In this document: one piece after another, positions 1-64,000 of the stretch
Position numbering within the stretch: the stretch's first letter is position 1
Layout of the letters: every line of letters begins with the position of its first letter
Assembly: GCA_000146045.2 (NCBI GenBank)
Contig: BK006949.2
Span: 768,001 to 832,000, forward strand
Reading direction: 5' to 3'
Source of the DNA: TPA_inf: Saccharomyces
Lineage: Eukaryota
DNA: 64,000 nt
Made by a program: the position numbers and the translations under genes
Notes under the pieces: generated by a model
Databases searched by the model: none
Told to the model about the DNA's origin: nothing
Seen by the model: the letters and a program-made list of their open reading frames with translations, nothing else

Positions 1-990
1 TCTTTAGTTAACTGGGAATCTACAAAAACAGTGCTAAATAAGAGGCTAGATTTCCTTTTGAGTAGTAGACCCACAGCCGTTAATTTATCAAATTCTCTTG
101 TAGAGATAAAGAACATACTGAAATCCTCAAGTGACCTAAAGGCTTTTGACGGTAGTTTATATAATTACGTCTGTGAATTGATAGATGAGGATTTGGCGAA
201 TAACATGAAAATGGGTGATAATGGAGCTAAGTATTTGATTGACGTGTTACAAAAGGACGGTTTCAAGGACGAATTTGCCGTTCTGACGATTTGTAATACT
301 GGATCCTTAGCAACCTCTGGATATGGCACGGCTTTAGGTGTTATCCGTTCTTTGTGGAAGGATTCACTTGCTAAAACCGACAAGGCAGACTCGGGATTGG
401 ACAATGAAAAATGCCCGAGGATGGGCCATGTCTTCCCACTGGAAACTAGACCTTATAATCAAGGGTCAAGGCTAACAGCATACGAGCTAGTTTATGATAA
501 GATTCCATCAACTTTAATTACTGATAGTTCCATCGCGTATAGAATTAGAACTAGTCCAATTCCAATCAAAGCAGCATTTGTTGGAGCTGATAGAATTGTT
601 CGTAATGGGGATACAGCAAATAAAATTGGTACTTTACAACTTGCTGTAATTTGTAAGCAGTTCGGAATTAAGTTTTTTGTAGTAGCTCCCAAAACAACTA
701 TCGATAATGTAACCGAAACTGGCGATGACATTATTGTGGAAGAACGTAACCCTGAGGAATTCAAGGTTGTTACTGGTACAGTAATTAATCCTGAAAATGG
801 TTCCTTGATATTGAATGAGTCAGGAGAGCCAATCACTGGAAAGGTCGGTATTGCCCCTCTTGAAATCAATGTCTGGAATCCAGCCTTCGACATTACTCCA
901 CATGAGCTTATTGACGGAATTATCACAGAAGAAGGTGTATTTACCAAAAATTCCAGTGGTGAATTTCAACTGGAAAGCCTTTTCTAGATA
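1..990 (+). CDS. MRI1: Methylthioribose-1-phosphate isomerase (methionine salvage), 5'-truncated by window edge
   Basis: Frame 1 is open from base 1; ORF track 31..987 is the in-frame internal portion; eIF2B-like MTR-1-P isomerase sequence; synteny with tK(UUU)-CLB2-CLB5. Confidence 0.85.
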
Positions 991-1206
991 TCATTCTAAT
1001 TAGACTCTCGAAATAATTACTTTTGTACTGTAAAGGATAAAATTTCATATTGAGATGTAAGAATTATTTTTTTTTTTCATTCAATAAAAGGAACACATTA
1101 ATGTATATTGTCAGAACCTTGTAAGTCCAAAACACTATAACCAACTGATACAATATGTATTGTCTTTGTTTCTGCATATTTGTAAAACGTGCAAAAAAGT
1201 AAAGAA

Positions 1207-1302
1207 CTCCTCATAGGGGGCTCGAACCCCTGACATTTCGGTATCCTTGCTTAAGCAAATGCGCTTAAAAGCCGAACGCTCTACCAACTGAGCTAACAAG
1301 GA
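1207..1302 (-). tRNA. tK(UUU): tRNA-Lys (UUU) with ~23-nt intron
   Basis: Reverse complement reads TCCTTGTTAGCTCAGTTGGTAGAGCGTTCGGCTTTTAA-[intron]-CCGAAATGTCAGGGGTTCGAGCCCCCTATGAGGAG; A/B boxes present; anticodon loop CUUUUAA. Confidence 0.9.
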
Positions 1303-1318
1303 TGAGTTCTTCGGAGCG

Positions 1319-1659
1319 TGTTGTATCTCAAAATGAGATATGTCAGTATGACAATACGTCATCCTGAACGTTCATAAAACACATATGAAACAACCTTATA
1401 ACAAAACGAACAACATGAGACAAAACCCGTCCTTCCCTAGCTGAACTACCCAAAAGTATAAATGCCTGAACAATTAGTTTAGATCCGAGATTCCGCGTTT
1501 CCACCACTTAGTATGATTCATATTTTATATAGTATATAAGATAAGTAACATTCCGTGAATTAATCTGATAAACTGTTTTAACAACTGGTTACTTCCCTAA
1601 GACTGTTTATATTAGGATTGTCAAGACACTCCGGTATTACTCGAGCCCGTAATACAACA
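1319..1659 (+). mobile_element. Solo Ty3 LTR (sigma element), 341 bp
   Basis: Begins TGTTGTATCTCAAAATGAGATATGTCAG and ends CCGTAATACAACA (TGTTG...CAACA termini); flanked by 5-bp direct repeat GAGCG (1314-1318 and 1660-1664); 16 bp from the tRNA-Lys 5' end. Confidence 0.9.
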
Positions 1660-3652
1660 GAGCGTCCTTAATAAATATTTCTATAAATATTTGATGTTTA
1701 CCTTCCGAAAAAGGTACATTGCCAACCTTATTTGATAAATGTGTAAACTAAGATAAGTGTTGAGATCGGATTTTGATAAAGGCATTTGTTTGGGGTGTAT
1801 GAGTTGGGAAAAGAAACAACAATCATCTCTTGACCAGTTTTCCTACTACTAGTGTGTTATCATATAGCGTAAGAGTATGACATAGAGATTGAGAAACAGA
1901 AACTGAATCATAACGAACATCACAGAATTTACATTTCTACACAATTTTCAGAAAAAGTGGAGTGGTGATATATGCTTATTGTTCTACAAGTTCTCTTCAT
2001 GCGTTTTTGTTTATCTATCTTATTGAATTATTATCTTCATGCATTTATACTTATTAAATTCGATGAACATTTCATATTATTTTTATATGCTTCATAATTC
2101 ATGTTACTACGATCTATACAGAGTATTATCGTAATGTCTTACCTTTAGCTTGTCACTTAACACATGCACTGCATTTCGAAAAGATGCTTAAGCAAGTTTA
2201 TCATAATTTGGGAGTGTTCGGTGAATTTATACAGAAAGCCCCTCCAACGTCTTATTGATAATGTATATTTAGTTCATTTACCAAAATACTATCAATTCAT
2301 CAACCTCCAAGTGGTTTTGACTAAACAGCCCACAATTGACATATGTGACTGCTAAGCAGACCTTTCTTGAAGTAAATTTCAGGGAAACTAAGCTACGGCC
2401 TTTCCAAAATATGGGCAGGAACTGCTTAATCCTTTCCTTTTATTAGATAAGCACTTTAGTATTTTTGTTTTTCATGGCCTTATCCTACGTTATTGTCGTG
2501 AAAGAAATGGCAGAAATTTCTGTTGTACATAAATTACTAACTGCCTTACCTTGAAAACGGTTTTATTACAAAAATAGGGGTCAAGTGTTTTGTTATCCCT
2601 GTTGTTGTTGTTTTATAAGTCCTAATCTCGCTTGAATATCGCCCATATTCACACCCTGTTCTTGACCGTCTACTAAGGTGCCTTAGGGGGACTCAAACTT
2701 AAGATCGCCTTCTACGCGTTTTATGCTATGATCATTAGTGTTGATGCATCGGAAGTTTAAAAATTAAGTGCGAGTGCATTAGCACAGTGGAATTATTAGA
2801 ATGACCACTACTCCTTCTAATCAAACACGCGGAAATAGCCGCCAAAAGACAGATTTTATTCCAAATGCGGGTAACTATTTGTATAATATGTTTACATATT
2901 GAGCCCGTTTAGGAAAGTGCAAGTTCAAGGCACTAATCAAAAAAGGAGATTTGTAAATATAGCGACCGAATCAGGAAAAGGTCAACAACGAAGTTCGCGA
3001 TATGGATGAACTTCGGTGCCTGTCCCTCGAGGAAATAGCAAACTCGTTACAGCTAGCATCTCATAGCATGGGCATAGAGTTTCAGAAATTTTGCTCTTAA
3101 TGGAAAATATAACCTCTTTGGGGAAAAGAGAAATAGATCCTTTCTCAAAAATTTAGAAAGGAAAAAAAATCAAAATATAATAAAATAGATTTTTTTTAGG
3201 TTAATTTTTTGCCAATTTAGCTAGACTTTTGAAAAGATCCAAAAATTTACTAAAATTGAATCTTTCTGGTATTAATTTTGTCCTATACCTCAAGAAGTAA
3301 AGTATTCTCGAATTGATACTTCTGAAAAGCGAAAGAAATATAGCTAAAGGATACTGGTTATTTATTCTTTCTTTTTTTCTTTCTTTTTGATTGAGCCAGT
3401 GTATAATAAAAACCTACTGCGAGCTATTCAATAAATTGACATAGAATATCTGTTGAAGCGGTTCTTTGATTGAGCATCTGTTTTCCTTTTGTATTTTTGT
3501 CCTTTTAGATTCTTTTAACGACATTGGAGAAATTTTAATCATTGTATAAAAACTTCATTCGCTCGTTTGTCAGAAGTTTTTTTATAACTTGCTATTTCCT
3601 TCCAAGAAGCCTTTTATTGATTACCCCCTCTCTCTCTTCATTGATCTTATAG

Positions 3653-5128
3653 ATGTCCAACCCAATAGAAAACACAGAAAACTCACAGAATACTAGTTCA
3701 TCAAGGTTTTTGAGGAATGTACAAAGGTTGGCCTTAAACAATGTAACAAATACGACATTTCAAAAGAGTAATGCGAATAATCCAGCCCTAACAAATTTCA
3801 AATCTACACTAAACTCAGTAAAGAAGGAGGGAAGTCGGATTCCTCAATTTACTAGAGAAAGCGTATCAAGATCAACAGCCGCACAAGAGGAGAAAAGAAC
3901 CCTGAAAGAAAATGGTATCCAACTCCCCAAAAACAATCTTTTAGATGATAAAGAAAACCAAGACCCAAGTAGTCAGCAATTTGGTGCGCTAACTTCTATA
4001 AAGGAGGGGAGAGCTGAGCTGCCTGCAAATATAAGTTTACAAGAATCCTCCTCAGCGAAGGAGATAATCCAGCATGATCCCCTAAAAGGCGTTGGATCAA
4101 GCACTGAGGTAGTCCATAACTCGGTAGAAAACGAAAAACTTCATCCAGCTAGAAGTCAACTTCAAGTTAGAAATACCGAAAGTGAAACTGATAGTGGAAA
4201 AAAAAGACCAATTTCTACAATTGTTGAACAAGAACTGCCCAAAAAGTTTAAAGTGTGCGATGAAAATGGCAAAGAAGAATATGAATGGGAAGACCTAGAT
4301 GCAGAAGATGTAAATGATCCATTCATGGTCAGCGAGTACGTCAATGATATATTCGAATATCTCCACCAACTAGAGGTCATTACTCTTCCAAAGAAGGAAG
4401 ATCTCTATCAGCATAGAAATATTCATCAAAATCGAGATATCCTAGTTAATTGGTTGGTTAAAATCCATAATAAATTCGGCTTATTACCGGAGACTTTGTA
4501 TCTTGCCATTAACATAATGGACAGGTTTTTAGGTAAAGAGCTAGTTCAACTGGATAAGTTACAATTGGTTGGCACATCATGCCTTTTCATTGCCTCTAAA
4601 TATGAAGAGGTCTATTCTCCTAGTATAAAACATTTCGCATCAGAGACAGACGGTGCATGTACGGAAGATGAAATCAAAGAAGGGGAGAAATTCATTTTAA
4701 AGACATTGAAATTTAACCTAAATTATCCCAATCCGATGAATTTTCTGAGAAGAATTTCGAAAGCAGATGACTACGATATACAGTCTCGAACTCTTGCCAA
4801 ATTCTTATTAGAGATATCATTGGTAGATTTCAGATTTATTGGGATACTACCCTCATTGTGTGCAGCAGCTGCGATGTTTATGTCGAGAAAAATGTTAGGT
4901 AAAGGTAAATGGGATGGAAATCTAATACACTATAGCGGCGGGTATACTAAAGAAGAACTTGCGCCCGTGTGTCACATGATAATGGATTATCTAGTGAGTC
5001 CAATTGTTCATGATGAATTTCATAGAAAATATCAATCTAGAAGATTTATGAAAGCTTCTATAATTTCCGTCCAATGGGCTTTAAAGGTTAGAAAAAACGG
5101 CTATGATATAATGACCTTGCATGAATGA
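3653..5128 (+). CDS. CLB2: B-type mitotic cyclin (491 aa)
   Basis: 491-aa ORF with C-terminal cyclin box (LVNWLVKIHNKFGLLPETLYLAINIMDRFL), destruction-box-like RxxL motifs near the N-terminus; synteny. Confidence 0.92.
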   Translation: MSNPIENTENSQNTSSSRFLRNVQRLALNNVTNTTFQKSNANNPALTNFKSTLNSVKKEGSRIPQFTRESVSRSTAAQEEKRTLKENGIQLPKNNLLDDKENQDPSSQQFGALTSIKEGRAELPANISLQESSSAKEIIQHDPLKGVGSSTEVVHNSVENEKLHPARSQLQVRNTESETDSGKKRPISTIVEQELPKKFKVCDENGKEEYEWEDLDAEDVNDPFMVSEYVNDIFEYLHQLEVITLPKKEDLYQHRNIHQNRDILVNWLVKIHNKFGLLPETLYLAINIMDRFLGKELVQLDKLQLVGTSCLFIASKYEEVYSPSIKHFASETDGACTEDEIKEGEKFILKTLKFNLNYPNPMNFLRRISKADDYDIQSRTLAKFLLEISLVDFRFIGILPSLCAAAAMFMSRKMLGKGKWDGNLIHYSGGYTKEELAPVCHMIMDYLVSPIVHDEFHRKYQSRRFMKASIISVQWALKVRKNGYDIMTLHE

Positions 5129-5574
5129 GAAGAGGGGCAGATGCTTAAAATATCTAAAACGATAATCGATAAATGTCCATATAAAATGTATGGCTGCTTT
5201 TTAATCATTTCTTTTCACATTTCCATTTATTCTTACAAATTTCACACCCAATTTTAGCGCCTTTCATTCTGTTATTTTTAAACTGACGATAAAAAATCAT
5301 TCGAAGCCTAAGATTTCCAAAATAAAACTCCATTTTTATTCTCACTAATAACACCACACCATTAATTTTAATTTTTTAATTTTAATTTCAGATTTGTACC
5401 ATAAGTTTTATTCTATTTCAGTTCAACCGTTTCCGGATGCATGTAGCGAGGGTAGACAAAGAAAAGCATCAGTATCGGATGTTGATATTATGGGAAATAT
5501 CATAACCTTAGTCTCTTAAAAAATGCTGCTTTCTTCTCATTTTTCATTTCTTTTAAAATTATTTCAGTATAGTT

Positions 5575-5800
5575 ATTATAATTAACATTGGAATAACATT
5601 AATAATAATAATTTTTTAATAGTAATAATGATAATAATAATAATAAAAATAAAAGAATAAATTTAAAAACAAAAAAAATTCTAATATTAATGATGATAAT
5701 AGTAGTAATACTGGTGGTATTATATATGTTGAAGTGAACACGCATATCACTATAAACTATATATACATATATATAGATAGATAGATAGATGCAAAAAATT
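5575..5800. repeat. AT-rich low-complexity tract with (TAA)n/(ATA)n and (TAGA)4 microsatellites in the CLB2-CLB5 convergent 3' intergenic region
   Basis: aataataataat..., ataataataataataa, atagatagatagatagatg. Confidence 0.8.
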
Positions 5801-5874
5801 TTTTCCTTTTAGTTCAGCAAAAAGAAAAGAAAATGTAAAGAGTATGCGAATTCATGAGCATTACTAGTACTAAT

Positions 5875-7182
5875 CTACTTAAGATTAAATAGATTTTGAA
5901 AGTTGCTATGCATTTCGGATGTACACCACTTGAAAGTTTGGAAATAAACAGAGCCATACCTTGGTTTCTTGTACTTCAAAATCAATGAATCTAAATGAGT
6001 TTTGGAACTAGCGATGTCTTTGACTAGATCAATGCAGAGAGACTGAAACGCTTCATCGTGTATTGGATCGATACCACCACTGTAATGCTGTAGTGTTCCA
6101 TTCCATAGCTCGTTCTTGTTTCTGTTGGTCATTCTTCTCGCTATATACATTGCCATTGCGCTTACGGTAGATGGAGGTAAATGAATGAATTGGTGGCAGC
6201 AGTAGGCATACTCTAAAATAAACTTACCAATATTTCTATTAACCGGATCGTAATCATCTGCCTTGGAGATCCTCCTTAGGAAATTGAGTGGGTTGGGCCA
6301 ACCAATGTTGAATTCTAAGGAAGTGAGCATGAACATTTCCGCATTTTTTATGTCGTTTTTAGAAGCCGCGCCGTCAGTGATATAAGCGTATTCAGCTAGT
6401 TTGGGCAAATTTACCTCTTCAAATTTTGCCGCGATGAAAAGTGAGGTAACTGCCAATAATTGTAACTTGTTCATCGTAACTTTATTTTTAGCTAAAAATC
6501 TATCCATTAAGTTTATGGATAGGAATAACGTTTCCGGATAGCATTGAAATTTTTCGTGCACCTCTACCAGCCAATCCACTAATATTGTTCTCATGGAAGG
6601 CCTCAAATAATACTTGGACGTTTTGTCGAGTAAATAGTTGTGCGATGGTAACGTTTCTAATTCTCTTCTATATAAAAATGCAAAAATTTCAGCAGAATAT
6701 TCTGCTACCATTGCAGTATCATCTTTTTCAACATAATCTAGGTCCTGCCAGCCTACTATTTCACTCACTCCTTCAGCGTCTATTCTGCGTTTTTTGTTCA
6801 CTATCGAAGCAGCATCATCATCTTCTCCTTCTTCTTCTTCTTCTTCTTCTTGCTCTGCTGCCGTTCGATCGTTATATATCTGTCTTTTTTGAACGGCGCT
6901 AACAATAGGTCTAATGTTTTCTTCTCTTCGTACTTTGGCCGCCTTGCTCCCTGCTACTATTCTCTTGTTCTGGCTTAAAGGATTATTGTTCACTGGTACA
7001 TCTGTTAAAGCCCTTCTTGGTTTAGAATCCTGAACCTGCTGCTTACTAGAGCTGTCATTTTTTGAAAGGGCCCTTTTATTTTGAAGAATCTTTAGGTTTG
7101 AATTGCACAACTGCCTCTCATTTTCATTATAAATCATAGAATTTCTTTTAATACTCTGCTCATGGTCGTGGTTCTCTCCCAT
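5875..7182 (-). CDS. CLB5: S-phase B-type cyclin (435 aa)
   Basis: 435-aa ORF, cyclin box (LVDWLVEVHEKFQCYPETLFLSINLMDRFL), poly-Glu/Asp acidic tract; convergent with CLB2. Confidence 0.92.
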   Translation of the reverse strand: MGENHDHEQSIKRNSMIYNENERQLCNSNLKILQNKRALSKNDSSSKQQVQDSKPRRALTDVPVNNNPLSQNKRIVAGSKAAKVRREENIRPIVSAVQKRQIYNDRTAAEQEEEEEEEGEDDDAASIVNKKRRIDAEGVSEIVGWQDLDYVEKDDTAMVAEYSAEIFAFLYRRELETLPSHNYLLDKTSKYYLRPSMRTILVDWLVEVHEKFQCYPETLFLSINLMDRFLAKNKVTMNKLQLLAVTSLFIAAKFEEVNLPKLAEYAYITDGAASKNDIKNAEMFMLTSLEFNIGWPNPLNFLRRISKADDYDPVNRNIGKFILEYAYCCHQFIHLPPSTVSAMAMYIARRMTNRNKNELWNGTLQHYSGGIDPIHDEAFQSLCIDLVKDIASSKTHLDSLILKYKKPRYGSVYFQTFKWCTSEMHSNFQNLFNLK

Positions 7183-7504
7183 TGTTCAGTAAAGGTGTTC
7201 AGCGGCTTTAAATACAGGGAAAAGCGCGTTACTGCTAATTATTAAGCTTATTTTGCTTTGTGTGAGACAACTAATTGGCCGTGAAAAGCTTTAGGTGATT
7301 GAGTCTCTTGAAGTACAAAGACAAAAAGACTTCAATAGATAGACAGAAAAAAAACTTTTCTTGAGAAGCTTAAGAATTAGTTCCAAGTAGCTTCTAATAA
7401 ACCGATGAACGCAAATGAAGTTCCCTTCGCGGTAGATGGCAGTAGCTATCGGCAGTCACTAGGAAAAGTGAGTTTAGCACAGATATGCTGTGGGCGCTAT
7501 CCCA

Positions 7505-7600
7505 ATGTGGGCAAAGCGCGTGAACATCACGACGCGCCTTCCCGTTAAATTTTGTACCATCAAGGGCGCGTCTTCACTCGAGATGCGCGTTCTTTTGCTG
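7505..7600 (-). promoter_or_regulatory. Cluster of four MCB-like (MluI cell-cycle box, ACGCGT-core) motifs upstream of CLB5
   Basis: GCGCGT, GACGCGCC, GGCGCGTC, TGCGCGTT within about 90 bp, 320-420 bp upstream of the CLB5 ATG; CLB5 is a known MBF (Mbp1-Swi6) target. Confidence 0.6.
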
Positions 7601-7764
7601 GTTCTTTTCACTGAGGGCACAGAATATGATACCCACAGTATGACAAGTTTTAATCGAGATAGTTTGACGTTCGTTTTTTACTTTGAATATACTCGTAGTC
7701 TTTTTACTTTTTGAGTATAAAAAAAAAATGACTAGCAAAATAAAATTAGTAGTCTAAAAAAGAA

Positions 7765-7836
7765 AGCTCGCACTCAGGATCGAACTAAGGACCAACAGAT
7801 TTGCAATCTGCTGCGCTACCACTGCGCCATACGAGC
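7765..7836 (-). tRNA. tC(GCA): tRNA-Cys (GCA)
   Basis: Reverse complement GCTCGTATGGCGCAGTGGTAGCGCAGCAGATTGCAAATCTGTTGGTCCTTAGTTCGATCCTGAGTGCGAGCT; 72 nt, anticodon GCA. Confidence 0.9.
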
Positions 7837-8092
7837 TTTTGAATTATGGTAATTTTGATTATCCTAGAATGTTATATCTCAATATCTCAATATATTTTGG
7901 ACATCTATGAAACACCCATAAAGCAGCCGCTACCAAACAGACAAGATTCAGTATGTAAGGTAAATACCTTTTTGCACAGTTAAACTACCCAAACTTATTA
8001 AAGCTTGATAAATTACTGAAATTCCACCTTTCAGTTAGATTCAGGCCTCATATAGATTAGATATAGGGTACGTAACATTCTGTCAACCAAGT

Positions 8093-8415
8093 TGTTGGAA
8101 TGAAAGTCTAAAATGTCATCTATTCGGTAGCACTCATGTTACTAGTATACTGTCACATGCGGTGTAACGTGGGGACATAAAACAGACATCAAATATAATG
8201 GAAGCTGAAATGCAAAGATCGATAATGTAATAGGAATGAAACATATAAAACGAAAGGAGAAGTAATGGTAATATTAGTATGTAGAAATACCGATTCAATT
8301 TTGGGGATTCTTATATTCTCGAGAGAATTTCTAGTATAATCTGTATACATAATATTATAGGCTTTACCAACAATGGAATTTCGACAATTATCATATTATT
8401 CACCAATTAATCACA
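8093..8415 (+). mobile_element. Diverged solo delta (Ty1/Ty2-family LTR)
   Basis: Starts TGTTGGAATGAAAGTC; contains GGAAGCTGAAATGCAAAGATCGATAATGTAATAGGAATGAAACATATAAAACG...GTAGAAATACCGATTCAATTTTGGGGATTC...CAACAATGGAATTTCGACAATTATC, collinear with delta consensus; about 257 bp upstream of tRNA-Cys. Confidence 0.7.
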
Positions 8416-9111
8416 AGTTGGTAATGAGTTTGATAACAAGTTACTTTCTTAACAACGTTAGTATCGTCAAAACACTCGGTTTTACTCGAGCTTGTAGCAC
8501 AATAATACCGTGTAGAGTTCTGTATTGTTCTTCTTAGTGCTTGTATATGCTCATCCCGACCTTCCATTTTTTTTTTCTTGGAATCAGTACATAGCAGGTA
8601 TGAGTTGTTAGAGCTGTTACAAGTTACGGTAAACATTTCAACACACCGTTATTTAACGAATTTATTTGAGAAAGTGGTGTATTTTAAGATATATGTTTGG
8701 TTTCGATTGTTGGCAAAGACTATAATATTATGCATATAGGATATACCAAAAATTCTCTCTGAGGATATAGGAATCTACAAAATGAATCTACATTTCATTT
8801 TATTACGTCATATATGAATACTAGTCAATAGATGATAGTTAATTTTTATTCTAGCATATATTTAAGTTTGTTTGCGAAACCCTATGCTCTGTTGTTCGGA
8901 TTTGAAATTTTAAAACTACATTAATGTGTTAGTTTTTCTTTCTTTCTTTCTTTGTCTTGACGTGATTTGGACTTCTGTCTTGCATTCGCGTCCATTCATC
9001 TGACCCAATATTCCTTTTGGTTTTGTTATCCTTATAAAAAGAAAGGAAGCTTCTTAGAGGGAAAAAAATGATGAAGAGTAATGCCAAAATATAAATAAAT
9101 AAATAAATATG

Positions 9112-9566
9112 AAAATCATTTTCTATTTTTAATAGAATAAGAAGAGCATCTTAAGATTACAATTTCAAGAAATAGTTTACACAGTATATCCAATAACTCC
9201 AATAAACTACTTTCCTATACAAATTTCTATGGTGGGATTAATAGTAAAACTTCTGTACTTCTCTAATTCACCAAGAAATTAAGGTAAACATCTGGTAAGC
9301 ACTATCCAGCTTTTTGCTATTACACATATGGCTTTTCTGCAATCATTTCTTCCCATTTTGTCTCAAGCCGTTAGTCTTGAAACCACAGGCGGAGTAGAGT
9401 TACTTGATGCGGTATTTTACATGCCTTTTTTCACTGCAAAAAAAATGAAATACATATTTACACGATTTGCAGGACAGTTTACGATAGTGAGTATGCAGAA
9501 TAGTTAACACCTTTGTTTTATCCTTTTGTGTCTTAATTATATGATATAAAGGCGCCTGGCGTTATC
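9112..9566. repeat. Direct repeat copy A (~455 bp), partner at 13547-14006
   Basis: About 88-90% identical over ~450 bp to 13547-14006 (e.g. AATAGTTTACACAGTATATCCAATAACTCCAATAAACTACTTTCCTATACAAATTTC...GGTAAGCACTATCCA...TTTTCTGCAATCATTTCTTCCCA...CCTTTTGTGTCTT.ATTATAT.ATATAAA.G.GCCTGGCGTTA). Confidence 0.8.
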
Positions 9567-9859
9567 GGATAGTAATAGATGCTAGTTATCAACATTTCAC
9601 AATTGAAGGAAATAAAGTTGAAGTACTCAACAAAAACTTACTTCAGAATTAAATTTTTGGGGGGAACATAGGCATCCTATGACAGGTGACCACAAGCCCC
9701 TCAACGCAATCTAATATTTTACAAAGTGGTAAAATTCTTTCGTTCTTCGTTTTAATATACAGTCATTTATTGATTCTATTACATTAATATTCCTACGCTT
9801 CGGCTCACATAATTAACAGGACTTCGAGTCCGTTAAACTTGGGATCAACTAATTTCTAC

Positions 9860-10140
9860 GGATTAGTGCTTATGCCTGATGTACTGCCATATATGGTGTT
9901 ATGATATCACATAAATGACGAGAAACGGCCATCGAATTTAGTGGAAGCTGAAATGTAAGGATTAATAATGTAATAGGATAGTAAGTGCCGACGTGTGAAA
10001 CGAAAGAACGAATTGTAATTTTACCATGTAAAGCTGCCCACTCTTTTTTGGGGATTCCTTTACCTACGAGAGGGCCTGTTAGAATATATGCAATAAAGCC
10101 ATTCTTATCAGAGATAGACTCCAAACAACCACCTCAAAAC
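9860..10140 (+). mobile_element. Degenerate delta (Ty1/Ty2 LTR) fragment
   Basis: ATATGGTGTTATGATATCACATAAATGACGAGAAACGGCCATCGAATTTAGTGGAAGCTGAAATGTAAGGATTAATAATGTAATAGGATA matches delta ATATACGGTGTTAGAAGATGACGCAAATGATGAGAAATAGTCATCTAAATTAGTGGAAGCTGAAACGCAAGGATTGATAATGTAATAGGAT; boundaries approximate. Confidence 0.55.
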
Positions 10141-10582
10141 CCACTTTTTCCTCAAGTCTGCCTAAACTCAAAAATTATATGATAGATGTTCTCAGGAGAA
10201 TTGGGTATTCAGAAGAACATTCGTAAGACAGGCCAAAGTAATATGAACTGCCTCTGCTTAATGGAATAACGTGATTTTTGTACCAAATTGCCTATTTCAG
10301 ATTCGGCGTGCGCTTCCTTTATTCGCATAGCACGCAGAGTACAATGTGGCATTAAACCCTATTGTCCTGCACGGAAGATCCTTGCAGGAATCAAATACTG
10401 CCTTTCACTTTGCAACCTCTTAATCACATAGTAGCACCTATAGACACGTATTCTATTCTCTATTATAATGTTGTTCAAGATTGGATATTGGAAACCTTTA
10501 GAGCAGTGCAATTTGGCAAGAGATAATTCCAGTATTTAAACAGTGGATAAATATACAATTTCCAAAGCAGTATGCCTTTCCT

Positions 10583-12301
10583 ATGGTTATCATCCTCCTA
10601 GGTCTTTGCACATTAGGTTTTCCAAGAACAGCATTCTGTCCCTCCATAATGACAAATTCTACAGTGAGTATTAACACGCCTCCACCATATCTTACTCTAG
10701 CTTGTAATGAAAAATTACCAACAGTTATGTCAATTGCTGGATCAGACTCAAGTGGTGGAGCCGGTGTTGAAGCTGATATTAAGACTATCACCGCACACAG
10801 ATGTTATGCCATGACATGCGTCACTACTTTGACTGCTCAAACTCCAGTGAAGGTGTACGGCGCTCAAAATATACCAAAGAAAATGGTATCTCAAATATTA
10901 GACGCCAATTTACAGGACATGAAATGTAATGTTATTAAGACTGGCATGCTTACGGTGGATGCAATCGAAGTCTTGCACGAAAAACTTTTGCAACTTGGTG
11001 AAAATAGACCCAAGTTAGTAATTGATCCAGTTCTTTGCGCCGCTTCTGACTCTTCTCCAACTGGAAAGGATGTGGTTAGCTTAATCATAGAAAAAATTTC
11101 TCCTTTTGCCGACATTTTAACTCCTAACATTTCAGACTGTTTCATGTTACTGGGCGAGAACAGAGAAGTTAGCAAACTACAAGACGTTCTTGAAATCGCG
11201 AAAGACCTTTCTAGAATCACCAATTGCTCCAATATTTTAGTGAAGGGAGGCCACATTCCATGTGACGATGGAAAAGAAAAGCATATTACTGACGTTCTTT
11301 ACTTAGGTGCTGAACAAAAATTCATCACTTTTAAGGGCCAATTCGTTAATACTACACGCACTCATGGCGCTGGATGCACACTGGCTTCTGCTATAGCATC
11401 TAACTTGGCTCGCGGTTATTCTCTTTCCCAATCTGTTTATGGTGGTATTGAGTATGTACAGAATGCCATCGCAATTGGCTGTGACGTTACCAAGAAAGCT
11501 GTGAAGGTTGGACCAATTAATCACGTTTACGCCGTAGAGATTCCATTAGAAAAAATGCTCACCGACGAATGCTTTACAGCATCTGATGCTGTACCTAAGA
11601 AGCCAATCGAAGGTTCTCTTGACAAAATCCCTGGGGGTAGCTTCTTTAATTATCTGATAAATCATCCTAAAGTCAAGCCGCATTGGGATGCCTACGTGAA
11701 TCACGAATTTGTTAAAAGAGTGGCAGACGGCACATTGGAACGCAAAAAGTTCCAGTTTTTTATTGAACAAGATTATTTATACTTAATTGATTATGTGAGA
11801 GTTTGCTGCGTCACAGGTAGTAAATCTCCAACTCTAGAAGATCTAGAAAAGGACCTTGTTATTGCTGATTGCGCCCGTAATGAACTAAATGAACATGAAA
11901 GAAGATTAAGAGAAGAATTTGGAGTTAAGGACCCAGATTACTTACAAAAAATTAAGAGAGGTCCCGCATTAAGGGCCTACTGTCGTTACCTAATTGACAT
12001 TTCCAGAAGAGGAAACTGGCAAGAAATAGTTGTAGCCCTCAACCCTTGTCTAATGGGTTATGTTTATGCTGTAGACAAAGTTAAGGATAAGATAACAGCA
12101 GCAGAGGGTTCTATTTATAGTGAATGGTGTGATACTTGCGCGTCTTCATTTTGCTACCAAGCTGTGCTTGAAGGTGAAAGGCTCATGAATCACATCTTGG
12201 AAACATATCCTCCAGATCAACTTGATTCTTTGGTGACGATCTTTGCAAGAGGTTGTGAATTAGAAACTAATTTCTGGACCGCCGCCATGGAATACGAATG
12301 A
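10583..12301 (+). CDS. THI22: HMP/HMP-P kinase with C-terminal TenA-like thiaminase II domain, thiamine biosynthesis (572 aa)
   Basis: 572-aa ORF; PfkB-type HMP-P kinase N-terminal (GSDSSGGAGVEADIKT) and TenA/THI-4 C-terminal half; THI20/21/22 family; synteny between CLB5 and AXL1. Confidence 0.85.
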   Translation: MVIILLGLCTLGFPRTAFCPSIMTNSTVSINTPPPYLTLACNEKLPTVMSIAGSDSSGGAGVEADIKTITAHRCYAMTCVTTLTAQTPVKVYGAQNIPKKMVSQILDANLQDMKCNVIKTGMLTVDAIEVLHEKLLQLGENRPKLVIDPVLCAASDSSPTGKDVVSLIIEKISPFADILTPNISDCFMLLGENREVSKLQDVLEIAKDLSRITNCSNILVKGGHIPCDDGKEKHITDVLYLGAEQKFITFKGQFVNTTRTHGAGCTLASAIASNLARGYSLSQSVYGGIEYVQNAIAIGCDVTKKAVKVGPINHVYAVEIPLEKMLTDECFTASDAVPKKPIEGSLDKIPGGSFFNYLINHPKVKPHWDAYVNHEFVKRVADGTLERKKFQFFIEQDYLYLIDYVRVCCVTGSKSPTLEDLEKDLVIADCARNELNEHERRLREEFGVKDPDYLQKIKRGPALRAYCRYLIDISRRGNWQEIVVALNPCLMGYVYAVDKVKDKITAAEGSIYSEWCDTCASSFCYQAVLEGERLMNHILETYPPDQLDSLVTIFARGCELETNFWTAAMEYE

Positions 12302-12924
12302 TAGTTACAATATTTTTAACAGAATATATAAAATACATATACAGAAATGATAAACTATAAACGCAAAAGATTAGCGATACGAAAAAAGGATTTCTCGCTA
12401 TTATATCAATTTATAAAGAGATCCTTTGGAAATATAAATTATGTTCATTTCATTTTTTCAACTTCTAGAAGGATGACTAACTATTGTTTCCATTTGCTAG
12501 CATGGTAAATTAATACATTTTTGAATTTGCTGCTAGGGTACAATACCATGCAATGTTTATAATATAAATCAAAGTGACAGAGATTCCTAAAAGCTAAAAC
12601 AAATCCATTGATAATATAATAGTAGGTTGGTCAATTCACCGCAGATTCAATGTAAGTATTGATACTCCATAAATGTTAACTTCAGGTTGATATTCGTTAC
12701 AAAAATCTTAGTTTGCTTTTCATTACTATCTGAACGGAATGCTCAACATTTTTCTTATTCTACAATTGTACAATGTCACGTAAACAGTTTGATTTGTGTA
12801 TTTACAGTGGAAACATTTTACTTGTTGGCAATAGTACATGCGCAGATAATCAAAAACCATTGTTTCCGACATTATTTCTGACAATTGCTTGAATTTGCTG
12901 AACACTTTTCGAGGTACATTCTGA

Positions 12925-13240
12925 TAAAGAGTGCATTATTAGTTATTTAGAGTATATTAAGACATCTTCTCGAAGATATATAAATTCGTAAAGGAAACAA
13001 AAATTTCGGGATAACAAAAAAGTTTCTTCTTTTTACGTATTAAATGGTCTATTCATCGATCCTATTTCACTATCAATCCTATTATATTATCAACTTTTGC
13101 ATTTCTGCTTCCACCAAAGTCGACGGCTGTTTCTCATCGTTTATGTAATATCATAACGCATGTATGACATTATATCAGTGGCATGAGCGCTAGTCCATGA
13201 AATAGGAGTTTAACTCCAACATACGGAACATTCGCATTAT
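12925..13240 (-). mobile_element. Old, diverged solo delta-like LTR remnant (minus orientation)
   Basis: GATCCTATTTCACTATCAATCCTATTATATTATCAACTTTTGCATTTCTGCTTCCACCAAAG... collinear with reverse-complemented Ty1 LTR at 36820-36978 (GATCCTATTACATTATCAATCCTTGCGTTTCAGCTTCCACTAAT...); ends ..TTTAACTCCAACA; boundaries approximate. Confidence 0.45.
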
Positions 13241-13546
13241 CGCACACGTAAGACTCGATATATTAAGGAAGGAATTTCCGAGTTGGATTAATAAAGGAAA
13301 AATAAAATATAGTGTTGGAAATATAGTTGCCTCAGAATAATATCAATATAATATTAAAACGTATATAGTTAGATACCCGGTATTATTCGAGTACGCATTA
13401 ATTCAGCAGTATGACTTTCTGTGCCTGCTTATATATTGTAACCGTATGTTGTTCTACCTTAAAAATTTGCTAAATTGAAGGAATTGACTATCGTCACTGA
13501 AGAGTATTCGTATTATGGTATTATGATACATTGTCTAAAAAAAGGA

Positions 13547-14006
13547 TACCATTTTTCTTCAATAGAACAAGAAGAGAATCTAAGGACACCATTTCGAGAA
13601 ATAGTTTACACAGTATATCCAATAACTCCAATAAACTACTTTCCTATACAAATTTCCGATGGTTGGATTAATAGTAAAACTTCTATACTTCTTTCATCCA
13701 TCAAGAAATTAAGGTAAACATCTGGTAAGCACTATCCAACTTTTTTCTGTTACACATATGGTTTTTCTGCAATCATTTCTTCCCACTTTGCATGAGTAAG
13801 TGTCCCATTTTGTCTCAAGCCGTTAATCTTGAAACCGCAGGCGGAGTTACTTGATGCGGTATTTTACATGCCTTTTTTCACTGCAAGAAAAAAATGAAAC
13901 ACTTATTTACACGATTTTCAGGATAGTTTACGCTGGTGAGTATGCAGAACAGTTAACACCTTTGTTTTATCCTTTTGTGTCTTGATTATATAATATAAAT
14001 GTGCCT
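13547..14006. repeat. Direct repeat copy B (~460 bp), partner at 9112-9566
   Basis: See copy A; copy B carries an extra ~22 bp local duplication (TCCCACTTTGCATGAGTAAGTG) and ends about 40 bp upstream of the AXL1 ATG. Confidence 0.8.
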
Positions 14007-14044
14007 GGCGTTAAAAAATAGCAACTGAATAAGTTTTTTTACTG

Positions 14045-17000
14045 ATGTCCTTGAGAGAAGTAACTAATTATGAAGTCTCGTTTTACATCCCGTTGTCTTA
14101 CAGCAACAGGACTCATAAAGTTTGTAAACTGCCAAACGGAATTTTAGCATTAATAATATCGGATCCAACAGATACTTCAAGCTCATGCTCACTGACTGTT
14201 TGCACAGGTTCCCATAACGATCCAAAGGATATTGCCGGTTTGGCGCACCTTTGTGAGCACATGATTCTTTCTGCCGGTTCCAAAAAATACCCTGATCCTG
14301 GTTTATTCCACACACTAATCGCAAAAAACAACGGCTCTCAAAATGCCTTTACCACAGGGGAGCAAACGACTTTTTATTTTGAATTGCCCAATACTCAAAA
14401 TAACGGCGAATTTACATTTGAATCTATCTTAGATGTGTTTGCCTCATTCTTCAAAGAACCGCTCTTCAACCCTTTACTGATAAGCAAGGAGATATATGCA
14501 ATACAAAGTGAGCATGAGGGAAACATATCATCAACCACAAAAATATTCTACCACGCAGCAAGAATATTGGCCAATCCCGACCATCCTTTCAGTCGCTTTT
14601 CCACTGGGAACATACACTCGTTATCTAGCATTCCACAACTGAAAAAAATAAAACTAAAGAGCTCATTAAACACTTACTTCGAAAATAATTTTTTTGGGGA
14701 GAATATAACCTTGTGCATAAGGGGACCGCAGTCTGTTAATATTCTTACGAAACTAGCTCTATCAAAATTTGGCGATATAAAACCCAAAAGCGCTGTAAAG
14801 GAAAGGAGTATATCGATTAGGACGAGGTCATTTCGAAGATCGAAGTCTTTAAAAAAACGCCAAGATTCTTCCAAAAACGACTACAGTGACTTGAAAACCT
14901 TTAAAATACTGAACACAACGTGGGAAAAAAAATACAAAAATACGATGTGTTTTCAACAATTTCCTGAATGCAATTCGATATTTATCAATTCAAATAAGGT
15001 ACCTATAATGAGACTTCTCTTTCCTGTTAGCGATAAAAACACTCGGTTTACAAAGGATGACATTAAAATATACAGTCATCTTTGGTGTGAACTTTTCGGC
15101 GATGAGTCTCCAGGATCTTTGAGCTATTACTTAGCTTCAAAAGGCTGGCTCACAGGCTGTTTTGCCTTTACCTCAGAATTCGCTATTGGTGACATAGGAT
15201 TAATTTTGGAATTAGAACTGACAAACAGTGGCTGGGAAAATATTAAGAGAATTACGACAATAGTACTTAATAGACTCTTGCCTTCCTTTTACGTAATGAA
15301 CATCGATTACTTAATCACTTTTTTGAAAGAACAGAATTTGATCGACCTCGTTAGCTTTCTGTACCAAAGTTCAGAGGATCTTCCAATGGAAGAGTGCTCA
15401 AAATTAAGCGGTATTCTTCAGGACGATTTAGAATGTTTAACCCCCCCTAATATATTCAAAGGATTTAAATCTCTTATAGAAATAGATGATCCCAACATCG
15501 AAAAATATGAAAACACAAAGGCCAATATACAATGGTGGACAGGGCAAGCTATTAAGTTCCAAAATTTTTTAAAATCTTTCATGAATCATGACAACATGCG
15601 CCTTTTACTCTTAGGGAATATAAAATCTGGTAATATATTTGATAAAATGAAAAATAAAAGTGATATATGCACCGATTTTTTCTATGAATTTGAGTATTAT
15701 ACGGCAAACGTTCATCTAGCAAGTGATAATAAATTTCATTCAAACAGCTCGTATGAATTTAATTTTCCCACAGGTAATCTTTTTTTACCAGATTGCGTCA
15801 GCGATCCTTTAAAACTACAACAGCTCTTCTTAGAATGCTCGTTAAAATCGAAATTTGCTACGCTTAGACCTCAAATTTATAGTGAGCCCACTAGGACAAA
15901 GCCTCAATTAGTCAGTGAGAACCAGAATTATGAGATGTGGATCTTAAAAGAAGACCCAAATTTTGCCTCAGACAATAAATCCGTCGTATCATTTGAAGTT
16001 TTGGGGTTAGGCATCAAACCTAGTCCGGAGGCAACAATCCACCTGGAAGTACTAGCACAGGCATTATTTATCATCACCTCTTCATTCCTTTATCCCGCTC
16101 TGAGAATTGGTTACACATATGAGATTGCCTCATCTAGTAAGGGCAACGTAACACTGCGATTTACTATTTCTGGATTCCCTGAGGGTGTTTTCACAATAGT
16201 AAAGACGTTCGTGGATACGCTAAAACTTATTGCAACAGATCCAACGTTTCTTTCTAAAGATACCTTGAGAAAGGCAAGGATTTTAGTTAGAAATAAATAC
16301 AAGAACGCGTCATCGGACAACTGCGTGAAGCTAGCTAGCGTTGGATTGCTGATTGTTTTAGAGAAATATATATGGACTTTAGAGGATAGAATTAATGCAT
16401 TAGAGCTTACCGAGTTGGAATCCTTCGAAAAATTTTGTTTTTTATTCTGGAGGAATCCTAAACATTTGGTCTTGTTCATGCAGGGAAGCCTTGAATATGC
16501 TGACGCAATCAACCGTTACTTAAATAACAATTTTACGCAGCACCTAAAAATCAGCAATGAAGGGAGCAAACCGACCATACGTCTCTACCCTCCTCCCAGT
16601 ACAAAAGATCTAGATCAAGGCACAAATGCCTTTATATCATATAATGGTCACCAGGATGATCCCAACAATAGTATTGTGTATTTTATTCAGACTGCACAAA
16701 GAGATGACATCAAAAATCTGACACTAACCTTTCTTACCGAATATCTATTTTCACTAACGCTAGTGCCTGATCTAAGAAATAAAAAGCAAATTGGGTACAT
16801 TGTTTTGGGAGGACTCAGGGTTTTAACAGACACTGTTGGGATTCATATAACCGTAATGTCTGGCAGCTCGGGGCACAATCTGGAAACTAGGATCAATGAG
16901 TACTTATCTTACTTGCAGCTGCAGGTGCTAAATAGATTCACCGAGTTTGATTTTCGAAGGATACTTCTAGAGCCGTTCTTAAATCTTTTAAAACAGAACA

Positions 17001-17671
17001 GTACGAAACAGTTTGAAGGGTCGGCTGGTCCTGTAGACCTATTAAATGAGATAGTGGCAAATGTGCAAAATGGTGATAATTACACTCTCAACAATAAACA
17101 AATGAGACAACATAGGAAGGTAAGAAATAAAATTGCGGAAGGAAGGCTTAATTTTCAAGAAGATCATGAAATGATTGATATCTCATTTTTGCAAAAATTA
17201 ACTCTAAAGAAATATTTAGCATTCTTCGAGTCCAAAATCTCTATATATTCCGCTCAAAGAAGTAAGCTATCAATAATGATCACAAGTCCAATGGCAGAGA
17301 AGGAAATTGCAAGCAGGAAAATGTTCCTTCAGCTAGAGGCCTTTCTGAAAATAAACGGATTCGCCATAAAAAATGAAGACTTGAAGAAAATTGTCGAACA
17401 TTCAAAGGGAAATCCTATTTTACTTGTAAAGAACCTTTTTACTTATTTTCGTAGGAGAAATGAAGTTTTCAAGCTCGGAACCGTTGTATTGCAGGAAATA
17501 TTGAAAATCATCGGAATGAATCTTAAGCAGAGATACGGCTCTATATTAGGGTTTTCTTCCCAAGATGGTGAAGGACAAGAAATAGAAAAATTTTGGAACA
17601 ACGACACAAGTCCGATTGTTCCTCTTCAGGAGCTTCCTGAACCAAACTTTTTCCGCAAGGCCGCATTTTGA
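14045..17671 (+). CDS. AXL1: Insulin-degrading-enzyme-like M16 metalloprotease for axial budding and a-factor processing (1208 aa)
   Basis: 1208-aa ORF with inverted zinc-binding motif HLCEH near the N-terminus; synteny. Confidence 0.9.
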   Translation: MSLREVTNYEVSFYIPLSYSNRTHKVCKLPNGILALIISDPTDTSSSCSLTVCTGSHNDPKDIAGLAHLCEHMILSAGSKKYPDPGLFHTLIAKNNGSQNAFTTGEQTTFYFELPNTQNNGEFTFESILDVFASFFKEPLFNPLLISKEIYAIQSEHEGNISSTTKIFYHAARILANPDHPFSRFSTGNIHSLSSIPQLKKIKLKSSLNTYFENNFFGENITLCIRGPQSVNILTKLALSKFGDIKPKSAVKERSISIRTRSFRRSKSLKKRQDSSKNDYSDLKTFKILNTTWEKKYKNTMCFQQFPECNSIFINSNKVPIMRLLFPVSDKNTRFTKDDIKIYSHLWCELFGDESPGSLSYYLASKGWLTGCFAFTSEFAIGDIGLILELELTNSGWENIKRITTIVLNRLLPSFYVMNIDYLITFLKEQNLIDLVSFLYQSSEDLPMEECSKLSGILQDDLECLTPPNIFKGFKSLIEIDDPNIEKYENTKANIQWWTGQAIKFQNFLKSFMNHDNMRLLLLGNIKSGNIFDKMKNKSDICTDFFYEFEYYTANVHLASDNKFHSNSSYEFNFPTGNLFLPDCVSDPLKLQQLFLECSLKSKFATLRPQIYSEPTRTKPQLVSENQNYEMWILKEDPNFASDNKSVVSFEVLGLGIKPSPEATIHLEVLAQALFIITSSFLYPALRIGYTYEIASSSKGNVTLRFTISGFPEGVFTIVKTFVDTLKLIATDPTFLSKDTLRKARILVRNKYKNASSDNCVKLASVGLLIVLEKYIWTLEDRINALELTELESFEKFCFLFWRNPKHLVLFMQGSLEYADAINRYLNNNFTQHLKISNEGSKPTIRLYPPPSTKDLDQGTNAFISYNGHQDDPNNSIVYFIQTAQRDDIKNLTLTFLTEYLFSLTLVPDLRNKKQIGYIVLGGLRVLTDTVGIHITVMSGSSGHNLETRINEYLSYLQLQVLNRFTEFDFRRILLEPFLNLLKQNSTKQFEGSAGPVDLLNEIVANVQNGDNYTLNNKQMRQHRKVRNKIAEGRLNFQEDHEMIDISFLQKLTLKKYLAFFESKISIYSAQRSKLSIMITSPMAEKEIASRKMFLQLEAFLKINGFAIKNEDLKKIVEHSKGNPILLVKNLFTYFRRRNEVFKLGTVVLQEILKIIGMNLKQRYGSILGFSSQDGEGQEIEKFWNNDTSPIVPLQELPEPNFFRKAAF

Positions 17672-17873
17672 ACCGTATTTTGCTCGTTCCAGCCTTTCCA
17701 CGTTTTTGTTATCTAAGCAACTTGGCACATTTCCCTACTATACTACAAACCGATACGTAAATACTTCCCTAAATAGCATATGAATTATTCAGTAATTTTT
17801 AAGGATCGAAACTGCACCTCAACTATTCGTTACTGTGGTTATGTTCTCATGTATTGATGCAAATCATGGGATA

Positions 17874-17903
17874 TTTGCTCAAGACGACGGTAAAATGAGC
17901 AAA
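17874..17903 (+). promoter_or_regulatory. Two Mac1 copper-response elements (CuRE, TTTGCTCA / TGAGCAAA) in inverted orientation upstream of CTR1
   Basis: TTTGCTCA at 17874-17881 and TGAGCAAA at 17896-17903, about 300 bp upstream of the CTR1 ATG; CTR1 is known to be Mac1-regulated via paired CuREs. Confidence 0.65.
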
Positions 17904-18207
17904 AATGGCACGATCCTGAAAAGAGCACTTTTCAAGATTCGGGCTACAAAATGCAACATAAAAAATGTTGTATTGTCATCTCGAGAGGGTCTTGTATGTT
18001 TTATTCCTCTTATGATTAGTTCACATTAGTAAAACAGATACGCAGTGTGCTCTTAATAAACAACTACTCCATAGCTTTATTTGCATAACAAAACTTTTAA
18101 GCACAAACTTAAACAGGTGGAGTAATAGTTCGGCGGCGACTCAAATTACATTTGTTGGAAGAATCGAATAGAAAATAAAAAAAAGTGTATTATATTTGAC
18201 ATTCAAA

Positions 18208-19428
18208 ATGGAAGGTATGAATATGGGTAGCAGCATGAATATGGACGCCATGTCTAGTGCATCCAAGACAGTAGCATCGAGTATGGCGTCGATGAGCATG
18301 GATGCGATGTCTAGTGCCAGCAAAACGATATTATCGAGCATGTCATCGATGAGCATGGAAGCGATGTCCAGTGCGAGCAAAACGTTGGCGTCGACTATGT
18401 CGTCAATGGCAAGTATGTCGATGGGAAGCAGTTCAATGTCAGGTATGTCTATGTCGATGAGCAGTACACCAACAAGCTCCGCCAGTGCACAGACAACTTC
18501 TGATTCTAGCATGTCAGGCATGTCAGGTATGTCATCGTCTGATAACAGTAGCTCTTCAGGGATGGATATGGACATGAGTATGGGAATGAACTATTATCTG
18601 ACTCCCACATATAAAAACTATCCAGTTTTGTTTCACCATTTGCATGCAAACAATAGTGGTAAGGCTTTCGGTATTTTCTTATTATTTGTTGTGGCTGCTT
18701 TCGTCTACAAACTACTGCTTTTCGTTAGTTGGTGCCTTGAAGTTCACTGGTTTAAAAAATGGGACAAGCAAAATAAATATTCCACTTTACCTTCAGCAAA
18801 CTCCAAAGACGAAGGAAAACATTATGACACAGAGAATAATTTTGAAATTCAAGGTTTACCTAAGCTGCCAAATTTATTAAGCGATATATTTGTTCCATCT
18901 TTAATGGATCTCTTTCATGACATTATAAGGGCGTTCTTAGTATTTACCTCTACGATGATTATTTATATGTTGATGCTTGCTACCATGTCTTTTGTTTTAA
19001 CATACGTTTTTGCTGTAATTACTGGGTTAGCTTTATCGGAAGTCTTCTTCAATAGATGCAAAATAGCCATGCTAAAGAGGTGGGACATCCAAAGAGAAAT
19101 TCAGAAAGCGAAGAGCTGTCCTGGCTTCGGTAACTGCCAATGTGGTAGACATCCCGAACCCAGCCCTGATCCAATTGCTGTTGCCGATACCACTTCCGGA
19201 AGTGATCAAAGTACTCGCCTGGAAAAGAACAACGAATCTAAAGTTGCGATTTCCGAAAATAATCAAAAGAAAACACCTACACAAGAAGAGGGATGTAATT
19301 GTGCCACAGACTCAGGAAAGAATCAAGCAAACATAGAGCGCGACATCCTTGAGAATTCCAAGTTGCAGGAACAGTCCGGGAATATGGATCAAAACTTACT
19401 TCCGGCCGAAAAATTCACTCATAACTAA
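18208..19428 (+). CDS. CTR1: High-affinity plasma-membrane copper transporter (406 aa)
   Basis: Starts MEGMNMGSSMNMDAMSS (ORF track begins 4 codons earlier at MTFK); N-terminal Met-rich MxxM/MxM copper-binding repeats; transmembrane segments; synteny. Confidence 0.88.
   Translation: MEGMNMGSSMNMDAMSSASKTVASSMASMSMDAMSSASKTILSSMSSMSMEAMSSASKTLASTMSSMASMSMGSSSMSGMSMSMSSTPTSSASAQTTSDSSMSGMSGMSSSDNSSSSGMDMDMSMGMNYYLTPTYKNYPVLFHHLHANNSGKAFGIFLLFVVAAFVYKLLLFVSWCLEVHWFKKWDKQNKYSTLPSANSKDEGKHYDTENNFEIQGLPKLPNLLSDIFVPSLMDLFHDIIRAFLVFTSTMIIYMLMLATMSFVLTYVFAVITGLALSEVFFNRCKIAMLKRWDIQREIQKAKSCPGFGNCQCGRHPEPSPDPIAVADTTSGSDQSTRLEKNNESKVAISENNQKKTPTQEEGCNCATDSGKNQANIERDILENSKLQEQSGNMDQNLLPAEKFTHN
18237..18407 (+). 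repeat. 3 x 57-bp in-frame tandem repeat inside CTR1 encoding Met-rich copper-binding motifs
   Basis: Units ATGAATATGGACGCCATGTCTAGTGCATCCAAGACAGTAGCATCGAGTATGGCGTCG / ATGAGCATGGATGCGATGTCTAGTGCCAGCAAAACGATATTATCGAGCATGTCATCG / ATGAGCATGGAAGCGATGTCCAGTGCGAGCAAAACGTTGGCGTCGACTATGTCGTCA, giving MxMDAMSSASKTxxSSMxS x3. Confidence 0.85.
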
Positions 19429-19960
19429 TAACTAGACAAGGTTCGTCCACCTATATCTTCTTCTTCCAATATCTCTATACATCAAAATAAGAATATCGTT
19501 CATTTCTCAGAAGCTCAAAAAAAATCTCAAAATGGATACTTCTAATGCCCTCATGAAGAGGAAAGAAAATAATAGACACAGCGACCTTCCTATAAATAAC
19601 AGACTTGTATATAGTTGAATGTCTAAGTAATTTTAATTCAAAAATCCTTAACTATATTACCACCTTGCAATAATAAGAGTGAAGTGTTAAAAATGATACT
19701 TGCTTGCCTTCATCGAGTTACCGTTGTCTCCCACGTTTCTTTTTTCTCGTTGGACAGAATTGCTTCCGCGCGAACATTTTCCACTTTTATTTGAAAGAGG
19801 ACATTATTCAGATCGTGTCAGTCTCATCTAATTGGCAAAGTGGCAATTTTCGAAATAACAAGATAACTGCATAAAGTAACACTTGTCGAATTGAAAGTAT
19901 TTTGCCAGTGATATTTAGGTTCGAGTAAAGAAAATTTCATAAAGAAATCAACAAGACACA

Positions 19961-21325
19961 ATGCTGAAATACAGGTCTTTGCCAATCAAGAGAGCAATCC
20001 ATCATCCGGCACCAGGAATTACTCCAATTTCTCCCCGTATTATGGTAAGCAGGTTGAGAGTAATACCATCTTTTAATTTGAAGTTCAATCGTTGGAACTC
20101 TTCGGTGCCAGAAAGCTCGAAAAAGGAGTTAAAAACGACAGACGGAAACCAAGAAAGTGCGAGTAAGGTCTCTCCAGTAAAAGAGAAGGAAAAAGTACCC
20201 TTTAAGGTTAAGATGCAAAAAGCCCTTCGTCATTATTGGGATGGTTCCAAACTTTTGGGGTTGGAGATAAAAATTTCTTCCAAATTGCTCATGAAGAGTG
20301 CTGCAGGCTACCCATTGACGAGAAGAGAAAATTTACAACTGAAAAGAACTACTCAAGATATCGTTCGGTTGGTTCCATTTGCTGCTTTCCTCATTATACC
20401 CTTTGCTGAACTTCTTCTTCCATTTGCATTAAAGTTATTCCCCAATTTACTTCCTTCTACTTATGAATCAAGTAAAAAACGCGAGAATAAACTAGAAAAT
20501 TTAAGAAACACAAGGAAGTTAATGTCTGAAATCATAAAGAATAACAAGTCCCATTTTAAACCTAATAATATTTCCGAGGAACAAAAAGCTTTGTTTAACA
20601 GGTTCTACACACATGTCCGTGCTACAGGAGTGCCGGAGTCTCGTCAACAGCTAATCGAAGTAGCTAGATTATTCACTGATGATACTGTATTGGATAATGT
20701 GACAAGACCTTACTTGATTGCATTAGCGAAGTATATGAATTTGCAACCATTCGGCACTGATGTGATGCTACGTTACCGTATCAGATACAAAATGCTTGAA
20801 TTGAAAAAAGATGATCTATCTATATATTACGAGGATGCAGAACAACTCTCCCTCTCTGAATTGAAAACAGCATGCGCCTCCAGAGGTATTAGAAGTGTAG
20901 ACGTAGAGCCTAGCGTGTTATATTCGAATCTAAGATTGTGGCTGAACATGAGGCTCAAGGATAAGATCCCATCCACGCTGTTAATCATGGCTACTGCCTA
21001 TAACTACGGTAATGTGCAATCAAAGGAGTCATTGTACGACGCATTATGTGACGTTTTAATCGGTATCCCTGATGAACTATACCATGAGGTTAAAGTAAAC
21101 GTCGTTAAGGAAGATGAGGCATCCGCTAAGCAAAAATTGAAACAATTGAGGGAGCAAGAAGAAATTATGAAGGAAGAAGAGCAGCAAGAAGAGAACGCCA
21201 TTGTGAGCGTCAAGGATGAGTTGAGCTTGGACGACCAAGACAAGAACATAGATGCGGCTGCTCCAGACGTAAAACCGCATGACACCAAGCCTATCGGAGA
21301 AGCCGCTGCCATCAAAGAGAAGTAA
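19961..21325 (+). CDS. YLH47: Mitochondrial inner-membrane LETM1-like protein (454 aa)
   Basis: 454-aa ORF; LETM1/MDM38-family ribosome-binding domain pattern; C-terminal coiled-coil K/E-rich; synteny (YPR125W). Confidence 0.8.
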   Translation: MLKYRSLPIKRAIHHPAPGITPISPRIMVSRLRVIPSFNLKFNRWNSSVPESSKKELKTTDGNQESASKVSPVKEKEKVPFKVKMQKALRHYWDGSKLLGLEIKISSKLLMKSAAGYPLTRRENLQLKRTTQDIVRLVPFAAFLIIPFAELLLPFALKLFPNLLPSTYESSKKRENKLENLRNTRKLMSEIIKNNKSHFKPNNISEEQKALFNRFYTHVRATGVPESRQQLIEVARLFTDDTVLDNVTRPYLIALAKYMNLQPFGTDVMLRYRIRYKMLELKKDDLSIYYEDAEQLSLSELKTACASRGIRSVDVEPSVLYSNLRLWLNMRLKDKIPSTLLIMATAYNYGNVQSKESLYDALCDVLIGIPDELYHEVKVNVVKEDEASAKQKLKQLREQEEIMKEEEQQEENAIVSVKDELSLDDQDKNIDAAAPDVKPHDTKPIGEAAAIKEK

Positions 21326-21756
21326 CCCAGTTTTCACCTGGCCCATTAAACCGCACGATACACTCTCCGCTACTCTCGCCAACATTCTTTTTATACATAC
21401 TTGCACGAAACTGCTTTTTTAGCAATGAAAAGAAAATGTAGTGAACTCTACTATAGATTTTGTACATAAGATAAATAAAATACACTACTATATGAAATTT
21501 TTGTTTGTAAAGCTGGTGTTTGCACACATAGATAGTATCAACGTAGGGGATCAACACATGCACGACTACTAGAAGCCTTACCCGTAACTTCTTGCATATC
21601 TGCTTTGCCAATATTTTTTTTTAAAGTTATTTCTTAAACTACTCCTCGTGCTGTCCACATTTTTACCCGTTAGTTGTTAGACAAAAAAAAAGCGCAACTA
21701 TCTCCCTTTTGCGCATCTCCCAAGTCCTTTACCAAATATATTAGAAGAATGACACC

Positions 21757-21789
21757 CGGCCGAGACGGATGAAGCGGCCGTCTCGGCCG
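21757..21789. repeat. Perfect 12-bp inverted repeat CGGCCGAGACGG-N9-CCGTCTCGGCCG
   Basis: CGGCCGAGACGG ATGAAGCGG CCGTCTCGGCCG; GC-rich hairpin-capable palindrome in the YLH47 / YPR127W intergenic region, about 300 bp upstream of YPR127W. Confidence 0.85.
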
Positions 21790-22082
21790 CCTTAGGAAGG
21801 GATCTGCGTTTTTGTTCGTTAATGAGGTAATCAAGGGCGTACTTGGTAGAACGGTACTAAGTTAATCATTGCTGCTCTCCCTCAAAATTACTCAAAGAAT
21901 AGAGTGTCTATTGAACCGTAGAATAGGCATTTATTATATAAGGGGTTGTCAATTTACCAAATTTTTTACTTCATCTCAGGACTCTCTCTTAAAATTATTT
22001 TCCTTGCCATTTTCTATGTTATGTAGAATAGAAAAACAGGTACATATTAACTAAAATATACACCAAAAAAAGTAAAAATAAA

Positions 22083-23120
22083 ATGTCTGTCGCCGATTTG
22101 AAAAACAACATCCACAAGTTAGATACTGGCTATGGTTTAATGAGTTTGACTTGGAGAGCCGAGCCTATCCCTCAGTCGCAGGCTTTCGAGGCCATGCACA
22201 GAGTGGTTGAGTTATCCAGAGAACGTGGGCACAAGGCCTTTTTCAACGTTGGTGAATTCTATGGTCCCGATTTTATTAATTTGTCGTATGTTCACGACTT
22301 CTTTGCGAAATACCCAGATTTGAGAAAGGATGTGGTTATCAGTTGTAAAGGTGGTGCAGACAATGCTACCTTAACCCCCAGAGGCAGTCACGATGATGTT
22401 GTACAAAGCGTAAAGAATTCAGTTAGTGCTATTGGTGGCTACATCGACATCTTCGAAGTCGCAAGAATCGACACTTCCCTATGCACGAAAGGAGAGGTCT
22501 ACCCCTACGAATCGTTCGAAGCGCTTGCTGAGATGATCTCCGAAGGCGTTATTGGCGGTATTTCATTAAGTGAAGTTAATGAAGAGCAAATTAGAGCTAT
22601 TCACAAGGATTGGGGAAAGTTTTTGACCTGCGTTGAAGTGGAACTTTCTTTGTTCAGTAATGACATTTTACACAACGGAATTGCTAAAACATGTGCTGAA
22701 TTGGGGTTGTCCATCATCTGCTACTCCCCACTGGGCAGAGGATTGTTGACAGGTCAATTGAAGTCAAACGCTGATATCCCTGAGGGTGACTTTAGAAAGT
22801 CGTTAAAGAGATTTAGCGACGAGTCTTTGAAAAAAAACCTGACCTTGGTCAGGTTTCTACAGGAAGAAATAGTCGACAAGCGCCCACAAAACAACTCCAT
22901 TACTCTTGCACAACTGGCTTTGGGATGGGTTAAGCACTGGAACAAAGTTCCGGAATACAGTGGCGCCAAATTTATCCCAATTCCAAGTGGCTCTTCTATT
23001 TCCAAGGTTAATGAAAACTTTGATGAACAGAAAACCAAACTTACCGATCAAGAGTTCAATGCCATTAACAAATATTTGACTACTTTCCATACTGTTGGTG
23101 ACAGATACGAAATGGCGTAA
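22083..23120 (+). CDS. Aldo-keto reductase family protein, pyridoxine 4-dehydrogenase-like (345 aa)
   Basis: 345-aa ORF; AKR fold; matches length and position of YPR127W. Confidence 0.75.
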   Translation: MSVADLKNNIHKLDTGYGLMSLTWRAEPIPQSQAFEAMHRVVELSRERGHKAFFNVGEFYGPDFINLSYVHDFFAKYPDLRKDVVISCKGGADNATLTPRGSHDDVVQSVKNSVSAIGGYIDIFEVARIDTSLCTKGEVYPYESFEALAEMISEGVIGGISLSEVNEEQIRAIHKDWGKFLTCVEVELSLFSNDILHNGIAKTCAELGLSIICYSPLGRGLLTGQLKSNADIPEGDFRKSLKRFSDESLKKNLTLVRFLQEEIVDKRPQNNSITLAQLALGWVKHWNKVPEYSGAKFIPIPSGSSISKVNENFDEQKTKLTDQEFNAINKYLTTFHTVGDRYEMA

Positions 23121-23217
23121 GGTTAAAAAAGTGAATCTCCATTGTTTATATAAATTTTAAATTTGATATGTAAAGATTCTAAACGCAATGTGCTTATTTC
23201 AGTAATAGTAAGGATTC

Positions 23218-24204
23218 TCAAGTGGAAGCCAGCTTGCGTTGTCCGTTGTGCTTTAGGAAAAAAGAAGAGTACAAGAATATTAGCCTCTTTAAAGATTTTG
23301 TCAATTCTCCTCTGAAAGCAAACAACAGACCTTGCACAATGACACCCTTTGTCAATTGAGGAAGAACTCCCTTCCAAAGAGATTTTAACCCTTCATTTTT
23401 GTACAAGTATAGTAGCGCTTCTTGGAAAGTAGTGAATTTAGAGCCAGCGCTTTGAAGCATTGCTTTAGCGACAATCAAGGGTTGCGTAACTAGAGTCGAA
23501 ATCATCTTGGAAAGGACACCCAAAATGAAATTTTGCACTGCTGACAAACTGCCAGCATCGTTGGAATGGTCATGGAAAAAAACTTCTTTAAGTCTTTGAA
23601 AAGAGGCATATGTGATGGAAGGATTTATCGTCAATGCTAAACCTGTTCTTAAACCTTTCCAAAAAGCAGTTATGTCCCCATTATTTTCACGGTAAATGTC
23701 CTTAATAACGTTGGTAAATTTGGCAGACTCTGCAGAATGGACTGTTTGTTGTCTTGTAGCTACCACAGCCATGGGACTAGTAAAAAGTTGCGATATACTG
23801 GCAGCTGCTACCCCAAGTACCAATTCTTCAATCGTAGAAGGTGTGATAGGACCATCGCGGTTTTTCAGTGATTGCAGTCCTAACAGCTTATGTTTCATGT
23901 AGGACTTTCTGATAAATGTGTACCAAAAGAAATAAACAAAATTCTGGACAAATGTGGCCACCGTAGTGACTGTCATACCTTGATACAGACCCAAAATACC
24001 CTTTTCTTTGAATATGTTTATCATGCAATCTACAACATTCTTATATCTCCTATTGGGCAAAACTTTACCTTCGTTACTATCCTCACTTGAAGAAGGAGAT
24101 ACTTGTGACTGAATGATCGTCTTCGATAAATCCAGCGGATAAACTGCAATATTGGCCATTGCCGAAGCCACAGCGCCAGTTAATGCAGACTCTAGAGTTA
24201 ACAT
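23218..24204 (-). CDS. ANT1: Peroxisomal adenine nucleotide transporter, mitochondrial carrier family (328 aa)
   Basis: 328 aa, three mitochondrial-carrier repeats; synteny YPR128C. Confidence 0.85.
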   Translation of the reverse strand: MLTLESALTGAVASAMANIAVYPLDLSKTIIQSQVSPSSSEDSNEGKVLPNRRYKNVVDCMINIFKEKGILGLYQGMTVTTVATFVQNFVYFFWYTFIRKSYMKHKLLGLQSLKNRDGPITPSTIEELVLGVAAASISQLFTSPMAVVATRQQTVHSAESAKFTNVIKDIYRENNGDITAFWKGLRTGLALTINPSITYASFQRLKEVFFHDHSNDAGSLSAVQNFILGVLSKMISTLVTQPLIVAKAMLQSAGSKFTTFQEALLYLYKNEGLKSLWKGVLPQLTKGVIVQGLLFAFRGELTKSLKRLIFLYSSFFLKHNGQRKLAST

Positions 24205-24355
24205 TGATGATATGCTCGTAACAATCTTGGCCTAGCTTCCAGGGTGTCTGTACTTTTACGCAGCATCATATTTTCTCTATTTTTTGCACATCTTCTTGCT
24301 CTTCTTATATTTACCAATTATCTGAAATAGTCACTCGGACCGAGATGCAAAAATC

Positions 24356-24375
24356 GGATTTAAAACTCGATCCGA
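24356..24375 (+). promoter_or_regulatory. Oleate response element (ORE; CGGN3TNAN9CCG) upstream of ANT1
   Basis: CGGATTTAAAACTCGATCCG fits the Pip2-Oaf1 ORE consensus CGGNNNTNA(N9-12)CCG; about 150 bp upstream of the ANT1 ATG; ANT1 is a known oleate-induced Pip2/Oaf1 target. Confidence 0.6.
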
Positions 24376-24686
24376 GGAGAACACCAAATGACACAACTTC
24401 TATCAATGCAATTGCCCTCTAAGTATCATAGATGCCGCTATTTTAAATGACAGTGCAATCGATTTCCATATTAAATGGATAAAGGTGTTTATTATGAAGA
24501 TACCCATTACTGACGTATATGTAATGATTCCTCAGTCCAGTACCATAGTCCCGTCACCTTACACGGTGGAAAAATTAAACTGTACCCGCGATTGTAAAGA
24601 ATAACGTGGAGGCAGTCAGAAAGAACAATAAACGAATAGTGAGGATGTCGTAGAAGAAGCATTCATCGAAAAACAGCAGCAAGGCA

Positions 24687-25736
24687 ATGTCGCAGTACAT
24701 CGGTAAAACTATTTCTTTAATCTCTGTGACTGACAACAGATATGTGGGGCTGTTAGAAGATATTGACTCTGAAAAGGGTACCGTGACTTTGAAAGAAGTT
24801 CGCTGTTTTGGTACAGAAGGTCGCAAGAACTGGGGTCCTGAAGAAATTTATCCGAATCCTACGGTATACAATTCTGTAAAGTTCAACGGCAGTGAAGTCA
24901 AGGATTTAAGCATTTTAGATGCTAACATCAATGACATACAGCCGGTTGTTCCTCAAATGATGCCACCCGCTTCACAATTCCCTCCTCAACAAGCTCAATC
25001 TCCACCCCAGGCTCAAGCTCAAGCACACGTGCAAACAAACCCCCAAGTTCCAAAGCCCGAATCCAATGTGCCAGCAGCTGTCGCTGGATATGGTGTTTAC
25101 ACCCCAACTTCGACAGAAACCGCTACTGCTAGTATGAATGATAAGAGCACTCCTCAAGACACCAATGTAAACTCGCAAAGTAGGGAAAGAGGTAAAAATG
25201 GTGAAAATGAGCCAAAATATCAAAGAAACAAGAATAGATCAAGTAATCGCCCTCCTCAATCCAACCGCAATTTCAAAGTCGATATTCCGAATGAAGATTT
25301 TGACTTTCAATCAAATAATGCAAAATTCACGAAAGGTGATTCCACTGATGTGGAAAAAGAAAAAGAATTAGAATCAGCTGTTCACAAGCAGGATGAATCT
25401 GATGAGCAGTTTTATAATAAAAAATCGTCTTTTTTCGACACCATCTCCACTTCTACTGAAACTAATACCAATATGAGATGGCAAGAAGAAAAAATGTTGA
25501 ACGTTGACACCTTTGGACAAGCTTCTGCCAGACCAAGATTTCACTCTAGAGGCCTCGGTCGTGGGCGTGGAAATTATAGGGGAAACAGAGGAAACAGAGG
25601 AAGAGGCGGCCAACGTGGAAACTACCAAAACAGAAATAACTACCAAAATGATAGTGGCGCCTATCAGAACCAAAACGACTCGTACAGCAGACCAGCCAAC
25701 CAGTTTTCGCAACCTCCTTCCAACGTTGAATTTTAA
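24687..25736 (+). CDS. SCD6: LSm14-family translational repressor / decapping activator with C-terminal RGG repeats (349 aa)
   Basis: N-terminal Sm-like domain ([23 protein letters not shown]), FDF-like region, C-terminal RGxGRG repeats ([24 protein letters not shown]). Confidence 0.88.
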
Positions 25737-25910
25737 AATGATGTTTCTATGTAAATTAAGTATATCATTCAGTATGTACATACAAAAATCAAATTAATAG
25801 TATTATAGTCCGCGCCTCTGGATAGTATTATTTTAGTGCGTATCGCAAAATATGAATAGCACAGAGGTTCATTATTATGTTCTGAGTATGAGGACGAGGT
25901 AATACATACC

Positions 25911-26498
25911 TTAAAATCTTACATCATGTGGATAGCATTTATGGCTTCTTCCATCCGGCCGTACGCTTCTGTTCCTGTCCCTAGCCATAGCTTTTCTCAT
26001 ATCAAAAGCATCTTTATTGTCATCTACTTTTTTCAGGGTATCTGGATACCCATCTTCAGCTGAGTTATAATATCCCACCACTCTCCTGTAGACACTGTAT
26101 CCCAATTTTTCGTAAAGTTTGATGGCCAATTGGTTATTGCACTTGACGAAAAGATCGATAAAGTTGACTTCATGGGGCATGACATCGGTCATGGTCTCCA
26201 AAGTATTACATAACTTCGAAGCTAGCGATATTCGGCGGAATCTTGGAGCTACTGTCACTGCAGTTATATGAGTGTGCCACTCCGTGGTCTTGCCTTCTGT
26301 TTTTGCCATCATGTAACCAGAGATATTATGCTTAAATGTAGGATCAACAGTCATTTCTGAACTTTTGAAAAAAAGGTCTGGCCATATTATCATGTATTCA
26401 AAATAAAACTCTAAAGGGAAGTTTTCTGTTAAGATATCAAGGTTGACATTGTTAGTTTTGAATAAATCGACAGGTTCAAAAGGCTGAATTGTTGTCAT
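25911..26498 (-). CDS. NAT3: NatB N-terminal acetyltransferase catalytic subunit (195 aa)
   Basis: Start taken at MTTIQPFEPVDLF (Met76 of the 270-codon open frame); GNAT fold; the 75-codon upstream extension runs through the RPS23B promoter Rap1 site and is unlikely to be translated. Confidence 0.8.
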   Translation of the reverse strand: MTTIQPFEPVDLFKTNNVNLDILTENFPLEFYFEYMIIWPDLFFKSSEMTVDPTFKHNISGYMMAKTEGKTTEWHTHITAVTVAPRFRRISLASKLCNTLETMTDVMPHEVNFIDLFVKCNNQLAIKLYEKLGYSVYRRVVGYYNSAEDGYPDTLKKVDDNKDAFDMRKAMARDRNRSVRPDGRSHKCYPHDVRF

Positions 26499-26654
26499 TT
26501 CTCGAATCCTCCTGTCTCTTTCCTTGAATATTCTCAATGTTCCACTATCTTTCACATAAGCAATATTGTGAACTATATATACTTCATTAGATATTGCTTC
26601 AACATTAATATTAATAAAAAGGACATGCATAAAGTAACATCCGAACATCTCCAA

Positions 26655-26669
26655 ACACCCATACATATT
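26655..26669 (+). promoter_or_regulatory. Rap1 binding site (RPG box) in RPS23B promoter
   Basis: ACACCCATACATATT matches the Rap1 consensus ACACCCRYACAYM; about 300 bp upstream of the RPS23B ATG, typical of ribosomal protein genes. Confidence 0.6.
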
Positions 26670-26964
26670 TATATTATCGACGAGGGAATTTTTTTCTTCC
26701 CAGGCCCACCAACGTGCGCCCACCGCTATGTTTTTTGCGCCTAGGTAGGTGGGCTAGCTTCTATGTATCAAAGCTCCTTCTGCGCAGCCGAGGTTTTGCT
26801 AAGCACTACCGCATTGGAATGACTGTGTTTGTAGGAGCTCCTTGTCTCCACGCTTTCGCAATTTTCAAGATCGAGATACTATTAGTGATGGTAAGGTTAT
26901 GAAGCTTACATGTTTAATATTGTAGATTCCAGAAGCAGGTAAGAACAACAAACTACAAGAAAAG

Positions 26965-27767
26965 ATGGGTAAAGGTAAGCCAAGAGGTTTGAACTCCGCT
27001 AGAAAGTTGCGTGTCCACAGAAGAAACAAGTATGTACAATTATAGAAGATTGCACTATGGTTGAAAGATTTTCATAATAAGTAGAAGAAAGGATCGGCCA
27101 TTGCTACCATGAAATGAGTTGGAAGCTTGAAAAAGTAAGGGAGAATAATTTTGCAAGAAACTAGGGTAGGGCTACTTAATTTATTATAGCCATTTGAATT
27201 CATCAGCTTTTAGGAGGAGAAAGGCCATTTTGCGAATTTTGAATAAGAAAGTCCACAAGTGATGAAACTGAAAATCTACAATGAATTTCTGCCATCTCAG
27301 ATAATGAATTCACTACGAGAACCTCATTTACTAACAAATTTATTAATCTTTTTGATGAAACTATGTTTTGTCAAAAGTTAATCGTTTAAAACAGCCGTTG
27401 GGCCGAAAACAACTATAAGAAGAGATTATTGGGTACTGCCTTCAAGTCTTCTCCATTCGGTGGTTCTTCTCACGCCAAGGGTATTGTCTTGGAAAAGTTG
27501 GGTATCGAATCCAAGCAACCTAACTCTGCTATCAGAAAGTGTGTTAGAGTTCAATTAATCAAGAACGGTAAGAAGGTTACTGCTTTCGTTCCAAACGATG
27601 GTTGTTTGAACTTTGTCGATGAAAATGACGAAGTCTTGCTAGCCGGTTTCGGTAGAAAGGGTAAGGCTAAGGGTGATATTCCAGGTGTTAGATTCAAGGT
27701 CGTTAAGGTCTCTGGTGTCTCCTTGTTGGCTTTGTGGAAGGAAAAGAAGGAAAAGCCAAGATCTTAA
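26965..27767 (+). CDS. RPS23B: Ribosomal protein S23 (uS12), spliced: exon1 26965-27029, intron 27030-27394, exon2 27395-27767
   Basis: Exon 1 ATGGGTAAAGGTAAGCCAAGAGGTTTGAACTCCGCTAGAAAGTTGCGTGTCCACAGAAGAAACAA then GTATGT donor; TACTAAC branch point near 27328; acceptor AAACAG at 27394; exon 2 continues C-CGT-TGG ([18 protein letters not shown]...); total 145 aa. Confidence 0.9.
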
Positions 27768-27977
27768 GCAGAGTTATATTACGATTTCATAATTCGAAAA
27801 ATTCTACTGTGTATGTATATGTTTAAGAGATTAAATAATTCTTCAAAATCATCAAACATCAAGCTTATTTAATAATCCTCTTAATAAAACCACCTAGTGT
27901 TATTTCGAATTTCTTAAACAAAAAACACATACATATGATACATATCTCAAAGCATTACGGAATTACCTGTTTTGTTA

Positions 27978-29210
27978 TTATTTATGCTTCTTGTTTAATC
28001 TTGAAGTCAACCTCTTGTACATCTCACTATTGTTTAAAGTGGAACCAACACCAACTGCTCTTGCGTTTGTAGGTACTGCGCTAAGGTTACTCACAGGAGC
28101 ATACTTGTAATCAGTAGTGGTTTGTGCTGGTGCGGCAGCCCTGTTTCTCCTTGCAGCAGCTTGTTCGTACAAGGTTTGTACCGAAGAACCACGAGAGGTA
28201 GGATCTTCACCAGACTTAGATTTCTTTTTCCTATTTTTGGCAGAATCCATAACGGATTTCTTTCTCAATTTTTCAGAATCAAACTCTAATTGCATTATTC
28301 TCTTATCTCTGTAGTTATCTGAAGCACCAATAATAGGTCTTGTCCACTCCGCAATTAATTTTTCAGCCAACCTAGCTAGTTGAGCTTCGACACGCTTGGA
28401 CTTTGTATAAAAGATAACTACTCTCCCCAAACCACTCTCCTTCAGGTGTTCAGTTTTCACTGGTAGATCGTTTAAAGCTGCAAAGAGTGACTTTTGAATC
28501 TCAAAAGATGGCAGAGACCCATCAGGTAAGGGTTCCAACCATATTCTGACACTTTGAAGTAAGTTATTATCCAAAATGGTGTCTGCCAAGTTTGCCTTTG
28601 ACAGTACGCTTACCACCTTCGGCAACAATTTGACCTTCTGCATGGCAATCAGCGAAGTATCTCCAGTTTCTATTCTCTTATTTAAAGTATCGATGTCCAA
28701 CTGTGCTGCAATATTCATTTCGTCTTTAAGCCTTAGAATTTTTTCATCCAAGTACTGTTCTAAATCGTCTTCATCCCTCCTCGTTCTTCTAACCTTTGGT
28801 TTTTTCAATATACGGTCCAGTTTTTCTTCCAATTCCTGTCTACTACTTGGAGTAGCACTTGAATCTCTATCTTTACTAGCCCTATTTTCCACCGTTGGTT
28901 GAAGACTCTGATCATTATGCTCCTCCTTTTCTAGGTCGTCATCTGAGAAATCTGTGCTAATGTGCTTACGTTTCCTTTCTGCAGCTTCTACGTTACTATT
29001 TTCGTCTATTGCGGCTTCCTCGTTCTTTTCTCCGTTATCTGGGTCTTTAGTATCATTGGAGGTACCTTTTGAAGTTTCTTGGGGTTCCATACTTTGATTT
29101 TGTTTTGTATTTTCATTCTCAGCGTTTATAGTTGACTTTTGGGAGGAAGCTGTCCCATCTTCTGGTGTCGCTTCCACCACTTTGGGTTGTTCTTGATCGG
29201 CTGTACTCAT
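27978..29210 (-). CDS. SPN1: Spt6-interacting transcription elongation factor, IWS1 family (410 aa)
   Basis: 410 aa; acidic S/E/D-rich N-terminus then conserved TFIIS-N-like IWS1 core; synteny YPR133C. Confidence 0.85.
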   Translation of the reverse strand: MSTADQEQPKVVEATPEDGTASSQKSTINAENENTKQNQSMEPQETSKGTSNDTKDPDNGEKNEEAAIDENSNVEAAERKRKHISTDFSDDDLEKEEHNDQSLQPTVENRASKDRDSSATPSSRQELEEKLDRILKKPKVRRTRRDEDDLEQYLDEKILRLKDEMNIAAQLDIDTLNKRIETGDTSLIAMQKVKLLPKVVSVLSKANLADTILDNNLLQSVRIWLEPLPDGSLPSFEIQKSLFAALNDLPVKTEHLKESGLGRVVIFYTKSKRVEAQLARLAEKLIAEWTRPIIGASDNYRDKRIMQLEFDSEKLRKKSVMDSAKNRKKKSKSGEDPTSRGSSVQTLYEQAAARRNRAAAPAQTTTDYKYAPVSNLSAVPTNARAVGVGSTLNNSEMYKRLTSRLNKKHK

Positions 29211-29556
29211 TGCTAATTGATATGTTTTTGCCTTTTATTACTAAAAGTTCCTCTATATATACTTCAGAGGACAATAAACTCCCTTGATATGGCCTGCATA
29301 TACTTTACAAGTGCTATCAAACAAAGATGCTGGGCAATGAAGCTGACAGTTAACTCTTCCAAAACTTCCCTTCAAAGAAATTGTGAGAGAAAAAAACCTT
29401 CTTGTTACCCTTCTTTGGAAGAATACCGCACATCATAAAATCAAGAAATGAATTCGAAAGTTTACTCTTTCTTTCTAGAGGCGTTACACCAATATTAGCG
29501 AATTGCAGTTTCCCACAAAAGGCGTCCATTGGCATCAAATAACTAGATAGTATAAA

Positions 29557-29709
29557 ATGTTTGGTCTACCTCAACAGGAAGTCTCCGAAGAGGAGAAAAG
29601 AGCTCATCAAGAACAAACTGAGAAAACCTTGAAACAGGCCGCTTATGTGGCTGCGTTTCTTTGGGTTTCCCCAATGATCTGGCATTTGGTGAAAAAGCAA
29701 TGGAAATAA
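29557..29709 (+). CDS. TOM5: Small TOM complex subunit (50 aa)
   Basis: MFGLPQQEVSEEEKRAHQEQTEKTLKQAAYVAAFLWVSPMIWHLVKKQWK, tail-anchored; below the size cutoff of the ORF track. Confidence 0.85.
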   Translation: MFGLPQQEVSEEEKRAHQEQTEKTLKQAAYVAAFLWVSPMIWHLVKKQWK

Positions 29710-30050
29710 TTCCCCACTGAAGAAAAAAGATTGCATCTATGAATGACACTAAAATATGTTTCTCTTTTTGTATTTGCTTTTGATTAAATAATGGTCAATT
29801 TGCGCCCCCCACCTTATATAGTTTAGAGAAAGACGTGTAAATATTTTTTAAAAAATTGATACTGCTCTAATGAGCCTAAATCTCCTTTCTTCGCTTGTAT
29901 ATATGCGTATTCTGTATGTTTGTCCAGGCAGATTTTTCGGCTTTTTTTACCAGCTTTTATTATTAAAATGTGATAACCTTAATTGAAGGTTGCGATACAA
30001 AATAATCCTTTATTACGCATAACCAAGGAAAAGAGAAAATCAGTGCACAT

Positions 30051-30857
30051 ATGGGTTTACCTGAAGTTAACTTTCTTCGAAAAAACTGCATACTTGTGGA
30101 GTTAAAATTATTCTATCAAACAGTATACCCACCGAAGGAACTATATTGGAATAACCGAATAACTGCAGAATTGAGTACATTCTCCAATATTAAGTATGCA
30201 AGGCCGACTTTCGCAGTAAATAATGGCACATTTCAGAGAACAAGACCGAAATTAGACTTGGTACTGGCTTCATCTGATATTCGTAAGCTGGCTACGGTTT
30301 TATTTAATTTAAAAGCTCTCATAATGAATACGAAGGGTGAGGAACCCACTCTAACCACGATGACTAGTGTCCAAACGAACGAAGAGAAAAATGATAACCT
30401 GGAACAGAAATATTCAAGTCTGCTAGATAGATGGAATGGGAAAGTAGAAGTGCATGATTCTCCTTTCCTTCAACTCCAACGGGACAGCAACCTTTTGTTT
30501 GCTGAGAGGCCGGTACGTTACGTTAGCACTACAGAAGGTGAAGGCGTGGACATATCTAGTGAAGAGTTTTTCAGGTTAGAGGAAGAACAGTGCCGAAGGA
30601 ATTATGATGTTTTGGTCGATGAACATTCTACACCATCAGTCGGGATGAAAGACGGCCAATACGGACCAAATATAATTCACTTTGAACCGTCGCTGTACCA
30701 CACATATTCTTCTCTACCAATGAGTATGAAATTTTGGTTAAATGGTCTAGAAGACGACGAAACGACGATGATGAACATTGATGAGAAGTCAGCCGAAAAT
30801 CTGGATATATTATTACATGGTTTCAAAGGATTTTCGAACAAGCGCGTTAAAGGATGA
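30051..30857 (+). CDS. MSS18: Nuclear-encoded mitochondrial group I intron splicing factor (268 aa)
   Basis: 268-aa ORF at the YPR134W position between TOM5 and CTF4. Confidence 0.7.
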   Translation: MGLPEVNFLRKNCILVELKLFYQTVYPPKELYWNNRITAELSTFSNIKYARPTFAVNNGTFQRTRPKLDLVLASSDIRKLATVLFNLKALIMNTKGEEPTLTTMTSVQTNEEKNDNLEQKYSSLLDRWNGKVEVHDSPFLQLQRDSNLLFAERPVRYVSTTEGEGVDISSEEFFRLEEEQCRRNYDVLVDEHSTPSVGMKDGQYGPNIIHFEPSLYHTYSSLPMSMKFWLNGLEDDETTMMNIDEKSAENLDILLHGFKGFSNKRVKG

Positions 30858-31233
30858 ATTAATCATCCTCTTCATGTACTACTTATGTCCAATTTGAGTG
30901 TAAAATCACAGGTACAAGGCTTATCCATATTCGTATATATCTTCATAATGTTTCATAATTGCTTCAGAAAATTATTCAAAACGTCTTGTGATATTCATTA
31001 GGTGAAATCGTAGTTTGCCTGATACTTGAAAGAATCTCACCTGGAGAATGGGTGTTTTCACTAAGATTCGTTAATTTCCACTAATGATTAATTGTTAACT
31101 GTTTAACGCGACGCGTAATAAAGTTTCCTGAATACGCCAACATATGGGAACATATAGATTAAATTAATAAGAAAGCTTGGGAAAAATAATTGAGAAGGGC
31201 AAGAAGTGACGTAAATATACTAGACGTACTATT

Positions 31234-34017
31234 ATGGTTTCAGTTATAGACAAGCTTGTTTTTGACTTTGGTGGGAAAACTCTGGTCTCTCTCGCACCAG
31301 ATAATAATACTTTGTGTGTAGCCAATAAAAATGGCTTAACCAAGATTCTGAAGACAAATAACCCAGAAGAAGAGCCAGAGACTTTAGATTCTTCCAAATT
31401 GGTCTCGTCTATAAAATGCTATTCAAACTCGCACTTTCTGATGACTACAATGCAAGGTGATGCTCTTAGGTATAACATCGATTCTAGTCAAGAAGAATTA
31501 TTGGCTAGATTTGCTTTACCCCTACGTGACTGCTGTGTTATTCATTCAGGTAAAATGGCCGTATTTGGAGGAGACGACTTAGAACTAATCCTTTTGGAAT
31601 TGGACGATGAAACACACAAAAAACATGCCATTAAAATCGATGAACAAGTTTCTCAAATTTCTTACAATTCACAGATGAATATTTTAGCAGTTTCAATGAT
31701 AAATGGTAAGGTACAAATTTTTTCTCTGACATCTACTATTCCAAACAAAGTTCATGAGTTAAATGATTACATAGTGGCCAATTCATATGATGATACACAC
31801 AGAGATAAGATACTCTCGAATATGATGGATGATATAGATAAAGACAATGATAATGACCTGAGTGAAACGGCTGATCCAGATGAGAACAATGTAGCTGATC
31901 CAGAATTCTGTGCTGCTAATAGAATTTGCACGAGAGTGGCTTGGCATCCGAAGGGTCTGCATTTTGCGCTACCATGTGCAGATGATACAGTAAAAATATT
32001 CTCTATAAAGGGATATTCCCTACAAAAGACGTTGTCCACAAATCTCTCATCAACAAAGGCTCATTTCATTGATTTGCAATTTGACCCGTTACGTGGAACT
32101 TACATTGCGGCAGTAGATTTAAATAATAAGTTAACGGTATGGAATTGGGAAACTTCCGAGATCCACTACACCAGGGAATTCAAAAGAAAAATTACTAATA
32201 TTGCCTGGAAAATCCAAGCGGACTCAAAAACTCTAGACCTTGTTTTAGGTACCTGGTCCGGTAGTATAGCCATTGTCCAAAATTTGGCAGAGTCCGTAGT
32301 ATCTAATATACCTGACCAATCTGTTGCTGAATCTTCAACTAAACATGGGCTTTTTGTAGACTCCGAATCTGACTTGGAAAACTTAGAGGGAAATGATGAT
32401 ATAAACAAAAGCGATAAGCTATTTTCAGATATTACTCAAGAAGCGAATGCGGAAGATGTGTTCACTCAAACACACGACGGCCCCAGTGGATTAAGTGAAA
32501 AGAGAAAATACAACTTCGAAGATGAAGAAGACTTTATTGATGATGACGATGGTGCTGGTTATATTAGTGGCAAAAAACCACATAATGAACATTCTTATTC
32601 GAGAGTACACAAGACTCATTCGTTTCCAATCAGTTTGGCAAACACAGGAAAATTTCGTTATATGCCTTTTTCTCCAGCGGGAACACCTTTTGGCTTTACT
32701 GACAGGCGTTATTTGACAATGAATGAAGTGGGCTACGTATCTACTGTCAAGAATAGTGAGCAATACAGCATAACTGTCTCTTTTTTTGATGTTGGACGTT
32801 TTAGAGAATACCATTTCGAGGACTTATTTGGCTACGATTTATGCTTCCTAAATGAAAAAGGCACTTTATTTGGCCAATCCAAAACTGGGCAGATACAATA
32901 TAGGCCACACGATAGCATACATTCAAACTGGACCAAGATTATTCCTTTGCAAGCTGGTGAGAGAATAACAAGTGTGGCAGCCACCCCGGTTCGCGTTATT
33001 GTTGGTACATCATTAGGCTATTTCAGAAGTTTCAATCAATTCGGGGTTCCATTTGCTGTTGAAAAGACATCCCCAATTGTAGCGCTTACTGCTCAGAATT
33101 ATAGGGTTTTTTCAGTACATTATTCGCAGTTTCATGGCCTTTCATACTCTTTATCTGAATTGGGTACTTCTAGTAAAAGGTACTATAAAAGAGAGTGTCC
33201 ACTTCCAATGAGTTTACCAAACATTAATTCTGATATGAAAAAAGACGCAAATCTTGACTACTACAATTTTAATCCGATGGGCATCAAAAGTTTGTTCTTT
33301 TCAAGCTACGGAGATCCATGCATTTTTGGGTCCGACAACACGCTTCTATTGTTATCAAAGTGGAGATCACCAGAAGAAAGTAAATGGCTCCCTATTCTAG
33401 ATAGCAACATGGAAATATGGAAGATGTCAGGAGGGAAGGAAACGACAGATATACATGTCTGGCCCTTGGCTTTGGCGTATGACACATTGAATTGTATCTT
33501 AGTTAAGGGCAAGCATATATGGCCCGAGTTTCCCCTTCCGTTGCCATCCGAAATGGAGATTAGAATGCCAGTATTTGTTAAGAGTAAATTACTAGAGGAA
33601 AACAAAGCTATATTAAATAAAAAGAACGAAATTGGAGCTGACACCGAAGCGGAAGAAGGGGAAGAAGACAAAGAAATACAGATTCCTGTTTCTATGGCGG
33701 CGGAAGAAGAGTATCTGCGCAGCAAGGTTTTGTCAGAGCTGTTGACAGATACACTCGAAAATGACGGTGAAATGTACGGCAACGAAAATGAGGTATTGGC
33801 AGCATTGAACGGTGCATATGATAAGGCTTTGTTACGTTTATTTGCGTCTGCATGCTCAGACCAAAATGTTGAAAAGGCTCTTTCGCTTGCTCATGAATTA
33901 AAACAAGATAGAGCACTTACTGCAGCCGTTAAGATATCAGAAAGAGCTGAGCTGCCCTCTCTCGTTAAAAAAATTAATAATATAAGGGAAGCTAGATATG
34001 AACAGCAATTGAAATAA
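31234..34017 (+). CDS. CTF4: Replisome coupling factor, WD40 N-terminus with SepB C-terminal domain (927 aa)
   Basis: 927 aa; N-terminal WD40 repeats, C-terminal helical trimerisation domain; synteny. Confidence 0.9.
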   Translation: MVSVIDKLVFDFGGKTLVSLAPDNNTLCVANKNGLTKILKTNNPEEEPETLDSSKLVSSIKCYSNSHFLMTTMQGDALRYNIDSSQEELLARFALPLRDCCVIHSGKMAVFGGDDLELILLELDDETHKKHAIKIDEQVSQISYNSQMNILAVSMINGKVQIFSLTSTIPNKVHELNDYIVANSYDDTHRDKILSNMMDDIDKDNDNDLSETADPDENNVADPEFCAANRICTRVAWHPKGLHFALPCADDTVKIFSIKGYSLQKTLSTNLSSTKAHFIDLQFDPLRGTYIAAVDLNNKLTVWNWETSEIHYTREFKRKITNIAWKIQADSKTLDLVLGTWSGSIAIVQNLAESVVSNIPDQSVAESSTKHGLFVDSESDLENLEGNDDINKSDKLFSDITQEANAEDVFTQTHDGPSGLSEKRKYNFEDEEDFIDDDDGAGYISGKKPHNEHSYSRVHKTHSFPISLANTGKFRYMPFSPAGTPFGFTDRRYLTMNEVGYVSTVKNSEQYSITVSFFDVGRFREYHFEDLFGYDLCFLNEKGTLFGQSKTGQIQYRPHDSIHSNWTKIIPLQAGERITSVAATPVRVIVGTSLGYFRSFNQFGVPFAVEKTSPIVALTAQNYRVFSVHYSQFHGLSYSLSELGTSSKRYYKRECPLPMSLPNINSDMKKDANLDYYNFNPMGIKSLFFSSYGDPCIFGSDNTLLLLSKWRSPEESKWLPILDSNMEIWKMSGGKETTDIHVWPLALAYDTLNCILVKGKHIWPEFPLPLPSEMEIRMPVFVKSKLLEENKAILNKKNEIGADTEAEEGEEDKEIQIPVSMAAEEEYLRSKVLSELLTDTLENDGEMYGNENEVLAALNGAYDKALLRLFASACSDQNVEKALSLAHELKQDRALTAAVKISERAELPSLVKKINNIREARYEQQLK

Positions 34018-34358
34018 AAAAATGTAAAATATATATACGCAAGAGACAATTATTTGATACCTGTTCATTTGTTCAAATCATCGTTCAAAATGCTCCCACA
34101 TTAACATATATTTCTTTGAATGCGACGATAATAAAGAGTTACGTTGAACATGATCTGAGCTGGAAGCGTCCTTGCGAATTTTCGCGAAAGGAAAAAGTGA
34201 AAAAATATGAAAAAAAAAAAAAGAGATGACATTTTATAGATGAGCTTTGATTAAACAGTGTAACACCTGGTCCTGTACCGTAAATATTCAAATAAGCATC
34301 AATTCAAAGTTCTTTATTTCTTCTTTAGCATTTCAAAATTATAGAAAATCTAGAAAAG

Positions 34359-36080
34359 ATGTCAGATGTTACCCAACAGAAAAAGAGGAAAAGATCCAAA
34401 GGAGAAGTTAATCCATCAAAACCCACAGTAGACGAAGAAATCACAGATCCATCCTCAAACGAAGATGAACAACTAGAAGTTTCGGATGAAGAAGACGCAT
34501 TGGAATCTGAAGAAGAATTCGAGGGTGAAAATCCAGCCGATAAAAGAAGGAGGCTTGCAAAGCAATATCTGGAGAATCTGAAAAGCGAAGCTAATGACAT
34601 TTTAACTGATAATAGGAACGCTGAAGAAAAAGATTTAAACAATCTCAAGGAAAGAACAATCGACGAGTACAACAATTTTGATGCTGGAGATTTGGATAAG
34701 GATATCATTGCGTCCAGGTTAAAAGAAGACGTTGCTGAACAGCAAGGCCGAGTCTTCAGATATTTTGGCGATAAACTTCTAATATCTGAAGCAAAACAGA
34801 GCTTTACCAGGGTAGGGGAAAATAACCTTACTTGCATTAGTTGTTTCCAACCCGTTTTAAACAAATACACCTTCGAGGAATCATCTAATGGCGATAAGAA
34901 CAAAGGTAGGTTATTTGCCTATACAGTTAGCAAAGACTTACAACTCACCAAATATGACATTACTGACTTTAGCAAAAGACCAAAGAAGCTAAAATACGCT
35001 AAAGGAGGAGCAAAATATATACCTACGAGCAAGCACGAATATGAGAATACCACAGAAGGCCATTATGACGAAATCTTAACTGTAGCAGCCTCACCAGATG
35101 GTAAATATGTTGTCACAGGTGGAAGAGATAGGAAGTTAATTGTATGGAGCACAGAATCTCTATCACCCGTTAAAGTTATTCCAACAAAGGATCGCCGAGG
35201 GGAAGTTTTATCGTTGGCTTTTAGAAAAAATTCTGATCAGTTATATGCATCCTGCGCAGATTTTAAGATAAGAACATATTCAATAAATCAATTTTCCCAG
35301 TTGGAGATTCTTTATGGGCATCATGATATAGTGGAAGATATATCTGCGTTGGCGATGGAAAGGTGTGTTACCGTTGGTGCCCGTGATAGAACAGCTATGC
35401 TTTGGAAGATTCCTGACGAGACCAGACTAACATTTAGAGGTGGCGATGAACCTCAAAAGCTACTAAGGAGATGGATGAAAGAAAACGCTAAGGAGGGAGA
35501 AGATGGAGAAGTCAAATATCCTGATGAATCAGAGGCACCTTTATTTTTCTGCGAGGGTAGTATTGACGTTGTGAGTATGGTGGATGATTTTCACTTTATA
35601 ACAGGCTCCGATAATGGTAATATATGTCTATGGTCTCTGGCGAAGAAGAAACCTATCTTCACGGAAAGAATTGCCCATGGTATTTTACCTGAGCCCTCTT
35701 TCAATGACATTTCGGGGGAAACCGATGAAGAATTAAGAAAAAGACAGTTGCAAGGCAAGAAATTGCTACAACCATTTTGGATCACATCTCTTTACGCTAT
35801 TCCATATTCGAATGTATTCATATCTGGATCATGGAGTGGATCGCTAAAAGTTTGGAAAATTAGTGATAATCTCAGATCATTTGAGTTGCTAGGTGAATTA
35901 TCTGGCGCTAAAGGTGTAGTTACCAAGATTCAGGTTGTAGAAAGTGGTAAACATGGGAAGGAGAAGTTCCGTATTTTGGCTAGTATTGCCAAAGAACACA
36001 GACTCGGTAGATGGATTGCAAATGTTTCAGGTGCCAGAAATGGTATATATTCAGCTGTCATTGACCAAACAGGCTTTTAG
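34359..36080 (+). CDS. RRP9: U3 snoRNP WD40 protein (U3-55K homolog, 573 aa)
   Basis: 573 aa; acidic K/E N-terminal then WD40 repeats (GHHDIVEDISALAMERCVTVGARDRTAMLWKI). Confidence 0.88.
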   Translation: MSDVTQQKKRKRSKGEVNPSKPTVDEEITDPSSNEDEQLEVSDEEDALESEEEFEGENPADKRRRLAKQYLENLKSEANDILTDNRNAEEKDLNNLKERTIDEYNNFDAGDLDKDIIASRLKEDVAEQQGRVFRYFGDKLLISEAKQSFTRVGENNLTCISCFQPVLNKYTFEESSNGDKNKGRLFAYTVSKDLQLTKYDITDFSKRPKKLKYAKGGAKYIPTSKHEYENTTEGHYDEILTVAASPDGKYVVTGGRDRKLIVWSTESLSPVKVIPTKDRRGEVLSLAFRKNSDQLYASCADFKIRTYSINQFSQLEILYGHHDIVEDISALAMERCVTVGARDRTAMLWKIPDETRLTFRGGDEPQKLLRRWMKENAKEGEDGEVKYPDESEAPLFFCEGSIDVVSMVDDFHFITGSDNGNICLWSLAKKKPIFTERIAHGILPEPSFNDISGETDEELRKRQLQGKKLLQPFWITSLYAIPYSNVFISGSWSGSLKVWKISDNLRSFELLGELSGAKGVVTKIQVVESGKHGKEKFRILASIAKEHRLGRWIANVSGARNGIYSAVIDQTGF

Positions 36081-36455
36081 ATTGCTGATATTGCCGTAAT
36101 TTTCCATGCCCTTTTCACTCTCTCAGAACGCAAAGCGGCTCCGGCTCCCAAGTATATAGAAATAAGCATATAGAATGAAATGTATCTTTTGTAAAATATC
36201 TAAAAAAAAAATAGTACATGTATTTTAGTCTTTTTGGTACATTAAAAAAGTTTTCATTGTCACGTATCTGCAATGGCATTCTTCACAAAGCATGTTAGAT
36301 GCGGGGGGAGGGGAATGATTATGGACAAGAAGACCAATATTATTATTTATTCTTCAATGGAATCGGAAATAGAATGAAGAATTATGACTCCCTGATATGC
36401 GAATAGTTTGAACCTAAAACGCGCCAGGACTGTTTAAAAATAACAAAATCGAACA

Positions 36456-36644
36456 TTGTTAGAATGAAACTCTAACATGTTATCTATTTAGTAGTATGAA
36501 CGGAAGGATAAATAATCGAAATATTATTATGTAGAAATACCGATTCCATTTTGATTCTTATATTCTCGAGAGAACTTCTAGTATATCTGTATACATAATA
36601 TGATAGCCTTTACCAACAATGGAATCCCAACAATTATCGAATTA
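36456..36644 (+). mobile_element. Older, internally deleted solo delta interrupted by the Ty1 insertion; its last ~30 bp resume after 42567
   Basis: Starts TGTTAGAATGAAACTCTAACATGTTATCTATTTAG (same subfamily start as the 8093 element) and runs through GTAGAAATACCGATTCCATTTTGATTC...CAACAATGGAATCCCAACAATTATC; sequence after the Ty1 (TTCATCAAATACATCTC) resembles the delta tail. Confidence 0.6.
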
Positions 36645-37000
36645 TGAGAAATGGGTGAATGTTGAGATAATTGTTGGGATTCCATTGTTGATAAAGGCTA
36701 TAATATTAGGTATACAGAATATACTAGAAGTTCTCCTCAAGGATTTAGGAATCCATAAAAGGGAATCTGCAATTCTACACAATTCTATAAATATTATTAT
36801 CATCATTTTATATGTTTATATTCATTGATCCTATTACATTATCAATCCTTGCGTTTCAGCTTCCACTAATTTAGATGACTATTTCTCATCATTTGCGTCA
36901 TCTTCTAACACCGTATATGATAATATACTAGTAATGTAAATACTAGTTAGTAGATGATAGTTGATTTCTATTCCAACATACCACCCATAATGTAATAGAT

Positions 37001-40000
37001 CTAATGAATCCATTTGTTAGTTAATAGTTTAAATGTTTTTATCGGAAGAGGTTTTGTCATCACATCAGCAATGTTCTTCTTGGTCTCGATGTAGTATACG
37101 TATAGATTATTACCTGATACTTCATCTCTAAGTCTCATTGCCTTTGTGCCAAAAAATCTGTTTCTAAATTTCTCTTCATTTGTAGACTTAATTATACTGA
37201 TCGTTGATCTACTATCAGTAAGTAAGCCTTTAATAATTGGTTTCTTGTTAAGTTCTTGCACAAGGTGACTGAGGTTATTCAATAGCGGAATAGCTTCACT
37301 GACTGCGTGTATTTCTGCTTCTGTAGTTGAAGTGCATGTTAACGAAGCCTTTGTCGACTTTCCTCCAATCACTTTTCCGTTGAGTAGGAAAATGTTACCA
37401 ATTTGTGACTTGTAATATGGTTGGTTACCATATGAAGCATCGCTTATTGCGACTAGTTTATTATCTGGCTCGGTAGGTTTGTTTTTGTGCCATATCAGTT
37501 GTTTATCTCTAGTGTCCCACATGAATTGTATTAACTCATATGTCATGTCTAAAACTTGCCTAGAGGGGAATAGTATATGTTGAGCAAGTGTGTTGATGTA
37601 GTATAGTAAGTCAAATCTAAATTTATATCCAACATATGAAGCTAGACCAATCAACTTTTGCATTTCATGTACCTTCTCTTTGTATTCATCTTCATCTATT
37701 TCTAGTTCATCCTGGTCTATATAAAGACCTGGTTGACCTGGAGCGCTAAGTTTTCTTCCTTTTGGATTCAAAGGTACGTTTAATTTGGGTATTTTCTCAG
37801 TTAATGAGTTTTCCATACCTAATTTCATGTATTTACCTCTTTGATATTTGATTTCTAAGCCAAGTATGTCGTACTGAATTTCGTTATCACTTTCACCCAG
37901 ATTTATTATCTTTGTATCGTATTGTTTCTTGAGTGTTGTTATGATTTTCTTATTTGCATTTAAGTCTTTGCTGAACAATATCATATCATCAACGAATAAG
38001 CAAATTGTTACTTGACTATTCTTAAATACGCATGACCATCCACGAACTTCTTCCATACCACACTGTTTTATCAGGTATGATTTGATAGTTTCGTACCAGT
38101 TCGCTCCACTTTGTTTCAATCCATAATGTGATTTCTTCAAACGTATCAACTTATCATTCATTCCTAAATGTGGTGGAGGTCTTATGTATAATTCTTCTTT
38201 GATGTCTGCATACAAATATGCCGAAGATATGTCTAATTGTGTAATATAGTAGTTATTGTCTAATGCAAGTGACAGGGATGTCATCAACGCATAATGATGT
38301 ACAGTGTTGGATTGCATACCTGTATCGTACGTATCAGGATGCTGAATGTCACCTCTTGCAACAAATCTAGCTTTATGAGTTCCGTCACGTTTCTTGTTGA
38401 AGATAAACATTGAGTTTATTACTCTTTTAGGGTCTATTTCTTTTCTGTCATAATATTTGTCAGTGTCCCAAGTATTCATTTTCAATAGTTGGTTGACTTC
38501 TTTGTGGTATGCCTCGATATATTTTTCTTTTTCTTTAATATCTTTATTATAGGTGATTGCCTCATCGTATCGTAAGGTTGTCCGTATTGGTTTGATTGAT
38601 TTTACTGCTTTTACAGCTGCAATCAGGTGAATTCGTTTCTTCGATCTCGGAGGTTCTAAACTACGCATATTCTTAGTATTCCATGTGTCTCGTGATACCT
38701 TAATTTCAGTTTCATTATCTTCTAATGATCTTTTCTTACTGTTGATAGTAGTATAGGCATTAGAGTCACCAATACCACCCAAACTGGAATTAGTTTGATG
38801 AGAATTTATCGGTGGGAGTTCTTTAAATGGGTCAGGGAATTCGGTAGGAGATTCTGGAGGTAGATCAGGGAGTGGGAGATCAGCGATGATAGATTCCTCG
38901 GTATTCTGTTCAGAAACAGTAGTTGGCGTTTTGATAGGAACAATATTGTGCGATGAATTATTTTCCGGTGGAGAAGCATCGATTGAAGGTGAACGGTGTA
39001 TAATCCTTTTCTCAGTCTCTTGGTCACTTATCTGCGGAACAGTTTTGTTGTTGGTACCACCCGTACTGGATATTGGTACGTTTGTATGATTAGTCTCATT
39101 TTCACTGTACGAGTCTGAGTGTCTGAAATCTTTAGATTTACTGGCGTGCGACGACTCATGTGTGTTAGATTGGGACATGGGAGCAAGTAAAGGAACATTT
39201 AATTTATGCATACCACCCGAACCGGTACTCTCGATATTGGAAATTTGGGGGGTGCTAGATCTCTTCTTTGATGGAAGAATATTAGATTCAGATATGTTGG
39301 GGTCAACTTCTCTGGGTGCGCGAATATTGGTTTTAGAAACACGTTTCGAATCTTCAGTATGAGTTGACGGAGGTGTGGAATCGGTTGGACTCACAGCTTT
39401 TGAAAGGACATTTCTCGGTTGCTCAGGATGTAGTTCAATGTCGGATTGGAAGTCATGGTCAGATTCTATGTTAAGATCATTGGATTCTTGGATCTCATTT
39501 GACGCAATGAACGAATGATATGAAGCAGTTAAACGGTTTAAGTCTTCATCGAAAGTGAGTGCGTCGTAATTGAATTGATCTAATCTGGATTCCTTGCCCT
39601 GAAGAATAACATAGTTAGTTGTATCTACTGTCTTCTTTAAGGATGGAAGATAGATGATATATCCATAAGAGTTTCGAGACGGATGTAGAGCGTAGCCTGG
39701 GATGCCACGAGGATGTATTTTGGAGTTAGGGTTGTGATCATTGACGATAACAGGTTGACCGAAAGGTAACAAAGTACTGATATCAAGTCCTGCCAAGCCA
39801 GCATGTTGTCTTGCAGATTTTTTGCTTTTAGGTGAAGCTAGTGAATTTCTCACAATAGTAGAAAATTCGATTGCAGAGAACCATAAATGGTTCGGTAAAC
39901 CACTACATTGCAGTTGAGTACGGCAGTCATCTAATAAGGTACGGTTTAGCCGTTCAGCGACTCCATGTGCTCGGGAATCCGCTGTGGTTGTATAGCATGG

Positions 40001-42269
40001 AGTTATACCATTTTTTTCAAGGAATTTATGGAGAGTTCTGTTAGTATACTCAGAACCACGGTCCATTTGTATAACCAAGACACTGGCCTGAAACTGGTTT
40101 TTAATAAAAGCTAGTATCGTAGTAAAAACATCGAGGATAGAGTCCTCGCGACGGTCGTGTAATGGATAAACCCAACGGAATTTTGTTGTCTCATCAGTAA
40201 ATGAGATGAAATAGGATGGTGCACTTTTTGGTAGGTTGTGAACTGGACCAAATATGTCAGTATGTAGGTATTGAAAGGGTTCGTATGAATTTTGGTATTT
40301 TAGTCGTGAACCTTTGATATGTCTGTGTTTGGTGCTTTTGCCGATTAAACAATCAGGACATTGATAGTCAATAGCACTAGACCAGTCGACATCTGATTCG
40401 TTAAAATACGTGATGGTGTTATTTTTAAGTGAGTATCGAATTGTCTGTGCATTGGCATGCGCAAGCATTCGATGAATGAAAGGATAAGGATATTTGCGTG
40501 TACTTTCACTTGTATGGACATTATTGATGGTGGGTACGGAGATATTTGATGGAAGCAAGTACTTTTTAGATACCCAGTAAAAGTCTCCATATTTTACGAT
40601 AGGTGCAAGTACAGTGCCGTCAGACCGTTCTAAGACGTTTTTGGTAAAGCATGCTGTGATATCTACTGCAGCCAATTCATTCAAACTGAGTAAGTCATAG
40701 GCTATGTTAGGAGTGTGCAATACCTTTATTGATGTTTTGGTGTTGTCCTGGAAGTGAAATTGTAGGTCACCAATAGCGTTAATTGGTATATTTCTTTTTT
40801 GAGCATCAACTACGTTTATGTCAGGATTAGATGATGCTGAGTGTATGTGATGAGCAGATCTTATAAGGGTTCGTGATGCTCCTGAATCGAGAAGGAGGTG
40901 TCCAGGGAGTTCATCATCAGAATGATTAGTATGATTTACTGTAGATTCAGTAAGTTTCTGGCCTAAGATGAAGGTCGTGCTTATTGTTCAATTGAATCGG
41001 TTCAGTAGTTGATTTACTGATGGAATCGTTGTCCGTGCTGGGAGAGTTATTAGATGTGGATACATTGTGAGCCCTGGCTGTTTTCGATTTCGAATTATTT
41101 GTTTTTTGAGGATTCCGAGCTATAACTTTGGGTTTGGTTGTATTCGTATAGCTGCGAGAATCATTCTTCTCATCACTCGGATTTCTCCTGTAATTAGGTT
41201 TACTGTTTCTCGATCCCTGTTGTTCTTCATAAATAGCATGGATATCTAAGAACAGTTCAGCGACTGTCATATTTAGATGTCGATGACGTGTGTAGCGTAA
41301 AAATTTATATTCGCCAGATAGACCTCTCATAATTAATTGGCATGCGACCTTGTTATTGATATGAATGCCATTATTGTTCAGTCTGTCGATAATGTTTGTG
41401 ACTTTTGTTTCAAATGCATCTGCAGGTGTACTGCCATTATATTGCAAATTTGCCAGGGTCACAATGTCGTTTGCCTCTTGGGTATCAGATTGCATTTTTT
41501 CAATACTTTTGGAAAGAATTTTCATGATATCCGTATAATCAACGGATAGGATGTCTTTGACCCAGGTAGGTAGGAATTGAGAGGGAGCAAATATTTGAAA
41601 AGTGTTATACAAGAAGGTGAGTTCATCATCAGTGATCTGACGTACGGGTTTTCCGTTTACTGTCGGAATAATACCACCGAGATTCGAGTTTTGTAAAAAT
41701 TTGATGTATGTTTTAACCCAATTTGGAAAGTCATTAGGTGAGGTTAACATTGGTGGTGGTCTGACATATTTTTTAGTGGATGTCATATCAGAGTCCGCTG
41801 AGGATGAATCAGTAAATGTATTACCTGACTCAGGTGATGGAGTGCTCAGAGGCGTTCCAACTGATGATGGATACTGCGGAAACTGTGATTGTGGCCCAGG
41901 TGGAAAGTACATAGGCGACATTTGATAAGGTGTATACGGAATCATAGATGGGTGTCCGTAAAATGACCAACCAGATGGATTGGCTTGGTTTTGGGTCATC
42001 ATGCACTGCTGTGGGTACGGCCCATTCTGTGGTGAATGTGACTGAGCAGTTTGAGGAGAGGCATGATGGGGGTTCTCTGGAACAGCTGATGAAGCAGGTG
42101 TTGTTGTCTGTTGAGAGTTAGCCTTAGTGGAAGCCTTCTCACATTCTTCTGTTTTGGAAGCTGAAACGTCTAACGGATCTTGATTTGTGTGGACTTCCTT
42201 AGAAGTAACCGAAGCACAGGCGCTACCATGAGAAATGGGTGAATGTTGAGATAATTGTTGGGATTCCAT
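37001..42269 (-). CDS. TYB: Ty1 Gag-Pol (TYA-TYB) by +1 ribosomal frameshift at CTTAGGC (protease, integrase, RT-RNase H)
   Basis: Frameshift heptamer CTT-AGG-C on the minus strand at 40961-40967, just before the TYA stop; TYB frame open from there to 37001 with PR (DSGAS), IN (HHCC, DDE) and RT (YVDDM-like) motifs. Confidence 0.88.
40947..42269 (-). CDS. TYA: Ty1 Gag (TYA, 440 aa)
   Basis: [42 protein letters not shown]..., ATG inside the 5' LTR. Confidence 0.92.
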
Positions 42270-42675
42270 TGTTGATAAAGGCTATAATATTAGGTATACA
42301 GAATATACTAGAAGTTCTCCTCAAGGATTTAGGAATCCATAAAAGGGAATCTGCAATTCTACACAATTCTATAAATATTATTATCATCATTTTATATGTT
42401 TATATTCATTGATCCTATTACATTATCAATCCTTGCGTTTCAGCTTCCACTAATTTAGATGACTATTTCTCATCATTTGCGTCATCTTCTAACACCGTAT
42501 ATGATAATATACTAGTAATGTAAATACTAGTTAGTAGATGATAGTTGATTTCTATTCCAACAAATTATTCATCAAATACATCTCGATATCCATATTTTGG
42601 TTGCAAAGAAATAAATACCGGAGATATGATTCAGATGTGGAAGCGGTTTTAAAGTCCCAATTCATCATTATTTGC

Positions 42676-42749
42676 GACTCCATGGCCAAGTTGGTTAAGG
42701 CGTGCGACTGTTAATCGCAAGATCGTGAGTTCAACCCTCACTGGGGTCG
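42676..42749 (+). tRNA. tN(GUU): tRNA-Asn (GUU)
   Basis: GACTCCATGGCCAAGTTGGTTAAGGCGTGCGACTGTTAATCGCAAGATCGTGAGTTCAACCCTCACTGGGGTCG; 74 nt; Ty1 5' end lies 113 bp upstream. Confidence 0.9.
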
Positions 42750-42983
42750 TATTTTTTACTAAATTAGTTTTTTTTTAGGGAACAGACGTTAAGTTTTTTA
42801 ATATTATTATGGCATATAGAATGGTGAGTAAAAATACCAAATGATGAAATGAATTTGTTTTGTGAGTCTATGATAAAATGCAGAATATAAAATTAAAAAG
42901 TTCAGAAATAAATAAATAAAAAAAAATCTAGTATCGCGGCACTTCCGTTCAATGTGCCGACGAGCAGTTACTGGGGAGTTGAT

Positions 42984-44453
42984 TCATGCTTCTTTTGCGT
43001 GATGCAATTTAGGATTATTACTTTTTTCGTTTTGGCCGCTTACTGTAGCTGATGACAATGAGGAGTTTTGGCTGTCCTCAGTAGGATTTGTCTCAGACGC
43101 AGAATTAGCGCCATTGCATGTAGTATGAAGTGCATCTGTATCTACACCCCACTGGTAATAATCTCTCCTAACCTCCACGTAATCGTAAGCGAATTCGCCT
43201 ATTTGATCTTCATCCAACCCCAATGCTTCGGCTTCCTCAGTGACTCTTAGATGGACACCCGGAATTTTACCTAATACGAAGCAAATGATGGCCGTGACCA
43301 CAGCACAATAGCCGGCAGAGGCACCGATATAGGCAATTTGAATATACATTTGTTTCCAGTTATGCGTCAACCAACCACCCTTATGCTTTGTTGTGCCGTC
43401 CATTCCAATAACCCAATCAGCTGCAAATAGAGCGTTAAAAATCAATCCCACCACACCGGCGATACCGTGTTCAGCTAATAGATCTAAGGAATCATCCACT
43501 TTTAAATAATACTTTATTTTTGTTGCAAAATTACAAACAACACCCGCTATTATACCTTGGATCAAAGAGCCATATAGAGTAATACAACCCGAGCTAGGCG
43601 TGGCAGCAACTAAACCACAGATAATGCCGGAGCATAACCCAACAGTGGACCATTTTTTTTCAGATCGATAATCTAATAAACACCACGTCATTCCACCCGT
43701 GGTGGCGCTGAGACAAGTGTTCATGAACGCATATACGGACCTCATATTTGGTGACAGTGAGCTTGCAGCATTGAAAAGCAACCAACCAAACCAAAGTATA
43801 GAAGTACCCAAAGTCACCATGGAAACATTATGTGGTCTAAAGTTGATCAGGAGGTTTTCTTTTCTTCTTCCTAGAAAATAAGAATAAACGAAACCAGCCA
43901 CAGCACTTAGGATTTCAATATTCCCACCGCCAGCCCAGTCTAATACCCCCCATTGGTAGGCCCAACCACCTGGGGCCCAAATCCAATAAGTGATGGGACA
44001 GTAAACCAAAGTCGCAAAAACAAAAAGAAAAACCATATGTGGAAAAAGCTTACCTCTTTCCGCAGTGGCACCAGCTATAATACTCAATGCGACACACATG
44101 AACATCATTTGGAAAATGGCATAAATCAGTTCAGGATACGTGGAATCATCCGAAATTTTGCCATAGACGTTTCTAAACCCAAATGAATCCAAGTTGCCGA
44201 TAAATTTGTTGTTCGTCGCAGTCTTAGAGAATGCTAAAGAATAGCCCCAAAAATACCATTGCAGTATACCTACTAAGGTAGCCATTATCACTACCCAAAT
44301 CAAAGCCAGAGCAGATTTTCTTCTTGCTAAACCGGAATAAAGAAAGCCCAGCCCCGGTACCATGAAGAAAACCAGGGCGGCACCTAAAATCATAAAAGCG
44401 ACTGTGGAACTATCATATGTCTCTGTCCATAGATGTCCGTCACCCCGAGCCAT
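42984..44453 (-). CDS. MEP3: Ammonium permease, Amt/Mep/Rh family (489 aa)
   Basis: Start at MARGDGHLWTETYDSST (Met10 of the track ORF); 11 TM Amt family; synteny. Confidence 0.85.
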   Translation of the reverse strand: MARGDGHLWTETYDSSTVAFMILGAALVFFMVPGLGFLYSGLARRKSALALIWVVIMATLVGILQWYFWGYSLAFSKTATNNKFIGNLDSFGFRNVYGKISDDSTYPELIYAIFQMMFMCVALSIIAGATAERGKLFPHMVFLFVFATLVYCPITYWIWAPGGWAYQWGVLDWAGGGNIEILSAVAGFVYSYFLGRRKENLLINFRPHNVSMVTLGTSILWFGWLLFNAASSLSPNMRSVYAFMNTCLSATTGGMTWCLLDYRSEKKWSTVGLCSGIICGLVAATPSSGCITLYGSLIQGIIAGVVCNFATKIKYYLKVDDSLDLLAEHGIAGVVGLIFNALFAADWVIGMDGTTKHKGGWLTHNWKQMYIQIAYIGASAGYCAVVTAIICFVLGKIPGVHLRVTEEAEALGLDEDQIGEFAYDYVEVRRDYYQWGVDTDALHTTCNGANSASETNPTEDSQNSSLSSATVSGQNEKSNNPKLHHAKEA

Positions 44454-44619
44454 GTGAACTCTAAATCTATATGTTTTCAATTGTATCTTCTAAAAAAAAA
44501 ATGCCTTCGCTTTTTACAAAACAATTTCAAAAGTGATTGGACCCTTAACTAGCCTGCATTGATTGTAATAGACAATCAAAGAACCAAAAGAGAGAAGAAG
44601 CGACCGAAAGAAGACGGCT

Positions 44620-44705
44620 ATCAGACTCAAAGCACACAACCTTATTCTACAAGATAGGAAAGGGAGAAGATATCTATCAAATTGTTGCGATAAGATGCGA
44701 TAAGA
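44620..44705 (+). promoter_or_regulatory. Cluster of GATA (GATAAG / GATAG) nitrogen-catabolite-repression elements upstream of MEP3
   Basis: GATAAG at 44689-44694 and 44699-44704 (GCGATAAGATGCGATAAGA), AGATAG at about 44653, CTATC at about 44620 and 44674; 170-250 bp upstream of the MEP3 ATG; MEP genes are Gln3/Gat1 targets. Confidence 0.6.
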
Positions 44706-45155
44706 CAAGGAGAGGGAAAGTCCGTGCTGCATATCAGCATATCAAATCTGCTAAAACATATTAACTTAACATATATATATAATATATAAAGTATGCCATC
44801 GGGTACCTTAACTAAAAAGGGTCATAGCGTGGAAAGCGAGGAAAAACCTCGAGATGGAAAACCAGTTTATGGAAAACTTCAAAATAACTCGCCCGCCTTA
44901 TCGCGGGCAAACCAGCTACGAGAGATAAGGATTTGGCGCCGAGATAAGGTGGAGATGTTTCTCCGCCGCGCGGCACTTTTTGCCGGAACTGGAACTGGTT
45001 TGAGGTAGGTCAAGAAAGTGTCAGTAAATAGGAGTGACAGAAACGGGCACATCTACTCTTCTTTTTCTTGTTTGTTTCGATTAAATGCAATACATACTCC
45101 TAAAGACATATATATATAAATATGTATGCATGCATGCATGCCTTCATAAGTATTT

Positions 45156-46058
45156 CTACTTCCTCTTTTTACGTTGATCGCTGATATATTCCTTCACAAA
45201 ATTCCTCTTAGATTCAACATCTAACTTCCGTGAGACTAGTTTATATTTGTCGCCACCGTTTAATGCAACGCGTAATTCCTCTAAATTATCCGAGAGTACT
45301 TGTGGCTCGTTGATCTTGCATTTAACATTAATGCCCTTGTTCAGAAATCTAGATAAATACTCCATATTGGAGATGGGCAATGTGGTGATGGCAGTTTTAT
45401 TAGTTTTGATTTGGATGGTCTGCAATTCAAATTTTTTAGTTTTGGCCATTGCGGGGTTCATTGTGGTTATTGAAGGGTCTATGAATTCTTTAAGTTTTTT
45501 CCCGGTTATACTAAACGGTAAGACGCTTTTACCATTACATGAGGTACCCTCAGCAAACATAAAATTCACGGTATTGCCCAATTGAGATAGCTCTGCTACC
45601 TCGTGGCCATAGAGTTTTATATCTAACCCACCGGCGAGGATGAAGTTGATGAATTCTCTTATGGAAACTTTGTATACAATGTCATTGGATGGGACCAACA
45701 ACGTAACAGGCCCTTGAGCTAATAACACCACTGAAAAAGCATCTAAAGGTGAGGTACAATTGCAAATATAAAGCTTGCCCTTCTGTGGATAATGCTTGGA
45801 TTTCCTTACGTCACGTTTCTTGATTCCTTGCACGGTAATTTCCTCTTTCCAACTGAATGTAAACTTCAATATCAAACCCAGTAAGTTGTTCTGGCCAGTT
45901 AGAAGGTACAGCATAATCAATGGTAGCATTATAATGGTTTTCACCCCTAGGATACCCAACAAACACGCTGTCATCACCTTACTAGGTTTCCTGATTGTGT
46001 TTGGTAGAAATGGAGCTATTCCCGTACCATTGTCTCTCCAATTGGTGTACTTTTCCAT
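45156..46058 (-). CDS. LOA1: Lysophosphatidic acid acyltransferase of lipid droplets / ER (300 aa)
   Basis: 300-aa ORF, N-terminal TM then acyltransferase region; position YPR139C divergent from TAZ1. Confidence 0.75.
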   Translation of the reverse strand: MEKYTNWRDNGTGIAPFLPNTIRKPSKVMTACLLGILGVKTIIMLPLIMLYLLTGQNNLLGLILKFTFSWKEEITVQGIKKRDVRKSKHYPQKGKLYICNCTSPLDAFSVVLLAQGPVTLLVPSNDIVYKVSIREFINFILAGGLDIKLYGHEVAELSQLGNTVNFMFAEGTSCNGKSVLPFSITGKKLKEFIDPSITTMNPAMAKTKKFELQTIQIKTNKTAITTLPISNMEYLSRFLNKGINVKCKINEPQVLSDNLEELRVALNGGDKYKLVSRKLDVESKRNFVKEYISDQRKKRK

Positions 46059-46390
46059 TACTTTTCTTGTATTTTGTCACCTCGTAGGAGCTACTTCTTT
46101 CACGCCAGGATCTGACAGTATTTCTATTACGTTACTCCAGTCACGTTGAGAAAAGGCTTCATCTTTTTCTTTTTTCTTGAGATAACTTTTTTCTTCTACC
46201 TTCACTCAGACCGAGATATCGGACCTCAAACATAGCGTTTTTTTTTGTAAAACACTTAAGGATGGAGGAACATGTATGCTGAGTAATTCCAGCAGAAACC
46301 ATTTACTGAGAGCCTCATCTTTTGTTAAAAAATTTGTTTAATAAAATATTTCATTTTCAAAAAAAAAAAAAGTAAAGTTTTCCCTATCAA

Positions 46391-47536
46391 ATGTCTTTTA
46401 GGGATGTCCTAGAAAGAGGAGATGAATTTTTAGAAGCCTATCCCAGAAGAAGCCCCCTTTGGAGATTTCTTTCATACAGTACATCATTACTGACCTTCGG
46501 TGTATCAAAACTGCTTCTTTTCACATGCTATAATGTCAAATTGAATGGTTTTGAAAAATTAGAAACTGCCTTGGAACGTTCCAAAAGGGAAAATAGAGGC
46601 CTTATGACGGTCATGAACCATATGAGTATGGTCGATGATCCGTTAGTTTGGGCAACACTACCATATAAGTTATTTACGTCTTTGGACAACATAAGATGGT
46701 CTTTGGGTGCACATAATATTTGCTTTCAAAATAAATTTCTGGCCAACTTTTTCTCACTTGGCCAAGTCCTTTCAACAGAAAGATTTGGGGTGGGCCCATT
46801 TCAAGGTTCTATAGATGCTTCAATAAGATTGTTAAGCCCTGACGACACTTTAGACTTGGAATGGACCCCTCACTCTGAGGTCTCTTCTTCGCTAAAAAAA
46901 GCCTACTCCCCGCCCATAATAAGGTCGAAGCCATCTTGGGTCCATGTTTATCCAGAAGGATTTGTACTACAATTATATCCGCCTTTTGAAAATTCGATGA
47001 GGTATTTTAAATGGGGTATTACCAGAATGATCCTAGAAGCAACAAAGCCGCCCATTGTAGTACCAATATTTGCTACAGGGTTTGAAAAAATAGCATCCGA
47101 AGCAGTCACAGATTCAATGTTTAGACAAATTCTACCAAGAAACTTTGGCTCTGAAATAAATGTTACCATAGGGGATCCTTTAAATGATGATTTAATCGAC
47201 AGGTATAGAAAAGAATGGACACATTTGGTTGAAAAATACTATGATCCCAAAAATCCTAACGACCTCTCTGACGAATTGAAATATGGTAAAGAGGCGCAAG
47301 ATTTAAGAAGCAGATTAGCCGCTGAACTGAGAGCCCATGTTGCTGAAATTAGAAATGAAGTTCGCAAATTACCACGCGAAGACCCTAGGTTCAAATCCCC
47401 CTCATGGTGGAAGCGGTTCAACACCACGGAAGGTAAATCGGACCCAGATGTTAAAGTCATTGGCGAAAATTGGGCAATAAGGAGGATGCAAAAGTTTCTG
47501 CCTCCAGAGGGTAAACCAAAGGGTAAGGATGATTGA
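46391..47536 (+). CDS. TAZ1: Tafazzin, lyso-phosphatidylcholine/cardiolipin transacylase (381 aa)
   Basis: 381 aa; acyltransferase HX4D motif (VMNHMSMVDDP); synteny. Confidence 0.88.
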   Translation: MSFRDVLERGDEFLEAYPRRSPLWRFLSYSTSLLTFGVSKLLLFTCYNVKLNGFEKLETALERSKRENRGLMTVMNHMSMVDDPLVWATLPYKLFTSLDNIRWSLGAHNICFQNKFLANFFSLGQVLSTERFGVGPFQGSIDASIRLLSPDDTLDLEWTPHSEVSSSLKKAYSPPIIRSKPSWVHVYPEGFVLQLYPPFENSMRYFKWGITRMILEATKPPIVVPIFATGFEKIASEAVTDSMFRQILPRNFGSEINVTIGDPLNDDLIDRYRKEWTHLVEKYYDPKNPNDLSDELKYGKEAQDLRSRLAAELRAHVAEIRNEVRKLPREDPRFKSPSWWKRFNTTEGKSDPDVKVIGENWAIRRMQKFLPPEGKPKGKDD

Positions 47537-47733
47537 AATTTAAGCAATTAAATTCGTGTAAATACTAGCATGTATGAGGTCATTTTTACATAACAAATAT
47601 TCATTACTTACTTTGCTTTTTATCTGTGCGCATTAAAATGAGTTTCATATATAATATAGTTACATGTGATGAATGTATGGACAGTCTCTGTCATTTGTCA
47701 AAGGAGTGAAAAAGACCAGAAAAGGCCTTGACC

Positions 47734-49923
47734 TCATTTTCTACTAACCAATCTGGTAGAATTCACTTTAGACGCAAATCTTAACGAATTGAGAGTCTCA
47801 TTAATATGAGAGGAGCTTGGTGAAATGTTTACAAACATTAATGTTTTCGAATCCCCAGTGAGTGAATATTGCAGTAGGTATGTCAGTTTTGAGTTCCTGA
47901 ACGGTATATGTCTTTTGGTACTATCAGGCTGACCTAAAGCATGAATAACGTCACCTAAGCAACTTAAAGATTTATTTATATTTTGTGTTTCTCTTAATCT
48001 ATCCCCTACAACTTGAGAGACATTTATTCTTTCGGAACCGGCCAAATCAACAAGATTTAGTGTGCCATACGAGTGTGCTCCAGTTTTTGCATTTGATCCA
48101 GACAAATGAATTATGAAAATACTGTGTGAACGGGAGGAATGCTCATTTGATGCTGTGCTAGCGGTGGATCTTAATTTATTTGCTTTTTTCAGGATTATTT
48201 CCACCATTTCTTCCGACTCAAGCTTGCAACTCGTAACATTCGTTATCGTGGTAGTCTTAGTTTCCTGATCATGACGTATTTCGTGCTTTAAGCCAATGCT
48301 TGTGTCTTCTTTATTATTATTATCACTTCTCAATAAGTCTACGATGTTCTCGTTGTAGATCTCAATGAATTCGCAGTTAACTTTATAATCCCATCCTTTT
48401 GTCTTTAATTTATTGATCCAGTTAAATATATGAGATATTGTGGACGGAATGATACCATCACCTGGATTTAACATCGTGAAAGTTTTCCCAGATCCTGTTT
48501 GTCCGTATGCGAAGATACAAACATTATATCCATCTAATGAACTTTGCACTAACTGACCAACTTCTTTAAAAACATCCACATTTGTATCCTGTTGATCAAA
48601 TATTTTATCAAATTTGAATTCATGCACTTGCGCTGTGTTTTGTATTTTCGTCACTTCCATAGATTGAACACCACTATTGTCATCAAATTCATTAACATTA
48701 ATAAGGCTAGTATCAGAATTTTCCAAATTTTTTAGAGCTGGACGAATCCTACAATAAACTCGTATATTTCCTCTTAACTCTTGTAACTCATTATGCAATG
48801 TGCGTCTAACCGTTTCCTCTTTAATCAGAATTTCATTCAACTCCTTCATACCCAGTTCAGTGTCTTTTATATATTCCTCAAGTTCTTTGATCTTTTCCAA
48901 AGTTTCTAAATTAGTTTTCTGTTTTAATGCCACCTCATCTCTCAGCCTTGTAGTTTCCTCTTCCTTTTCTTTAACTTTTACTTTGATAGCTTCATACGCG
49001 TTACGCTTTTCTGTTAAGAGCTTCTTTTTTTCTGCCAACTCAGGTTTTAATGTATTTTCGATTTCCTTTTTTATGCTTTCGATTTCTTGCATATGTTTAT
49101 TATTCAGCTCTATATCCTTTTTCCACTGCGATTGGTACTCTGTAAGCCATTCTTCTTTTTCAAGCATATGCTTTTGTTCAACATCGTTCAACATTTCCTG
49201 TAAAGTGGAAGGGTTCATGGTGATTTTATTTCTTACCTCTTCTATTTTATCTAAAAGCGACGCTCTTTCATTTTCAAACTGTTTAATCTTCATAAATTTC
49301 AATTTCTCAATTTTTGTTTTGTATTCATTTTCCATTTGTTTCAGCTCTTTTTTATTAGATGCCGCTAGCTGCTTTAAATGTATTTCATGTCCTTCATTCA
49401 TGAACTGCTTCTTTGACAAAAATTCTTCTTTAATCGAGATAAGTTCATTGTTTTTCAAATTCAGTTGCTGTTCAATTTTTATCTTTTCTTCACGAAGGGT
49501 TTCAAATTTGAGATTAACGGCATTGATTTTCTCTTTCGTTTCTGTTAGTTCATCTTTGAGTAAATCTAGTGTTGCCTTTTTCTCAAATAAGATTGCTTGT
49601 GTTCTATTGAGTTCATTAACATTTTCTTTATAAAAGGAAGTTACACCGGAGTTGCTTTTCTGGTTTCCATAAATCAAATTTGCTGTACCTTTATAATTCT
49701 TTAAAAGCTCGCGATTAGGTGACATGGATATGCGACTCTGACTAGCTAATGAGTGTCTATGAATATCCGTACGTTGCGGCTTCAGAAGAGTGTGCTTAGG
49801 CGGTGGAGTTGTTGTATTTCTTCTTTTGTGGCCATTCATAGCTAAAATATCATTCTTCGGCGATGGTGTCGAGAGATGCTGCGTAGATCTGCCTTTTGTG
49901 GGAGTACGTGGAAGTGATTCCAT
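47734..49923 (-). CDS. KAR3: Minus-end-directed kinesin-14 (729 aa)
   Basis: N-terminal coiled coil, C-terminal motor domain with P-loop GQTGSGKT and switch motifs (SSRSHS, DLAGSE). Confidence 0.92.
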   Translation of the reverse strand: MESLPRTPTKGRSTQHLSTPSPKNDILAMNGHKRRNTTTPPPKHTLLKPQRTDIHRHSLASQSRISMSPNRELLKNYKGTANLIYGNQKSNSGVTSFYKENVNELNRTQAILFEKKATLDLLKDELTETKEKINAVNLKFETLREEKIKIEQQLNLKNNELISIKEEFLSKKQFMNEGHEIHLKQLAASNKKELKQMENEYKTKIEKLKFMKIKQFENERASLLDKIEEVRNKITMNPSTLQEMLNDVEQKHMLEKEEWLTEYQSQWKKDIELNNKHMQEIESIKKEIENTLKPELAEKKKLLTEKRNAYEAIKVKVKEKEEETTRLRDEVALKQKTNLETLEKIKELEEYIKDTELGMKELNEILIKEETVRRTLHNELQELRGNIRVYCRIRPALKNLENSDTSLINVNEFDDNSGVQSMEVTKIQNTAQVHEFKFDKIFDQQDTNVDVFKEVGQLVQSSLDGYNVCIFAYGQTGSGKTFTMLNPGDGIIPSTISHIFNWINKLKTKGWDYKVNCEFIEIYNENIVDLLRSDNNNKEDTSIGLKHEIRHDQETKTTTITNVTSCKLESEEMVEIILKKANKLRSTASTASNEHSSRSHSIFIIHLSGSNAKTGAHSYGTLNLVDLAGSERINVSQVVGDRLRETQNINKSLSCLGDVIHALGQPDSTKRHIPFRNSKLTYLLQYSLTGDSKTLMFVNISPSSSHINETLNSLRFASKVNSTRLVSRK

Positions 49924-50322
49924 AGTTTAATAGTTGCCAGAATTTCTCTAAGTCCTTTATTTCAAAATCTACCTTTTTTAAACAAAGACTCCGGATAGTT
50001 GTTCTGGTATATTCAAATAGAATAATAAGAAACACAAAGAGCGGAAAAATTGATAGCTTTAATGCTTATATAATATTCGATAATTTTTTTAGCTGTAATA
50101 CTCATCATCATATTTTGATTCGAGGCGCATCAAATTGTAAACAGTGTTTGTTTTGATTTTGTTTGAGATTCATTTTGGTGTATCTCCATTACCCTCTTAT
50201 TGGAAAATTTTGAAAGAAAAAAATCTAGGATTCGATGCCCATAAGATATAAGGAAAGGTAATAAACAGATGCTATGAATAAAGCGATAGAGAAGCCGAAG
50301 GAAAATCAGTACATAATTGATC

Positions 50323-51075
50323 ATGGGCTCCAAGCACAGAGTAGACACTAAGGATAAGAAAAGAACCAGAAAGAATGCAGAATTTGGGCGTGAAAAAAGG
50401 AATAGTGGCAACCAAGAGTTAAGTAATGAGCCGGAAAAAGATACAATAATGGAAGGTGATGAAGCCGAAGAAGACGAGCAGAATAGCTCTAGCGATGAAT
50501 CATCTAAAATTATAGATAACGAACAAAGTGATGCTGAAGAAGATGATGATGAAGAAGAAGAGGACGACGACTTCCCAAGAAAGAAAAAATCGAAAAACAG
50601 CAAACATGATGATGGTTCTACTGGATTTTCTGCTGCAGTAAATGCTATTTTATCATCACATCTGAAAGCATACGACAGGAAGGACCCCATCATGGCTAGA
50701 AACAAAAAGGTGCTGAAGCAAAGTGAGTCAGAAAAGCTAGAATACAAGGCCAAAAAAGCATTGTTGGCAGAAAAAAAAAAGTTATTAGGTAAAGCCAGAA
50801 AGACGGATATTATTCCAATTGCTTCCGGAGAAGACAGGTCAGAAAATATTAGAAAAGTCCTTGAGAAGGAGACAGCGCTCAGAAAGATAGCTCAAAAAGG
50901 TGCCGTGAAATTATTTAACGCCATTTTAGCAACTCAAGTCAAGACAGAAAAGGAAGTATCCGAAAATTTAAGCGAAATTAAGAATAAAGAAGAAAAGAAA
51001 GAATTGATCACTGAAGTTTCCAAAGAAAAATTTTTGGATTTAGTTAAAGCTGCCGCAGGAAGCGACAATGAATAA
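50323..51075 (+). CDS. RRP15: Pre-60S ribosome biogenesis factor (250 aa)
   Basis: Start at [14 protein letters not shown] (Met3 of the track ORF); acidic/basic low-complexity nucleolar protein; synteny YPR143W. Confidence 0.75.
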
Positions 51076-51528
51076 TCAACATGTTCATGTCAAAAGAAGA
51101 AAAAAAATAAAGAAATAAAAACTGTATATTATTTAGTCTATGTCAAGCGAGAAAGGGGCCCTATATCTTCCCTCCTCCTTGCAATTGAATTTTGTTTGCA
51201 TTCTATATTATCATATAGTTTCATATCAATTGCAAAAACTTTTGCAGCCAATGTTACAAAATTGTTTTCAATCAAAGAAATACAGGTGTGGTGTCCTTCA
51301 CCATCGATATATTAATATTAATATATCATGAATAAATATAAAAATTCAAGGTAATGTACTTGTGCACTTCTTTTAGAATATAGCAATTTCCCTTAGCTCT
51401 TTTTCAAATTGTAATTCTCTACAATACATAAAAAGAAATTGATCTTTGGTTCAACTTTATATATCGCAATAAGCAATTCTCAACATTATGAAAGTTTATC
51501 TAAATTAAACAATCTTCAACAATAGAAT

Positions 51529-51602
51529 GGTCTCTTGGCCCAGTTGGTTAAGGCACCGTGCTAATAACGCGGGGATCAGCGGTTCGATCCCGCTAGAGAC
51601 CA
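51529..51602 (+). tRNA. tI(AAU): tRNA-Ile (AAU)
   Basis: GGTCTCTTGGCCCAGTTGGTTAAGGCACCGTGCTAATAACGCGGGGATCAGCGGTTCGATCCCGCTAGAGACCA; anticodon AAU; 74 nt. Confidence 0.9.
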
Positions 51603-51764
51603 TTTATTTTTGACCCAGGTTTTTTTCCTAGGCAAAATTGATAACAGGGACTTACTATTTTCTATTTTTTTTTTTTTTTACATCTCAAACAAGGGAAATC
51701 GATGACTCTGTTGATATAAATGTATATATACACACTTTTAAAACTTCGTTGTTCATCTTCGCTT

Positions 51765-53423
51765 TCACCATGCTACCCCAGGCAAGTAGACGTTACCTTG
51801 GGATGACGCTTCGCTATCGCCGTCTTCATTATCAAAAACGTTTGTGAAAGCCTCAAATTCTAACGTAGGAAGTGTCTTCAACTTTCTTGAAGATTCTGCA
51901 TTGAGCAAAGAATCATAGTTCCAGTCTAAGAAATCTTCCATGTTATAACTTAGCTTCTTAAATGGTTGAGCAAATATCTTCGCCAACGTGGCTACATTAG
52001 GATGATAATGTTCCATCAATGACGCCAGCTCCCACAGAGAGGAATCCAGTGCATGAGTTAACTCAGGGTCCGATTCATGAACATCGAAGGGATCTACATA
52101 GTTTTCTTTCAGAGTTTTCAAGTTCGCCACTTGGTCAGGTGTCTGGAATGGGTTGGAAATGAAGGCTGGGTTGTGCAGCATAATCATACAATTCGGATGT
52201 TTCCTGATTAAATTATAGATGAAGGGAATCACGGTGACAATAGCAGAGGGTGGTGATTCTAGGGTGAGTCTGGCTAGCTTTTTGATGAAAGATGCTACTA
52301 AATGGGCGGATAAATGTGTTGATGACAAAAATACGTCCATTAACCTGAAAAATCTTGCTCTGTATTTAACATGCATTAAGTCTGGATTTATAATTTGATA
52401 AAGTTTCATATAAAAATTTGGATATTCCAAGTTGAATCTTTTCATCAATTCAAAAAGGCCATTCAGAGCCAAGATCGGAACAACACCGGCGTTTTTATTA
52501 GAGCTTTGCAAATTGTAGGAATCAGTAAGGAAATCCATTAGTTTAGTTGGAGTGTGGAAATGAGGTATTATTCTCTTATGCAAAATTAACAGAATAGACT
52601 TATACTGCTGTAAAGACAATTGGCCGTTTAAAAGGGATAACCAATTTTTCTCGAAATTGGACTTGAATTTGGACTCGTTCTCTATGGCTTGTGGGGGATT
52701 TGGTACAAAGATCTCTAAATCTGCATCAACACTAGAGCAATGTTTGTCATGATTTACTAAAGCTAACCATTTACCAACGTTTTTCAAAAGCAAGTCCTGG
52801 TAGGCTGGATCCTCTAATAGTTGGTTAAATTCTGATTGAAAGTAGTATTGAATATCTGCAAATTTCGTATAATATTTTTCCGTGAATTCTACTATGATTA
52901 AATTTTCAGACGCACCCGAGCTTTTGACATCCTCTATTTCACCCATGTTCGAGGACCATAGGGCGATGATTAACTTTCTGAATGTTTTATTGGGGAAAAA
53001 TGGTGCGCCCTTTTCAGATGCAAAATGAGTTGATTCCAGCTCTGCAAGTTGAAGATAGACATCAAGCGAATCTAACCCAAGTGATGTTTCGAAAGGTATG
53101 TCCGAAATGATAGCTAACAGCTTCGTCTTGAACGCTTCATACACCTTTCTACACCAATTAACAAACTGTTCCTTCTCTAATGTGCTCTTTTTGGACGAAG
53201 GAAGGGTCAAGTCGCCGCGGGAAAACAGCTTTCTAAATATCTGGAATAGCGACATAACCAGAAATCTCAAATTTTTTTCTGTCTCATCTTCTTCCAATTG
53301 AGTAACATTTTCTGGAATCACTAGTTCATTGATTAACTTGATAATGGAGTTGTACTGCTTTCTGTCACCCGCAGCAGTCAGCCTCTTGGCAATATCTTTA
53401 ATTTCTGATATAAGCAATACCAT
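51765..53423 (-). CDS. NOC4: Nucleolar complex protein 4, SSU processome / 40S export (552 aa)
   Basis: 552-aa ORF, CBF/Mak21 family helical protein; synteny YPR144C. Confidence 0.85.
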   Translation of the reverse strand: MVLLISEIKDIAKRLTAAGDRKQYNSIIKLINELVIPENVTQLEEDETEKNLRFLVMSLFQIFRKLFSRGDLTLPSSKKSTLEKEQFVNWCRKVYEAFKTKLLAIISDIPFETSLGLDSLDVYLQLAELESTHFASEKGAPFFPNKTFRKLIIALWSSNMGEIEDVKSSGASENLIIVEFTEKYYTKFADIQYYFQSEFNQLLEDPAYQDLLLKNVGKWLALVNHDKHCSSVDADLEIFVPNPPQAIENESKFKSNFEKNWLSLLNGQLSLQQYKSILLILHKRIIPHFHTPTKLMDFLTDSYNLQSSNKNAGVVPILALNGLFELMKRFNLEYPNFYMKLYQIINPDLMHVKYRARFFRLMDVFLSSTHLSAHLVASFIKKLARLTLESPPSAIVTVIPFIYNLIRKHPNCMIMLHNPAFISNPFQTPDQVANLKTLKENYVDPFDVHESDPELTHALDSSLWELASLMEHYHPNVATLAKIFAQPFKKLSYNMEDFLDWNYDSLLNAESSRKLKTLPTLEFEAFTNVFDNEDGDSEASSQGNVYLPGVAW

Positions 53424-54392
53424 ATTCTTTGACGTTTCTTTTTAATAGATCTCTCTTCATGGCAATAGAGGATGATAATTACATCTCATCTCATCTCATC
53501 AAAACCGTAATACACTTTTTTTTTTCTCAGTTGGAAAATTTTAGTGAAAAATTTCAAGAATAGCCCTAAACCTTCAAATACGAGGATTACCCGTAGAGAA
53601 GTGCTGAAAAACTTTTTTCTTTTTCTTTTTTTTCGATTTTCATTTAACAGGTATAAAAAGCGAAACACTCGGTACATATATTTTACCAAGACGCGTTAGA
53701 TTTTCTTTGGAGGTTTCATTTAAAGAAACCAATGACCTTCCAAGTTTTTAAAAGAATACGATGATATTATTTGCGTTTCAAATCGAACAATTCTTCTCGG
53801 AGCGATCTGAGGTTTTAATGGAGATAGCGGTTCCTGCGCAACCCATTGATCTTGTTACATTCTTAAGAATGACAAGGACGCTTTTATAAAATTCTGATTC
53901 TTTTTTCTTTCATTCTTTTGTTGTTTTTGACTTGGGAGTAGTCATCTCATCTGTACACAAGTAGCTTTTTATATGTTCTTAAATTGTAGACTAGTCAAAA
54001 CTTGTGTCCTTTAAACCGTGCCGAAACAGTTTTAAAGCGGACATCCAGGGAAACTTGCCGTTAACAATAAGTGACCTTGCATGGAAGACTGTCGATTGGT
54101 CTCTGTGGAAACCAGTGCATATCTAAATTAAATCTATTGTCATCACGAATGCCGCCCGTGTTCGTGCAACGTGAGCGCAAATACGCCTGGGGTCTGTCTT
54201 TCTGCGCTGGAAAGCACCTTCGGGCATCAACTACCGTTTCTTATCGCTGGCACTATCTATCCACCAATCACACGGCAGCAGTACTGCTGCCGTGGACGGC
54301 AAATTAGGTACAGGGCCTATGACTGTTATCATTTGGCAGGCTCAGACAGAGAGAGAGAGCACAAGGAAAAGAGCCTTAACTCATGTAACATT

Positions 54393-54399
54393 TGACTCA
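54393..54399 (+). promoter_or_regulatory. Gcn4 response element (TGACTCA) upstream of ASN1
   Basis: TTTGACTCATTC about 225 bp upstream of the ASN1 ATG; ASN1 is under general amino acid control. Confidence 0.5.
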
Positions 54400-54619
54400 T
54401 TCTGTAAACTGAAAATTTGCTGCCCACTCGAGATGACAAATAGTTCGTTCTTGAATTTATGCGCATTTATAGATACGCATATATAACCCTATAGTGAACG
54501 CCACTAGGAGACAGATTCTGTTTGGACCCTGATCGCATACTCTTCTTACCTTTACATAATAAAATAAGAAAAAGTATAACTTGCTTTACGCTAAGGATAT
54601 AAATCGGACGTAACTTAAG

Positions 54620-56338
54620 ATGTGTGGTATTTTCGCCGCTTTCAGGCACGAAGACGTGCATAGATATAAGCCAAAGGCTCTACAACTATCAAAAAGAATC
54701 AGACACCGTGGTCCAGATTGGTCCGGTAATGCTATCAAGAACTCCACTATATTTGTTCATGAAAGACTAGCCATTGTCGGTGTGGAATCCGGTGCTCAAC
54801 CAATTACTTCTTCAGACGGAGAGTACATGCTATGTGTTAACGGTGAAATCTACAACCACATTCAATTAAGAGAAGAATGCGCAGACTACGAGTTTGGAAC
54901 ACTGAGTGACTGTGAGCCTATCATCCCAATGTACTTAAAGCACGATATCGACGCTCCTAAGTACTTGGATGGTATGTTTGCTTGGACTCTTTACGACGCT
55001 AAACAAGATCGTATTGTGGCAGCCAGAGACCCAATCGGTATTACGACATTATATATGGGACGCTCTTCCGCTTCTCCAAAGACCGTTTATTTTGCATCCG
55101 AACTAAAATGTTTGACTGACGACTGTGACACTATCACTGCATTCCCACCGGGCCACGTATACGATTCTAAGACTGACAAGATCACCCGTTACTTCACACC
55201 AGATTGGCTGGACGAAAAACGCATTCCTTCCACCCCAATAGATTACATGGCAATTAGACACTCCTTAGAAAAAGCCGTTAGAAAGAGATTAATGGCCGAA
55301 GTCCCATACGGTGTTCTATTGTCGGGTGGTTTGGACTCCTCTTTAATCGCTTCCATTGCTGCCCGTGAAACTGCAAAGGCCACTAACGATGTCGAACCAT
55401 CAACTTACGATAGTAAGGCAAGACATCTAGCAGGTATCGACGATGACGGTAAGCTACACACTGCTGGTTGGACAAGTCTCCATTCCTTTGCCATCGGTTT
55501 ACCAAATGCTCCAGATTTGCAAGCCGCAAGAAAGGTTGCCAAATTCATCGGCTCTATTCATCATGAACACACCTTTACATTACAAGAAGGTTTGGATGCT
55601 TTGGACGACGTGATCTACCATTTGGAAACTTACGACGTTACCACTATCAGAGCTTCCACTCCAATGTTCTTACTATCCAGAAAGATTAAGGCCCAAGGGG
55701 TCAAGATGGTTCTTTCCGGTGAAGGTTCCGATGAAATCTTCGGTGGTTATCTATATTTCGCACAAGCTCCTTCTGCGGCAGAATTTCACACTGAATCCGT
55801 GCAACGTGTCAAGAACTTGCATTTGGCAGATTGTTTGAGAGCTAACAAGTCTACGATGGCTTGGGGTCTAGAAGCTCGTGTTCCATTCTTAGACAGAGAA
55901 TTTTTGCAATTGTGTATGAACATCGATCCAAATGAAAAGATGATTAAACCAAAGGAAGGACGTATTGAAAAGTACATTCTAAGGAAGGCATTCGACACCA
56001 CAGGAGAACCAGATGCTAAGCCATATTTACCAGAAGAAATTTTATGGAGACAAAAAGAACAATTTTCCGACGGTGTTGGTTACTCCTGGATCGACGGATT
56101 AAAAGATACCGCCGAAGCAGTCATTTCAGATGAAATGTTTGCCAGTCCAAAGGCCGAATGGGGTAGTGACATTCCAACCACAAAAGAGGCTTTCTGGTAC
56201 AGACTAAAATTCGATGCTTTGTTCCCTCAAAAGACCGTGGCTGACACCGTTATGAGATGGATTCCAAAGGCCGACTGGGGTTGTGCTGAAGATCCTTCTG
56301 GTAGATATGCCCAAATTCATGAAAAACATATCGAATAA
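54620..56338 (+). CDS. ASN1: Asparagine synthetase, glutamine-hydrolysing (572 aa)
   Basis: N-terminal MCGIFAAF (Cys2 Ntn glutamine amidotransferase), PP-loop SGGLDSS; 572 aa. Confidence 0.93.
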
Positions 56339-57644
56339 ATAACATTAAAAAATAGAAAAAGAATTATGGATTAATCTTATAGATATTTTTATAGAAAAAC
56401 AAACACTAACAATAATAATAATAATAAATAGAATATAGAAATACATATTTTTCATAATAGTTTGATGAAGTTTTATTCATAAATCATTTTTTATCGCCAG
56501 TGCTAAAAAATTAAGTGTGTGGATGACTGTATATATGCGTATCGAACGATCTTGATGCAAATCATTTTGAAACATTATTCTTGACTTTGATATTTCCTAT
56601 TATACATCCTCCTTCCTTGAGACCCAATAATCTTAAAAATGATGGAGACAGTGCATGCCCTCCTTTTCACCCTTCTTTTATGTCGTTTCTTACAATTTTC
56701 GAGATTCTTTTGAATCTGATCTCCTTTTACCTTGTGACTGAAGATTCCTAATCGAATTGCTCCTCTCTAGCGACGCCCTTTGTTTCATTTCGTGTGCAAT
56801 TAGTAGATCGTGCCTTGTTATTACTGTATTCTTATTTCTTGATTTAATTTCCGCTCGATAGTTTTGCGGATATTGACTATCACTTTTCTTAAATATTAGT
56901 TTTATTTTTCTGAAGGCAGTGCTCATATGTAAAGTAGTAACGTTGTTAGTGCAGTGTTAGCAGTCAAACCTAAAAATAAAAGTATAAAAAAACTATATCT
57001 ATTTTTTTTTTGTTTGTTTACGCACGTTTATATATTTAACACGGTGAAGTAGTCCTGCCATTATGCTGCTCTAACACAAGAGTCGTATATGGATGAGCTA
57101 ATGACTAAGATCCGAGTAGCGAAGTCATGTATGCAAGCTAACGCAACAAGGCTGTAAAGAATACAAGCCTTGTCACCCTAGTACCAGCATCAAGCAAATT
57201 GCTCATTTACGACTGTGCCATGAAGTAGGGATGAATGAGGTGTTTCTGATGACACCTCTGAGGAGCTTTTCTTGAGCTCGTTTCTGTGCCACTTTTTGTT
57301 CCCGCGGCTAAGCCGCGCAGACCGATAATACTCGCTTAGATGCACATCAAGCCAAATCTCTATAAAAAAATCGACGTTTCCCAAACGACGCTGACCCTTT
57401 ATTCATCGTTATCAAAAAAAGGCAGCTTTCCAGTGTACTCATACGAGAAGCAATCGATGCCTCACTTCCGTTTGTAGATATATACATATTTACATGCACA
57501 CTAATGCAATTATATGCGAGAACAATTTGTGAGATCATAAGGTCTCGTAAACTGTCAATTGTTGAGCAGTCACCCAGAATTGAGAGTTGGTATAAAAACA
57601 CTATTACCCTCATCGAAGCCATTGCATTCAAACTTGCCATCACA

Positions 57645-58559
57645 CTAAAAAAATGCATTGATAGCATATTCTGCATGTTTTACTACAAATGAATGAGGTA
57701 TTTTGTCAGTGACATCAATTTTTAAGCGTTCCTGCTTGACTTTATCCTTATAATAATCCGACAAATGTGATCTGGTCTTACCAGAAACCCAATGGTCGTT
57801 GCTACTGAAGAGAAACCAAATAGAAATTCCGTTCTCTTCGCAATAATTGATAAATCTATCTTGAAACTCCCAGTTCGTAGTTATTTCTTCCATCTCCTGG
57901 GCAGCTAATCCTAGAGATTGACGAACAAACTGCCTATGAGTCAAAAAAATTCTTGTAGATAGTACTGCCTGATAACCAGTACTTCCACAGCCCATAAATT
58001 TATCAATAATAAATCTTGAAAACCCTTCTGATAAGATCCAATAAAAGAAAATATAACTGAACAATGATACCACATGAGCCAATGGTGGAATATAACGAAG
58101 TGCCGCTGTCATTTTGATACCCATCTCAGAGGTGTGAATGTCCATCACAGTTGGTGTAACGAGACCAACTTTTTGTACGGAGCCAACCAGTTTGTTAGAA
58201 AGGCATACTTTTTGTACGATGTATGCCCCAACCGAATGTCCCATAATAATAATTTTCCTGTTCTTGCATGAGAAATTGTTAATTACCTCTACCTGATGAT
58301 CTACTTGATCTTGTAAAGAAAATATCGGTGTATTAGAATGAGCGTTCAATGTCATTCCGGCATGGGATATGCCAAGAATTTCCCAATCTGGGTGCTTCAA
58401 GTGTAGATGATGTAGCATTTCTTGATAATAGTATAAAAGCCCAGGATTACCAGGGATCCATACTAGAAGAGGCGCATCCTCGCCACTTTTAGTGACTGTA
58501 GGTTTGATATTCAATATCGAGCATGGCAACTTCGATTTAGTATACTCTTTTACAGTCAT
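57645..58559 (-). CDS. Alpha/beta-hydrolase (lipid-droplet esterase/lipase-like), 304 aa
   Basis: GHSVG nucleophile elbow ([13 protein letters not shown]); matches length and position of YPR147C. Confidence 0.7.
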
Positions 58560-58832
58560 TTGTCACTAGAATTGAGCAGGCGGGCAATGGCGTAGCAAGC
58601 GGACTGTCTATTTTCCCTCCAGTAGTTTTGGGCTTTGCTGCCGTTTTAATGCTGTTTTCCTTTCCTCTTAATGAGCGCTTTCCAGTTGCGATACTTTTCG
58701 GGTAAGGAATTGTAAGGACAGCGACGCAATTCAAGCGGTTAAATAGAAGAAACTTACATCATATATAATGTTTAAAAATAACAATCAAATTACTTTATAC
58801 ATGAATGAGTAATGTTTTAGTTGCCTGATTTG

Positions 58833-60140
58833 CTAAATTTCCAAACCATTTAGAACTTTAAGGTTTGCCTCCACTTCTTGGACACATTGTCTAAAGTAAA
58901 CCAACTGGAAATTCTGGAACAGTTTTATCAAGCCCAGAATTTCAGAACTGTCAGTGATTTCTTCCATTGTTTCCACTGCTGCTGTAGTATTGGAGACAAA
59001 TTCATCCTCCAGTTTTTCCAGTAATTTATTATCCTCAGATTCTTCAATCGGTGGCTCATCATTTACTTTGTTACTCTTTAAATCTTCTTTTCTATCAGCA
59101 ACGTCATCAACAGTAGGCTCATTCGCTTCTTTCTTTGATTCCTCTTCGGCACCCTCTGATTTTGGCTTTTCATCCTCGGTAGAAGGCGTTTCGTCAAAAG
59201 AGGTGGTAGTGTTTGCGCTAATGTCCTTTGCGCTAACATCCTTGCTATGTGCTTCTCCTGTGGCTTCAGCTTTTTTCGCCTCTAACTCTGCTTCTTTTGC
59301 TTTGACTTCATAACGCATTGTATCAAATTTGAGTCTTGATTCTTCCACTTTTTTGCGCAGGTCATGGACCTTCTTGAAGTCTTGGTTTATTAATGTTTCT
59401 AATTTTTTGTTGAATTCCTTGACCATCATAGAATCCATCTCTGCCTTCCCTTCATCGATATTTTTATAGCATGTCGACCACGAATCGAAAACTTTGATCA
59501 AATTAGACAAATCTTCATCATCTTCTTCATCTTCTTCATCTTCCTCGTCTTCTTCATTATGGTCGGCACCCTGAGCTTCCGTTGTCTGTGCAGTTTTGAT
59601 AGACTCCTTTTTCTTCTTTAGTTCTGCCTTTTCGTTGTGTTCTAAATTTTGAAATTCACATTCGCAGTCAACAGCGGCTTTTGAGATGGCTTGAGCAAAA
59701 GACCTTGGCAAAAAAGCATCGTCATGGTTAGATCCCTTTTTTTTAGTGGAACTTTCGGATTTTTTAGAGCCAAACCAGCCATCTTTATTGAGAGACCACC
59801 AATCCGAAATACTCTCCGTTAAATTTGGTGGATAGTCGTAGCCCTCTACTTCGAACGTTTTGGACACCAGTAGAATCCTTTTACATACCTTCTCTAAGGA
59901 ATCACTTTTTTTCTCCAAGAATTGGTACTGTGGTGGTAATTTACTTATATCTGATACAGTACCCAATGATTCCTGAACAAATCTAGTTCGCGATTTGATT
60001 GATAGTCTTGTTTGAGGGTCATTTAAGTTTACATTTGCATTTGCTAATGCATTGTTCAAAGTGTCTTGGGTCTTGTGAGCAGCGGTGGCAATTGAATCGG
60101 TGATCTTGTTTAGAGAAAACCCTGAAAAATAACCAGACAT
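58833..60140 (-). CDS. Protein of unknown function with N-terminal BAR-like helical region and acidic (EEDEEDEEDEEDDED) and coiled-coil C-terminal parts, 435 aa
   Basis: Matches length and position of YPR148C. Confidence 0.7.
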   Translation of the reverse strand: MSGYFSGFSLNKITDSIATAAHKTQDTLNNALANANVNLNDPQTRLSIKSRTRFVQESLGTVSDISKLPPQYQFLEKKSDSLEKVCKRILLVSKTFEVEGYDYPPNLTESISDWWSLNKDGWFGSKKSESSTKKKGSNHDDAFLPRSFAQAISKAAVDCECEFQNLEHNEKAELKKKKESIKTAQTTEAQGADHNEEDEEDEEDEEDDEDLSNLIKVFDSWSTCYKNIDEGKAEMDSMMVKEFNKKLETLINQDFKKVHDLRKKVEESRLKFDTMRYEVKAKEAELEAKKAEATGEAHSKDVSAKDISANTTTSFDETPSTEDEKPKSEGAEEESKKEANEPTVDDVADRKEDLKSNKVNDEPPIEESEDNKLLEKLEDEFVSNTTAAVETMEEITDSSEILGLIKLFQNFQLVYFRQCVQEVEANLKVLNGLEI

Positions 60141-61917
60141 TTTCTAACCAGAATTTTATGGTTTTACCTAACTTTGCTGTTCAGATGTATAAGTATTGCA
60201 ACCTTTTTTTCCCTGATCATTATTATTTCAAGAGAAATGAAAACCAAAACTGGGATATGCGTGTCGAGTGCTAAAAAAAGCCAACTAGCGATTTAAGAGT
60301 GAGAAGTAATCCTCGTTAAAAGCGATGCAGAGCCAACTAACTAAACTGCTAACCTCGCTTTCTTTACACAAGTAGTACTCAAGAAGTTTCATAAAATGCC
60401 CAGTTACACACTCGTGAAATGCACTTCAAGGTGGTGTTACAATTTTCACGAACTGCAACAATTGAGTATATTTATTAAAGCAGGAATATGTTTGCCCAAT
60501 CAAACGTAATTTCATATATGAACATATATGAAGTTGCACACATCAGCGGGAAAGATGTCTCTACCGCTCGAGGAGCCACACGTTTGATTTGCAATCCATG
60601 AAATAGAACTGCTAATCCCATATACAATTAACTATATCAATTTCCTGAACAAAGAGATTACAATCAACGGCAAAGCCGCCTGCCTCTCCGGAGATCTCCT
60701 TTTTTCTTCTTTCTTTTGTCCTATGTTGCATAGTTGCTCATGTCTTTTCCTTAGGCGGACAATTAAGAGCAGCCACAATATTTCCAAAACTAAATTGCTA
60801 AAAAAGCGTAGCAAAAAATTCTCGTCATTCCCACTTTCCCTACCTTAACCCTTGATGTTAACGCCGTTTCGCTCATCGGAACAAACTATACAGATAATTA
60901 AGCTTTTCGGCAGCGGTGAGAAAGGAAGCAGCCAGGAGGAATACGCGGCTTTCTCGCGGAGCCCGATTGCCGATACAAAGGAACTGTTGCCTCCTCCCGG
61001 CTATTTCCATAGGCCTTCATTCAGCATACTGTTGTGTAGTTGCATCACATCCTTGTTGAATGAATTCCAACTATTTCGATAAACCATCCCATGAAGGAGA
61101 ATGCAATGCGGCTTTTGTTTGTAAACGGGCTTGAGAGGTTCTATGCGGTTAATTCTGTCACTAGGGGTCCGAATCTCGGATTAAGTATAAAATATGTATT
61201 ACCCTGATGATTGACCGGATGATGTAAGGATGCATGTCCCTACTGTTTTGGTATTTCCACATACGGACGGGGCCCCGAAACACCACCCCCATTTTAACGG
61301 CCGCATCTGAGCATCGGCCCATTTGGCACACGCCCGTTAGTGACGTTGGTAGGGGCATTTCCCTGAGGTAGGCCCAAGGTTGCTTTAAAAGGTCCATCGC
61401 AAACCCCTTGTCCGCGGACCTCTGCGTCATAATTAAAATGCCCAAAACATAAAAGTGATCGCCCCCTCACAGAAACTTATGGGCAGCTTGCTGCCTTAAC
61501 GGAATTGACTAGAATTGGTTTGATTTTTTTTTCTTCCTACTTCTTCTTCCATTTCCCTCCCCTCTTCCTCATATATGTATACAGAAAAATCATACCCCTA
61601 TAAATTCCTTGGCCCCAATCTTCTGTCAGATTTTCCTTTATAAAAGAGTCTTTGTTTTGTAATTAAAAGATACTTTTTTCTTTCTTCTTCTACGTCTCCT
61701 TTTTTTTTTTTAAGAAAATTTAACTTATACCACTATTTTGTTCGCAATTGATCAAGAAAAAATACAATTGAAAAGGTTTTACATTTTTAATTTTTCTGCT
61801 CATCGCGCTTTTTTAAAAGGATAAATAAACATTTCTTTAAAAAACATCTTCAATAAGAAAAATCGGTTAAAAAAACTTTTCTTCTCAAAGCATACCTAAT
61901 AACAATATAATCCCATA

Positions 61918-62439
61918 ATGCTAGCCCTAGCTGATAACATTCTACGTATAATAAATTTCCTATTTTTGGTTATTTCCATCGGTTTAATCAGTTCGTTGTT
62001 AAACACCCAACATAGGCACAGCTCCAGAGTAAACTACTGTATGTTTGCTTGTGCATATGGTATATTCACCGATTCATTGTACGGTGTCTTTGCCAACTTC
62101 ATTGAACCATTGGCATGGCCACTAGTTTTGTTCACACTGGACTTTTTGAACTTTGTGTTCACTTTCACTGCCGGTACAGTGTTGGCCGTTGGTATCAGAG
62201 CTCACTCATGTAACAACAGCTCATACGTTGACAGTAACAAGATTACTCAAGGTTCCGGTACCAGATGTAGACAAGCTCAAGCCGCTGTTGCATTCCTCTA
62301 CTTCTCTTGTGCCATCTTTTTGGCTAAGACCCTGATGTCTGTTTTCAACATGATCTCCAATGGTGCCTTTGGTTCTGGTTCTTTCTCCAAGAGAAGAAGA
62401 ACTGGCCAAGTCGGTGTTCCAACCATTTCCCAAGTCTAA
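61918..62439 (+). CDS. NCE102: MARVEL-domain eisosome / MCC membrane protein (173 aa)
   Basis: 173 aa, four TM helices, tetraspan; synteny YPR149W. Confidence 0.88.
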   Translation: MLALADNILRIINFLFLVISIGLISSLLNTQHRHSSRVNYCMFACAYGIFTDSLYGVFANFIEPLAWPLVLFTLDFLNFVFTFTAGTVLAVGIRAHSCNNSSYVDSNKITQGSGTRCRQAQAAVAFLYFSCAIFLAKTLMSVFNMISNGAFGSGSFSKRRRTGQVGVPTISQV

Positions 62440-63054
62440 TTGAAGCGCACCAACTTAAATTTTACGCCACTTTCAATTAAGAATATAATAAATGGACACC
62501 GTGAATAAATTAGGGAAAAAAGAAAGCAAATAAGAAAACTCCGTTTTCCCTCATCCCTTTCCGTCTTTCGGAAGAAACAAAAAATTATACCCAAGGAAAA
62601 CCCGAAAAAAATGAAAAAAATACCAGAAAAAAAATAACAAATCATATGCACTTCTTCATTAACGATTATGAAGAAGTCTTATTTCTAACTAATATTATTA
62701 TTATTATTATTATTATTATCATTCACCCCGCTTTCTTTTATTATAATTTGTTCTTCTAATATTTTAATTTTTAATCTTTTCATACTATTCTTATATCTAA
62801 CTAAAGTATCCTTCTCTTTGTCTAGTTTTACTTCACTACATACCTGTTGCGTTGATTTGAGTTTTTTGTATGTAAGTTCTGTTTATCCTTTTTCATCCTA
62901 CCGTTCCGCGCACGGCGTGACGTGGATCCCTAATGTGAGTTCAAATCGGTTACAAAAATTAATAGTTTTGTTTCCTATTATTATTATTATTATTATGTAT
63001 GAGGAATCGTGCTATAAAATCATTTTCCATATGTATATGCCAAATATTTATTAT

Positions 63055-63675
63055 TTATTTCATCTTTTTTTTGCTTTTGTGTGTCAACCGCATTTGCAGT
63101 GCCTTGTCAAACGGCTTCAACTTTCTCATCATATATGGGGGCACGTTTTTCCATTCAGGAAAATATTCCATACCCATACTGGACGTAGACCACCAATTGA
63201 ATGGCAACAGCTCATTGGGTACGGTGGGATTGTACTTCCATGTACCGTTCACGCCACCTGACATTATACCACCAGTGCCACGTTCACCAAACAATATGTT
63301 CTTGTGCTTTTTCTCATCGATCGTCTTCGCCTCTGCGTTTGTTTTCTCGTTCATTGTTAATAACGTTTGCAAGGACTTTCTCTTCTTATCTCTGAATAGC
63401 GGGTTTTCCTTCACTGGGTACATTACTGGCCTGTATCCGCTATACAGAATATCGCGGGTGAGCTCCCTAGCTTCCAAATACTGTGTAGTAGGTACTTTGG
63501 GCAGCGATCTAAAGTCATAGAAATGCGCATTCTTTAAAATCTTTGAACTCCTTTGCTTGGTAATTTGTTGATGTTGCTGCCTTATGGGGTTCACCAGTCT
63601 GCTGTGAGTCCTTCTTTGCAAGCTTACAAAAGAGACGCTGACGCCCCTAATTTTTGTCCTCTTTAATAAAATCAT
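63055..63675 (-). CDS. SUE1: Mitochondrial protein required for degradation of unstable cytochrome c (206 aa)
   Basis: 206-aa ORF at the YPR151C position. Confidence 0.65.
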   Translation of the reverse strand: MILLKRTKIRGVSVSFVSLQRRTHSRLVNPIRQQHQQITKQRSSKILKNAHFYDFRSLPKVPTTQYLEARELTRDILYSGYRPVMYPVKENPLFRDKKRKSLQTLLTMNEKTNAEAKTIDEKKHKNILFGERGTGGIMSGGVNGTWKYNPTVPNELLPFNWWSTSSMGMEYFPEWKNVPPYMMRKLKPFDKALQMRLTHKSKKKMK

Positions 63676-64000
63676 CCTTATTCACTATTTCCGTACGTAT
63701 ATATGTCTTTGTATATACGTGTATGCGTGTGTGTTTCGTTACTCTCTATAATTCAACTAAAATGTATACATGCAGACACACACTCAGAGGGAAAAAATAA
63801 ATGTGCTATAAATAATGAAACACAAGAAACATCTAAAGTCCGAAAATTGCACCTGCTCTTATCATTCATTCTTATACAAAAGTGACTAGATATGATGGCG
63901 GATCCCGCAGCCCCAATCACTGGCAAAGAGCCTGAATACCGATAGGTACACTAAGCGTAAAGACCCTACCGTATTCTGGTTGCTATCACCACCCCACTTC

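What the first reader, a model, noticed from the sequence alone, without database searches (positions are those of the whole stretch)
9112..14006. THI22 locus bracketed by ~450-bp direct repeats
Two non-coding segments (9112-9566 and 13547-14006) are about 88-90% identical and in the same orientation. They enclose a ~4-kb block containing a delta fragment, THI22 and a reversed delta remnant. The repeats do not start TG or end CA, so they are not LTRs of any Ty family I recognise. Copy B carries private small duplications, so the pair is not very recent. THI22 belongs to the dispersed THI20/21/22 family, one member of which is subtelomeric. This architecture fits THI22 arriving as a mobilised or segmentally duplicated cassette. 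It would also let homologous recombination between the repeats delete THI22, so the gene may be presence/absence polymorphic among strains.
Basis: seen in the sequence. Interest (0 to 1): 0.55.

Follow-up and report, generated by a model that had tools for sequence, protein, structure and literature searches.

The report
Duplicated AXL1 promoter flanking THI22
The two ~450-bp direct repeats around yeast THI22 are real, but they are two copies of the neighbouring AXL1 gene's own upstream region (one attached to a dead AXL1 fragment), kept alike by gene conversion and able to loop THI22 out – an ordinary, well-understood kind of local rearrangement.

Summary
Copy A (9108-9575) and copy B (13541-14024) are direct repeats. 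They are 86% identical over 466 columns, or 92.8% ignoring gaps, and are the only two copies in the window.

They are not transposon ends. Copy B is the promoter and 5'UTR of AXL1 and ends about 20 bp before its ATG. Copy A is followed by a ~120-bp disabled relic of AXL1 codons ~192-231, so A is a dead partial duplicate of the AXL1 5' end. The relic abuts a Ty1 delta remnant.

- **S. paradoxus:** both copies and both relic junctions are shared.
- **S. mikatae, S. kudriavzevii, S. arboricola, S. uvarum/eubayanus:** each has one copy. S. mikatae already carries THI22, in inverted orientation.

The simplest reading is therefore that the duplication came after THI22 arrived. I cannot exclude an older duplication that S. 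mikatae later lost.

Within each species A and B resemble each other far more than their orthologues (61 sites against 1). This indicates concerted evolution by gene conversion.

A divergent S. paradoxus lineage, seen in two independent assemblies, has one mosaic A/B repeat and no THI22. That is the predicted pop-out allele. All four S. cerevisiae sequences examined keep THI22.

The cassette-arrival idea is not supported as stated. The deletion prediction is supported.

The parts
7764..7837 (-). tRNA-Cys(GCA). This Pol III gene makes the CLB5-AXL1 interval a Ty1 integration hot spot.
   Evidence: ARAGORN; Rfam tRNA 62.7 bits. It is conserved at the same position in S. mikatae, S. kudriavzevii, S. 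arboricola and S. uvarum/eubayanus.
8093..8413 (+). Old full-length solo Ty1 delta LTR.
   Evidence: aligns to positions 1-334 of the window's own Ty1 LTR at 72% identity.
8667..8856 (-). Solo delta with an internal deletion (delta 204-334 plus 1-45).
8857..9107 (+). Left flank of copy A. It is the ancestral neighbour of the AXL1 upstream region.
   Evidence: It is orthologous to the S. paradoxus flank. Its last 40-70 bp match the AXL1-proximal end of the single S. mikatae spacer. It is contiguous with the single repeat in L010.
9108..9575 (+). Repeat copy A, a duplicate of the AXL1 promoter and 5'UTR (about -490 to -12 relative to the AXL1 ATG).
   Evidence: It has a private 22-bp deletion and a 5-bp tandem duplication.
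9576..9700 (+). Disabled relic of AXL1 coding sequence (codons ~192-231). Codons 1-~190 are missing.
   Evidence: blastn 9582-9670 against 14617-14707: 76% identity, E = 1e-7. tblastn 17/35 residues identical, E = 7e-4, with in-frame stops. Left and right junctions are the same in S. paradoxus.
9703..10087 (.). Two Ty1 delta fragments: 9703-9823 (-) and 9844-10087 (+). They abut the AXL1 relic and lie just upstream of the THI22 block.
10154..12308 (+). THI21-derived duplicated block, comprising the THI22 promoter and CDS. The annotated CDS is 10583-12301; the conserved start codon is at 10649.
   Evidence: ORF. Homology to the S. mikatae THI21 and THI22 loci. Pfam PF08543 and PF03070 on homologues. 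Start codon comparison.
12309..12878 (+). THI22 3' flank. It is conserved with S. paradoxus only. The first ~70 bp are weakly THI21-flank-like.
12879..13179 (-). Reversed Ty1 delta remnants (delta 130-334 and 47-151), inverted relative to 9844-10087.
   Evidence: inverted repeat I1.
13180..13540 (+). Upstream flank of copy B. The stretch 13368-13516 is homologous to the delta-proximal end of the S. mikatae AXL1 spacer, so the flank|repeat-B boundary is a novel junction.
13541..14024 (+). Repeat copy B, the working AXL1 promoter and 5'UTR.
   Evidence: It is contiguous with the AXL1 ATG at 14045. Its proximal ~200 bp are conserved in every Saccharomyces species examined.
14045..17671 (+). AXL1 (1208 aa, M16 peptidase), the parent gene of the duplicated segment.
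   Evidence: ORF; homologues and Pfam PF00675/PF05193.

Best explanation
The repeats are two copies of the upstream region of AXL1. Copy B is the working AXL1 promoter and 5'UTR. Copy A is a partial duplicate of the AXL1 5' end: the promoter plus a fragment of coding sequence that has lost codons 1-~190 and is disabled.

The duplication arose once, in the Ty1-delta-rich, tRNA-proximal interval between CLB5 and AXL1. [quoted passage not shown] The right end of the relic abuts a delta remnant, so I infer a delta-associated unequal exchange or tandem duplication followed by deletions. That step is inference, not shown.

THI22 is a THI21-derived gained gene and was most probably already at the locus. 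It is bracketed by inverted delta remnants and differs in orientation between S. mikatae and S. cerevisiae/S. paradoxus.

Since the duplication, A and B have been repeatedly homogenised by intrachromosomal gene conversion. The same homology allows crossing-over that deletes the ~4.4-kb interval carrying THI22 and leaves one hybrid AXL1 promoter. This has apparently happened in one S. paradoxus lineage.
For: **Identity of the repeats**
- Copy B ends ~20 bp before the AXL1 ATG, and copy A is followed by an AXL1 CDS relic.
- The repeat unit is single-copy and directly upstream of AXL1 in S. mikatae (69% identity over 438 bp), S. kudriavzevii, S. arboricola and S. uvarum/eubayanus.
- There is no similarity to Ty1 delta and no Rfam hit.

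**Single ancient origin**
- S. paradoxus CBS432 (L013) has both copies and the relic, with identical left and right junctions.

**Concerted evolution**
- 61 sites group A with B within a species, against 1 site grouping orthologues.
- A/B identity is 92.8% in S. cerevisiae and 88.1% in S. paradoxus, against 73-78.5% between the two species.

**Pop-out allele**
- L010/L011 come from two separate sequencing runs. They carry A's left flank, one repeat whose informative sites run A-like and then B-like, then full-length AXL1.
- Their AXL1 CDS differs from CBS432 by 3.1%, while the aligned promoter-plus-5'-AXL1 stretch differs from S. cerevisiae by ~14%. The lineage therefore nests among carriers of the duplication.
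- No Thi22 protein from those runs is in the S. paradoxus Thi22 cluster, although AXL1, YLH47 and YPR127W proteins from the same contig are in the collection.

**THI22 history**
- THI22 is absent from the interval in three outgroup species.
- The S. mikatae gene shares 10 derived residues with the THI22 clade, and the NJ tree groups them with 84% bootstrap.
- The literature agrees (PMC10182736, PMC2675101).
Against: - The mechanism of the original duplication is not resolved. No single simple event converts the S. mikatae arrangement into the S. cerevisiae one. It needs the duplication, an inversion of THI22, and a ~500-bp deletion upstream of copy B.
- I cannot exclude that the duplication is as old as THI22's arrival and that S. 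mikatae later lost copy A.
- The pop-out allele rests on short-read assemblies whose strain identity is unknown.
- All four S. cerevisiae sequences examined retain THI22.
- The rest of the S. cerevisiae genome could not be searched for further copies of the repeat.
Confidence: 0.85

Rival explanations
1. The repeats are the result of THI22 arriving as a cassette. A delta-flanked THI21 copy inserted into the 5' part of AXL1, and repair duplicated ~1.1 kb of target (promoter plus the first ~700 bp of CDS) on both sides. S. mikatae later lost the upstream copy and inverted THI22.
For: - Copy A keeps the ancestral upstream flank and copy B the ancestral downstream gene, as expected for a duplicated target around an insert.
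- The relic abuts delta sequence.
- THI22 is a gained gene (PMC10182736).
Against: - S. mikatae has THI22 with a single, uninterrupted AXL1 upstream region (delta, spacer, repeat, AXL1). The segment upstream of S. cerevisiae copy B is homologous to the distal end of that native spacer, so it is local sequence and not part of an incoming cassette.
- This reading needs two extra steps in S. mikatae.
Confidence: 0.1
2. The repeats are terminal repeats of an unrecognised mobile element, or a composite transposon, that carried THI22.
For: They are direct repeats of LTR-like size that bracket a gene in a Ty-rich region.
Against: - No TG...CA ends.
- No similarity to the window's Ty1 LTR.
- Only two copies in 64 kb.
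- The unit is the single-copy AXL1 upstream region in four species.
- Copy A continues into AXL1 coding sequence.
- The THI21 locus of S. mikatae lacks the unit.
Confidence: 0.01
3. S. cerevisiae and S. paradoxus duplicated the AXL1 upstream region independently and recently. That would explain why A and B are more alike within each species than between species.
For: The 61:1 excess of species-grouping sites is what independent recent duplications would also give.
Against: Both species share all of the following:
- the same internal deletion junction (5'UTR joined to AXL1 nt ~572);
- the same relic end, followed by the same non-AXL1 sequence (ACGCAAT...);
- the same flanking delta fragments and the same left flank.

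Identical complex junctions arising twice is very unlikely.
Confidence: 0.03

Closest known systems
Gene relics / partial tandem duplicates in yeast intergenic regions (Lafontaine, Fischer, Talla & Dujon 2004, Gene 335:1, cited in PMC2822764)
   Same: A short, disabled fragment of a coding sequence sits in an 'intergenic' region next to its intact parent gene, left by a local duplication.
   Different: Here the relic carries a complete copy of the parent's promoter. That copy stays 86-93% identical to the working one through gene conversion. I could not check whether this particular AXL1 relic is already in the published catalogue.
Concerted evolution of duplicated segments by ectopic gene conversion (known in yeast from, for example, CUP1, subtelomeric families and ribosomal-protein paralogues; general knowledge)
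   Same: Paralogous copies are more alike within a species than orthologues are between species, even though the duplication predates speciation.
   Different: The converted tract is a ~450-bp non-coding promoter segment with only two copies, 4.4 kb apart. The adjacent relic does not appear to be homogenised.
Direct-repeat 'pop-out' deletion, as with solo-LTR formation from Ty elements or URA3 loop-out (general knowledge)
   Same: Crossing-over between direct repeats removes the intervening DNA and leaves one hybrid repeat. The L010/L011 allele has exactly that structure.
   Different: The repeats are gene-regulatory DNA, not LTRs. The hybrid product becomes the sole promoter of an intact gene (AXL1), and a whole paralogous gene (THI22) is lost.
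Ty/delta-mediated rearrangements at tRNA-proximal hot spots. Examples: the SK1 Ty1 insertion between CLB5 and THI22 (PMC3757047) and the S. boulardii 68-kb inversion with a breakpoint at chrXVI 776,149 (PMC13141078).
   Same: It is the same interval. Inverted delta remnants bracket THI22, and its orientation differs between species.
   Different: Those reports concern present-day polymorphisms within S. cerevisiae. The THI22 inversion and AXL1 partial duplication are fixed differences between species.

Membership tests
Ty LTR (delta/sigma/tau/omega) | TG...CA termini | tested here: not met
   Homology starts at ...CATTTTCTATTTTTAATAG and ends at ...CCTGGCGTTA. There are no TG/CA ends.
Ty LTR (delta/sigma/tau/omega) | Sequence similarity to a Ty LTR and dispersed multi-copy distribution | tested here: not met
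   A sensitive blastn with the window's Ty1 LTR gives no hit inside 9108-9575 or 13541-14024. There are only two copies in the window. Orthologous single copies lie upstream of AXL1 in four species. Only delta could be tested; no sigma, tau or omega reference was available.
Gene relic / partial duplicate of AXL1 | Significant collinear similarity to parent-gene sequence (promoter, then CDS) with a disrupted reading frame | tested here: met
   The promoter alignment has E = 3e-137. The CDS relic is 76% identical (E = 1e-7), with tblastn 17/35 residues and stop codons. It aligns with AXL1 of six species or lineages.
Gene relic / partial duplicate of AXL1 | Single ancestral event (shared junctions in a sister species) | tested here: met
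   The left and right relic junctions are the same in S. paradoxus CBS432.
Concerted evolution by gene conversion | Paralogues cluster by species although the duplication predates speciation | tested here: met
   61 species-grouping sites against 1 orthologue-grouping site, spread over the whole repeat.
Direct-repeat recombination (pop-out) allele | An allele with one hybrid repeat, both outer flanks intact and the interior missing, in a lineage nested among carriers | tested here: met
   L010/L011: the left flank differs from CBS432 by 8.9%; informative sites in the repeat run A-like then B-like; AXL1 is full-length. No Thi22 protein from those runs is in the S. paradoxus Thi22 cluster. The evidence is assembly-level only.
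Direct-repeat recombination (pop-out) allele | Presence/absence polymorphism within S. cerevisiae | tested here: inconclusive
   All four sequences (the window, L012, L014, L015) carry THI22. PMC5995190 lists THI22 among copy-number-variable genes distinguishing cheese strains, but gives no junctions.
Mobilised cassette / composite transposon carrying THI22 | The repeats travel with the cargo and are present at the donor or other loci | tested here: not met
   The S. mikatae THI21 locus (L004) and S. mikatae THI22 locus lack a second copy. Homology to THI21 is confined to 10154-~12380.

The most novel reading that the evidence does not exclude
Copy A may not be mere debris. It could be a retained second haploid-specific (a1-alpha2-responsive) promoter, kept functional by gene conversion. 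In that case it might drive a cell-type-regulated non-coding transcript through the relic and delta towards THI22, or impose AXL1-like regulation on THI22. The A/B pair would also act as a recurrent on/off deletion switch for THI22 in natural populations.
Probability: 0.08. Interest if true: 0.5.

Novelty: new member of a known kind. Interest (0 to 1): 0.3.

Why it matters
It replaces a speculative 'mobile cassette' reading with a concrete history. That history comprises a partial AXL1 duplication, a coding relic, concerted evolution of a promoter duplicate, and a natural recombinational deletion of a young paralogue.

The locus is a compact, datable example of how Ty-rich tRNA-proximal intervals collect gained genes and then reshuffle or lose them. 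It also gives exact junctions for genotyping THI22 presence or absence across strains.

It does not reveal a new kind of element or mechanism.

Tried and rejected
- **LTR identity.** Mapping the window's Ty1 LTR finds six delta fragments in the interval but none inside the repeats.
- **Structured RNA in the repeats.** Rfam at E <= 0.1 finds only the tRNA.
- **a1-alpha2 operator.** A scan with the consensus recalled from memory (TCRTGTNNWNANNTACATCA, up to 3 mismatches) hits both repeats (9446-9465, 13895-13914). The window total of 8 hits is no more than the 9.3 expected by chance, so I make no claim. PMC517709 confirms AXL1 as an a1-alpha2 target but prints no site sequence.
- **S. cerevisiae pop-out allele.** A metagenome scan with a left-flank 22-mer returned two contigs, both with THI22. 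One more NCBI strain also has THI22.
- **Single-step derivation of the S. cerevisiae arrangement.** I tried to derive it from the S. mikatae one through a delta x delta deletion. The flanks next to the delta termini at 8856 and ~13225 are unrelated, so that simple scenario is not supported (read from the sequences).
- **Homology of spacers with S. kudriavzevii, S. arboricola and S. uvarum.** The spacers are too diverged to be informative.
- **Literature.** No paper mentions THI22 together with AXL1, an AXL1 relic, or the two SRA runs.


Full report
**1. What the window is**

The ORFs and tRNA and the homologue names identify the region as S. cerevisiae chromosome XVI. The gene order is:
- CLB5 (5875-7182, -)
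- tRNA-Cys(GCA) (7764-7837, -)
- THI22 (10583-12301, +)
- AXL1 (14045-17671, +)

**2.

The repeat finder and blastn align 9126-9564 with 13554-14013 in the same orientation. Identity is 86.3% over 466 columns with 33 gap columns (E = 3e-137 against a 4.4-kb subject stretch, 2e-136 against the whole window). Counting substitutions only, identity is 92.8%. There is no third copy in the 64-kb window.

I used the window's own full-length Ty1 as a reference. It has two identical 334-bp LTRs, at ~36644-36977 and ~42228-42561. With it I mapped delta remnants at these positions:
- 8093-8413 (+)
- 8667-8856 (-)
- 9703-9823 (-)
- 9844-10087 (+)
- 12879-13179 (-)

None overlaps the repeats.

One detail is reversed. 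The 22 bp 'extra' in copy B is present in both S. paradoxus copies, so it is a deletion private to S. cerevisiae copy A. Copy A, not B, carries a 5-bp tandem duplication.

**3. What the repeats are**

Copy B ends about 20 bp before the AXL1 ATG. It is the AXL1 promoter and 5'UTR.

Directly after copy A, 9582-9670 matches AXL1 coding sequence 14617-14707 at 76% identity (E = 1e-7). In translation 17 of 35 residues match AXL1 residues 196-230, interrupted by stop codons. A multiple alignment with AXL1 of six species or lineages shows the relic spans roughly codons 192-231. It then continues into non-AXL1 sequence next to a delta fragment.

Copy A is therefore the remains of a partial duplicate of the AXL1 5' end. 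It has the promoter, a deletion from about -12 to +571, and ~120 bp of dead coding sequence.

No Rfam family matches the repeats.

**4. Comparative evidence**

I fetched the orthologous loci through THI22 and AXL1 homologues.

- **S. paradoxus CBS432 (L013; L001 is 99.8% identical).** It has copy A, the relic, delta, THI22, delta, copy B and AXL1 in the same order. The relic junctions are the same on both sides. The duplication therefore predates the S. cerevisiae / S. paradoxus split.
- **S. kudriavzevii (L006), S. arboricola (L007) and an S. uvarum/eubayanus contig (L008).** Each has CLB5, tRNA-Cys, delta, a single AXL1 upstream region and AXL1, with no THI22.
- **S. mikatae (L002).** It has a THI22 gene between CLB5 and AXL1, but in the opposite orientation. 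There is only one copy of the AXL1 upstream region, and that copy aligns with the whole repeat unit (69% over 438 bp).

The S. mikatae spacer upstream of that single copy is informative. Its AXL1-proximal end matches the left flank of copy A. Its distal, delta-proximal end matches the flank upstream of copy B.

Three things follow:
- Copy A keeps the ancestral upstream neighbour.
- Copy B keeps the ancestral downstream gene.
- The boundary upstream of B is a novel junction made of local sequence, not of incoming cassette sequence.

**5. Is the S. mikatae gene the same THI22?**

An NJ protein tree groups it with S. cerevisiae and S. paradoxus THI22 at 84% bootstrap.

Ten derived residues are shared with the THI22 clade, and all lie in the C-terminal third. 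The N-terminal two-thirds look homogenised with S. mikatae THI21. The DNA identities agree: S. mikatae THI22 is 82.9% identical to its own THI21 but 79% to S. cerevisiae THI22.

This fits the published dating of the THI21/THI22 duplication to the common ancestor of the three species (PMC10182736) and THI22's status as a post-WGD gained gene (PMC2675101).

THI22 homology to THI21 covers only about 10154-12380, that is promoter, CDS and a few tens of bp beyond. On both sides of the wider THI22 interval (10154-12878, which adds the 3' flank shared only with S. paradoxus) lie inverted delta remnants, and the S. mikatae gene is likewise flanked by inverted deltas. Delta-mediated recombination is the natural explanation for the difference in orientation. 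This is inference.

The most parsimonious order is therefore:
1. THI22 arrives on the stem of S. cerevisiae, S. paradoxus and S. mikatae.
2. The AXL1 5' partial duplication occurs, together with the inversion and a ~500-bp deletion upstream of B, on the S. cerevisiae / S. paradoxus stem.

I cannot exclude the alternative, in which the duplication accompanied THI22's arrival and S. mikatae later lost copy A. It needs more steps, and I give it about 0.1.

**6. Concerted evolution**

The junctions are shared between species, yet A and B resemble each other within each species far more than they resemble their orthologues. There are 61 sites of the pattern (ScerA = ScerB) differing from (SparA = SparB), against 1 site of the orthologue pattern. 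These sites are spread over the whole repeat.

| Comparison | Identity |
|---|---|
| A vs B, S. cerevisiae | 92.8% |
| A vs B, S. paradoxus | 88.1% |
| Between species | 73-78.5% |

Independent duplications with identical complex junctions are implausible. Repeated gene conversion is the explanation.

**7. The predicted deletion exists, in S. paradoxus**

An AXL1 variant (P0123) lies on identical contigs from two Logan assemblies, L010 and L011 (runs SRR10997048 and SRR34587153).

- These contigs start in the same delta as L001.
- They run through the orthologue of A's left flank (8.9% substitutions against CBS432).
- They then run through a single repeat straight into a full-length AXL1.
- At sites where CBS432 A and B differ, the single repeat is A-like on the left, mixed in the middle, and B-like over the right ~300 bp.

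The lineage is a divergent S. paradoxus. Its AXL1 CDS differs from CBS432 by 3.1% and its intergenic regions by ~6%, while the aligned promoter-plus-5'-AXL1 stretch differs from S. cerevisiae by ~14%. It is therefore nested among carriers of the duplication, so the single copy is derived.

The 90% cluster of S. paradoxus Thi22 holds only the CBS432 protein and the L001 protein. No member comes from these runs, although AXL1, YLH47 and YPR127W proteins from the same contig are in the collection.

An assembly collapse is unlikely, because a de Bruijn contig would normally break at a two-copy repeat. It can only be excluded with the reads.

In S. cerevisiae all four sequences I could examine keep THI22. 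They are the window, NCBI strain L012 and two metagenome contigs, L014 and L015. Legras et al. list THI22 among copy-number-variable genes separating cheese strains (PMC5995190), without junctions.

**8. Comparison with known things**

This is a gene relic or partial tandem duplicate of the kind catalogued in yeast intergenic regions. It combines three textbook features: concerted evolution, direct-repeat pop-out, and location in a documented Ty hot spot.

- SK1 has a Ty1 between CLB5 and THI22 (PMC3757047).
- S. boulardii has a 68-kb inversion with a breakpoint at chrXVI 776,149 (PMC13141078). That probably falls in the solo delta at 8093-8413, if window position 1 is 768,001 (offset recalled from memory).

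It fails every tested defining feature of an LTR or composite transposon.

**9. Verdict**

The deletion prediction holds. The idea that the repeats are cassette termini, and the age estimate, do not.
- The kind of feature is known, and this instance appears not to have been described in the literature I could search.
- Interest is modest, at about 0.3.

Noticed in passing
L002 9556-11663 (S. mikatae) compared with window 10154-12308: The S. mikatae THI22 orthologue sits between CLB5 and AXL1 in the opposite orientation to S. cerevisiae and S. paradoxus. In both arrangements it is flanked by inverted Ty1 delta remnants, which suggests a delta-mediated inversion.
   Followed up: partly
S. mikatae proteins P0004 and P0003 (L002 and L004): S. 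mikatae THI22 looks mosaic. Ten THI22-clade derived residues all lie in the C-terminal third, while the N-terminal two-thirds resemble S. mikatae THI21. This suggests gene conversion between the paralogues on different chromosomes.
   Followed up: partly
window 10583-10648: The annotated THI22 start (ATG at 10583, giving a 572-aa protein) is specific to S. cerevisiae. S. paradoxus has GTG there and S. mikatae has an in-frame stop. The conserved start is at 10649 (550-551 aa). The extra 22 residues (MVIILLGLCTLGFPRTAFCPSI) are hydrophobic.
   Followed up: partly
window 9397-9434 and 13844-13881: The block GAGTTACTTGATGCGGTATTTTACATGCCTTTTTTCAC is the best-conserved part of the repeat. It lies within the ~150-bp stretch still detectable in S. 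kudriavzevii, S. arboricola and S. uvarum/eubayanus. It may be a regulatory site of the haploid-specific AXL1 promoter. A consensus scan for a1-alpha2 sites was not above chance.
   Followed up: partly
window ~36644-42561: A full-length Ty1 with two identical 334-bp LTRs (so a recent insertion) lies on the - strand, just upstream of tRNA-Asn at 42675-42750.
   Followed up: no
window 9100-9600 compared with 13530-14050, in the window, L012, L014 and L015: Among four S. cerevisiae sequences, copy A has 5 polymorphic sites and copy B has 1. At 4 of the 5 sites in A, one allele equals the base in B. This fits a constrained B and occasional conversion, but the sample is too small to test.
   Followed up: partly
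window 8093-8413: Two published rearrangement points probably fall in this solo delta: the SK1 Ty1 insertion at chrXVI 776,100 and the S. boulardii 68-kb inversion breakpoint at 776,149. This holds if window position 1 corresponds to chrXVI 768,001, an offset recalled from memory and not verified.
   Followed up: no
L013 8914-9043 (S. paradoxus): The AXL1 relic is better preserved in S. paradoxus (~130 bp, 83% identical to its own AXL1) than in S. cerevisiae (76%).
   Followed up: no
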